A DNA stretch of 61,804 nucleotides, counting the filler, from Basidiobolus ranarum (lineage: Eukaryota): assembly GCA_040143965.1 (NCBI GenBank). It is 5 parts of 5 records of this genome, joined end to end, with 100 filler letters (N's around TTAATTAATTAA, not from the genome) between each part and the next. Parts side by side here need not be neighbours in the genome. Positions count along the whole stretch, not along the records: positions 24,835 to 37,094 come from JASJQH010000554.1; 4 more parts are not named here. One strand, written 5' to 3'. This document shows, one piece after another, positions 1 through 61,804 of this stretch (position 1 is the stretch's first letter; each line of letters starts with the position of its first letter). The position numbers were made by a program, and so were the translations under genes. The notes under the pieces were generated by a model. It ran no database searches, was not told the DNA's origin, and saw nothing but the letters and a program-made list of their open reading frames with translations.

Positions 1-506
1 CATTTGCTTTCATTTGCTTTCATTTGAAAGATATGGCTTTAACTTGGCTTAATATCGGAAAATATTGACTGAGGATGAGGATTGAGCCAATGTGAAGATA
101 CTTACAAAATTTGTAGTATGAGGATTGAGCTTCATTGGATGAGGTCGGTTGAGAAAATAAATGAAATTTTTTGGCATTTTCCTTGTTATGGCTGAAGGCA
201 ATTAAGGAATTTTTATGTTGGATCCAAATTTAGCTAATCTCTTTCAAGGTCCTGCTCAAGCAAGATGGATTGAGAAGGAATCGAGGAATCGCATCCAATC
301 CATATTTGATTGATAGATTGGATTGAATCCAATTGAATTTCCGACAGGGGTTAGATAATGGCCAATTTTGACTCTCGGATTTGTCCAAGACTTCGGAATT
401 AGCTAGTCGTGGCGTATCCACAGTAGCATATATAAAGAGAGATACTGGAATATTAGAACGAACTACATCCTTATTCCAATTCTAATCACACATGGAAAAG
501 TGAAGA

Positions 507-1562
507 ATGAATACAATCAGGCCTAAAGCAACATCCATACAGTTACGAACACTCAGTAACACAGTATTAGTACACGAAGACTATCCCGATTCCTTTTTAC
601 ACGTATCTTTAGATCTAAAGCTCCACAAATCTCTGAAAGTCCACTCAATCTATTTAGTTCTCAATGGGATCTACACTAGAGTAAGATTATCAGGTAAAGG
701 CTCACTATTTCGATCGGATTACTTATCATTGTTACTAATCGTTTTATTGTTTGCTCTAGGGTTATGGAAAGAAAAGATAACTAGATGCACCAGCCATTGC
801 AATATTCTGGAAAGGCAAGGCACTGAATACTACTTGGGACCTGGTGAATACTCATACAATTGTGTCGTGAAAATTCCAAATCACACCGACCAAACGACCA
901 CAACTGATATAGGCAAAGTGGAGTATCAATTGCATGGAGTAGTTGAAACCATGAAGTTCCATCCAAATTTAACAAAGACGGTTCCCGTATATGTTCATCG
1001 GGTTCTACCACGGTGCGAAGAATTGGAGCTGGCTGATGGCTTATGGGAAGATATGCTACGTTATCAGGTGATGTCCAATGGCATCGATTACACGCTAGAA
1101 GACTCATTGAACATCGCATTTCGTTTAGAATCCTTAGTAGATGTTTCATTCCCTTGGAAACTTACGGCTACTTTGAAAGAATCCGTTGGCTACTACAGCC
1201 GTTTGAAAAATGGAAATGCTGAACTTAAAAAGCGAAATAGAACTATCAGTAAAGTTACCAAGTACAAGCCAGAGGAACCACATATATCATGGGCCACATT
1301 AAATCTTCCGGTAAATACAAGTAATACTACAGTGAGTTATGATTGTCATGGACAATATGTGAGCGTAAGCCATCATATCGAAGCCAAAATTGAGATGGTT
1401 AACGACAAAAGACGCAAATTTATTTCGATTCTACCGATACGATTGATTCATCCAGATGTACAACAGTGGTTAGAAAAGTCCGATTCTACCCATTTACCTA
1501 GATACTCTTCGTTACCTACAAATCCTAGAGCTACGTATATGGCTCAATCTACACTCAAATGA
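507..1562 (+). CDS. Alpha-arrestin-like protein (arrestin N/C folds, C-terminal LPRY PY-type motif); probable 66-nt intron at 694-759
   Basis: Arrestin_N-like segment 'LGPGEYSYNCVVKIP..TDQTTTTDIGKVEYQLHGVVE'; LPxY motif near the C-terminus; TATATAAAG at about 429; GTAAAG...TACTAAT...CTAG intron that keeps the frame. Confidence 0.8.
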   Translation: MNTIRPKATSIQLRTLSNTVLVHEDYPDSFLHVSLDLKLHKSLKVHSIYLVLNGIYTRVRLSGKGSLFRSDYLSLLLIVLLFALGLWKEKITRCTSHCNILERQGTEYYLGPGEYSYNCVVKIPNHTDQTTTTDIGKVEYQLHGVVETMKFHPNLTKTVPVYVHRVLPRCEELELADGLWEDMLRYQVMSNGIDYTLEDSLNIAFRLESLVDVSFPWKLTATLKESVGYYSRLKNGNAELKKRNRTISKVTKYKPEEPHISWATLNLPVNTSNTTVSYDCHGQYVSVSHHIEAKIEMVNDKRRKFISILPIRLIHPDVQQWLEKSDSTHLPRYSSLPTNPRATYMAQSTLK

Positions 1563-1699
1563 GCCCGCTTTATTCACAATCTTGGTGTGATTTTCTTGTA
1601 GCATTTTATATAAAAATCATTGTAAAATATTAAACATAAGGTCAACCCTCTTGAACGAATAAGTTAATTCAAACGATTAATATATACAGCAGTGGAGGC

Positions 1700-3472
1700 T
1701 TAGCGGTTCCTAGTAATAACCGTGTGTTGGGCTTCGCTATTGTTATAAACTAATTCATAGAAGAGATGCAAATTATTAGCAGATACTATGGAAGAGGTAA
1801 ATAGTAGTGACTCACCATTTCGCTGTGGAGCACGAGTACTGATTTTTTTGAAAGCATTCCGCTCATACTCAGAGTTAACTTGGGCGTTGAAGCAGCCTAG
1901 TCCAACAATTCCAGATTTCTCTACGGTATATAAGAATTCACCATGTGGGGCAATGGGTGATTTGGCTACCGATATTTTTCGAAGGTTGGCCTTTTCTAAC
2001 TGAGGCTCGGTGGACTCGATATATTCTACTATCAATCGCGTAGTGACTGAATGAGCCCAAGTATTGCCTAATGCGGCAGTTACAAAACTGTTCTCCGCGT
2101 GTGGTTCTATAATATGAATGAGAGATTAGCCTTTGATGTACAAAAAGTCTCATTCAGTTTAATATTTACCATCTAGATTGGCCATTCTTGACGAAGCACC
2201 AACACCAAGTACATTTACTTCAGAGATTTTGGTTGTAACTTGATTAGTAACTAGTACCTAAATCATTCCTTGTGTGAATTCCTTGTGGTACTAAAGGCTA
2301 CTATATAGTAATTCTTACCGGGATACGAAAAGATTCGGCAATATATCTACATATTGTCATCATGTTAGTTGGAATTTACTATAGAGTTGATCTAACGACA
2401 CAAAATCACAGACTTAAGGATAGATGCCTCTCTCATCAACATCTCGTTACGTTCTGAGACGAACGTGGGTTTACTCGTTTGAGGTGGAGTATCCCCTTTA
2501 TTGTTGGACCTACCACCAGTAAATTCTTTTCTAACTAGAGATGCAACCGAGTCCAAAATAACCAGTTTTACGTTATGAGAAATCACCATATATTCTAGAG
2601 ATTCCAATCTATTAAAAAATAAATAACGTCCAACTATATAAGTCAACAATCGATATTCTATATACTAATATATGTGTCAACTTTGCCATTAACTCCTGGG
2701 AAGTCTTGACGTGGGATATTTGCACTGAATTGGTAAGCTTATTTATACTTTCAGCCGAATTAAAGTAGTGTGGAAATTTGGTGGTTGCTATTTCAACTAG
2801 CCTTGGTAGTGTTATTAAAAGTTTGGTTAATAGTGTAAAATAAGAAGTGCCACTTGTCTATAAAGGCTACCTGTCAGCGCTGAAAGCTCCTTCGGTATCC
2901 AAATATATTACTCCACCTTGAAGACCACCCAGATCCACTGGAAGTGTGGTATATACAGCCAAAGAAAGGCAAAATTGAGTTTTTCCAGAACCTGGAGGAC
3001 CAACTATCTAAAAACAATATGAATATAATTTTGTAAAGGAATATATTGATTGGCAAGCGAAATATATACTTCAGTAATGCACGAGCAAGGGATTCCGCCT
3101 TGTAAGCACTGGTCTAGTTCGGTATATTGTGTAGTTAAAAATGAGGGAACATGTTTGTTACGAGATTCCAGTAACATGTCAAGAACCTATGTGAGAGGAG
3201 AATTGGTCACGATTCATTACCAAGATTCAGAAAGTTGTTTTTAATACCGTTGTCGGAGTTGGTGCTACTACTTTAGAAATAGTATTCAAGACTTGATTAG
3301 CCGTGGCGAAATCCCAATCACAAGTTTCAACCAATTCATAACCTGTACGAGCGAGGAGATCTTTACATGTCGTTATGGGATTTGTGGATAAACTTTGAAG
3401 CTTGGATAGTTGTGAAGAAGTGAGTGACAAGTGCTCAGGAAGTCTAGCTAATTTACGTGAAGAGGCGGACAT
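1700..3472 (-). CDS. RAD51B: RAD51 paralog, RAD51B-like (multi-exon)
   Basis: Spliced exons give 'LDQCLQGGIPCSCITEIVGPPGSGKTQFC' (Walker A), 'VIYLDTEGAFSADRL', 'VKLVILDSVASLVRKEF' (Walker B), 'ALGNTWAHSVTTRL' and 'ISVAKSPIAP', as in RAD51B. Confidence 0.85.
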
Positions 3473-4659
3473 AATTGAAGTCTGATAAATGGCTATTTGT
3501 TAATATTTATTATTGAATAAGCATTTCAATTTTTTAGCCTTGATACTATTAAATGCTAATCAAATCGTATGTTCCTCGCCAACCGTTCAACATAATCGAT
3601 GTTCTCATTATGCTGGACCCTCTGTTAAATTGAATTGACTGACATTGATCGTCAAAATACTCTAGTTTGATACGTAAGCTTATTGTGAATACTAAAGATG
3701 TGACGCAGAACAGGGCATGTGATGCACAGATACAGAACTGGTCCAAAGGTATCTTAACTAGAGACTTAAATAGTGGCAATCATATAAATGTGAATATGTC
3801 ATTTCTAGTTAAGTGTAGATAGCGAATCAAGTGCTTTTAGTTCCATGCTTCTTTATTTATCAACTCTATAGTAGTACCATTACAGCCCTCCAATCCTATT
3901 GCTGCCGAGTTAAAGGCAGCGATCGAACAGGGTGGAGTTTAGAACTGCCTGTCGATCCTGAGAGCATATATATAATAATGATATTCTCATGATGACATAC
4001 TCTCCTGATCTAGTTAAATCGACACCAGTGCTATTATTGGCTCGATCAAATACAGTGAGCAATCGAATTAACATCCCAATTCCAAAAATATCCATAAGAA
4101 ATCACCTTCATGTTCAATCGCACGTTCAATCAATAAACAGCATGCTCTCTATGCGCAAGTTCAGTATTGATGCAAACTTAAAGTGGCATGGATAACGAAT
4201 CTGACCAGTTACGCCTTTGTAAAAGTGAAAGAAATATATCCGGTATTTACTGGTTAAAAACTCCAAATAGGAAAAGTCCAGTTTGGTCAAATACAACTCA
4301 GATTCTTTTCGTATAACAAGGAATTATGTTTCTATCGGATAGAACTTGATAACTTCACCATACGTTCTTATCAATTTTCGTATTGGTTTCGTACCATCCG
4401 TTTTTCATTTTGAGCTTGTGTTATTCAGAACACTATGGTACATATATATCGATAGCAGACCGATATGCTGAATGTTGTAGAACGTTACACTAGCGACAGT
4501 CTTCCGCTTTCGCAATTTCTCATGTAACTCATATTGTCTATGAACAAAGATGGAAAGACATGATTTTTTTCAATGAAACATCACGGAATTATATAAAGTC
4601 GAGAAATATCATCGATGATAGTAAGTCCCATCTTCTAATACATTCTTTCTCAATCCGAA

Positions 4660-5772
4660 ATGGTAAGGGATAGTAAGCGCAATAGTAGGCAGCGACGTAC
4701 CAACAAAGAATTCTTTGAAGAAATCATTCAAGGAAACACAATATCCCCCATTAGCTTGAATGACTTTCGACGCTATTTAGAACATAAGGAGCACAGCTAC
4801 GAGAATCTGGATTTTTACAAATGGTACCTGACCTACTGTAAAAGATTCAATTCGCTACCTTTGGAGCAGCGTGGAAAATCCCCACCTCCAACAAAGCATA
4901 AGCTTTCAATGTATCATGCGAAATCACCACATAATGATGATGATTCAATGAACGCTTTCTCTAGATTGAAAAAGCAGCCGTCTGTATCTGCAGAAGACCT
5001 ATTAGGAGATGATCGTAAAGACTCTATACTTGAACTCTCTAAACTTGAACCTGCGGCTTTAAACAGAATGTCCTTCACATACGTTGATTTAGAGCTCAAA
5101 GATATTGAAAAGAACCTTTCGGAAAGCAATAACACAATGGACCAGCCATTTCGTAACACGGTAGATGAGGCAATCAAGAAATACTTCTCTCCCAATTCAG
5201 ATACCGAAGTAAACATTAGTAGTAATATCCGAACTCAGCTATTGAAAGATGCTAAAAAAACCACTAATCCTGAAATTTTCGAAAACGCCATTAGCGAAGT
5301 TTTGTCGATGCTAGTCAACTCGTCTATCCCTAACTTTCGAGCTGCAGCTGTTCAAAATATCGCACCTAGCACAGTTATGTGGCGTATTATACGTACCACT
5401 ATAGTTCTGTTTATATGCTGCGGCGTTCTTATCTGGATCTTTGCATCTCGTCAAGAAAAATGGTACCGAGCAACCGTGCTTCCAGTTTTGGCATGGGTGA
5501 TTATCAGTTATATTACCAATGTTAAAGGAGTGTGTTTAGTCAACCAATTTAATGGTAAACGGGAAGTGCTCGATTTCGAAGAGGCCTGCGATATAAGTCA
5601 AATATACACACGACCATTGTATTACATGGTACTGCCAAAATCCGAACTACTTGATAAAGAAACCGATCCAAGAATCCAGAGGGAACGATACAAGCTGGCA
5701 ATCATGATGATTATCTCGACTCTTCTAAGCTGTGGAGCATTATTTGCGTCCATTATGTTGATTCCTAGATAG
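4660..5772 (+). CDS. RGS-domain membrane protein, Rax1-like
   Basis: 'PISLNDFRRYLEHKEHSYENLDFYKW' and 'KYFSPNSDTEVNISSNIR' RGS segments, followed by three hydrophobic helices; intronless 370 aa. Confidence 0.8.
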   Translation: MVRDSKRNSRQRRTNKEFFEEIIQGNTISPISLNDFRRYLEHKEHSYENLDFYKWYLTYCKRFNSLPLEQRGKSPPPTKHKLSMYHAKSPHNDDDSMNAFSRLKKQPSVSAEDLLGDDRKDSILELSKLEPAALNRMSFTYVDLELKDIEKNLSESNNTMDQPFRNTVDEAIKKYFSPNSDTEVNISSNIRTQLLKDAKKTTNPEIFENAISEVLSMLVNSSIPNFRAAAVQNIAPSTVMWRIIRTTIVLFICCGVLIWIFASRQEKWYRATVLPVLAWVIISYITNVKGVCLVNQFNGKREVLDFEEACDISQIYTRPLYYMVLPKSELLDKETDPRIQRERYKLAIMMIISTLLSCGALFASIMLIPR

Positions 5773-6703
5773 TCTTCTCTAGAAGAAACTTTTACTAGAA
5801 GTAACCTTTTGAATTTTCTCTATATACTTTTAAATGCCGCATCTCCCCTATTCTTTACTGTAATTGTAACACATACTATTTCTTAATGCCCTGTAATGTC
5901 GCAATTTGTTAAATGTACATGTTGATTCCCAATATACTTGTCTTAAAATCAATAGTTTTCGTTTGTCTGCCTGGTCTCCGAATTTTCTCTTTGTTTATTT
6001 GAACTGCATATAGCATTACAAGATATAGAGTGGGGCGTCCAGAGAACACATACATCTTGTGCAGTGAGTGTAAGTATTTGTAATATTTCTACGAATCAGC
6101 TTATTCAACGTTGATTCTATACACCAACATCAGCTACAGATAGTACCAAAGCAAGTTAGGTTGGTTACATATATCCCATTAGGGTTAGGGCTAGGTTTCA
6201 CACTCACTAGTCGAAGGAATGTTGCTTGAGGGAAATCTAGTTACCATATTTGAACAAAAAGTTCATGCTTCTCGACTTGGTTTTGCGACTTTCTGAATGA
6301 AATTTGATTTGTAGACATAAAATAGAAACGTAATTCAACTGTGATTAGATTCCGATTTTCTCACTGGTAGCTGGCAGTTTTGGGTAGCTTACAGGAATTA
6401 ATTTCTATAATACAATTTAAATCGAAGTCATACTTGGAGTGCGAACCCTTAGAGTGAGACCCTTTGAGAACGAACCCTAACCCTATATCTGAAATAATAT
6501 GGGGGAAGTAATGCTTCATGAATTGTTTGAAAGTGATGATGCAATGGTTTCTTATTATTGATGACGCTCCATTTTCAAACGAGAAACTTCACCTTCAATA
6601 GTCTATCGTTTATATTCCAAGTACTTAGTTCTATTTAAAGTCAACTCACTCACGAGCAAACTAATAAAAATTGTTTTCTCCATAACAACATTAACCTATA
6701 GAT

Positions 6704-7721
6704 ATGAAAGTGATTGCTGTTCCTGCTCTTGAAGATAATTACTCTTATCTAATTGTCGACGAAAAGTCTAATGAGGCAATCGCCGTCGATCCAGTAGAGC
6801 CACATAAGATCCTCAAGGCTGCTGAAGACGCTAAAGTAAAATTAATCTCTGTCTTTACCACTCACCACCACTGGTAGATTATATAAATATCTAGTTCTGT
6901 AGTTGATTGTAAACTTAAGCTCTCTTCTCTTTATTAACCAGGGATCATGCTGGTGGAAATGAAGAACTCCTTTCTTTGAAGCCAGAACTAACAGTATATG
7001 GTGCTGATGATCGAATTGCCAAGCTTACCAATTTCGTCAAAGATAATGAGGAGTTTAAAGTTGGTTAACCCTAACCTTATCCATTATTAGAGGGAGACTT
7101 TACTAATCCCTATATCCAATAGATTGGTTCATTAAATGTCAAGTGTCTTATGACTGTCTGCCATACTAGCGGAAGTGTAAGCTTTTTTGTTAGTGATGGG
7201 GAAGAAAAGGCAGTTTTCACTGGTGACACTCTCTTTATTGGTAAATATGGAATTTTGCTATACTAAATCGTAGCAGAAGATTGAGATGTTGATGGAATTA
7301 CAGGTGGGTGTGGAAGATTCTTTGAGGGTTCCCCCGAAGATATGTACAATTCATTACTAAATGTACTGGCTGTACTCCCAAAAGAAACCAAGGTTTACTG
7401 TGGACACGAGTATACCAAATCTAACCTCAAGGTAAATACCGAGTCCTCATCATATATCTTCCCATGGTACTCATCTAGTGCTTAATTTGGCTATTGTTGC
7501 TGTAGTTTGCCCTCTCTGTGGATCCGGAGAATTCCCGACTCAAAGAGAAATATGCTTGGTGCGATTCCAATCCAGTTACTGTGCCAAGCACTATAGGGGA
7601 AGAGTTGGAAATTAATCCGTTCATGCGTGTGAATGACGTACATATTCAAAAGAAACTTGGAAAGAATGATTCAATCGATGTCATGGCAGAGTTGAGAGAA
7701 TTGAAAAACAACTTTAAATGA
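6704..7721 (+). CDS. GLO2: Hydroxyacylglutathione hydrolase (glyoxalase II), 5 exons
   Basis: [16 protein letters not shown]..., metallo-beta-lactamase motif THHHW|DHAGGN split by an intron, [22 protein letters not shown], '[17 protein letters not shown]'. Confidence 0.93.
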
Positions 7722-9124
7722 GCTTCCAAGAATGCCAGTATTACTTTGTTTGAAATAAACCAGATATGATGACAAATAGCACTACTTGTTGCTTACATAC
7801 TCCTCAATATTATGCTATCATATACTATATATGAATAGATGTTACGTTACTCAAGTTTAACCCTAAGTAGCATAAAGGCTATATAGGGAGTCATATTATA
7901 TTAAACCATCAACGATCCCAGCCTTAATGAAGATGAAGGTAACTGGCTGTTTCCAAGAGGGGTGCTTAGTAAGTGGTGCTTATCCTAACTCTACGATATC
8001 CATCTAAGATCAATCATATTACCAAGTTTTTCGATGCAAGTTTTTCGATGTATCATAACCCTAACCCATGTAGTTTGACTCTAACTTCGATCCCTAACCC
8101 TTTGAATTACTTGAATAGCAGAAATATTATATTCCGAAAGATTCATTCCGGATAAATTCCTGATTATAAACTTGAATATAAGAAATATGTAGTAGTACAG
8201 CGAACAGATAGCGAACAGATGACATTTCTTTTAATATAGTATTAGGGTTGGGACTGGGATTAGTACAAGTTTCTCAAACAAGTCTTGTTTCTCTTGATTT
8301 CCACTCACTGGAATTCGCTTTAGTGACTTCCTTTACTAAGAAATACTCACATGGTTTACTTAGCTTTTCATTGGTTCAACTTGAACCAGTTAACTTGGCG
8401 AGTTTAGTAGACAGTAGTAGAACGGTGAATACTGAGCTGTGCAAATATTACCATCCAAGTAAACAATGAGAAGTGTATTAATGAGCGTGTATTAATGAGC
8501 CGAAAGATCTTTTCACTCACAAATAGATTATCCTATTGCTTCTGAATTCATAGATGGTATGACGCCTCCGATAATAATGAATAGTCGCCCAATCATTACC
8601 TATTGTTGTAATGGTGACACGAGTATTATGGTGGAGGGAAGCTCTATTCGAGAAAGGTATATTACTTCAAATCCCGGATAATGTGTGTAACAGTGCCGTG
8701 ACCACCCATTTCACATTGCACTTGTCTATTTTCCTAGTTTGACTCGTATTTGCTATTAGAGTAATACCAAATGGTCATTCATGGGGGCAAACTTTGAATT
8801 TAATCTCCAACTGAAAATAGCGGATACTCTTACTTTTTGATGTCGGGATTGTTGAAGCAGGGAATGGGTTGCACGGTTTAAATGATTTAGTAAGTTGAGT
8901 TAGTCAAAATTAATGGAATTGACACTTCTCAAAATATCTACTTCCATACCCTTTAGGTATCAACAGATCAAAACATCTCTACATAGTAGAAGTGTTGATA
9001 TATTGCCACTTTCCGAACTAAATATTTGACAATGTCCGTATATCCTATGACAGCCGAGAAACCATCTGGTAGTCGATATCATTACAATATATAAAATCAT
9101 AAAAGTGAACAAATCGACTGCAGC

Positions 9125-9810
9125 ATGACTCCCACGTATTTTATACTGCTACTTCTTCATATAAATCCATCAGATCTTCTAACTGCTTGGGCTCGTCTTG
9201 CGTACATTAATGGCCGTATTCTTGTCATAAATGTGGTGTAGGGCCAAGCGTTGTTTTTCACTAGGTTGGTACTTCTGTTGGAGTTGATCTCGACGGAGGT
9301 GCTGATCATGATAGTGGTTACTTGTAATTCTGTTGTGGTGATAAAGACAATCTTGTGTATTACATGAACTGTGCAGATATCGTCATCCAAGGAAGGAACG
9401 GCAAGTGCATTAGCGGGCCTAAACATCTTATTGCTGACCTTCTTGGCTACTTAGCTGTCCCAGAATTCATGGTTCTGATCTCATGAACAGCCGTCCAATC
9501 ATCACCTCATGCTCTTATAATGATACTTCGGATGATAGCGAAGAGAGCTCACCGATCAGTTCGGAAGCAGTTCCTTCCGAACAGGGGACGGAAAAACCAA
9601 GTGAAATATAGTCCTCTGAGCAGTCACAACATACAAATTAGTCTCCGAACCCTCAAATCATCATTAATCCTGGAAAATCAGATAGGCAATTAACTAGAAA
9701 TTACGGCAACAGAAAAGTCTTTGTGGTGCACATTTACAGATGTGTAGAGATGAAGCTATAAATTCTAACGAGCCGTGTTCCCTCGGAGCAAACTTTCAAA
9801 TGCGTGTGAT
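9125..9810 (+). pseudogene. Decayed tandem duplicate of the downstream AA11 LPMO gene
   Basis: Near-identical blocks to 10632-11632, e.g. 'tattacatgaactgtgcagatatc...ggcaagtgcattagcgggcctaaa' and 'gacggaggtgctgatca'; large deletions, frameshifts and stops; no intact + strand ORF. Confidence 0.85.
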
Positions 9811-10631
9811 TGGTTTTCATTAAAGTTCATCATATAACCATGTCAACTGATTGCAAATAGTTTGATGTCAATGTTCATCTACCAGTCTCTTGGACCTGAT
9901 CCAATACTGCTTATTATTGATAAGAGCTTGGAGTCACTAAATCCTTTATCAAGGTCTACTATGTTTTTGGGAGTATTGCATATTATAGGAGTACATCTTG
10001 ATTCTCTTGGACTAGGAGTTGCCCTGGCAATTTTAACCCGAAATGGGCGAATCTGAGAAACAACTTCTGCAAGCTTTCGTATAGACTCCTAAAATCTCTA
10101 ATGTATTGAAATGCATGAAGTACAGTAGAGGGGCGCCACACTCTTTTTATCAATTGAGTCTTCCTCTACGCTTAGCCCTACGCCATCCTTCTATTATTGA
10201 TAAACAACAATTCGATGCGGTATGTATGATGGAAAGTGGTATGTATGATGGAAAGTGTAAAGCCTTATACGATCGAAGTAATCGGGATCAAGGAGATGAC
10301 CTGAATTAGGAATTAATATACAAATAGATCGTTTCAATGACTGTCATGCAGTAGCGGCAAGAATTATATGATATGCGGGACTGACTTTGGCAGAAGTAAT
10401 GATAAGAAACAAATAAAGGATGATATTGAAACCACAATTAAAGTCATACAATAGCTTACCGTACCATGGCGTAGAGATCTGACTTCACGCATGATTGTTC
10501 ACACAATTGGACCACTTTGTCACAATGGCTGTCGAAATATATAAAAGATACATGACCCTTCTCTCAACCAAATCCATACCCTTTTCACTGGTTGAAAACT
10601 ACATCTCATACTATTTACATTAGAAATTATT

Positions 10632-11632
10632 ATGTTGAATAAATCTGTAGTCTTCATCATTCTTGCACACATTTGGAGCATTCTGGTAACTGCCCATATG
10701 GAAATGATCAACCCTGCTCCCCGCCGGTCTAAACTAAATCCCGCCTATAAAGGGGATGAAATTGATTATGATATGACTTCTCCGCTAAGTGCTAAGGTAA
10801 ATACCTATTATTGGTAATTCTCTCAGTAAAAATGCTAAAGGATACCGTATATTAGTTGCCATATCCTTGCCGTGGTTATGGGCCGGGTCCCAGTTCTGCC
10901 ACGTATCAAGCCGGCGAATCTATCTCGGTAAATCTGGATGGAGGCGCTGATCACAATGGTGGTCACTGTCAATTCTCACTCTCCGTTGACGGAGGGAAGA
11001 CTTTTGTGGTAGTGAAGACAGTTATGAGTGATTGTATGAGCTCCTCACGTAACTACAATGTTCCTATTCCCAAGAATACTCCCAGTGGTAAGGCAGTATT
11101 TGCCTGGAGTTGGATCAACAAGACAGGCAACCGTGAGTATTATATGAACTGTGCAGATATCACCATTCAAGGAGGGAGCGGCAAGTGCATTAGCGGGCCT
11201 AAAAATCTTGTCGCGGACCTTCCAAACTATATTCAAATTCCAGAATTTACAAATGGTGGTTATGATGGTTCTGATCTAATGGAAAAGCGGCCTATCGTCA
11301 GTTCGTGTTCAAATGAGCCAACCTCGGATTCCGCCTCAACATATATCGAGAGTGATCAAACTAACGAAGATAAGCACACAGATAACGAAAAGACATCATA
11401 TTCTAAATCGCATAAACAAACCCCATCGCATGAATCTACTTCTATCCAACCTAAACAGACACACCAACCGAAAATAGACCAGCCAACCGTGAATACTGAG
11501 CCATGTGAAATAAAATGCTTAGGAGGTGCAGATTTTCAAATTTGCGGTAACGGGGGTATGACTCCATTCAAAAAAACGTGTGCTCTCGGCACCAACTGTC
11601 ATATGCAGGACGGCCAGGCTGCCTGTACCTAG
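10632..11632 (+). CDS. Secreted AA11-like lytic polysaccharide monooxygenase with a Ser/Thr linker and a C-terminal Cys-rich (CBM19-like) module; intron 10797-10855
   Basis: Signal peptide followed by N-terminal His (LVTA|HMEM), 'YPCRGY', 'GGADHNGGHCQFSLS', 'WSWINKTGNREYYMNCADI'; tail 'C...FQICGNG...CALGTNC'. Confidence 0.88.
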
Positions 11633-12221
11633 ATAAATTTTTCCTCTTCGTTAGAGAAGTTGTATTTATCATTGTAGAAAGCTTTGAATTCTTATCTAAG
11701 AGGCCATATTGATGCTGTATATTCCAATTATAATCCCCATTGAATAAATATAGCTCATCATCATTGAATTTATTTGTACAAATTTAGCACATATCATAGA
11801 GTGCTATCACAGTTTTTATTACCAATTATCTGACTGAATGTAGTGAATACTTTATACGCTTATTCGGTATCTGCGTGAATTGTCATGCAAGAAGATGTCT
11901 CTTTTGCTGATTAATATAATCAGAGCCATATAATACGAATCCACCATATAACTATGAAATCCACACCAATTCTGTATTGGATATACTCAAACTTCCCCAT
12001 GCTCCTCCTTGTGAGGTTGTTCATAACAGATGTGCATAGACAAAACGATGTGAGTAATATTATCTTTGAGATTTGTTTGTAGTTTGTAGACCATTTGTTT
12101 GTAACATTTGATGCATAACGTTCATTCATATAAAAGATAGGTTCGCTCTCATCTCGAATAATCATTTCAAATAGTTTAACCACTACATCATACCAATATA
12201 TCTTTTGATTCGATTAGAAAA

Positions 12222-12332
12222 ATGAAATTCACTTCCATCTCCGCCTCTGCTCTTTTTGTCTTCGCCATGGTTGCAAGATATGTTGATGCTGGTGTTGCCA
12301 TTACCGGTCCTTTGGGAAATACCTGGGCTGCC
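12222..12332 (+). CDS. 5' end of a secreted protein, possibly Ser/Thr-rich GPI (Kre9/Knh1-like N-terminus); truncated by contig end
   Basis: MKFTSISASALFVFAMVARYVDA|GVAITGPLGNTWAA: signal peptide plus an 'ITxP...W' start. Confidence 0.55.
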
Positions 12333-12432
12333 NNNNNNNNNNNNNNNNNNNNNNNNNNNNNNNNNNNNNNNNNNNNTTAATTAATTAANNNNNNNNNNNN
12401 NNNNNNNNNNNNNNNNNNNNNNNNNNNNNNNN
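12333..12432. other. Artificial contig linker (N44-TTAATTAATTAA-N44)
   Basis: Identical 100-nt spacer with stops in all six frames, recurring about every 12.3 kb. Confidence 0.99.
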
Positions 12433-12918
12433 AGACACGAGCAATACCATCACCAACGGAGAGGACACGGCCGGTTTCGTTAATATCAGCGGCATCAGAG
12501 AGGCCAAGGATACGCTCCTCAAGAATGGAAGAAACTTCGGAGGTAGCTAAACATCGATAAATATTATTTTAGCTATCAGGTGTATATATGACGAGTAGGT
12601 GTTTCAATTGAAGCTTACAAGGCTTGGCACCAGCAAGGTTTACGGAAGCAGTAGAGAAAAGTCTAGAAACGGCTCCGGCATTTCTGGCCTTTAATTAATA
12701 AGAGTAAATAACCGAAGTAATGCAACGAGACAATTGTATGGCCAAAATGCTTTTCAAGTGGAATTACTTGAGCGGCTGAAAATGCGCAAGTTCAAAACCG
12801 AAAATAAGCGGTGACTCTGTTTGGGACAGTATAGTGGAAGGTGTATACTTACAACGTAAGGAACCTTGGTAGTAAGGGCTTGACGAACAGCCAAGCGAAG
12901 GGCAGTATTTCTAAGCAT
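12433..12918 (-). CDS. ATP1: Mitochondrial ATP synthase F1 alpha subunit; first three exons, truncated by contig edge
   Basis: Presequence [37 protein letters not shown]..., then '[37 protein letters not shown]'. Confidence 0.93.
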
Positions 12919-13402
12919 ATTTACCAAAGTATTGATAAAGAAGAAAGAGGTGGACCTGGTTCTATGTTGCGTAGAGAGCTGATATTATTATGAAACTAGA
13001 AGAAAATTTAGGCATGACCCTGGTCGACCTACATTCTTCCCCATCACCTCCCACTAATCACCCATGCCATTAATTGTGCTATGACCCAATAATAGCTGAT
13101 TGGATCCAAGTCCCCACTACCTAATGAGATGATGGGGTCAAGAGACTTCGTCCATTATCCATCCATTCTGCAATTACTCTATGGATATTCTCGACAGATT
13201 TGACTAATAATTATCGCATTCAAATTATGGATGTTTAAAGCCATGGAATGATGATTTATATATGGTAAAGTTCTAACTATCAATATTCTCTGGTTGAAAA
13301 AAATTCATCTTCACTAGATTACTATCAAACTTAGTTGATGTCTGAATTTGGCTCTTAACCATCAAACTATATTGTGTCTAGTTGCCGTTAACCTTTACGG
13401 TG

Positions 13403-14092
13403 ATGTTCCAATTTTCGTCGAATCTATGTAAAACTGCTGTGAGGGCAGCTTGTCTGACAGCACGTCCTTGTGTGAATCGTGTACAGCAGGTCCAACAATT
13501 TACTTCAAGTAGGGACAAATTTCTTTTATTTACTCGTAGAGTAACTCAAAACACATGCTAAATATTTTTATTATCAATAGTCTTTCGACAATACAATCAG
13601 AGTGCAATTACTTTGGGTAAGTAAAGAGATATATCTTTATTGTGTTTATCTATGCTAAACATAGCCCCTCTTGTAGCACCAACTCAAATGCAACTACCTC
13701 AAGAAACTTATAGTAAGCAAACACTTAGTGCTGTTAGCTCGCTTCGGGACCAACTACGCTATTACGCCATCGCCGAGATAGCAGGCCGTCCTTTCTTGGT
13801 GACAAAGAACGATGTGGTGGTCGTTGACCATATGAAAGAAGTAGAACTTGGCGATGTTTTAAAATTAAACCGAGTCCGTGAAATTGGTTCTAAAGATTAC
13901 ACTATTCAAGGAAAACCATACGTTTCCTCGGACTTTTATAGTATTCGGGCTACAGTAATCGAACAGCCCAAAGGAAAACAAATTGAAATTATCAAAAAGA
14001 AAAGAAGAAAGGGTTACCAGCGTCGTCTTACCCATAGACAACCATACACAGTTCTCAGAATTTCAGAAGTAGAAGTGAACAAATTGAATTAG
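13403..14092 (+). CDS. MRPL21: Mitochondrial ribosomal protein bL21m (3 exons)
   Basis: 'YAIAEIAGRPFLVTKND...IGSKDYTIQGKPYV...KKKRRKGYQRRLTHRQPYTVLRI' is L21 family; predicted presequence exon starts at ATG 13403. Confidence 0.88.
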
Positions 14093-14240
14093 AACACTCA
14101 TGCTAGCATTATTCTTTCAGATTACTAGTCTCATCAAAATACATATTCTTCAGTAACTCATCAATTCACACCTCAAAATACACATTCTTTAGTAAATCAT
14201 TCATTTTGCCATTCCACTTCTATATTGTGAAATCTACGGT

Positions 14241-14522
14241 CTAACCCTAACCCTAAATTTAAAATTATGTTCGCTTCAAAGAAGTCATGTGATGGGGCTT
14301 TTTGAACAGACAGGGCATCCGTGATGTGGGGAAGAGGTGGCAGTTAGGCGGGAGTATGTGCATTCGTTCCCATAGGCTACTTGAAATTATTTTCTTTTTT
14401 TTGTGAAGATTTTAAAATTCAATATGCGATGGTGATACTTTTTTCAACATTACCCCTCAATTCGAGACTTTTACCCCAAAGCTTTATCCAAAATCCTCCT
14501 AATCACGTGTATTACTAACCCT
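14241..14522. promoter_or_regulatory. Telomere-like boxes (CTAACCCTAACCCTAA; CTAACCCT) and a CACGTG E-box upstream of ATP4
   Basis: Motifs at 14241-14256, 14504-14509 and 14515-14522, upstream of a putative 5'UTR intron (14643-14891); resemble Tbf1 and Cbf1 sites. Confidence 0.4.
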
Positions 14523-14902
14523 GCACTTCAGCAAGAGAAGCCCCAAATTTTGATTCCCCAACCAACAGTAAATTATCAGCAAATTAATACTTCCAAGCAA
14601 CCAAGCATAGTTTACGCTTTGTTGCCGACCAAAGTTTTAAAGGTATTGTGTTCTCGAGCGTGTTTATTTACCAAATACTTAGCTTGTAACTACTCCTGTA
14701 CTTTTTCGTCTACAATTTGAACTACTGGTGAAGACAATATATATATATTTCTTTCGTTGTCATTCTATGAAGCCATTTCTATGTTTGTCATGTATTATTT
14801 TGGTCACTTGTTTGAGAATGCCTTACTTAACTATAACCTTTCGTTTCATTCCAAACAAGCTTTACTGACCCGTTCTTCTTAATTTTTGTAGAATATTTTA
14901 TC

Positions 14903-15779
14903 ATGGCCTTGAGATTAACCAGAACCGCCCCTGGTATGTCCAATATACGTTGTTTATAGGAATTTATTCGGAACAGTACTAAGATTACTTTGTATTTTAT
15001 TAGCTCTTAGAGCCCTTGCTTTAAACTCCTCCATCAACGCTAGACGTTCTGCTGCCGCTACATGGACCAGACATTATTCTACTGGTAAAGAGGGTACGTA
15101 GGATAACATACAGCTTCGTAAAAATTCGAATTTTCGGTATTAAGATTTTTTTCTCATGGATTATTTAGAGAAGCAAGTTGAGCCCCAACAAAAGGCTCAA
15201 AGCATCATTGACTCCCTCCCAGGAAACTCTTTCATCAGCAAGACCGGTTATATTACCGTTGGTGCTGGTCTTATCACCTGGGCTATCTCCAAGGAGATCT
15301 ATGTTTTCAATGAGGAAACCTTAGTTCTTGGTTCTTTCATTGGTATGGTTACTTATCTTCTCAAGATCATGAAGCAACCCTACAACGAATGGGCCGAAGG
15401 TCACATTAACCGTGTCCGTGACATCCTTGTCCAAGCTCGTGAAGACCACAAGGTTTCTGTCAACGAAAGAGTTAACGATGTCAACCAACTCCAAGATATC
15501 GTCGATGTCACCAAGAACCTTTTCCAAATGTCCAAGGAGATGGCTCGTCTTGAAGCCGAAGCTTTCGAGCTTAAGCAAAAATCCGCCGTCTCTGCTGAGT
15601 TAAAGGCTGTTCTTGACTCCTGGGTCAGATATGAGAACTCAGTTCGTGAAAGAGAACAAAAGGAACTTGCCGAGTCAGTCATTGAATCTGTCAAGGCTCA
15701 ACTCCAAGATGCTAAGACCCAAGATCAAATTTTGGCCCAATGCTTCAAGGATGTCGAGAGAATCGCTGGCAAGGCTTAA
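14903..15779 (+). CDS. ATP4: Mitochondrial ATP synthase subunit b (subunit 4), 3 coding exons
   Basis: 'KAQSIIDSLPGNSFISKTG...ISKEIYVFNEET...VLDSWVRYENSVREREQKELA'; presequence MALRLTRTAP... Confidence 0.95.
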
Positions 15780-16988
15780 ATTCTCCACATCTCACATTTA
15801 ACCAACCATTTGTCTTCTTTATTCTCATCCATTACCATTTTCTGAACCACATACACCTATACTTGAAATCTTCTAACCTTTTCATTTTGCATTCTCATGT
15901 TTGACATTCAGTTGTATACTGTTTCTTGCAAAACATAAGGAAACAATTTCTCATTTTCAACCGTAATAAAATTGGTCCAATATGATTCGATCGTTTCCAG
16001 ACATTGGTTCGGTGACGCATTGCGCGTTTTGTTTCAAAGTAATCTACTTTGGTTGTTTTTCATATCCGCCCGCCATCCACCACTGATCTCACCTTGAAAT
16101 TCATTAAAATAAGGTTGGAATGCCCAAGTGTACAGGTACCCAATCGCCTTGACAGAGTTCGAGCCCCAACTGTTGCCATTTCCTGGGCTAGGGTTAAGGT
16201 AAGGATGTCTGGAAGTAAGGATATCTGGATCTAGCATAGGAAGATTCAAGATCTCATGCCAAAAAGTGTGTCATTGCATAGAATGGAAACAATAGTTGGT
16301 ACGCCACGCGTGTGATCTTGTAGTCGATAATACCGTGTGACACTCGAATCAATCAGAGAGGAAATATATCTATTTGTAAACTACTATTCCCATTGGAACC
16401 AATCAAGTGCAGTTATGGAAAGTGGACTAGACTTAAATTAGATTAAAACTTGATACACTTAATTAATTAATGGCGTGAATCTAGTAACTGGGCACTCAGC
16501 TGGCACTCAGCTGGCACACAGCAACCCATTCATCACTTATTGATCGAAGAGCGCTTTAAGCCTAGGGTCGAGCGATACCAACAAAAGAGTTTGTCTTGAT
16601 AGTAATCCTTGACCTCGCCCTTTGAAGTGGAGGGTCTCAAATTGACCGAACAATTATCACTTATGCATTAATAGTGGACGAATCGTATTGTCAGCAAGCA
16701 TTGTTATCTCTTCCCATTGTACTGGATCTTTCCGATACCATAATATAACTAGTCATATCTCAATATTTATAAATCTCAACTGTACCTTAATAGTGGAGTA
16801 CAACAACCTTAAAGTTCACTATATTCCTTTCCCTTTACTCAACTCAGTCGATTTGCTTGGCTCTATCCTACTTCTGTTTACCAGTTTTTGTCTTTTTCCA
16901 TAGGCTTCCCTACCAATCACAGGACCACTTCAAAACTGATATACAACAATATTTTTTAGACTTGAAAGTTTAGTTTCCTTCTGTTATC

Positions 16989-17596
16989 ATGGCTGCCAAA
17001 CTTCCTGACTTGAACGAGCTTTTCAATCCACTTCCTACTTCTAACGAAAAGTTTAGGTATTCTACCGACTTTACTCGAGAGCTCATTGCTGAGTTCGACA
17101 CACAACGTAGAAAAATGCACAAAGAGCTCGAGGCACAACGTATAGCCTTGGTAAGTTTCCCCTTGTCACCATATATAGAATGTACTTTATTTGAGTGAAA
17201 GATTACTTCGCTATTCAACTTGTGTTCACTATTGTCTATTCCTTATTCATATAGGAATCTGGAAACCGGTCCTCCAAGGAGCTTGAGGATACGGAATCGA
17301 TTGAAGAGGATATAACGGAAGATAGTGAGAAAAATTGCCCAAAATCGATGTCTCCAGTCAAAGAACGTAAAGGTGGATACAAATTCAAAACTTTACGCAA
17401 GAATATCCTTCATATGTGGCGTAGCCATGAGGTATCTAGTAAAGAAGAGACTGCTAATATGCGTCGAGCAAAGACCTGGAATGCTAAGGAAACCCCAGAA
17501 AATCTTCGAACCAATGGTGAAAAGAAAGCTAAATTCAGCACTTGGAAGAGTTTCCCCTTCGCGACTTGCACTGAAGATACAACCGTTGATTCGTAA
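16989..17596 (+). CDS. Hypothetical protein, 2 exons (intron 17151-17254), about 167 aa
   Basis: A GTAAGT...ATAG intron joins ORF 16989 in frame to ORF 17348-17596; no family recognised. Confidence 0.55.
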
Positions 17597-18081
17597 AATA
17601 GTTGGGAATTAAACGAGTAGATATCATTCACATTTACTTTTTGCACTGGATGCGGAAGTATTAACGAACTTATTAGCATATCTTTTCTCCAGTTTGTCTA
17701 TTCCCATTTGTAAACACCCTATGGATTCCCACGAGCTAACCCACCCTTTTGATCTGATTAAACTTTACTTACGGACTTACTTAACGGACTTTGCTATGCT
17801 TAACGAATGCTTATAATTGGCAATGGTTGTATGTGTATTTGTATTATGTATTTTTCGATTGGGTGAAACAATGAGGATACATATATGAAAATAGAGGGAA
17901 GATGTTTGAAGATATGAGTAGTGAATGAAAGAATCAATTGAAAGCTCTAATGAACGCTCAAGTGCTTGTGCTGAAAAAAATTACTTGTAAAAGGTAGAAT
18001 TATATGTATGTTCACTTCTATCAAGATAGAACAGAAGTTTACCTTCCAAAAAAATCCCTTTCCTTACAAACTCCTCGTGAT

Positions 18082-18514
18082 TTATGTCTTCTTGTTCTTC
18101 ATAAAGTTGGTGGCTTTAATCTGTTCCTTGTTGATACGTCTATAGTATGCTTTATCGTTAGGATCGTTTCTACGTGCATCCCGTTTTTCGGTATTGAGAA
18201 GATCCCATAACCATTCGGGGTATTCACTTTCAGGCTTGGCAATTGGATCTCCCTTTCCTTTGGTGAAGTTAATCCCCTTCAAGACAGTACCCTCGGGAGC
18301 GGAAGAAGTAGGGAGAGCTTTTTTAGGTTGTGCATCCGAGGCAGCTAAATTGAAAATTCGAATGTTAAGTAAATAAACTATCAAGATATAGTTCTAAAAA
18401 TACATGCTTACCTGGGATTTTGGTAGAGGCACTGATAGTAGAAGTACGGAATAAACGTACGTTATGAATGTTGGCACGTACTGCACTCACGTTTCTTAAC
18501 AAAAAGTTGGACAT
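18082..18514 (-). CDS. MRPL54: Mitochondrial ribosomal protein mL54 (MRPL37-like), 2 exons
   Basis: 'SSAPEGTVLKGINFTKGKGDPIAKPESEYPEWLWDLL...RRINKEQIKATNF'; presequence exon MSNFLLRNVSAVRA. Confidence 0.9.
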
Positions 18515-18783
18515 TTGGAGAATACAATAAATAAAATAATATTCAACGGTAGAAGTTCACTATCGTCAACTGGGACCGTAACTTCACTGCAATCAATCAA
18601 TATTTTTCACTATTTAAAATTTTTCATCCCACTTTGATCATTAGAACAGGGTTATCTTGCTTTTGGAGAAACTCTAACAATAATCAAAAGAAAATAGGAT
18701 GATTTACGCACATGTCTCGATGGTTTTAGACATTGGAATATTGGTAATTTATTATGAAAGTAATACGAAATCTTCGATCATTA

Positions 18784-19689
18784 TTAAATCAAAATACCCA
18801 AATATTCAGCACCTGGATATATCTCCTTGAGTTCTGGCCATTGAACTAAGAATCTATCTACCAATGGATACAATAATTTGCCTGTCAATGAGAGTGTTTT
18901 AACACGAGCGAATGATTCAACATAAACTATTGTCGTATCTTGAATTCCCAACACCTTGAAATTTACACATTGATCAATTGATGATATAGAAATTTGATTG
19001 CTGTGTTGGTGTACATATCATACCTTCAAGACAAGTGCTAATATGCAGATTGGCACACAGCTTCCAGGTCCATTACAAACCACCTATTATCAACAAACTT
19101 AAATTCTGCTTCAAGTAGAGAGTTGGACATATATCAGTAACTTACCAGCTCAGGTCGCTCCGAAAATATAAATTTGACGGAAAACAATAATGCTTTCAAA
19201 ACACTTGGAGGCGTACTAAGCAACGACTGGCCTACTTGACGAGCTCTAGGGATTTTGTATACTCTATACTGTTTGGATGCGTTAGACTTACAATAAGTAG
19301 TCACTATTACCAAAGATGAAGACAGTACCTCTACTCCTTCTAAGCTTCCTTTAGTATTTTCATATTCTTTCACTTTATTCTCACTAAGCGCATCAGAATC
19401 AGCACACACGTAAATTCTTGGCGAATATTTCTTTAGCTCTAGACTGTTGATAAGCTGCAGCATTTCTGCTGTGTGCCCACCTATATGAAATAAGAGAAGA
19501 ATAGATTGTACTTCTAGCATTGACACTTGAGCTGAAAAGAACCTGCATTCTCATACCTGAACCAAGAAAAAACAAGGCTTTGCACGCTTCAACTCGAGGA
19601 TATGGTTTTTTGTAGACAATATGAGACCATATTCTATAGGAGAGGAATAAACCCAAACCCGTGAATAGGATGTATAAGATATACATCAT
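18784..19689 (-). CDS. ALG14: UDP-GlcNAc transferase subunit ALG14 (multi-exon)
   Basis: N-terminal TM; 'FFLGSG|GHTAEM', 'IPRARQVGQS', 'CNGPGSCVP', 'YVESFARVKTLSLTGKLL...FLVQWPEL'. Confidence 0.93.
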
Positions 19690-20637
19690 ACTTGTTTCCT
19701 ATGCCTTTAATCAGTCAAGTATTGTCAACAGAACTAAGGATAATTAGTTTGAATGGTTTTGCATTATTGATGGGAAATAAATCTTATCCGAATAGTTCTA
19801 GCTCGACGAAGTGTACTGTACCAACAAAGTCTAATCAAGTAAAACCATTATGGCTTAAGTTTAAACATATACTAATCAAGTAAAAGTATTCTGGCTTAAA
19901 CCTTAACAATTTATGACAGCATTCTCCAGTTGGTTCTCCAATCTACTCCTTACGGCTTATTGCAGCCTTAACCTTCCATATTGAGATTAATTACGAAGAC
20001 TATTCCTTGGATTCTAAAAGCAAAAAGGATTCTAAAAGCAATAGATTTAACTAACATTCAGTATTGGTCCCTAGCCTGATAACTTCTAAAAATGGACATA
20101 ATTGACCATCTTTTCCACGTGGTTAAACCTATGCAATGAGAAGCCAGGGTCAAAGATCGTGACTAAATATCCATAATACTTGGGGAGTCAGGTGCAGTGA
20201 AGGAACATTCTTTCATTAACATTAAGAGACCTTACTATTGTCACTTTCTCCCTTTAGCACTTTCTCACGTAATGTTACCTTGATGTCAGTTGGATGTGGT
20301 TTTTCTGTTTGGTCGTTCAATCCAATCAGAGCTAAATGGGTGTAATAAAAACGGGGTGATTTTTAAATATGGAAATTTAGATCTGGGAGTTGACGTAACA
20401 GCGATGCAAGATCCTACCTTACAAGATCTAAATACATAAGCTAATGTCAAATAACCTATATGATCGGTCAATACAGAGTACTGTGCCACATCAGTTGCTG
20501 ATAATCAAGTTTCTACAATGAGTTCAATTTGACTTCCTTGGCAGTGCTTGCTTTCCTGTTACAACTGTAGAACTCCTATAAAAGCAGGATTGCCCTCATT
20601 TTCTATACTCATGTTAACTATCACAAATACTATCATC

Positions 20638-21480
20638 ATGTCGAATCTTATGTTGGAAACCCAAACTATCCACAAATTCCCTCATTACGCTGACGCTGAG
20701 GTTGAAATTGAACAGGTGCCAACACTCAAATCGGAAACCAATGTTGAGGAGGCTGATCCCCACCAGGAGCTTCTCCAATTCGTCAGTAAAATCAGCCTAC
20801 CTACCAAGCAGGAGTTCCGAGAGATAGTCCAAGACCGCAAACAATCCACCGAATTGTACTCCACACTCCTAGAGACCTGCAAACAACTAGATGACCTAAC
20901 TTTACAGAGTCAAGATGTGGCTCCTAAATCTGTTGATAATCTACCCCATCATTGGACCGTACTGTGCTCACCTTATCATCAACAAGCTCGCACCATGGCA
21001 CTAAGACAGTTTCACGCTCCTCAATCTTCTTACTTCCTTCCCAATGATGATCAGATGATTTTGGGAATGATTCGTAGTTGGAACGTCTTCCCCGAGAGTG
21101 TCCTAAGCAGCCAACATGGGCGTGAGCGTGTTTTAGCGTGGATCAAAACCCTCTACGTACTAGAACGTGCTGCTATTCGCAATAAGGTTATCGGAGCTCG
21201 TATGAGCCATCGCCACCATCGTAAATTCAATGGTAAACAATTAACTCAAACTCTACTACCACAAGGCTACCCTGTCACTCATCAGATGGTCAAGCGCGCC
21301 GTCTTACTAAGAGATACTAGCAAGCGTAGAGGAAGCTGGGCAAACATGGATAAGGAAAGAAAGTTCTGGACTCATTATCAAGAATCTCTGGTTGAATTGC
21401 GTGAAATGTCTCACCATGAGGCTGAAGCACACCTCACTAAGTTGGTCAAAAAAGACCAAGAGGTCCACGGAAAATTTTAA
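20638..21480 (+). CDS. Hypothetical protein, about 280 aa, intronless
   Basis: Long ORF, ATG 20638 in ATCATG context after TATAAAA at about 20577; no family recognised. Confidence 0.7.
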   Translation: MSNLMLETQTIHKFPHYADAEVEIEQVPTLKSETNVEEADPHQELLQFVSKISLPTKQEFREIVQDRKQSTELYSTLLETCKQLDDLTLQSQDVAPKSVDNLPHHWTVLCSPYHQQARTMALRQFHAPQSSYFLPNDDQMILGMIRSWNVFPESVLSSQHGRERVLAWIKTLYVLERAAIRNKVIGARMSHRHHRKFNGKQLTQTLLPQGYPVTHQMVKRAVLLRDTSKRRGSWANMDKERKFWTHYQESLVELREMSHHEAEAHLTKLVKKDQEVHGKF

Positions 21481-22376
21481 TTGAACCAAGTGTGTATTGA
21501 TTATCTTGAATAGGAATTTTCTTAGTTTTTATAGTAACACATGCAGTTCAATGGCGATTTATTGACTGAATTATGTTGTATATTTGGAGGTTGTTAGATA
21601 GCGGTATTTCATTTTTCTTTTAACAAATTACTTTTCTTGTGACATAAGTTGTCTGCTTAGTATTAACTGATAATGGCCCATTTCTAATTCTGTTAGCAAT
21701 TCCAAAATAAATCAGAACTTAAGCGTATATCTTCAGCTCAAATCATGGATTATTATCAATCTTTATTATGGTTACTAATGAAGTGTTCGGTAAAGGTGAC
21801 TAGTGGCAAGTGATAAAAGCTCTTGAACTGTACTGCATCAAAGAAGCAGTAGAGTCCAGAATGTTAAAACTGTTTAATCAACGAAAGATTAATCAGGGTT
21901 AGTATGGATCTTGGGATTTGGCAGAGGCTAAGACAGGATTAAAGTAAACAAGAGATTGAAATTAACCAGTGGTGAGATGTGTATAACAATATATTCGAAT
22001 GCTGTATTTGTTAAGAAACCTAGGTTGATACTTATTTACATCTTTGTTAGCAAAGCGAATTAGTCAGTCTTTGGAAACATATGGCTCGCTCTAGCAGATA
22101 CAGTTCACATTTAATCTTGATACATTGGGCACAAACTCTGCAGTTGAGACTCTTACAGGACATGAATAGGAGGACGGGTAAAGTTGGTCACTTCGAGTAG
22201 TTGTCACACATTTTATTCGAAGTCATCCCATTTTTCTCAGAAATAAGCTTCCACTGCCCAAGTCAACCATAAGATCAGAATCAGACTAAGTCTGAGTATC
22301 GGTTGCTCTGGCCTTTCTGTCAGTTATGTATACAAAAAGGTTTAAATCTATAAGATTCACCTTGTCCCGTTCCGTT

Positions 22377-23400
22377 CTAAAGCCTGAAGTGCTGCGTACA
22401 TAAGCATCCTCTTCTTTCTAGCGGCTGATTGGATTGCCCTGCACATATATTGCTGTCGATTGTTTTTCGTTTCTTATTCACGTCGCCAATAACTATGCTA
22501 GAGGGCGAATTTGATGATTCTACAAACAAAACTGAGTTTACTTTTGAGTAGTTGATGAATGCTACGTTGACTTCTGTTGATCTGTTGTTGAGGTTTTGCT
22601 TGGCTGATTCCCGAAGTGAGTCCAACTCAAATCCCGTCTTTACTCGATTACCTATGAAACATTGTGGAATGAAATACTGTTGCCTGATACGCTCTTCTGG
22701 TTCAGAGATATATTCTGGTATTCGCACGATCGAGTGTATGAAAACGGGCTTCTGTAAAACCTGGTACACTGCGAGGTGAGGCATGGCTTTCAACACGTCT
22801 ATAGTGATGCCACCATAGAGCTGTTTGGCTATATTGTCAACAGCACGGTCGATGAAACTGGTAAGTGTATCACCGGTCAAGCTGGCGTACAGCTGTCGCC
22901 ATGAAAAGTCTCCAGGAATCTCCATTTTTCCTAACCGAAATAACAGCTCCGCAAATATTCAGATGTGACCACCAGCTAAAAGAAGCCGATCTCTGACTTA
23001 CTTGTGGATCTCAAGCTCATGTATTTCAGGCAGAGCCTTCATGATAAGAAGATGACAGACCTCATCGAGGTGGGTGTGCTGGAGGAGTGGGATGAGGATA
23101 ACATACTTTCGCGCTCCACCCAGTCTCACAGTGCTTAGTAATTGATGTTGGCGCGTACCAACGAAGATCGGCTTGAAGATAAATCTATCACATTCCTGGA
23201 CCATGCTTCGATGATAATCTGACATCATATTAGACAAAAGCTGCGTACTCTCATCGGTGTTCAAAATATATCGGTTTCATCAACGAAAAAGAGCAGAACT
23301 GATTTCGGTTCTAGGTCTTAGAAACATTCGTAAGAGTTTCTTTGACCGAGAGTTCCAACGATTTCCAGTCTGCCTCTAGTTCAAATGTATTGCAATCAAA
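22377..23400 (-). pseudogene. Disrupted P-loop NTPase gene resembling Crinkler-associated (CR-NTPase/STAND-like) proteins
   Basis: Across frameshifts and stops: Walker B 'VLLFFVDET' (about 23273-23300), 'FKPIFVGT', 'VILIPLL', 'LLLAGGHI*IFAELL', then a 182-aa open segment; no Walker A seen. Confidence 0.5.
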
Positions 23401-23855
23401 TCCAGTTAGCAACTCATGGAGATTGGGAAACGCCCACGCTGTTTTGGTTGCTCTTGCAATTTCAAGCTGCCGACAAAGAAGTGCCATTTCGTTCTGATAA
23501 CGGGCTTCTGCTTCCTGACGATGATAATGAGCATGTTATTAAGATTTATGGTAACAGTAATATAATAGACTTGCTCCATTTTATTGAGCTCAACATGTTT
23601 TTTGCAATAAAGCTGTACACTATTGGTTATATTTCTAAATACTATGTGATAGAAGATCCCAACTTTGGCCATTGGCATTTCTTGTTTTGTGTAAATTATA
23701 TCTTCTAGCAACAATCAAATCTCTTGGAATCAATAATAATGGATTTAAGTCTACCAAATTATCAAAAGTCTAATATATAAGTTTTTGTATGTTGACAGCT
23801 ACCACATACTTCATATGTCTAAAGAGGATACTGTTTCTCAGTAATTAATCCTAAC

Positions 23856-23909
23856 CCAATTTCTCTAATTCTCCAAACCACTTCCAACAGGCTCCCAAAT
23901 ACTTCAACA
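23856..23909 (+). mobile_element. 3'-terminal fragment (about 54 bp) of the LTR family
   Basis: 'ccaatttctctaattctccaaaccacttccaacaggctcccaaatacttcaaca' matches the last 54 nt of the copy at 48168-48515. Confidence 0.85.
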
Positions 23910-24623
23910 ATTTGATCATCTACAAACTTGCTTCACTTTCCATAAATCTTTGTATTCCTGAAGTGTTGCAATTATATAATAAAGACTATACAAGCACACA
24001 GAGCAAAAAGATAGCCATCCCTATTGGCCACCAGCACCATAGGACAGATTAAAAATTTAAGTATCTAAATTTACTGCTACAAGTCATCAGAGAACATCAG
24101 TTCAGCGTTTCTACTTTGATAATAAAGAGCTGTGGTAGTAGTTACCAAATGTAACCGTTGATGAAAATCGAATTCAACAGAAAACTGTTGATTTGATCGT
24201 TTCATTCGAGTCTTGTTTGTGATTGATCGTTCTGGTATAACTTTTCAATCGTGATTAATCACTAGGAACTCACTCAGAATGGCAAATTGGCCAATGTAAT
24301 AAATACTTGAATTCCATTATCTTACATCTGAGTACTAGCTATGAGAAGCTCTTTCAATGGGGTTTAGGTTCCTCTATCTCCTCTAACTATAGATGTGGTT
24401 TGCTGGCCTATCAAGACTCAGACGTTCGAGTTGCGGTTATCTAGATAGTTCCAGATTCATCAGTATTTAGCCCAACTTCTGCTTTCCAATTGATGTCTAC
24501 TGCTGACCCATGAAAAGTGACAAGACAAAGCGTATTTAGATTGTTTCTGTTTGCTGACTTTCCTCCACATCATTGACGACTCATCACTCCAATTTCACAT
24601 ACTTCTATGAGATTCCTGCATAG

Positions 24624-24734
24624 TGTTAAAGTATTTGGGAGCCTGTTGGAAGTGGTTTGGAGAATTAGAGAAATTGGTGGTTTTCACTTATTGATTTATT
24701 GAGTATTCAGTTGACATTTATAGTTTTGTCAAGA
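24624..24734 (-). mobile_element. LTR family copy truncated by contig end
   Basis: 'tgttaaagtatttgggagcctgttggaagtggtttggagaattag...' is the reverse complement of the LTR 3' end; the contig breaks inside the repeat. Confidence 0.88.
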
Positions 24735-24834
24735 NNNNNNNNNNNNNNNNNNNNNNNNNNNNNNNNNNNNNNNNNNNNTTAATTAATTAANNNNNNNNNN
24801 NNNNNNNNNNNNNNNNNNNNNNNNNNNNNNNNNN
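24735..24834. other. Artificial contig linker
   Basis: N44-TTAATTAATTAA-N44. Confidence 0.99.
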
Positions 24835-25466
24835 TGACTTTATCTTTGAATATTATATTCTAACTTGGCTTATTTATTTATTGACTTTGTTTAAATTGAT
24901 AAATAAATATTACACCTTCTGGTGTTTATCATCCCCTAACCCTAAGAACAAAGAGAGTACTGCTAGTTTTTTTCATCCCCACGGTGAATATCCAAGTGTT
25001 TCGATAGAACAGAATCTGGTCCATTGCTGAAGTTGTACTTCGATAACTAAATTGAATGGCATTGGGCAATAAGTATCATTTTTCACTACGGTCATGGGTT
25101 CACTGCTATAGGTTGACATTAATACAGTCGTAGATCCATGTTGGTAGTCCAAGATGCTAAAAATCAAGCTTAACTGCGTATCCACCTTTTTACGCGGTTG
25201 GCAACAGGAATGAGAGAAATAATACGTTATGATACTTGTAGCACATGAAGCCAAGAAGCCACACAAGACAGTAAATAGCTACTTACTGGTGCTAGCACCT
25301 GGTTTAAGATAATAGGATATGATTTATTTGATTATATATGTTGCTTTAAATGTAGTCTACTAGCTGTCTATTTTCTGAAGCAAGGCTGAGTGTGTGGTTA
25401 TATGGTTCATACAGAGCCAAAATTAAGATTAAAATGTACATTTGTTTGATGACCCGAGTTCCTGCT

Positions 25467-26489
25467 TCAAGCAGTAAGTACACTTAGTTCATGCTGAAAA
25501 TACGCGGGTGGCATTTCCGTCTTGGTTGTTGCATATGTGGGCGGACTATCGAATCGAATTATTTCATATGTTGGCAACTGCTCATACACTATCTCTGAGG
25601 ATGAGGGAGTCGTAGTATGTTGGACAATGCATATTGGAAGCAACGAGCGGATTTGTTGGATTTTTCCATCGATTTCGACATCGATTTTTGTGGAAAGGCT
25701 ATGTGCAACTTGTACGTAAGGTGTAGCTGAGTCGAAATGCACATTTTTACTTGATTTTGGGACCGTTAGCGACAGATGACTTACATCGTGGCCTTCAGAA
25801 GTTTCGCTCCCAGCAGTCTGTAACCATTTTTTGACACAACAGCTTTCGTCCACCGAGCTACCATCGGCATTATAGTAGGTGGTTTTTTCATTTAAACCAG
25901 CCCATACACTGACTATTTTACATCTTGTATCCAAGGGTTGATGTTTGAAAGTGACTGAGAAACTATCGCCAAGGATGTATTCATGACTAGGTATGATAAC
26001 CTCATAGTTGACCATATCTTTCCATGAGTTCTGAATATGGGTGTTGTAGGCGACTGATAAAACGGGGCCATTATTCCTGTGAATAAAGACAGGTTTATCT
26101 GTTCTAATATTGGAAGAAAACATCGGTGTTTCCACTGACGCCTTTAGACTGTATTGGATCTTAGCATAATCAGCAATACAGGTTTCCGGAAGGTCGGATG
26201 GCAAAGGAAGCTCAAAATCGTACGTATAGTTCTGATGTGCGTTGAAAGTAGTGGAACCGACATTTTGGTGCATGGTCCACGTATGTTTAAACAGAGTTTT
26301 ACGTGTAGATTGAAATCCTCTGTTCAACAGCAACTTCCCGCGAAAGCAAAGGGTAATGAACAAAACTTTGACAGGTGTGGATGGCCTAAAGATGACTTTT
26401 CCTTTAAGGACAGAGGCTGAGCTATCTTCCTCGAAGGCACTCTTGTAAAACGTATCCTGATCCAACTGAATTTGAAGTTTCGGACTCAT
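25467..26489 (-). CDS. Alpha-arrestin-like protein with three C-terminal PY motifs
   Basis: 'VLKGKVIF..PVKVLFITLCFRG', 'YTYDFELPLPSDLPET...KIQYSLKASVE'; tail LPTY, PPTY, PPAY; likely ATG at 26489. Confidence 0.88.
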   Translation of the reverse strand: MSPKLQIQLDQDTFYKSAFEEDSSASVLKGKVIFRPSTPVKVLFITLCFRGKLLLNRGFQSTRKTLFKHTWTMHQNVGSTTFNAHQNYTYDFELPLPSDLPETCIADYAKIQYSLKASVETPMFSSNIRTDKPVFIHRNNGPVLSVAYNTHIQNSWKDMVNYEVIIPSHEYILGDSFSVTFKHQPLDTRCKIVSVWAGLNEKTTYYNADGSSVDESCCVKKWLQTAGSETSEGHDVSHLSLTVPKSSKNVHFDSATPYVQVAHSLSTKIDVEIDGKIQQIRSLLPICIVQHTTTPSSSEIVYEQLPTYEIIRFDSPPTYATTKTEMPPAYFQHELSVLTA

Positions 26490-29400
26490 GATAAGTGAAT
26501 TAGCTTTATCTAGTGGGTATTGGATTTCAGAGCCTGATGAGCATTTGGCTAACTGCCCACCCACCAACTTTTATAATCAGCACCAATGTCACAATCACGA
26601 TAAATTATTTCTAATTTAGTAAACTTATTAAGGGTTTTTTGAAGAGCAGATACTCTACCCTTGATCTAGCTCGCAATCAGTGAAGCTGTAGATATGGTTG
26701 CTTGTAGCAGTTTATCCGTATGTCACTGCGATAACACTTCAGATCTTTCTCCACCAATACTTTTTAGCTACTGAACCACGAATCGTCATCTAGAACAGGG
26801 GTTTGGGATCGTATTTGTAGTAATTTGGCTTTAAATAGTGAGTTTGGGGCCTTAATGACATTTTACTCGCTCTTAAGATCAGGTTGGTAGCGAAGAATTT
26901 TCATAATCACCAACTAAAACTTATTTAGGATAGCACGCTAGCAAAGCACATATATGGTTCACTCCTTAGTTGATAAATAGACCAAATTTAGGAACTTGTT
27001 TCTCCTTCCGCTTAAGTCAACTCCGATCTGTCTTTTTCTCTACCACTTTGAGAAACCCAGCTTCCCTATGCGACGATCAGCAACCCTGATATCCACAATC
27101 GAAGCTCGGAGATGTGATGATAATGAGACAGGCAGTTGGTGCGAAATAGTAATGTGGAGCTAATTCGTATCATATATTTGTGCTAGATTGGTCCATATTG
27201 GGTCTCAGCAATCTTGAGGTAGGATCTGTGCAGATATGGACTACTAGCCAGGATTTGGTAAATCGAGTATCCGGATGTTCATGATACCGTCAATACGACA
27301 AGCACAGCAAGAAGATTGTTTATCTTGCAATCGCAACTAGGGATAGCGATGATTGTCGATTAATTGCATCAGTGTGGTGATTGCTCCCTTGATAGTGGTG
27401 TCGTTATGGCGTGTAACATAAATAAAGTATCCGGCTATTGGTGCCAACGGTTATGATATGTCATAAGTAACAATGACCCAGAATTTGACATTCATGCCAA
27501 TCAAAGATATCGCCATATCTGTCGTCAAACCCCAAAATGCAACTGTCAAAATTAAACTTCGGAGTAATTTTCCTGCCATATATATTCAACAATATACAAA
27601 TGATTATTCTGGGCCACTCTGTTGAGTTTGGAGATCCGAATCTACCTAACTCGATCAACAGTCTCGATCTAAATTTAGCAAATAAGGTATCACCCATGTT
27701 GTGAGATTGGTTAGTCTGGATGATTTACTTACTAAACAACTCTTCCGTATGAAACAGTATAATATAAAAGAACCGAATTAGTTTATAATCGTAACCGCAA
27801 TAATTGCATTAACCCATGAAGTGTGCTTAACCAAATGAATATCAGGAATGTGGCATGCTTTTTGTTTGGCGCGTGGCTGCATTGTAGACGCTCATTGAGC
27901 TTGAATATCTAGCCCCAAGCATCGTCTCCGTGCTCTTATAATTCCTGGAAATACCTGTTAATGTTTTGAGGGCACATGGGCTATTTGGTTGCCAATTGTG
28001 ATGTCAGGGGATCTTAGGCTCTTCCAGAAGCCACTCCACAAACATAAACGCACCTTGTTGATTATGTTAACGCCCCATACACAGGAACCAAAGCAAGCAG
28101 TTCAGGCTGGGTATGTTTCCTTGTTTCGAGGGTATCAACCCTTACAAATCCTTGGACTCCTTGCTATAGATGTAAGTATGTCTAAGTAAACTGGAGCGAA
28201 TGCCTTAGTATATTCGATTTCAGCCCTTAGGCCCTCTAAACTCATCACATAGATGTGGGCAATAGTCTCAATCGTCAGTCTACTAACGATGGGGTATCTA
28301 CGATTCGAAATCGGCGGAATAGCGTATGAGAAAATCAAATGTGTTAGTCATAGGGAAGATCTGCTTTCAAAACATCACAGTCATCTAATGGAAAAACTTT
28401 GAAGCCAAGTTCGATGACTTACTTGGCAATCAAGACCTTTGGTTCAAGACAGATACTTGGATTATCAAAAAATTACGAATCAAATTGGACATGTTTAGCA
28501 TGAATTGTCTAGAAACATTGATTCTCGGTCTTCCTCCTTCCCCATATATCACTTCCATCGGTGCTACATTTGGGTTCTTTCTCTATCATATCAGGATCCT
28601 ATATCTCAGGACTAGGCAGTGTATCATGTACCAGAAATGCAAAGATTGTATATCGTAGGTATGAGCTCATCCAGGAATCCTCAATATAGGCTGCTGCACA
28701 GGTTGGCTCTTTGAGAATTGCGAGATTTACAAGCTATATTTGACAGTGATGGACCTCCCCAAGAGGTGTAACAATCCTATTTGGCAGAACTCTGGCGGAG
28801 CTATCGACTTCCAAACATAGCTTGCCAAAAGTTATTCATCTTGGTGCTCATTCTATTGTGCATTCTATTGAATCATCAAGTTTGTTATCAATACATCTGA
28901 AATGACGCTAATCTCTTGTATCTTAAACCGTGTGGTTCAATATTGATTCATTGGCCTCATCTAATGCTCCTCAATAATTCCCATTTTTCTTTCAGATCAC
29001 CGGAGGATATCGTACACCGCAATACCAGGCATATTTCCACATTGTTTTAAAACTTTCTGACTAAGGTATAGTACAAATATTTCTAGATGCCTCTGACTCG
29101 AATTTTTTACAAGGTGAGTAGTATCGCTCTTAAAACTTTGTTGAGGGGTTTTCTGAGAGTATTCAACTGCTCTAGTGAAAGGGATATCTTGTTCAACAAG
29201 AATAGATGCCATTTTAGAGAGACGGATTTTGATTTACTTCAATCAGAGGAACAAGCATAGAAGATGGCTTTATGGCTGGTAAATTTATTCATACACGAAT
29301 ACTCAATAGAAATGAATCAGTGGACTTTAAGCTCAAGGACAACAAATAGATTGACGCAGGTTGTAAATCAAAACCATAGACTTACAATTGATTTGCATAA

Positions 29401-30012
29401 CCCAAATGAGCATGCTTTATCATCTATTCAGTCTCTAATAACTTTGAGATGAGTTCTGATAGTGTCTCAGATTTAAAATCGCCTTGAATGGATGCAATAC
29501 TCATTGGCTATTTCAACGCGGCAACGAACATGTATTCCGTTTCAGACACTGATGCAATCTATTCATATGTTTCATTGAGTTTAAAAATGGAGTTATAAAG
29601 CCGGTATTTACTATAGATAGTGTGCAGAGTTATGCAGAATTTGGCATAGTCTAGATACCGATACATAAAGCACCAATATAGCCTCAAAATACAGAACCAA
29701 GCTTTTCATGTCTTGCATATTGTATAGTTGGTGCTAATACATCAAATGTCAAATTTCAACGGTTCAATATTTCTCTTGCAGCTATTTGATACCTGTAGCA
29801 TAACCGTCTAGCAAATCTTTGCAATATCCAGGACTCGTATTAGTCTAGAACTACTTTTCTGTTATCTTCTACTTAAATAGGTCTAGGACTCTGCACTCAG
29901 TTGTTTCTTTGGTTAAGAAAAGTTCAAGACTTTTTATTACTATGCTCTTAGATGTAACAATAACTGTTATCCACAACCATCCAGTATCTTCTAATAAATA
30001 TATTGCTGTAGC

Positions 30013-30360
30013 TGTTAAAGTATTTGGGAGCCTGTTAGAAGTGGTTTGGAGAATTAAAAAAATCGGTGGTTTTAACTTATGGATTTATTGAGTTGAAAAT
30101 TTACATTTATAGTCTTGTCAAGCTGTAAGCAAACTAACGTGTAGAATGTGTTTAGAAAGGTCCCAGAAGCATGTGTGCAAAGTTTGGGGCTTCTAGCACA
30201 AGCTTGAAAAATATATATATCTGAGAACTTCTAGGTTGGTAAAAATATTCAGAGTAAATTCCTTATGAGAATAATGGGTAATATCTTAGTGAAATATTAG
30301 ATAACTAAGTGGTAAGCTATATATGACTATATAGGTGCTTAGGCAATGCTAACTTCAACA
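30013..30360 (-). mobile_element. Solo LTR (348 bp) with 5-bp TSD GTAGC
   Basis: TGTTAAAG...CTTCAACA termini; GTAGC at both 30008-30012 and 30361-30365; homologous to five other copies. Confidence 0.92.
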
Positions 30361-31380
30361 GTAGCTAGCAGTATAACAGGCACGGATGCTCCTAATGCCT
30401 ACTCTGTTTTATAAGTGAAAGTTATATTTGCTTCCCAGAATCTGTCTTGTTGGTGAATGCAAAACAATTTCATTATTCTTTAAAACTCAAACCATTTTGC
30501 TGTTATTGAGCATTAAAGTAATATTATAAATTTCACTTATCCTTCAAGATAGCCATAAGTACTTATGGATATAAAACTTGGTAAGCAGGCTAATTGCTAG
30601 ATACATAATTAAGTTGTCCTAAAATACATATAAATTTCAAATGCCTTTGGAGAATGTGCTTATTCTTATATGTACACTAGTACTCATAGCTGATCATTTT
30701 TTGTGCATGCATTTTTCAATCAACAATAACTATAAATTCACTCCATGATCCAAGTTAACCTTTGTCACGTAGCCTAATTGAAGCCTAACCAACAGTTAGC
30801 CCGAGTAATAGTTTTTGATATTATGAAGGCAATCCCACTACCCCTTAGTGATGATATATATACTTGTATGTATTATAGTTAGTGAATCAGTTTTGAGCTT
30901 AGTATTATTTGTGCTGAAATTGCGGATTGTTGGGTATATTTGTTGTATGCGATTCAAATTTTCACCATGACAGTTTTGGTCACTGGCAATGCATGTTTCA
31001 TACAAATATTGTTTGATAATCCCTCGGAATTATTCAGATTTGGATGGTTATCTATGAAATCAGCCAAATATATCAAATGCTTTAATATCCACAAGTATTG
31101 CATGATTTGTAAAAGTAAAGAAAAGATATTTGTCATTATTCTATGCATTGAAGTTGACTTTTAAAGCAATTTCTTCCACCAAAATGCTTATGATTTCATA
31201 AGTGAGGCTGGAAAAATGTATTGATCATAAATAGAAACTACAGAAGACATGTTGTTTTTGACTTTTAGTACCAAATATTCATATTGAAATGGAGTCTATT
31301 TAAGAGGTTGTGTTGGGCAGCTTGACAGATTGTTTTGAATGTGATGCTAATGAAAAGTTCTAGAGCAAAATACTTGAAAT

Positions 31381-31701
31381 TGTTGAAATTAGCATTGCCT
31401 AAACACCTATATAGTCATATATAGCTTAGTATTTAGTTATCCTATATTGAATTAAGATATCACCTCAAGAGGAATTTACTTAGAAGTTCTCAGATATATG
31501 GATTTTGATAACTTGTGCTGGAAATCCCAAACTTTGCACGCATGTTCCTGGAATATTCTTAACACATTCTACAGGTTAGTATGTTTACATCTTGACAAAA
31601 CTATAAGTGTTAACTTTCTATTCAATAAATCAACAAGTGAAAACCACCAATTTATCTAATTCTCCAAACCACTTCCAGCAGGCTCCCAAGATACTTTAAC
31701 A
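31381..31701 (+). mobile_element. Solo LTR (321 bp, internal deletions) with 5-bp TSD GAAAT
   Basis: TGTTGAAA...CTTTAACA termini; GAAAT at both 31376-31380 and 31702-31706. Confidence 0.92.
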
Positions 31702-32417
31702 GAAATTAGGTTCAAAAGATACGTGTTTCAATGGAAGCAATTGGAATGCATCGATGCTGCAATATCTGCCAACAAGAAAGTAACTGAGTCACTCACAGAA
31801 ACCAATGTCCCAAGATAAATGCGGACAGGGATTTGTTGGCTATGTCCACCAAGTATCCTATACCTGTGGATCTCATTGTCACTCAAATGGTGTGAACCTC
31901 GCTATACGTTGAGAAAGTGATTGAAAAGCCATACTTGGCAGTCACCCAAAATACCTGTAAGGTAGATAGACAAGGCTAGTATTCGCTAGAGTTGTAACTT
32001 CAAGGTATAGGATAAGCTATATTTTCTGAGGCAGGAATTAACAGAAAACAGTATCAATTCATGGTTTTTGGATCATGGTAGTACACGCGACATCATGAAA
32101 GATCACTGTTGATGAGGATAAACTAAAACTATTCAACGGGTGTAGATCATCCCATCCGCGCAATGCCTCATCTAAGCATTCTTGGAGATCTTCGGTAGAA
32201 CGAGATGTCCACTATACATCAACAGACACAAAATAGACTAGCTAATGGTCCAAAAAACCCAATGCACCTCTTTCTCATTATGGAGGAATGCATAGGGAGA
32301 TGGCGTTCCCAGTGTATCTGGCGGTTTCCAAATCGACGAGAGCTATACGAACAAATATATATCGGCATTGGTCATCTTTTGTAAATGTATCAGAGGTTTA
32401 TTATGATGATATGCAAA

Positions 32418-33621
32418 CTAGAGATGATAATAGTCAGATGTTTCCTCATCTACATCCTCATCATCGTCCCAATCTTCGTCCTCGTCATCTGTATCTCTAG
32501 GCCGTGATTGACTTGGGTTGATAATTAAGAGTTAGATATTGCACAAAGTGATGTTGTCAAATGTAAAGGCTAAATACTTACATTCTCCATTGTTGTAATG
32601 CTGCACGGAGAAATGCATATTCTTTACTTTGAATATCGTCTAAAAAGCATGTTAGCTAATATACATGGCTTATATGGTCGCTCGAGGATGTAGTTACCCT
32701 GCGAGATCTCCAACTCAGCGCCGTAAGTTTCTTTCAAGAACTCCCAAGTACTTGGAGAGACCAAAAATGCTTCATCCCACAAAATCAGCTGTGGATCAAC
32801 CTTACCATTGATTAGTAGAGGCGCATTATCAATTTTCCCAGGTATTTCTTCATTCCCTAGTAAAAAACCACGCCATCTACTGATCCACTCTCCGTTAACA
32901 AAGTATATAAAGTCATCGTATTGACACAGTACGATTTCTCTTTCCCGTTGTCTTCGCCGATTCAAAGCAACTTGGTGAGAATTCTTGTGGAATGGTAACA
33001 AAGATTCGGTGAGCTCTTCTACCATACGATATTCTGCCAGGCTACAACCAACAATACCGATCCATTTCTCACAACAATAACACCAAATCTCGAGCGTATT
33101 TAGTTTTAATGTCAACTCATGTCCAAACTCTTTCCAGTGTTCTTCGGCATGACCTTGTTTAAGTCTTCCACAGCCTAATATAGAACATAGAGTTGAAGCA
33201 TTTCTCACAAAGTATTTAGATTGTACAAGTGTTTGGACCAACCTACATAATTACAACCAGGTTTCATACACATCCACAGGTCGGGTAGTTCTACAAGACA
33301 AGTATTTCCCTCACATCTTAGAGGCTCGGTATTTTGCATATTCTTGAAGGAGTTTATAAATATTTCTTGTTGTTGTTTTGGTTGTACTACGTTTAAATGC
33401 CAGCAAACACGTTCACATCCTTCTAGAAACATTTTTCGCCAACTCCATTCTTTTGGTTTGAAGTTGATACTACGTTCAACGAAACAAAGATTCTCCCATA
33501 GTTTCTGGTGTCTACTAGCTTCACGTAAACGTTTATTTACTTGTAAACAAAAGTAAAGTGAAACGGAGGGTAGATGACTAAGAATTAAATGAAGTATTTC
33601 GTCTGGAAATTTATCTAACAT
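32418..33621 (-). CDS. F-box / ZnF-UBP / DUSP protein with acidic C-terminal tail (exons 33621-33243, 33174-32698, 32639-32582, 32511-32418)
   Basis: F-box 'LDKFPDEILHLILSHLPSVSL..CLQVNKRLRE'; ZnF-UBP 'CWHL...CEGNTC...LWMCMKPGCNYV|GCGRLKQGHAEEHW...H...IWCYCCEKWI'; DUSP 'YFVNGEWISRWRGFL...PGKIDNAPLL...LVSPSTWEFLKETYG'; all three introns are GT-AG and frame-consistent. Confidence 0.85.
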
Positions 33622-34814
33622 ATTTCCTTCTTTTTCTTTTTAATAGAAAGGAAGAGAGTCAAGACAACATTTGAAATTTCCCACCTGAATTTCATCTTTT
33701 TTTATCCAAATAGTTGAATAGTCTAACTGGTGATTAGTTTACATATAAAATCCGTTCGAATTTCTAGTTTGGTAAATTTAAAACATACTCATTTCATCCA
33801 ATTAGAGTGATCCATTGAAAACTATCCTGCTCAACTATACCATATCACTCTGATCCACCTTTCACCTTCCAGATTACATTGAACTTGTTCCATCGGGCCA
33901 GGGGTTATCGGGCCTTGGCTCAATATTCTAGAGGAATTGAGATTGAAATTGATTGTGCCAAATTGTGCGGCATAATTTTTAGAATACTCTATCCAATATT
34001 CTATATACAGTACAATCCGGCACTATGGAGGGGAACAAGTCCATTGGTTTCTAAAGAGTTTATTACGTGGAGCAACGTGGAGCAAATGTGAGCGATTTGA
34101 AAACCATGGTTTCTATACTTGAATAACAAGAGATCGGATGATATGTCAGGAAAAACGATTGTTTCTTGAATGAAAATAGATAGTATGATAAGAACAGAAA
34201 TTTCTAGTGTTTGGCATATTGAAGTAGATTTAAGGATCTTCTGATGTACCCGAAATGTAAGGATGGAAATCTGAGAACAATATGTACCCAAAATGAGGCA
34301 ATATAAACTATGCAACAAAGAGTGGTGAAATAAAGTAAACAAACCTATTTTTATTTCATGTATATTTGCAAGATGCCTAAACAATGGTGTTTCACAAGGG
34401 AACTCAGTAATGTGTATTATGATGGATTTTTAACTGGAAACCTAGGAGACTGATATACTTCGACGGGTTCCACTTGGATGCGCTCTCACTGGGTATTTTC
34501 GTGATCACCGTGGTTGAACATCTGAACATTATGTAGAGCCTATAATCCATTAAAGCCCGCTCTTACTTTTCCCATCGATTTCCTGCTAAACAAAGTAGAA
34601 GAGATGATCGATTATTTGAATGATGGGAATTTATTAAATGTATATGAGTAATCGCCACTACTTGGTAACTAAAGAAACATTTAAAAAGAAATTCCCGTTT
34701 GAGATGTCAAGATTTGCCATTCGAACAAAATTATGAAGTTAATGGTTGATAAGTTAAGAAGAAAAAACTTTCCGATAGAATTAGCAATAAATATAGATAT
34801 GTTTGATCGATAAG

Positions 34815-35462
34815 TTAGATCTGAAGTGCCAAGCCTGCTGCGACAATAGCAAACGAAAAAATAGCACCAGGCTGCACCAAGGAACCAAAGTTGGGAGTGA
34901 TGCTTGGAGAAGCCATGACAACAGACTTGGAAGGAACCTTAGTAGCGCTTACTGACTTACCACTGGATATAGCAGTGCTATTTGAGGAGGATGGTGAAGA
35001 AATAGGAGTGCCCGTGTCTGCTGAGGATACACCAGAGGGTTTGGAGATGGAAGTACCTGAAGTAGCTTTCGAGCCGATCGATCCAACTGAGGATCCAACG
35101 GAAGACCCAGCTGAAGCAGACGTACGAGAGGCAGAAACAGAACTGGCAGGAGTAGCAGAAGTAGCAGGAGCGGCCACAGTAGGAGCGTCACTGGAATCGG
35201 TAGAGTCCCCATCGGAGGTATCATCAGAAGAATTAGCAATAGAAGCATCAGAAGAATCATCAGTGGTATCATCTCCAGTATCCGTGGTATCATCTCCAGA
35301 TGGATCAGAATCGGAAGTATCATCTACTGAAGAGACATTGGAATCGCCGTTATCAGCTGAGAGACCGTTTGCAACATCACTTACATCATCACTAGTTGGG
35401 GTTCCTTGGGCTAAAACGTAGCCAACACAAACCAAAGCAAAGAGAGGAGTGAAGAATTTCAT
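34815..35462 (-). CDS. Secreted Asp/Ser/Thr-rich, probably GPI-anchored cell-surface protein
   Basis: Signal peptide MKFFTPLFALVCVGYVLA, D/S/T low-complexity body, C-terminal hydrophobic GPI-like signal. Confidence 0.8.
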   Translation of the reverse strand: MKFFTPLFALVCVGYVLAQGTPTSDDVSDVANGLSADNGDSNVSSVDDTSDSDPSGDDTTDTGDDTTDDSSDASIANSSDDTSDGDSTDSSDAPTVAAPATSATPASSVSASRTSASAGSSVGSSVGSIGSKATSGTSISKPSGVSSADTGTPISSPSSSNSTAISSGKSVSATKVPSKSVVMASPSITPNFGSLVQPGAIFSFAIVAAGLALQI

Positions 35463-37094
35463 GATGCTGAAAAGATAGAAAACTAATGCAGGCTTATTGA
35501 ATTCAATCAGCGATTTTACCCATTTATATAGTTCCTCCACTAGTTGAATATTTGAATAGAAAAGCTGTGGAGGTCTTGTTCAGTATGGCAGCTAGAGTCT
35601 AATAAATTTCAGTGAAACGGTAATAACTGAGATAGCCAATCTATCTCATTCAAATGAGTTTTGCCAATATATCAATTTACGGAGTTGAGATATCTGTCTT
35701 TCCGCGTCGTATATCCATTGACAAGGGGCTACATTTCTAATGATTAATGTTTCTGAGTTGTGAGACTTTCAGCTATGACCCATCAAAGAAGGCAGTTTGG
35801 GCTAATATTAGATAAGAAAGTAGAAGTTCACTAGTTGAGGGGGCCAAACCCAAGGGTTAAGAGGGATGTTGCTCAAAAGCACGCGAGGGAATCCTTGGCG
35901 ATTTTTCAAGTCACAATTAGACAAAATAAGGAATAAGACTCACAGTCGTTGAAAGAGATAGTGTAACTCATCTATTTTTAGTGTTCATCCACTTGCCTAT
36001 AATTGGTAATCAACAATGGAGTATTAGTTGTGTTATGCCAATGCACCTGAGCTGATTTAAGTATTTGGCTAGGAATCTCAATCTGTTGATAGCTCGTTGA
36101 ATGCTCTATTCAAAAAGGTTTAGTTCCTTCGTGAAATGATAATAACTGAAGGTGAAATATTGCCTCGTTCGTATTGACTTCTCTTTGTAACCAGTGCAGA
36201 ATGACGTTCTATCAAGAGCGCTTTGTATGGAGAATCTTTGTCATGGTAAATTCCAATAAGAATAGCCGCTTACCGGATATGGCAGTTTCGTCATGAACTA
36301 AATCTACCTGTAAGTATATTCACTTGTATTTCCTAGAACATATTTGCTGTGTAAAAGAAGGGAGTGGTTACATAAGGGTTCTTAATAGGTATCCCCCGAA
36401 TCAGTAGATCGAGTATCGTTCTAAATTAATGTTGCACCATATTTTAGGCTGAAATTGCATATGTGGAAGCTGCATAATACAGTGGTGGTCGAATTGTTTT
36501 AGGAGACGGGTCTTTCCTATATGTCATGTGAGATTTAGAGAGTATGCATAACATAACGAAACTAAACTAGGCTTCAGTAGCCTGACTCATATTATATTCA
36601 GCAATCGAACGGGATAGTTCCTACAAGTAAGGGTTAGAAGAATACTTCGTCCGTTTACTCTGGTCGACCTGTTTATGACGCCATGGAAAAAACAATATGT
36701 GCTACAAGAGAGTGGGCTGAATATAACGGCAACATATGTAACTGTTGTCAGGCTATGGTTCGGGAGATTTCCTTATCGAATAAATCTATTTTTACCTGCC
36801 AGTCAGTACCGACGCCATGATAGCAATCCATCTCTATCTACGCTCTACAGTCATAGAGCCTAGTATTTTTTAATGCTTGAGATGCGTTTTCTTGATGTTC
36901 GTGACTAAGCCGAGTGCTGGATATTCTGGATCAAACGAATTCTAATACATGGATCATGATGATGGTTCATCAAACCAAGCTAAAGAGTGTGTTAAGCACC
37001 TTGATTCCCAAAGCATCGCAGGTAAGTTTATGCTGATCTTGGTTGCTCATTGTTCAGGTGTAAGTATAAGATCATCAATGTCACATAACGCTAC

Positions 37095-37194
37095 NNNNNN
37101 NNNNNNNNNNNNNNNNNNNNNNNNNNNNNNNNNNNNNNTTAATTAATTAANNNNNNNNNNNNNNNNNNNNNNNNNNNNNNNNNNNNNNNNNNNN
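37095..37194. other. Artificial contig linker
   Basis: N44-TTAATTAATTAA-N44. Confidence 0.99.
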
Positions 37195-37474
37195 ATGTCA
37201 ACCAAGGGAATCTTTACAAACTCATCGTAAAGCTTAACTGTTACAGGAGGTGGACCAACTAGATCCGGTTCGCTGGTAGTGTACACCCCGATATCAATGA
37301 AATCACCAGCATTATAGACAGGACGTAACGATAGATAATCAAACTCGATACCAGCTAAAATCAAATAACAAGCACTGTTAGCATGATCCCGGAAAACAGA
37401 TACAAGTTCATCGCTGACTACTTACCGAGTACGTTACAGGCACACAACAGAAGTAGAAAACTTTTCTTCAACAT
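37195..37474 (-). CDS. 5' part of a secreted protein, truncated by contig edge
   Basis: MLKKSFLLLLCACNVL|AGIEFDYLSLRPVYNAGDFIDIGV... with a GTAAGT...TTTAG intron. Confidence 0.6.
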
Positions 37475-38848
37475 TCTTCGGGGAGGTTTTCAAAAAGGCG
37501 TGAAATAACTAAAAGAACAATGTATAAAATCTCAATAATGCTAGTCAATGCTACTACCCCCATACTTTATAAGATTATGAAGGGCGTATGATGAGGAGTC
37601 TAGACTAAAAACTTCATTTAATCCATCACGTCCAGACTTAACAATCATCAATACGAGAAATAAAGTTTGCGTAACACCATATTTGAGTACGAATAAAATT
37701 AAGCCTACAATGTACCAAACATTCTAATTCAGAAGCATGGTCACCATACCAGACTGCTAATAATCAATCTATAAATATATACTAACCGGAACGTCTGAAC
37801 GATTATTTAATGTGTACAATGAACCTGTGACGGAATAAGCAACTAAGCAAGGATACATATGCATCACCAGGAAACAAAGAGGGCACCTTGACAGTGAATA
37901 GAAAAATGAATATTCTTGTTTGTTGAAACCACTGTCTAAATACGTCTTGCAGATAGACAGGATGTGCCGTTTAATTGGGGGATCCACTACGCCCTGCTGT
38001 AGCAACAGTTTTAGAGCCCGTAGAGTAATCCTTGCGAGGCTACAATTCTAACATATATAACATGGAAGATCATTAGTACTGTTTTAGGTAATCAGGGCTT
38101 GAAATAGAAACGTCGACAACAGTTTGGCTGGATCTGGACTTGCGCTCCCCATTATCAATTGGTACAGTCAATCCAAATATGGAGAAATGACAACTGATAA
38201 TTATGATTTAATGTACATGGCATTAATCACATTTCCAAGCATTTCACTTTTCCATAAGCAACTAGTTACCCGCCATTGGACTTTTGCTCGCCCTAAACAA
38301 TAATTAGCACCATATGCCATTTAAAAGCAACTTTAGCTTAATTCAGATCATAGTATACTAATTAGTGGGCGTTGCTTAGGGCTATGCCCTTGTATTCGGG
38401 CTCCACTTGAACTCAGCGAGTACAAATATCCATTAATTATTGATATGAGCAGTGTTACGAATCATCCTACCTCCACGTGATGGGCAGCGCAGCTGTATTC
38501 TTATCTTCTGTAGTGTCTATTTAGTCTGCTCCACTACAAAAATTATGTGTTAGCATTGACTATACTAGAATTTATGTTCAGTGGTGTATCCCTTGCCCTT
38601 GGTGTTCTCCATCAATATGATAGATTCATTATAAACATAAATAGTTAGGGCTCAAATTTATTCAAGGCCTCATGATTGAAATGTAGCTATTTGGTAGTCA
38701 TCGCCAAGATATTTTTTTTGGAGCGTCGGACCAATTGGCAAGTACAAATGAGCATATACACATTGCGATTTGACAGTATCTGAGAAGGAAGATTGCGGTC
38801 ACAATCATCAAACAACAGATCCAAAGATTTAAATATACTGATGATTAT

Positions 38849-41079
38849 ATGAATCTTATTGAACTAAATCATTCGTCAGTTGCTAAATTCATAAAACTAC
38901 TCCATTGTTCTAATCTTGGGTGTTAGTTGGGAGAATATCAGTCGCATGCAACAGGAAAACATTACTTTCGATGAGGCCATCAAAACACTTCAAAATGCTT
39001 ACAATACCGAATTTTCCCGTAAGTTACAGAATGGAAAACAAAACTACTCTTCTTTGTACTAAAACTTTGATCCAGTCAAAAATAAACTTATTCAAGACCT
39101 GAACTCGAAATTGTTATCCAAAGAACAAACCATCCGTGATTTGACCGTGCGTGTCGAGAATCTAGAGAAAATCCGAAGTATCAATGGCGAAATCAATAGA
39201 GAAAACAATACAAATAACGATAAATTAGGATCTGAAGTAGAAAAAGGAAAATGTATGGAAAATCTTCCTGAAATCCTCACAATGATATTTGAAAGTGTAG
39301 ATTGTATATTTGAAAAGCTCCAATCGCTTCCTTCTACAAGCAAGAAAGGTAGCTCTATGAGTGAGCAAGATCAGTAAGACCTATCTTCTAACACTCATGT
39401 CTATGTGATGAACTATATTAACTGTTATCCATATATGCATGGTAGAATACGAGACGGCCTGGTAAAAATTCAACTTATTTACGACATTCTCGAAAGGGAT
39501 TATCAAAAGTTAGTCAACAAATATGATCACCTATACGTATCCTTCGGACAATTTAAAAAATACCATTTCGCTAAAAAAGCCAGATGGAACGAACTCAAAC
39601 TCCAATTACAGGAGAGGAAAAAACCCCCTCCTGCCTCGAAACCAAGAGAGCAAGAGATTGGTAACTAGCGTTTACAATCAAATTTCAAAGATGATACGAA
39701 TTATTCTCATTAAACTCTTTTCAAATTGCTAGGAATAGATACTCCTAAAAGGAAATCACTGACAAAGATTGTAAACTCCTATGTTCCTGATACAAGCCCC
39801 CACACTGCTAATGACGGCACACACACTACACCGGCTACATTTCCTTACATATACAGCTCAGAAGCCGAAGAAGATAATAACAAAAGCAATCTCCCTACTA
39901 ACTCTGAAGAGCTTTTTACGAAAAAAACACCTCTGGACAATATCGATGAGTCTGCTTTCCACGAATCAACCGTCTATCCCTATACATTACCCATCCCCGA
40001 TGAGTCCACGTCTCAAATCGAAGTTTCCATCGCAATAGATGATGGCAAAGCTAACTCGAACACTGTACATAAAACCAAGAGTTCACTGGATAGAAATAGG
40101 ATACAGGGTTTAGCAAATGCTGATATTAAAATACATCCTCAAACTCTTCACCCAACTCAACATAGACTTACCTCAGATGCAGATTCGGACGCAACTGATT
40201 TAGACGTTTGTGATGATACACAATTAGTAACAGCTGATGAAAACGAACAGATAGGCTCCGAAACGAACCATACAAGCACCTCTATCAATGATACCGAAAA
40301 ACACACATCTTTCAATCAGGACATGGGATCTCCGTTGTTTCTCAACACCTTTGCAGATGATGATATCCATCCGACTCAGATTGTAGAGAATGTCGAAAGC
40401 TCTGATATCATTCCTCAATATACAAATGACTTTGATATTAGCCATTTTTTTAGCTCGTCAAACTCTCAATCAAGGAAACGGAAACTCCTGTCACTAAACA
40501 ATCGTCCAGTGAAGTCATCTCTTGAGAACAATCAAACTCAAGATGCATATAACGGAAGCTCTGATTTTTTGATTACTCGAAATGAGAATGATTCGGAAAA
40601 GTATCAGCAAGCCAAAAAAAAGTCCCCAGAAAAGACCTACAGCAACAGGTACTTTTATATGTTCTTTGAATATTGCGCTTTTTCTAATACACTTTTATCA
40701 CATAGTTCATACAATACTCCAACCCATAGATATATTGAAGTGGTTCGGAATAAAGAACAGAGGAAAAAAATGCATGGGAACGATTGCTCTTGCTGCAAGA
40801 AGGTAACATCCTGATAAAACAACTGTAGTATACATAAGTGAATAACACTCAATGTTGAAATTAAAGTTCTATGAAGTCACTGGATCACTTCCTCTTCCCG
40901 ACGAGTTAGGCCTCCCAAATAACCAAACCGCCTCCACGGAACAGCGAATGAAACGCGTTTCTCGCCATCGTTACGTCTATAAACCCCCAGAAACCCCAGC
41001 CGATTTTTGGGATGTAGATTTCCCAAGTACCCAGGCTATAGAGAAAGCCAGAAAGTCATCTGGGCGAAAATCGAAGTGA
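38849..41079 (+). CDS. SAE2: DNA end-resection factor SAE2/CtIP/Ctp1 (multi-exon; start inferred)
   Basis: N-terminal coiled coil, long disordered middle, C-terminal 'EVVRNKEQRKKMHGNDCSCCKK|FY...SRHRYVYKPPETPADFWDVDFPST' (CxxC and RHR motifs). Confidence 0.88.
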
Positions 41080-43758
41080 TTGCTGTTTATACCTCGATCT
41101 AGCCTTGCGGAACGGTCGCACTCTGTGGTGACCTAAAATACGACGGGGGTTAGGTCCTTCATGAGGGTTTAGTGAATTCATAATCCTGAATATTGATTTT
41201 TCGAAACTTTTGTAATAATTTAGGAATAATGAGTTGAACCAAATTTGTAAAAATCAAAACATCTAATATTAACGATGGAACCGATTAAAAATAACCCTTC
41301 AGTACACATGTACAAGTAAAGCTTTACCAATTCAAAGTATGTTTGAGATAACATCTGACTCAGTTTATCACTGGTAGTACTGCAACATGGGATGTACAGT
41401 GACAGAAGTATGACTACTTCTAGAGCTGTATATCTGATCAACTCTAAACTCACCCTGAACTATTGTTGACTAGTAAATTTCACTAGCTATAGATATGTAT
41501 GTGCCTATCTGGATCAGCAGAGGTGCTGACTCTTGGTGGCACTAGTATGAATAAGATGTATTTCCACTAATTTCTATAGATTGAGCTAATTTTCATAGAA
41601 ATGCAGATTCTGCATAAGCAGTGTCAACATTCAAGTCAGTTATGTTACAGCAAATCCATATCACTAAATACTTGAAGAGAAGCAATTGAAGTATTGAAAA
41701 GGTAAGCGATTGGGAAACAGGTAATTCATCGCGTGTATTAGTTGAGATTGGTACAGCTATTTTAAACAGGCAAAGCTCATCTATGCTTCCATCAGTTAAT
41801 CCATGCTACATTTATGGCAAGTATTTGGATCATACAACACTAAACTTATTTTAACGAGATAGAATCTAATGTATATTATTTTGTGCTGTATCTCAAGTAA
41901 ATTAGGTGAACTCAGGCTAAGTTTTTTATCGCATTGTCCCTGAATCGTTTAACGATTATCTCCACTTCTCCCCACCACCCTGTCTCGAGTAAGCACACGC
42001 AATACGAAGACATTCAAAGTCAGCCTCATGTGGCTAATTCAGGTTCCACAATAAGAATAGGCTTGTGTCCTCCAGTTCCGAAACAAATGATTGTTTGAAG
42101 AGTTTACTAGTAAGAAACCATTCAAACCCACTACTACTTAGGCAACGGTTGGTTGTGTATGTACTAACCAACTCCAAAGCCCAAACTAGAATAGATCTTC
42201 GGAACGATTCGTAATTTGGCTGAATCTGAGCTAATCATTTGCTTACAAATAGGATGCCATGAAAGAATGCTTACTGGATTAGAGTGTCCTGGCAACTAGA
42301 ACTATTGATTCATCAGATTGGAGCTGACTCATTCTAACCCTTACTATACTTGCTTCAGGTTACAAATGGAGCACTATTCATGATCAATGGATAACCATCA
42401 GCGCATCGCTAACAAAAACTAGCTGGTCATTACACTCGATAATACTTTGAGCCAATTGTGAAAGGAAACAAGTACTTTTGTCTTCTGTAGTAGAGGTATT
42501 ATTAACATAACCCCAAGTGACACGTAGAGAGACAGGATGTTTCAAGCGCTCGTAGTAGGTTATTGCGAGTTCCAGGGAGTTGATCCGACTAATTCCGATC
42601 ATGACCAAATTCAGCTTGAGGCTACGGGACTCTGATATACAGAAGTAATGTCAGGTTCGGTGCAGATTTGTGACTTGCCAGTTCCCCATTTGCTCCCCAA
42701 AAACGATTGGAAATTGACATCATTTTTAATATAGCTCTAGTGAATTATGTATATATTGGTTACGGCTATATTGATAGTATAGCAATAGTAACTATCATAA
42801 GACACCTTGCCAACTCCAAATGACTAGCCACTAAGGAAGAAATATGTAAAGAACTTGCAATTTATACCAAAGAAGGGCTGTCTCATAGGAGTCGGATGAA
42901 CTCGGGTCTCCTCATGCTTTAAAATTGATAGAGTGATCTAAAGTTGACTTGGCTCAACATATCGCCTGAGACTGATCTGTAGTAGAACAAAGGTTCGATG
43001 GAGCAGATTGATTTTGAAATATCCTGCTGCAAAGGACTTAGCAATAGCGTAGTGTTCGGTGATATTATGTTTTGTGCAGGTTGGCTACCAGTTCATTGCA
43101 TGATGTGTATCCTAACTAGTGTTAAGGTGGGGCTTTTCATTGCACCAGGGAACCAAGATTTACCATGTCGGTGATTCCCGGAATTAGAGCATATTGACAA
43201 ACAGTCGTGGCCTCACTTTAAGGGATGGTATGGATCAACGGAGTCCAAACTCCAAGCTCCTTACTTGCATTGTCATACGCTCAGGAGGTATTTTCAGACG
43301 AATAACACTTTGGAATGCATGACTCGTGCCACATCCAGAAAACAGATGCTCGTCGAATATTGATATCACCAGTCTGCCCCTATTGACATTAGCCACACTT
43401 AGTAAGTAATAAAATTGGATTTACATCGTTTTAATGAGGTGCCCGCTGAATAATTAGCATTCGGAATAAATACCTATCACCCAATAAAAGGGGAGCAGAG
43501 ACGAAAAGGTGGGGAGAAAAGCCGGAAAATGCATTTGATCGTAGCAATTCCACCAATACAGTCAGCCAAGAAATCATTGGAAGTGTGTTTAAGACTTAAT
43601 TTAGTAAAACTCCCTTCTATATCACGAACCTGTCCCCAATGTGTATCCGACACCCCATCTGAGTTGAACTGATTTACCGACAATAAATATCACAGTCCCA
43701 TCGCTAGGAAGTATTGCCTTCTCTCTTGCCTATCGCCTTTCCTCTTTTAATTGCCACC

Positions 43759-44712
43759 ATGTCTATTGCACCTAAGTTTGTTGCTGCTTCTGTTATCGAG
43801 GCTGAGAAGCCTACTGGCGCTAATTTGTATGCTCGCTTTGCCTTTGCGGGTGCCGTCTGCTGTGGTGTAACCCATGGTGCTCTCACTCCTGTAGATGTTG
43901 TCAAGACTCGAATCCAACTTGAGCCCACTGTGTACAACAAAGGCATGATCACTGGTTTCCGTCAAATCCTCAAGAATGAAGGTGCCGGTGCCCTCTTAAC
44001 TGGCTTTGGCCCTACCTTCTCTGGTTATTTCCTTCAAGGAGCGCTGAAATTTGGTGGTTATGAGTTCTGGAAGAAGACTTTCATTGATCTTGTTGGTATT
44101 GATGCCGCTTCTAACAACCGTACTGCTATCTACCTTGCGTCGGCAGGTATCGCTGAATTCTTCGCAGATATCGCACTATGCCCATTGGAAGCTACTCGTA
44201 TTCGTCTTGTTTCTCAGCCCTCATTTGCTACTGGTCTTGTCTCTGGATTCTCTAGACTTTTGAAAGAAGAAGGTGTCGCTCGTGGTTTCTACTCTGGTTT
44301 TGGCCCCATTTGCTTCAAGCAAATTCCTTACACCATGGCTAAGTTTGTTGTTTACGAACGTGCTGCTGAAGCTATTTACAAGAGCCTTGGAACTCCCAAG
44401 GAACAATTGAGTGCCGGTACACAAACTGGTGTCAATCTTACCTCTGGTCTTATTGCTGGTATCTGCGCTGCCATCGTATCTCAACCCGCTGATACCCTTC
44501 TTTCCAAGATTAACAAGCAAAAGGGAGCTGAGGGATCCGTCACTAGCCGTTTGATCGGATTATCTAAGGAACTAGGTGTCAAGGGACTCTTCATTGGTCT
44601 TGGCCCTCGTATTGTTATGGTTGGTGCATTGACATCCTTCCAATTTGCTATTTACGGTGACATTAAGAGAGTCCTTGGTGCTACTGGTGGTGTGGAAATT
44701 GCTAAGAACTAA
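43759..44712 (+). CDS. MIR1: Mitochondrial phosphate carrier, intronless
   Basis: '[26 protein letters not shown]', '[23 protein letters not shown]', '[10 protein letters not shown]'. Confidence 0.95.
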
Positions 44713-45096
44713 AGGGATTTACATACTCATATGCATTGGCTTGTACAATTATTATACATTACGCAGTTAACAACACGCGCACTACCTTCACACAAAATTA
44801 GGATCCCCCAACTTTTTTTGTAGAAATTATATACCATGTTTATTATTAAGTAATCTACAATAAATCCGTAAATCATATTAGTTAACAAAAAGAATCCCTC
44901 TAATATAATACTAGTCCAAGGTCCCGCAGGGAGTGGGGTAGGGTAGCTAGTACATGGTGGTGGGGTTCATCACCCAAATTAGAATATACCAGTATGATTA
45001 GACAATCGGTTTAATGTGATAAAGTTTACATAATACAAGTTAACTGTCAGTATCGATATACGTACAAAGAAAGAAGCAGGTAAAGTTTGAACCAAT

Positions 45097-45536
45097 TTAC
45101 TCTGGTTTTTTCATACTCACTAAAATGTGAATGGCCGAATTTGTTCGTACGTTAGTTTTGAGATCTTCCTCCTATAAAAATGAAAAAGGCACCGTTTGTA
45201 AACTTGAAAATACCAACATTCAATAACAGTGAAAATATAAATATATACCTCATCCTCAGGGATAATGTCATCCACCAATTTCACACTGGATGTGGTCGTT
45301 TCTAATACTACCTGATCATGTAAAACCTCTTTTAAGGTAGTGGCTAGCAAAATGGCTTTGCCTAAGGCTTTACCTAGACCGTGGATAGTTACGGTGGATA
45401 CCCGTTTTTCTAATAATAGGACTTTTATGCGCTGCAATTGAGAACCGAACGACTGCTTACTCGATACATATATGTCGGTGTTTAACGTAGCTGGACGTTG
45501 TGGGGTTCTCTTGTGTAGTGTGTAGGGTTTGGACAT
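45097..45536 (-). CDS. POP7: RNase P/MRP subunit Pop7/Rpp20 (Alba fold), 2 exons
   Basis: 'KRTPQRP...DIYVSSK..F.SQLQRIKVLL...VTIHGLGKALGKAI...TTSSVKLVDDIIPEDE|EEDLKTNVRTNSAIHI'. Confidence 0.85.
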
Positions 45537-45989
45537 GACTTGTCGTTAAAATGTACTATACAATGTAATGATATTATCTCTTCATCGACTTATATATCCT
45601 AACAAACTAGAAACGATTTTTTTTCGTTGCAAATTTATACACGTAGTCGGAATTGAGTATCATTCAAGCTAGATCAGATCATTGTATGATCCAATGAATA
45701 TGGATCAGTATACACTTTCATTTGATCCTGTATACGCGAAAAATTTTGTTGGTGAGTACAGTTGGTGTGTGTAGAGGCGCAGACACGATTTGAATCGAAA
45801 ACTGGCTGCAAGATAATTTTACAAGTCATAGAGTATAATGAGAAATGATAATTGAGGTCAGCTTGCACATAAGTAAAGGTGAATGAATTCGAACCCTCCT
45901 TTAGATATGTACGGTTGACATCTCAATAAAGGCTTTTATTGTGTCGGTTTATTTTCTATGAGTGAAGTTGGGTTGAAGGTAAGTCAAGC

Positions 45990-46193
45990 TTAGATTTTGA
46001 AGCCATGACTACGAAGACATTCCTTATGTGCTTCAATGAATTTTGAACAGTTCTCTTCTCCATTATCAAATACACATTGGTCGCGAGCTTTTTTGGTCTC
46101 TGGGCAAGCACAGCATGGCTTTAACTTCTTCTCCTCCTGTGGTGCGACGGGAGTGGTGTTTGTGGGCTGGGCGGGTTGACTTTCGAGGGACAT
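45990..46193 (-). CDS. COX17: Cytochrome c oxidase copper chaperone COX17
   Basis: '[46 protein letters not shown]' (CCxC plus twin CX9C). Confidence 0.95.
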
Positions 46194-47831
46194 ATTTCTG
46201 AGTAGGTGATGTTTTAAGGAACAAAAAAAATCGAAAGACAAACTATTAACTGTAACTGGAAGAGTTGCGTAAAGAGTGAGAATTTTGTCGAAAGTTCAGT
46301 GAGTGATTTCTTTTTAAACTATTTCTATTTAAATGGCTACCCCAATTCATTTCAGTGCATGCCATTTCAAATCATTACCCTCGCTTCCACCCCTTTGATT
46401 GAGTTGGATTATTAATGGCGATTTCGATCAGGTGAGTGGCTCAGTATCTCGAAGGATCTCCGCAGCAGTAATGGTTGCCATTTTCTTCCGAAGGAGACTT
46501 AAGGCTACCGGAATAGTCACCATGTAATACAGCCAGTCCAGCACAGTGTCCATGGATTCCTCAAACGATGTTTGATTCCGCCAGATTGCATGTCTTATAG
46601 GGCCGTCAAGCACATCATCTGGATGGCGATTAGCAAAGAAAATCAGTTGGTTGGGAGGTGATTTTTCAGAGTTGTGCAAGTGGAATGGGGAGGATAAAGT
46701 TTCCTATTATATATGACAAAAGATGTTCCAAGTGGCAGGATATACCAACTTACCCTAAATATTGAGCTTTTCTGCGACCTCCGAAGTACTGAATCCGGTC
46801 CTTTTGGTCAGCAATCGATATCGAGAAGGGCATGATCCTGGTCCTATTTGGGCCGTTGGAGACTGCCGGCATGGCTTCCGAAACTTCCCCGAGTCGTATG
46901 GATTTGGATATTGATTTGAATGTTACCACTGCAGGTGTTATGCTTCGGTGTAAATAAGATCTAGTCTTGACTATTGGTTTTCTTAGTTAGAACCGTATGC
47001 TCATGGCATTTCGGTGAATAAAAACACTCATTGTACATGAGATACAACTCGGATCTAAACAATAAGTTAAATCAGATACATGAAGTAATTCCTTCGCCAA
47101 TACGGATAGTGTGTAAAGTAAGTCCTATTGGATAGAAGGTAACTTGTGTTCTCTACTATGTAGGTATGATTACTATAGATGTCATAAGCATTGCTGTTAG
47201 TATTTGGGATCAATCGAGTTTAGAATAACTATAAGAAATATGCGAAATGTATTGTTTATTGAATAGAAATAGGTACTTGTACTGGTAAAAAACAAATATA
47301 ATATATTCAAGATACTAGGGATGTTGTGGGAAACCCGTTTGAAGACTTTTGGACAAGTTTGGGAATTCTGTCTTTTCACAATGTTTCTGCGATAAAACCA
47401 AGCATATGCTTTGATTTTGACTTTAAATATTCAAGTGATAGACAATGATACAAATGATATATAAATATTGAGGTGCCTAACTCTAATATGCCAACAACCG
47501 TGATATATTGAAAATATGCTCCAGTGAAGCATCGTTAAATACAGTTTATTACCAGTGACTTGATATTTTTTGATGCTAATAGAACTAGGAGTTGCATACT
47601 CAGAATACTAAGGAAGGCAACCTTTATTAGTTGCTACATATCGAGTGTTACATTTTTCATCATTTCTTGGCAAATTTTTGATTTCAGATCCCCAACCTGT
47701 CATGCTGTTCTAAGACAGTGCTTCAAAAATCCTTACTGTAATAGATCATCATTTAATATGTGAATATATTAAGTTGATAGTGAAAAAATATAGGCAGTAT
47801 TTCCTATTGACAACAAGATGGAGTAAGATGA

Positions 47832-47959
47832 TAAGTTGGTAAAAAATTCAAAGTAAATTCTGATTGAGAATAATGGGTAATATCTTGGTGAAATATGGGA
47901 TAACTAAGTACTAAGTTATATATGACTATATAGGTGTTAAGGCAATGCTAATTTCTACA
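47832..47959 (-). mobile_element. 5' fragment (about 128 bp) of the LTR family
   Basis: Matches 30232-30360 and is the reverse complement of about 48168-48295. Confidence 0.85.
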
Positions 47960-48167
47960 AAAATAGCATTTATAAAATAATAATTTCAATTTCAAGATAG
48001 GTTCTAAAACTACCATCTATTAATTTGCAATATCAGAGACAGATGCAGGTGGAGAAAAGCTATAACTTCAAGGAACTGAGGGTACATGCTGAGATTTGAT
48101 CTCCAAAGGTGCTTTGAGATGTTTATTGTCAGCCCAATAGAGTGGATGGTCAGTATTGGGTAAATAT

Positions 48168-48515
48168 TGTTGAAATTAGCATTGTCTAAACACCTATATA
48201 GTCATATATAACTTAGTACTTTGTTATCTTATAGTTCACTAAGATATTATCAATTATTCTCAATCGGAATTTACTTGGAATATTTTTACCAACTTAGAAG
48301 TTCTCAGATATATAGATTTTTCAAACTTGTGCTAGAGGCCCCAAACTCTGCACACACGTTCCTGGGACCTTCCTGAACACATTCTACACGTTAGTTTGTC
48401 TACATGTTGACAAAACTATAAATGTCAACTTTCTACTCAATAAATCAATAAGTGAAAACCACCAATTCCTCTAATTCTCCAAACCACTTCCAACAGGCTC
48501 CCAAATACTTTAACA
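48168..48515 (+). mobile_element. Solo LTR (348 bp) with 5-bp TSD AATAT
   Basis: TGTTGAAA...CTTTAACA; AATAT at both 48163-48167 and 48516-48520; internal TATAAAT followed by AATAAA suggests the sense orientation. Confidence 0.92.
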
Positions 48516-49452
48516 AATATTACTCCATATACCAATAAATCCATGATTGTGAGAAGTAGCCTGAATACAATGTATTCAATAGTTATTGAAAGTATTTTTA
48601 CATAGTAACTCATATTAAAATATTACTATAAATTAGTACAGTCTATACTCTTAAAGTATGGACTTGGCTACAGAAAGAGAATGACAAAACTCTCTAGGAT
48701 AGATATGATTTTGAAAGTATTGAGAATTCGTGTGTATTGATAGTCCTGTAAACTATCGTAGCTTGTGGTTGAAGCTGTTTGAAAATGCTGATTGTACCAG
48801 TAGGAGTTAAGTTGAACATATAAACTACTAAGGTTATAGTTGTTTTGATGACTTTGATAGAATGAAGGATCATTCAACGTTATACAGAACGGAATTCTGG
48901 GCTCGTTCGGCGAAGACGAATAATTGTTAGTCATCGATCGTTTTAAATCATAGTATTTCAAAAATTTCGATAATACAACCTATATGCTTTAAACCATTCT
49001 AAACTAAATAATATCTGAACCAGGTACATTTAAGTATCAATTGTACCATTCCAATATTAAGGATATATTTGGTGTATTTAAAATTGTCGAGTTAATTTAA
49101 GTGCAGTGTTGGCTACTCATTGATATAACATTTCTAAGTATTATTTTTCAATGTGAGGTACACACTTCTCATCGCCATTACATACACACACTTTATCTTT
49201 TCAGCTTATACAAGTACTAATATTATATGTTTGGTGGATGTATTATTTGATTCAACATGGTGGAAATATTATAAGCAGCATAGAATAATGGGATGTTACT
49301 CATATCAAGATACCACCAAGCTGGTAGGAATTGATACTCCAATTCTGGAGATTAGGGTTCATTCGACTATTATCCACTAGAAAGAAGTCATGGTGTTACT
49401 TTATGAGTGATAACTAAAGAAAAATTCTTTTATCTTACCTGTAAGATACAGC

Positions 49453-49552
49453 NNNNNNNNNNNNNNNNNNNNNNNNNNNNNNNNNNNNNNNNNNNNTTAA
49501 TTAATTAANNNNNNNNNNNNNNNNNNNNNNNNNNNNNNNNNNNNNNNNNNNN
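49453..49552. other. Artificial contig linker
   Basis: N44-TTAATTAATTAA-N44. Confidence 0.99.
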
Positions 49553-50320
49553 TCAGATCCTTCGCATGATTCCACGTAATTGGTGCACAACACACACTAC
49601 TGCTCTGGAGGCTAATCACCAAACTCGATTATTAACAGCAGTCTTGTTACCTGGGATTACGCTGAATGCCCAGTACACTTTGGCTGTTGCAGTATAGTTC
49701 GGCGATCTATTATTTAGATCTGAATCGAGAAACTTGACTGGTCAACAATGGCACTCCTATTTTTCTCGGGAGTCAGTTAATTTTCAGCAGATTTAATTGG
49801 TAAAAAGCTCTTTCGGAATAGCGGATGATCACCATGTGAAAAGAGTACAAGGACATAAGACCACCGCAACACATCAACTTCAATCAAGAGATTGATCTAA
49901 CTGAAGGTTTGTCAACGAGTGTCAATTAACCTTTGACAATACACACACTAGTATATTCTGAAACTGACTTTATGATAACAAGTATTGACCCAAATAGTTT
50001 AGCCAAGTAGTACGATTATTAAGCACGTAATGGCGACTCTGCGCTCTCCTAAACTTTAACTGCTAAATCCTGTAGATCTGTGAGTAAATCCATATAACCC
50101 TGCTTGTTTAAGGATGTAAATTTCTGAATAAAATACATTTGCGCTTGAAGGCTGCATAGACTCCTTTGTTTTAATCTTAGGAACATCACCACCACATCCA
50201 TAATAATTAAGAAGTACTATACTCTGTCAAAATTCATATATACTCAGGACAGTCTTTTTAGTATTTAACTGGGCTGCCACGACAATAATAAAGTCACTTG
50301 ATTCACATAGACAGTAGACA

Positions 50321-51695
50321 ATGAGAAGTATCAAAGTTAGTTCCCTTTATACCAATTGTTATTCATTCAGGATACTAGCTAACAAGTTGCCTCCAATAGA
50401 TTGACTTCGTAAGCCTACTATTCCTCTTGACAGGAGTATCAGCTATTTGTAAAAATTTCGGCGCCAACTGCCCCGAAAACGCCCCTTGCTGCCTACAAGG
50501 ATGGTGTAGCAATGATTCTAGATATTGCGCGGTAGGATGTGAGCCAGAGAATTCCTTTAAACCCGCGAGTTGTTACCCGCAACCCAAATGTGTAAGCTTC
50601 AAAGAAGAGTTTAACCAACCGAAGATCGCCACCCTCTCCAACTTTACTGGTGATCCAACGGTGGCGGACTGGACTAGTGACTTTTTACCTGATCATAGTA
50701 CCATCGAAAATGGAAACTTAATTCTGAATATGCCACTTGGTCAACAAAACAACGAATTCGGTAGAGTACAGGGATTTGGTGCTACCGTTTCTTCAGTCAG
50801 GTAACTATCTTCGGCCCTTCTCCAAAACTCAATCACTCTATAACTAAGCATGTTTCATCTTAATTAGATGGTTAGACTATGGCGTGGTAAATGCCAGAAT
50901 CAAAACTGCATCTACTTCACCAGGAATCGTGTCTTCCTTTATCGTAAGTACCAAGTAGATATCTTTTCTTGCTTTAACATCCCAACTAACTTATTGACAT
51001 AGACTCGAAACTTATTTGGTGACGAGATCGACTTTGAATGGGTTGGAAAGAATTCTCGGGAAATTCAACAGAACTTTTACTACAATAATGTTTTGAACTA
51101 CACAAACGCTAGGTTTTCAGTAATAGAAGCTGATACCTCGGCTGATTACCATATTTACACCATTGACTGGCAGCCTGATTATATAAGGTGAGATACTAAA
51201 ATCATATGAGTCCACGTTAGGTTTAGTCACTAACCCCTAAATGAAATCTAAAGATGGTCGGTGGACGGTCAAGAACTTCGCACAGTGAACAGACAAGACA
51301 CATGGGACCCAGAACTCAAAGCATTCAAGTTCCCATATCGTCCACAACGTGTTCAATTCAGTATTTGGGATGCCGGTCAAGCTTCTGATGGAACTTCTGA
51401 GTGGGCAGGCGGAAGGACAGATTGGTCTGACGCTAACCGTGTCTACAAAATGTATATAGACTGGGTGGATGTCCAATGTAAATATAGTGGCAACGAGACT
51501 GCTCCATGGCCCGGACCTGGTTATGATAAGCCTACCATTAATCCCAACGCCACTGTCCCGCACACGGATATGCCTGGTAGTAATAGACATGATGATGGCT
51601 TATCAAAGCCCTCTGCTGCTGACCGGATAGCAACTTCAATACTCTCTCCCTATACACTGTTTCTGATCTTCACCCTGATGCTTTCCTATTATTGA
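50321..51695 (+). CDS. GH16 Crh/Utr2-type chitin transglycosylase with N-terminal Cys-rich chitin-binding module, probably GPI-anchored (5 exons)
   Basis: 'CPENAPCCLQGWCS...CAVGCEPENSFKPASCYPQPKC', catalytic 'GDEIDFEWVG', 'YHIYTIDWQPD', 'VQFSIWDAG...GTSEWAGG'; hydrophobic C-terminus. Confidence 0.9.
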
Positions 51696-52191
51696 AGAAT
51701 CTATACTTACTACTTGTCTTTGGCTTTCTCTGAGCATCCATCCAATAATAATAATAATAAATCTTCATCTTACTCTCTGTATTGACATCTATCTATAAGA
51801 CAAACCAAATCAGGTGTCTTATGAGAATGTGAATCACATTATCAATAATAAACTCACTTGATTTGTATGAATGCAGAAAGCTGAATTATATGGAATATTT
51901 AGATAAGCTTCACTATATATACATATATATATACATACATTATCAACGAGTAAGATTTGTTTTAAGTAGCATTCGTGGCATAAAATTAGCCAAAGGATGG
52001 GAATCAATCTGCATTCAATGCTATGTAAAAAGTGACAAATCAGATGCGTTTTCGTCAACTTGAATAGTATCCAACGTAACTCAATGCTCAACTCCTATAA
52101 TTTGACAACTTTTTGTTGATTTCATATTATAATCACTCAATCGTAGTATATATTACTGCAACTTTCCCTTATACTTGGTACAAACACTTCA

Positions 52192-53058
52192 ATGGCTGAT
52201 AAGACAGTTAACAACGAGACAAAAGGTAAAGAAAGCTCTATTATCAGTCAGCACAAATGATTTAGTCTGCATCATATTGGATTTATTGAGTGATAATGCT
52301 TTTTAGAAACCTTTGAAGAGTTGCCTATCATTAATAATGGTAGTGTAAATGAGCTTCGAATCGCATGTGATGAGTGTCTATCGAAAGTGAGTATCCTATT
52401 TGTATTAACAAAAATGTTTCTGATATTTTTCTAATATTTATCGTTTGAAATACCAGTTTCTCACGGAAAAACTTGGCTATGAGGAAGATCATCAACATAG
52501 CAACACTAAACTTCTATGTGGTTACATAGCATGTGCCTTTGCTGCTATGTCAGTATTTGTTAGCTATAAACTGGACTTCCAGGAGTCTAAATTACTAGTT
52601 GCCGTTTGTGTCATTGGGTAAGGGAATAACATTTGCATAGAAAATGAAATGGACCTTCTTAACATATTTAATTATCATATTATTAGATACTTTATTTTCA
52701 GCAGTTCTATGAGTCTTTACACTTGGAAAGTTCAACAAAACGAGATTTTTGAAGGGCAGCATCGAGAGTCTAAACTTAGGGTAAGCTTAACTGTGAAAAT
52801 GCACAATATACCGCGATACTAATTTCACCATACTCTAATTCAAAACAGTTGAAAGTGAGCGTCGTCACTAAGCCTTATAGCCCAACCTATCAAATGTCTA
52901 TGAAATTGATTGTACCCAAGACAGGAAAATCAGTGGAGCAACAAGTCAATCAAAGTTTCACTGCTTGGTTTGACAAGGAGGGCCATTTCGCAGAAGATTT
53001 ATTCAAACATGACGTTGAATTACTTTTATCTCAATGTGAAGGGAAACTTCAGGATTAA
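52192..53058 (+). CDS. SPC2: Signal peptidase complex subunit SPC2/SPC25 (5 exons)
   Basis: 'INNGSVNELRIACDE', 'GYEEDHQHSNTKLLCGY', two TM helices, 'FTAWFDKEGHF'. Confidence 0.85.
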
Positions 53059-53377
53059 TGGAGTAGGAATCACTTTCTTTCATTTATAAACACTCAATTA
53101 CTGCTTTATTACTTCCAATTGCCCTGGCCTATCGTTGACACTCTTTCATGATGATGTTGAATCTGTTCAATCGGGTGGTCAACACTATATCCATTTGTGA
53201 ATTCAATATGATCGATCACGAAAATATCGTCTACCTTTGTGTGAGTTTTATATACAATATCTTTCCTGCACGGATAGTAGAAATAAAATGAATTCATTAC
53301 GAGATAGCGAACTTGAATATGGGAATAGGTTTCTGAAAGAAATCCCGAGTCTGTGTTCTCCTGTAGGCAGTGCGTCT

Positions 53378-54780
53378 TTACCACAACTTCCTTCTTAGCG
53401 CTCTCACAGTTCTTGAAATCCATTTGTTACGAGCCATCATCCCAATAAGCACCAAGATGATTACTATTAAGACACCACTTCTAGCTCCACCTCGCGTCAA
53501 CTGCTGAAACCAACGTTGTACCCATTTTTTCGCATTCTGGTTGCTAATTGTACCCTTTGGTGGAATAGAAGATGAAGCTGGAGTGGGTGTGGGTGTTGCT
53601 GAAGTGTCATTTGGGTTTACTTCTACTGACGGATCTGTCTCCAATGTAGATGTATCCTTCGATTGTGTCACGGACGCCTGCTGTGTTGGTACAGTTTTGA
53701 TGATAGTTCCAGCAACTTTGTCTGAGTAGTTCGAAGCATGCCCAATAGCCATTTTAGAACAGTTAGACAACCCATTAATACTTGATCTTTTACGTGGTTT
53801 TAATGAGCGTTGATATAACTTTTCAAGTCGTTGCTGATATGTCTATGTACAATATGTTACTAAAGGTAGCTATATCAAGGTAAGCAAACATGGATATTAC
53901 CTCTTTTCTTGAAATTGAAATTACTGTATTATAAACCAAGAAATCCCGTGCTGTCTCCCACTCTGATAACTTTGGTAAAACATGTAAAACATACAGCTCC
54001 ACAATTTTTTCATAACTTGGCCATAACCTAGATATCTCAGTATCCTTAAGGATATTATCTCCACTATGAGTAGACTCAATCTCTAGACGTAGAGTTTCAA
54101 GATTACAAATCAAAGCATCCGGTAAAGCACAGAACCAACGCTCGATAATATCTCGAGCCTGAGATTCCAAATTTCTGTTAAGATACAGAAGAATGCTATG
54201 ATTAGCAAAATAAAAAGGGTCATTAATAAACTATCTACCAAAAAAGACGAAAGTCACATGTAAAAAAGCATCCAAGATAAACCTACCAAGCAATAGTTAC
54301 CTCCACATCCACTTCACTTTCTACGCCACTATAAGAGTCGACAATTTTATTCCAAATTGTTGTAACATCTAAGCCCTCTTGTTTCCCACTAGTTTGCTGC
54401 TTTAAAAGTCCATTTTTCGACCGGTTTTGTTGTTCTTGTCTTTCTTTGTTCCCAAATATGTTGATATAAAGAACCCAAAGTTTGGGTCGTAATTCAAGTA
54501 ATTCGGTTGGCAAGGAAGATTCTTGTGGAGTAGAGGTAGACCAAACTTCAAGTTCATAATGAAGTTTGTCTAAAGCATCTAAGCAAGTGGACCAAGCAGG
54601 TCCGTATTGCCTGAGCAAGAAAACCCTACTAGCTTTTTGTTGAAGAGAACGAATCATAGAGAATTTCGCACTAGGAGAAACAATTGTTGGTGGGTTGTGA
54701 TGTGGGCATTTGGCATCAAGCTTTAAAGGCATGAAATTATTAGAGAGTGAGTTATCAGTAGAGGATACTAAAGGTGGCAT
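53378..54780 (-). CDS. PEX26: Peroxin Pex26-like tail-anchored protein (3' end uncertain; may splice on to about 53109)
   Basis: 'QKASRVFLLRQY..A', 'ARDIIERWF', 'YEKIVELYVLHVLPKLSEWETARDFL', C-terminal TM followed by basic residues. Confidence 0.7.
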
Positions 54781-55377
54781 AAAGAGAGAGGAATGTAAAG
54801 AGAATAGGTTCAGTTGTATTAAACTACTATGTAAATGTACAGTAAACTGAGGAGTTGAGTAAAAATAGTAATGCTATCGTGGATAAAAGGCTTTAAGTCA
54901 AAAATTGAGCTAAAAGGGAAAGAATAAGACTGGTAATGTTATAATGGAATTAAAGTAGTCAAGAGGAGTGGAACAATGATGCAATATGGAACAAATCCCA
55001 TCCCAACTCACACCCAACCAACAACTTTCAATCGACACTACTAGTTATATTGAAATGTATTGATATATATATGAAAACAGATAAATGAATGCAGATCTTT
55101 TTAGGCTTTTTATTTGACACGTACAGATGTAACAGGTAACAAACAAGAATCGGTGGATGAATGCTCCAAAGATAATCAGAATACTGATTTTGAAGTCTTG
55201 ATCGATTTATATCGAAAATAGCCTTTGAAATAGCCACAAATGCAGATTTAGAGGTATTAATAGGGGTGTGGGTTGTGTAATCATCAAATGAGCTTAAGGT
55301 TAGCTGAATGAGTAAAATAATCATTATATACGAAAAATGAATGTACGACAATAAGTAAATGCTATATGCTCTATGCT

Positions 55378-57383
<2,006 letters not shown>

Positions 57384-57833
57384 TGGAGGACAATATAGAC
57401 GTAAAGTAACAGTCGTATATAATCAGAACTTGAATGTAGTTTATTGTTATCGAAGTAGAAAAAATTCCCTTTTTCTCAAAAAATCATTTGGTGACTGTAA
57501 ATTTTCGGTTGTCAAATATAGTACACATTTGGTGTAATAAATTCCTTGAATTGAAATAATTTTCTCACCAACATCTACATTTTATCTGCGGAAATCACTC
57601 GATATGAATTACAGGGGTCCTCAGTACAAGTGTTTAACTTTCTCATCATCAGAGTTGCCATCTTCCTTTGTAATTGAAGCTATAATGTAAAATCAATTAT
57701 ACTATTTATTTAAACCCATGTCAAACAATTCACTCTGATTAGGGTAGAGACATTATGATATAAATTGAAATTTCAGTAAAGCGTGTCCTTTCTCCCTCCA
57801 ACACTTTGATCTTCCTCTTCAGAAACTGATAAA

Positions 57834-58422
57834 ATGGGTCGTATGCACACTCCCGGTAAAGGTATTTCCTCCTCTGCGATTCCTTATCGCCGTACCCCCC
57901 CTAGCTGGGTCAAAACTTCCCCCGAGGAAGTATGCGAACATATTTGCAAACTTGCCAAGAAGGGTTTGACTCCTTCCCAAATCGGTGTTCTTCTCCGTGA
58001 TTCTCATGGTATCCCTCAAGTTAGAACTGTTACTGGTAACAAAGTTCTCCGTATCCTCAAGGGTAACGGATTAGCTCCTGAGATCCCAGAAGATTTGTAC
58101 CATCTTATCAAGAAAGCCGTTTCTGTTCGTAAGCACTTGGAGCGTAACAGAAAGGATTGTGATTCCAAATACCGTTTGATTCTCATTGAATCCAGAATCC
58201 ACCGTTTGGCTCGTTACTACAAGACAGCTGGACAACTTGCACCCAACTGGAAATAGTATCCTTTTTATTTTGAATCTTGTATTATTATGTACATACAAAT
58301 TACCAGTTATTGGACAGTACTCAGAGTTCGAGATATATCTCTTGCTCGGTATTAGTCTACCTTAATTCAACTCTTTTCTACTAACTAGTGAATCCTCCAC
58401 TGCCTCTGCTTTAGTTGCCTAA
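57834..58422 (+). CDS. RPS13: 40S ribosomal protein S13 (uS15); one intron 58256-58388
   Basis: '[18 protein letters not shown]...[16 protein letters not shown]...[15 protein letters not shown]'. Confidence 0.97.
58256..58388 (+). other. Probable U12-type (minor) GT-AG intron
   Basis: 5' splice site GTATCCTTT matches the U12 consensus; CCTTAAT at 58360-58366, about 23 nt before the AG. Confidence 0.8.
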
Positions 58423-58955
58423 ATATCTAGGAGAACCGTTGAGAAGTCATCCAAATGGTAGAGAAGTCCATCTATCTGTGTTGAGGCCATCATCAAAGTT
58501 CACGAACAATGACCAAATTCGGGTAAATTATTTAACTTGTATCTTAGCCAATATACATAATTATCAATAAAGTCTTTTGTTCAACTCAACTTTCACATGA
58601 TTACTCATATTTACAACCTGAGTTTCATCAGTTCTGACTATTTTAATTCATAAATGGAACAAGTAATTGTAGACATGCTTCCATTCACTGGATGAATTAG
58701 TGCCCTAAAACCACGACATTCCAATCCATGACGCATTGATTTCGACTTCCGATTGGATCCTCGATAATAACTGTACAAGTATATCTCAGATGAACATTTC
58801 CAATGCCTATTATTAACTAGTTACTCGAGATCCAAATAGGATTCCAAGAAATAGGGTATCTTCCCTAATATTAGAGGTGATAACAGTTAAAGTTCAAATG
58901 ATGTTGAAATTTATTAAAAAAAAGATTACCTTTTCATACTTGGTTAACTTTCAAA

Positions 58956-61057
58956 ATGGACTCTGGTGTTGAAGTTATAAAGGAAATAGATAATTCTTTA
59001 CCAAAAGGAGACTCCCTTGAAAACTCCTTCAATAGTTCCACTAAAAATATCTCGAAAACAAACGGTGATGGCTCAGTTGATTTTCATACTATTGAGGAAG
59101 ACGAGGAAACCCCGGAAGTGAAAGCCACAGGTCTCTAAATTTTGTTAGTCTACTTCCAGAGTGTATAATTTTCTAAATATATCTATCTATCTATCTATCT
59201 ATATATATTTGCTTCAATATTACAGATAATAAGAAAAGAAAGAAAGCCTTTGGTGAGAATGGCGACCTCGACGACCATGAATCAGACAAAAGTGCAACCA
59301 TGTTAGATGAGGAGACTGAGGATGAAGATCACGAAGTAAAGGTTCAAAAACACGACATTTATAACTTTGACGAAAACACAAGTATGTATTAGAATTGTGG
59401 CGAAGTAAATTGTGTTTGACCATCTTAGTAACGTTTAATTTTTAGCCTCTTCTACTCCTCGAGGACGCGGAAGAGGGAGAGGCAGAGGTCGCGGTAGAGG
59501 GAAGGGTAGAGGAAGAGGTTCCAGAGGTAGAGGTCGTGGAGGAAAGACCAGAGATGTTGGCGGTAACGATAGTGACAGTCCTTATATTACTTCGGATGAA
59601 GAAGGTCCTTCCAGGATTGTATGTTCGGTGTGTCTCTACGATGATTCACCTAAACACAACAGAATTGTGTTTTGTGACATGTGTAATGTTTGCTTTCATC
59701 AAATCTGCCACGACCCTCGAATCTCTAAATCTGTAGTTGACGAGCCACTTTTAAAATGGTATTGCCGATCATGTTCTCTAAAAAAAATTGCTGAGGAAAT
59801 TGAGTCTATTCCATCTCCTGTTGAAGTGACTCCCGTAAAACCTGAGCCTCGAGTCAAGAAACCCGCCACACCTAAGCCTAAGAAAGAACCAAAGAAAGAG
59901 CCTAAGAAGGAACCTAAGAAAGAACCCAAGAAGGAGCTCAAGAAGCCTAAATCACCCGAGCCAATGTCTCCACCCTCCGCTATTAAGAAGCCTGGTAGAA
60001 GAACGCGTCCCATCCCACTTGAAGTCGATGGAACAGGTCTCACAGAAGATCAGGTACACTTCAACAGTGGCTTATTTGATGAGTATCAACTAATTTTTGC
60101 TATTAGAAATTTGAATATTTTAGATCATTATCTCACAGTCAACTTGTTCGATTAGTTCTTGAGGTTGAATCTAAACATCCAGATTTCCCGTATTTCCCCG
60201 AATCTATCAGACATCCCAAAATTGAGGAGGTCAGCCACATAGACAATAAAGATTCTATGGATGCATCACAATCATCAGCTCACGAGGAGACTGAAGATCT
60301 CGTCAAAGACCAACCTCATGGAGCAACAGAGTCGATCAACGAGTCTGAGAAAGCAAAGGACATTTCGGAACCTGATACTCACATTGCCGACGATAGCATT
60401 GCTCAGGATCCTAAAACAGACATGGAAGTTGACGACATACCAGATCCTGTAGAGACCGATGACAAAGAGACGCGCATCGATGAGTCGGATATTGTACACA
60501 ACTCTCATGATCAAGAATCAACCAAACAAACATTGACAAAGAATGAAGCCGAAACCCTTCCGCCATCGGAGCCACCACTCGAAGAAGTTGTACACCCATC
60601 CAACGAGGAGTCTCAAAACCCCCAAAGTGTAATCAAAGCTGATATATCGCCTGTTACGGAGGATGCTATGGAAGTTGATCAAGTGCCCACAATAGACAAT
60701 TCCACTGATGCGAAGTTGCTTGAGTCTGATACGGCTGCCTCGACAAAATCAGTTGTTGACGCTGAAATTAGTGGAAAGAGTTCGATTACAGCCCTCAAGA
60801 ATGCTCAAATTGAGACCTCCTCCGAGGCTATTGCTGTGGCCAGTGCAATTCAATCGTCAGTCATATCCCAAATCACCCATGATAACGATGCAAAGCCACT
60901 GGAGCCCGCTCAGCCAAATTTAGAAGGCGATTCTCAGAAAATTGAACCAAACTATCCCACCTCTTCCGGCCAAAATGGTGCCGAATCATTATCTACTTTG
61001 ACCCCTCATAATCCCAGCACTCCTGATGGCCCACGTACTGACACTGACGAGGTCTAA
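58956..61057 (+). CDS. PHD-finger chromatin protein with an RG-rich patch, KKEP repeats and acidic tail; Phf1/Phf2-like (tentative)
   Basis: 'CSVCLYDDSPKHNRIVFCDMCNVCFHQICH...WYCRSC' (C4HC3); downstream 'GLTEDQ|KFEYFRSLSHSQLVRLVL...HPDFPYFP'. Confidence 0.78.
59179..59207. repeat. (ATCT)n/(AT)n microsatellite in intron 1 of the PHD gene
   Basis: atatctatctatctatctatctatatata. Confidence 0.9.
59880..59950 (+). repeat. Coding 12-nt repeat (KKEP x4-5)
   Basis: KKEPKKEPKKEPKKEPKKELKKP. Confidence 0.85.
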
Positions 61058-61481
61058 ATGCATCTATTTGTATATTCAAAAACAAAGCTCACGTCTAGGT
61101 AAATATATCGAAAGGTATACTGGTGATGTTGTGAGCTGCATGGTTTGACAATAGTGATTTTTTGTTAACGACAATTTCTATATGTAGTGGCTTGTTCATT
61201 GCTTCGATTGTTATATATCTATCAAACTTTGGCCCAGTCCTATCTATATCTCCGTTGGATTTGAAACGCATCTTGTATCTTCTAATTTTCCCCCTATTTC
61301 TAGATAAAAATAAACACTCAAAATTCAACCAACGAATGTTTACTCGGGATGTTGGTTTATCTGTAATCGATGTCTAGCTTGACAATTACATTGGATCATA
61401 AAGATCTATAAGTCCACTCACAATCTTTAATATGTACAAGTGTTACAAGTTGGAGTTGCATGAGGTTAGGCCTGAATCTAA

Positions 61482-61804
61482 TTATAACAGATCAAACTTG
61501 CCCATAAGTGCTGAGAGTTCGTTCATTATCTCACGCTCGCTGTTTTCATTTGCTTCTCCAACTGATAGATTGACTAGACGACTTTCAAGGTCGTTAAGAT
61601 CTTCCTCTTCAACAACAACCATAGACCCAGTATCTTGGGGCTTACGCTTCAATTCAGTCACATAAAAGTGAAGAATTCGGATCACCTAGCTCGCATATTA
61701 GCATATATTTTCTTTGGTAACCAAACAGTTCATTATCGTAGTTATTTACCTGAGTAATCTGATGAATTAGATGTGTTTTATCCGATTCTACTTCCTCATA
61801 GTCA
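61482..61804 (-). CDS. 3' end of an unidentified gene (last two exons), truncated by window edge
   Basis: 'DYEEVESDKTHLIHQITQ|VIRILHFYVTELKRK...KFDLL*' joined by GTAAAT...CTAG intron 61686-61749. Confidence 0.55.

Follow-up and report, generated by a model that had tools for sequence, protein, structure and literature searches.

A small Basidiobolus ranarum protein joining an F-box to deubiquitinase-type ZnF-UBP and DUSP modules, a candidate SCF substrate receptor

The only enzyme type known to contain both a zf-UBP and a DUSP domain is represented by the deubiquitinases USP20 and USP33 (VDU2 and VDU1). ZnF-UBP fingers are also found in HDAC6, USP5 and USP16, which read free tails, and in BRAP2 (IMP), which provides a precedent for an E3 ligase equipped with such a finger. 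Free C-terminal diglycine degrons are further recognized by the cullin-RING (CRL2) receptors of the KLHDC2 type, which are built from kelch repeats. Ubiquitin binding by ZnF-UBP fingers has been explained by a key Arg and up to five aromatic residues in a report which counts eight of the 14 human fingers as ubiquitin binders and gives no binding for those of USP20 and USP33 (PMC13493902). The same source describes the USP16 finger as also binding the GG-ended tails of histone H4 and Fubi, the BRAP2 finger as binding the C-terminal peptide of ubiquitin weakly, and the USP49 finger as not binding this peptide although its Arg is present, and therefore the Arg is not fully predictive of binding. 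The zf-UBP and the second DUSP domain (DUSP2) of USP20/33 are reported in a preprint to bind short internal motifs, with a motif pocket overlapping that of the ubiquitin tail and an acidic pair needed for [KR]xxL[NED] motifs (bioRxiv 10.1101/2025.09.22.676098).

The gene described here is located at positions 32418-33621, on the minus strand of a 61,804-nt window (the whole stretch of B. ranarum DNA that was analysed), in the part taken from JASJQH010000554.1 (24,835-37,094). The stop-to-stop ORFs on the minus strand of the locus span 33205-33639 and 32624-33250, and the ATG at 33621 is the earliest one past an in-frame stop. The initial annotation had proposed three frame-consistent GT-AG introns and a protein of about 335 amino acids, and its coordinates hold: the four exons (33621-33243, 33174-32698, 32639-32582 and 32511-32418) give a 1008-nt coding sequence for 335 amino acids, which shows 0 differences from the public B. 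ranarum protein P0001, a protein wrongly named 'USP33'. Exon 1 (33243..33621, with the start codon at 33619-33621) covers residues 1-126 and base 1 of codon 127, and encodes the F-box plus the finger's N-terminal half. It is followed by intron 1 (33175..33242; 68 nt, GT..AG, phase 1), which falls between C123 and C128 of the zinc finger, and by exon 2 (32698..33174), which encodes the C-terminal half of the finger, a linker helix with an RRxxER motif and the DUSP. Intron 2 (32640..32697; 58 nt, GT..AG, phase 1) precedes exon 3 (32582..32639), coding for a conserved helix following the DUSP (residues 287-305), and intron 3 (32512..32581; 70 nt, GT..AG, phase 2) precedes exon 4 (32418..32511), which encodes a disordered D/E-rich tail (residues 306-335) and ends with a TAG stop at 32418-32420, all of these features lying on the minus strand. 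Taken alone, exon 1 already yields a Pfam match to F-box-like (E 1.4e-09) and exon 2 matches to DUSP (3.4e-12) and zf-UBP (6.4e-10). Because a single unbroken exon encodes both the F-box and zinc ligands 1-6 of the finger (C73, H75, C103, C108, C118, C123), the fusion of F-box and finger requires no splicing. Removing intron 1 does no more than complete the finger: the match to zf-UBP changes from 44.0 bits over profile positions 16-56 in the unspliced ORF to 53.3 bits over positions 2-56 in the spliced product. The locus represents a genuine fungal gene, whose small product combines an F-box with two DUB-type modules.

The proposed order of F-box, zf-UBP, DUSP and acidic tail was confirmed by Pfam on the spliced protein, with all three domains above the curated cut-offs. 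The F-box (residues 3-47; 33481..33615, minus strand) matches PF12937 F-box-like with an E-value of 7.5e-09 and 35.7 bits (cut-off 24.3) and PF00646 F-box with 2.3e-07 and 30.9 bits (cut-off 20.5). The ZnF-UBP extends over residues 70-165 with 12 zinc ligands (33059..33414, minus strand, with intron 1 inside), as judged from Pfam, PDB and VIA comparisons, and its Pfam match to PF02148 covers residues 106-163 (E 3.4e-14, 53.3 bits, cut-off 22.7). The DUSP is assigned by Pfam and VIA to residues 199-286 (32698..32959, minus strand), its fold running on into the exon 3 helix, and matches PF06337 at residues 214-286 (E 5.1e-12, 46.5 bits, cut-off 29.3). The USP catalytic domain (UCH, PF00443) gave no match in Pfam at E up to 1, in agreement with its initially proposed absence, and since VIA places the end of the finger fold at about residue 191 and the beginning of the DUSP fold at about 195-199, there is no room for such a domain between them. 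A RING finger and the BRAP2 domain likewise gave no Pfam match at E up to 1 on the spliced protein.

The three domains are predicted to form one compact body, the AlphaFold2 model showing a mean pLDDT of 91.7 and a pTM of 0.84, with each ten-residue block between residues 1 and 310 at 85 or more. The modelled F-box consists of helices 7-14, 19-26, 30-35 and 39-50 (pLDDT 90-94), and Foldseek matches it to the F-box chain of Skp1-FBXO31 (5vzt_B; rmsd 1.7 over 72 columns) as well as to 9kbd_C of SCF-FBXO3. The ZnF-UBP fold is matched by VIA to USP49 (Z 11.1), to the HDAC6 finger with a bound RLRGG peptide (3gv4_A; Z 10.9, rmsd 2.4, 97 aligned) and to USP5 (Z 8.9-9.0), and the DUSP fold to the DUSP-UBL of USP11 (4mem_A; Z 10.9, rmsd 2.1, 92 aligned) and to USP15 (3t9l; Z 10.8). 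The exon 3 helix is modelled at residues 291-307 with pLDDT values above 95, and the stretch encoded by this exon is common to the relatives, with the pattern ...Y..L...I..WR. The C-terminal 40 residues contain 40% D/E, a content of at least 30% being found in 5 of 29 relatives, and the last three blocks of ten residues fall to pLDDT values of 62, 54 and 44. Self-docking of this tail, which ends with Tyr-His-Leu, as a pseudo-ligand for the DUSP of the same protein was considered and rejected, as the tail is predicted to be disordered and is acidic in those five relatives only.

A comparison of the finger with PDB sequences retrieves USP33 (2uzg, 2.3e-14) and USP20 (6kcz, 1.4e-12) ahead of human HDAC6 (1e-05). 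The finger shares with USP33 and USP20 an insertion of two residues before GCG, which is absent in the alignments of USP49 and HDAC6. An N-terminal Cys-x-His extension was dropped as a trait specific for USP20/33, other ZnF-UBP fingers such as that of HDAC6 having it as well. The pocket residues pointed out initially, namely the Trp of LWMC, the Arg of GCGR and the Tyr of WCY, are present as W116 (33274-33276), R130 (33164-33166) and Y159 (33077-33079), and are joined by W157 (33083-33085) and W164 (33062-33064), all encoded on the minus strand. In an ungapped alignment with 6kcz, where the residue number of the query equals that of the chain plus 75, W116, W157 and Y159 align with W41, W82 and Y84 of USP20, and R130 and G134 with the acidic pair E55 and D59. 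As the initial annotation had stated, the fingers of USP20 and USP33 lack the Arg: they show GCGE where the query has GCGR, in line with the lack of ubiquitin binding given for them in PMC13493902. The residue following the Arg is Leu131 in the query, Arg or Thr in most of its relatives, and Tyr in the aligned fingers of USP49 and HDAC6. Judged from these alignments, the finger possesses the Arg and the aromatic pocket characteristic of ubiquitin-tail binders, Leu131 apart.

The protein thus resembles USP20/33 in having the nearest finger by sequence, with the same insertion and the same aromatic pocket residues, and a DUSP of the DUSP2 type, whereas it differs by the lack of the catalytic domain, by one DUSP instead of two and by its N-terminal F-box. 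It also differs by Arg130 and Gly134 in place of Glu and Asp, and the query therefore retains the ubiquitin-tail signature. BRAP2 is comparable as a protein on the E3 side with a ZnF-UBP and the canonical Arg, but is itself a RING ligase with a BRAP2 domain and a coiled coil, whereas the query has neither RING nor BRAP2 domain, contains a DUSP and would need Skp1-Cul1-Rbx1. The free-tail readers HDAC6, USP5 and USP16 share the fold, the key Arg and the aromatic residues, but are less similar in sequence than USP20/33, have Tyr instead of Leu after the Arg, and carry the module on a deacetylase or deubiquitinase rather than on a ligase adaptor.

An exhaustive sequence search recovered the family with 116 representative relatives, 27 of which combine F-box, zf-UBP and DUSP, with all three above the Pfam cut-offs in 19. 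The three-domain relatives come from chytrids, Zoopagomycota, Mucorales, an amoebozoan and a rhizarian, while none from animals, Dikarya or plants is present among the 31 named matches (29 with the family domains and two full USPs). A word-index search with P0001 at E up to 0.001 returned three proteins, i.e., the query, P0002 and the BRAP2-like P0003, and one with the family profile at E up to 1e-10 returned five, namely the query, P0097, P0002 and two Mucor proteins; the BRAP2-type proteins P0003 and P0098 are among the weaker search matches. In the protein atlas, there was no usable match by features and no cluster of at least 50 members with the same architecture, and the structure neighbours were clusters of USP20/33, BRAP2 and HDAC6 with TM values by query of at most 0.40. 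The initial statement that no characterised protein of this architecture is known stands for the literature searched, which contains no description of an F-box + ZnF-UBP + DUSP family; the combination is, however, no private invention of this genome, as shown by the 27 relatives sharing it. The protein belongs to a eukaryotic family that is conserved and that is found in databases as 'hypothetical' or under the misnomers 'USP33' and 'USP20'.

Among 29 aligned members, nine of the 12 zinc ligands are kept throughout and the remaining three in 27-28. W116, R130, W157 and Y159 are each present in 25 members and W164 in 26, all five jointly in 20, leaving nine that deviate in at least one pocket position, and position 134 is acidic in one member. 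The Mucorales members have lost most of the pocket and have kept the zinc ligands, the F-box and the DUSP, so the family is evidently able to manage without a Gly-Gly pocket. Mucor is genetically tractable, and its copies are among those without the pocket. The F-box and the stretch between F-box and finger are conserved (P6 in 22, W42 in 27 and W61 in 28 of the 29 members), which marks the fusion as ancient and selectively maintained.

Of the 15 USP20/33-like proteins with two matches, 14 give the query DUSP a higher score with their second DUSP than with their first, and by this sequence comparison the query domain is of the DUSP2 type. A tree of fingers obtained by a quick search (94 rows, 106 columns) leaves 47 of the 86 inner branches open and does not recover the family as a single clade; the relation of the family to the USP20/33, HDAC6 and BRAP2 fingers is not decided by it, and a DUB-derived origin is not distinguished from the reverse. 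A starred clade (97) unites nine USP rows, among them the complete set of seven in which the D59 position is an acidic Asp.

The reading we tentatively prefer, at somewhat less than even confidence, is that of an SCF substrate receptor which reads a free C-terminal Gly-Gly and uses its DUSP as a second peptide site. The N-terminal F-box would dock on Skp1, as we infer from its family membership, and the rigid cassette of ZnF-UBP and DUSP would form the substrate-binding end. The finger retains its three zinc sites as well as the canonical pocket (Arg130, Trp116, Trp157, Tyr159, Trp164), which in USP5, USP16, HDAC6 and BRAP2 holds a free C-terminal Gly-Gly; with this pocket kept, the likeliest ligand would be either a Gly-Gly-ended protein or ubiquitin with an unconjugated C-terminus, whether as the free molecule or in unanchored chains. 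The DUSP, being of the DUSP2 type that binds short hydrophobic motifs in USP20/33, probably adds a second contact for avidity, and a ligand brought to Cul1-Rbx1-E2 would become ubiquitinated. No Skp1 or ubiquitin sequence is encoded within the window. Several points speak against a Gly-Gly ligand: the nearest finger relatives by sequence, USP33 and USP20, do not bind ubiquitin; Leu131 occupies the position of the Tyr of USP49 and HDAC6; nine of the 29 members deviate in the pocket, most of all those of the Mucorales; and the USP49 finger has the Arg and yet is given as not binding the ubiquitin C-terminal peptide in the source cited above (PMC13493902).

Internal-motif binding by the USP20/33 finger and DUSP2 offers a rival explanation that was left unconsidered in the initial annotation. 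The protein would then be an SCF receptor for internal short linear motifs, both modules acting as in USP20/33 and each holding a peptide motif in disordered regions of substrates, which would make it a ligase-side mirror of USP20/33 that could compete for the same clients. This appears rather unlikely, in spite of the top rank of USP33 and USP20 among the finger matches, including the shared insertion before GCG, the closeness of the DUSP to DUSP2 in 14 of 15 comparisons, the motif binding described for both modules in the preprint (bioRxiv 10.1101/2025.09.22.676098) and the persistence of the family in Mucorales without a pocket of the Gly-Gly type. The residues which hold the Lys or Arg of the motif in USP20/33, E55 and D59, are replaced here by R130 and G134, and in the family by Arg in 25 of 29 members at position 130, with an acidic residue in one of 29 at position 134, which makes recognition by the [KR]xxL[NED] mode itself unlikely. 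The conserved Arg and aromatic set also corresponds to the signature of tail binders given in PMC13493902.

A role outside degradation or outside SCF, in which the protein would be a decoy or sensor resembling USP20/33 but lacking catalytic activity, is improbable. Such a protein might buffer free ubiquitin tails, shield clients from a real USP or act with Skp1 in the absence of a cullin, as some F-box proteins do, and it would fit the occurrence of two DUB accessory modules without an enzyme, the small size of the protein, which has no further domain, and the variation of the disordered acidic tail by lineage. The conservation of the F-box and of the linking stretch (P6, W42 and W61) would be unexpected for a mere decoy, however. 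An artificial joining of two adjacent genes or of a pseudogene is highly improbable and already close to refuted: while the public model may itself be an ab initio one, a single open exon holds the F-box and half of the finger, and splicing brings the finger to its full 12 ligands. This arrangement recurs in 27 of 116 relatives; eight of them are single continuous three-domain ORFs on contigs measuring 942-1256 nt, and one comes from a Trinity transcript, which lends indirect support to the spliced model, and the model folds at a pLDDT of 91.7. The antisense ORFs 33251-33553 and 32246-32497 are without a Pfam match.

It is the target of the second domain that defines an F-box protein, and to our knowledge no characterised F-box protein carries a ZnF-UBP or a DUSP in this place; none was found in print either. 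The result defines a family that is conserved yet unstudied and corrects the recurring mis-annotation as 'USP33' or 'USP20' of proteins without a protease domain. If a cullin ligase is indeed supplied with free ubiquitin tails or Gly-Gly ends in this way, this would join the sensing of unanchored ubiquitin, known from USP5, HDAC6 and BRAP2, to the C-terminal degron pathways, and DUB accessory modules would prove usable as free-standing substrate readers. The likeness to KLHDC2-type proteins, should the preferred Gly-Gly reading be right, would consist in a cullin-RING substrate receptor for a free C-terminal diglycine, albeit with a zinc finger instead of a kelch fold, SCF instead of CRL2, and no family kinship. 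It is conceivable, if doubtful, that the family as a whole represents an old eukaryotic group of such SCF receptors, present in early-diverging fungi, Amoebozoa and Rhizaria and decaying in Mucorales, which would serve a zinc-finger C-end degron or free-ubiquitin-tail pathway by ubiquitinating unanchored chains or Gly-Gly-ended proteins. In that case, it would be the ligase-side counterpart of the tail readers of the USP5/HDAC6 type and, with an origin of its own, an analogue of the Gly-Gly degron receptors of the KLHDC2 type.

As read on the minus strand at 33621-32418, the gene draws on two stop-to-stop ORFs (33205-33639 and 32624-33250), and removal of three GT..AG introns at 33242-33175 (68 nt), 32697-32640 (58 nt) and 32581-32512 (70 nt) leaves a 1008-nt reading frame coding for 335 residues. 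The initial annotation had proposed such a model of about 335 aa from minus-strand ORFs and three GT-AG introns, and the model has held: the spliced product shows 0 differences over 335 residues from the public protein P0001, named 'Ubiquitin carboxyl-terminal hydrolase 33 [Basidiobolus ranarum]' at NCBI and derived from a species of the Basidiobolomycota (NCBI taxonomy). The ATG at 33621 is the earliest after an in-frame stop. Since one open exon holds the F-box together with the first six zinc ligands of the ZnF-UBP finger, the fusion of the two is independent of any splice. Intron 1 splits the finger between C123 and C128, and the zf-UBP match grows from profile positions 16-56 (44.0 bits) in the unspliced to 2-56 (53.3 bits) in the spliced sequence. 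Exon 3 encodes a helix (residues 291-307, pLDDT above 95 in AlphaFold2) common to the relatives, and exon 4 (32418-32511) an acidic, disordered tail (residues 311-335; 40% Asp/Glu over the last 40 residues), whose terminal Tyr-His-Leu follows an acidic run and which is modeled with low confidence; an acidic tail is present in only 5 of 29 relatives.

The neighbours in the window are ordinary eukaryotic genes, namely those for arrestin-domain proteins (ORFs 504-1559 on the plus strand, Arrestin_C 2.7e-09, and 25470-26570 on the minus strand, Arrestin_C 3.5e-18 and Arrestin_N 1.7e-07), an RGS-domain protein (4639-5769), mitochondrial ribosomal proteins, ATP synthase B, Alg14, a mitochondrial carrier, Rpp20, COX17, GH16, a helicase, RPS13 and a PHD protein. 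Neither the ORFs flanking the gene nor the antisense ORFs inside it gave a Pfam match, and no ubiquitin or Skp1 gene occurs within the window. Eight runs of 44 N (352 N in total) are paired about 12.36 kb apart, at 12333-12432, 24735-24834, 37095-37194 and 49453-49552, none of them within 3 kb of the gene.

All three domains lie above their Pfam cut-offs, which are given here after the respective scores: F-box at residues 3-43 (E 2.3e-07, 30.9 bits, 20.5) or F-box-like at 5-47 (7.5e-09, 35.7 bits, 24.3), zf-UBP at 106-163 (3.4e-14, 53.3 bits, 22.7) and DUSP at 214-286 (5.1e-12, 46.5 bits, 29.3). A USP catalytic domain (UCH) gave no match in the 335 residues at E up to 1, and the proposed F-box, ZnF-UBP and DUSP protein devoid of this domain is thus borne out. 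An AlphaFold2 model built with a 29-member alignment reached a mean pLDDT of 91.7 and a pTM of 0.84, with all ten-residue blocks of 1-310 at or above 85, so the three domains are predicted to form a single compact body instead of beads on a string. In fold comparisons, the finger (about 70-191) matched USP49 (Z 11.1) and the HDAC6 finger in complex with the ubiquitin peptide RLRGG (Z 10.9, rmsd 2.4, 97 aligned), the DUSP domain (about 199-290) matched USP11 (Z 10.9) and USP15 (Z 10.8), and the N-terminus matched the F-box chains of Skp1-FBXO31 and SCF-FBXO3. By profile and fold, the protein belongs to the F-box, ZnF-UBP and DUSP families. A motif RRxxER on the helix preceding DUSP runs through the family (R200 in 26, R201 in 29, E204 in 27 and R205 in 28 of 29 members).

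When the 158 residues of exon 2 were searched exhaustively, without a profile, against 1.84 billion representatives, 116 proteins matched at E up to 0.001, 46 of them at E up to 1e-10. All of the 115 others were scanned with Pfam, 58 with a limit of E 0.01 and 57 with a limit of E 0.001. The same domain string, whose distribution the initial annotation had suggested surveying, was found in 27/116 proteins, P0001 included, from fungi, Amoebozoa and Rhizaria; every domain exceeds its gathering cut-off in 19 of these 27, and the F-box match stays under it in five (P0010, P0017, P0043, P0054, P0060). Four of the 116 contain only F-box and finger, 17 are true USPs with UCH, zf-UBP and DUSP, and 27 combine zf-UBP and DUSP with neither an F-box match nor UCH. 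Many of the latter begin within the finger, e.g. P0002 from Syncephalis fuscata, and seem to be fragments or truncated models.

Organism names were obtained for 31 of 33 matches; 29 of the 31 carry family domains, and P0061 and P0129 are full USPs. Members occur in the Chytridiomycota (Borealophlyctis, Chytriomyces with two copies, Polyrhizophydium, Rhizophlyctis, Obelidium, Homolaphlyctis), in Zoopagomycota and Basidiobolus (B. meristosporus, Thamnocephalis, Syncephalis), in Mucorales (Parasitella, Fennellomyces, Dichotomocladium, Radiomyces, Mucor circinelloides, M. fragilis), in Amoebozoa (Copromyxa protea) and in Rhizaria (Paulinella micropora), five of the lineages being confirmed in the NCBI taxonomy; no animals, Dikarya or plants were among the 31 named relatives, which are a minority of all matches. 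Eight members with all three domains are uninterrupted ORFs (290-405 residues) whose contigs measure only 942-1256 nt, and the Copromyxa member is a Trinity transcript, so in relatives a single message encodes the three domains. Two longer models contain the unit next to other domains, P0054 (2347 aa) with androglobin/calpain and LD-carboxypeptidase and P0060 (649 aa) with a TatD nuclease. They most likely represent adjoining genes fused by gene callers, and their fingers are close relatives in the finger tree (support 100). Other architectures among the matches include P0044 (345 aa), a second ligase-type kind of protein with a deubiquitinase accessory module, which joins a C3HC4 RING finger to two DUSP domains and has no USP domain, a SIR2 deacetylase domain with two ZnF-UBP fingers, the sirtuin counterpart of the HDAC6 layout, and proteins built solely of two to four such fingers (the last two kinds together P0095, P0103; P0036, P0059, P0063, P0089).

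Among solved fingers, that of the studied protein is closest in sequence to USP33 (2.3e-14) and USP20 (1.4e-12), followed by USP49 (3.7e-08) and human HDAC6 (1e-05), and it shares with USP33/USP20 an insertion of two residues that is missing when USP49 or HDAC6 is aligned. As no gap interrupts the alignment to USP20 chain 6kcz (query residue = chain residue + 75), USP20 residue numbering carries over: the hydrophobic pocket W41/W82/Y84 corresponds to W116/W157/Y159, whereas the acidic pair E55/D59, which grips the Lys/Arg of the motif [KR]xxL[NED] in USP20/33 according to a preprint (bioRxiv 10.1101/2025.09.22.676098), is replaced by R130/G134. The Arg which the initial annotation had placed in the pocket, as distinct from USP20/33, indeed aligns with E55. 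Another source (PMC13493902) explains free-tail binding by one key Arg together with as many as five aromatic residues, lists the fingers of USP13, 20, 22, 33 and 39 as not binding ubiquitin, and reports that the USP16 finger additionally binds histone H4 and Fubi at their Gly-Gly ends. The USP20/33-like sequence with R130 and the aromatic set thus characterizes the finger as a USP20/33-type backbone with a putative tail-reader pocket.

Nine of the 12 zinc ligands are conserved in 29/29 aligned members each and the other three in 27-28; W116, R130, W157 and Y159 occur in 25/29 each, W164 in 26/29 and all five jointly in 20/29, and position 134 is acidic in 1/29. Six Mucorales members (P0043, P0070, P0082, P0097, P0130, P0131) have kept F-box, zinc ligands and DUSP and lost the pocket, one group by Trp to Phe and Tyr to Gln changes and a shortened loop, a second by an insertion and a Glu replacing the key Arg; the Mucor circinelloides finger falls under Pfam detection. 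A simple pattern located the site in nine of the 17 USP20/33-like USPs; of these nine, five have Glu at the Arg position, two have Arg, and Asp and Lys occur once each. The Arg-bearing full enzymes (P0061/P0128 and P0116/P0129) come from transcriptomes of Rhizamoeba saxonica, of an amoebozoan genus, and, via a cluster mate, Goniomonas avonlea, so that Arg may be the older state and the acidic USP20/33 pair a later, lineage-limited change.

As the F-box serves F-box proteins as adaptor to Skp1-Cul1 ligases, while their remainder grips the substrate, the protein may be regarded as an SCF substrate receptor with the finger and DUSP cassette as recognition end. Since Arg and aromatic pocket are conserved, the likeliest ligand of the finger would be a free C-terminal Gly-Gly, be it of free ubiquitin, unanchored chains or proteins with a Gly-Gly end, with DUSP as a second contact. 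We tentatively favour such a receptor, judging from residue conservation. The main rival, recognition of short internal motifs in the USP20/33 style, would accord with the kinship to these enzymes and with the pocketless Mucorales members, but the replaced acidic pair speaks against it, and we consider it rather unlikely. It remains reasonable to let the initial annotation's putative ubiquitin-sensing SCF adaptor stand beside this rival. Both are likelier than a decoy or cullin-free role, which appears improbable, and than an artefactual gene, which is very unlikely.

USP20/33 DUSP2 is reported, in the same preprint, to bind [FW]x[IL] motifs with preceding acidic residues (bioRxiv 10.1101/2025.09.22.676098), and the tail end of the studied protein bears a loose likeness to such ligands. 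The DUSP of the studied protein scores higher against DUSP2 than against DUSP1 in 14/15 USP20/33-like proteins with two matches, the remaining one being a near tie favouring DUSP1; two further proteins gave a single match.

Identity with USP20/33 was rejected, as the protein lacks both the catalytic domain that defines these enzymes and their acidic pair. The names 'Ubiquitin carboxyl-terminal hydrolase 33' or '...20' on P0001, P0005 and P0018, which lack the hydrolase domain, are an annotation error spread through finger and DUSP similarity. The nearest functional precedent for a ligase with ZnF-UBP is the RING ligase BRAP2, and the closest parallel to its putative logic is offered by the KLHDC2-type receptor, the Gly-Gly degron receptor of CRL2, whose fold is unrelated. 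Searches of the main texts of openly accessible papers listed reviews and unrelated work, and the passages of two candidate papers show no fusion of F-box with ZnF-UBP/DUSP. The gene already stands in the databases under a wrong name, and the family, taken as F-box receptors that carry reader modules of deubiquitinases, seems not to have been described so far.
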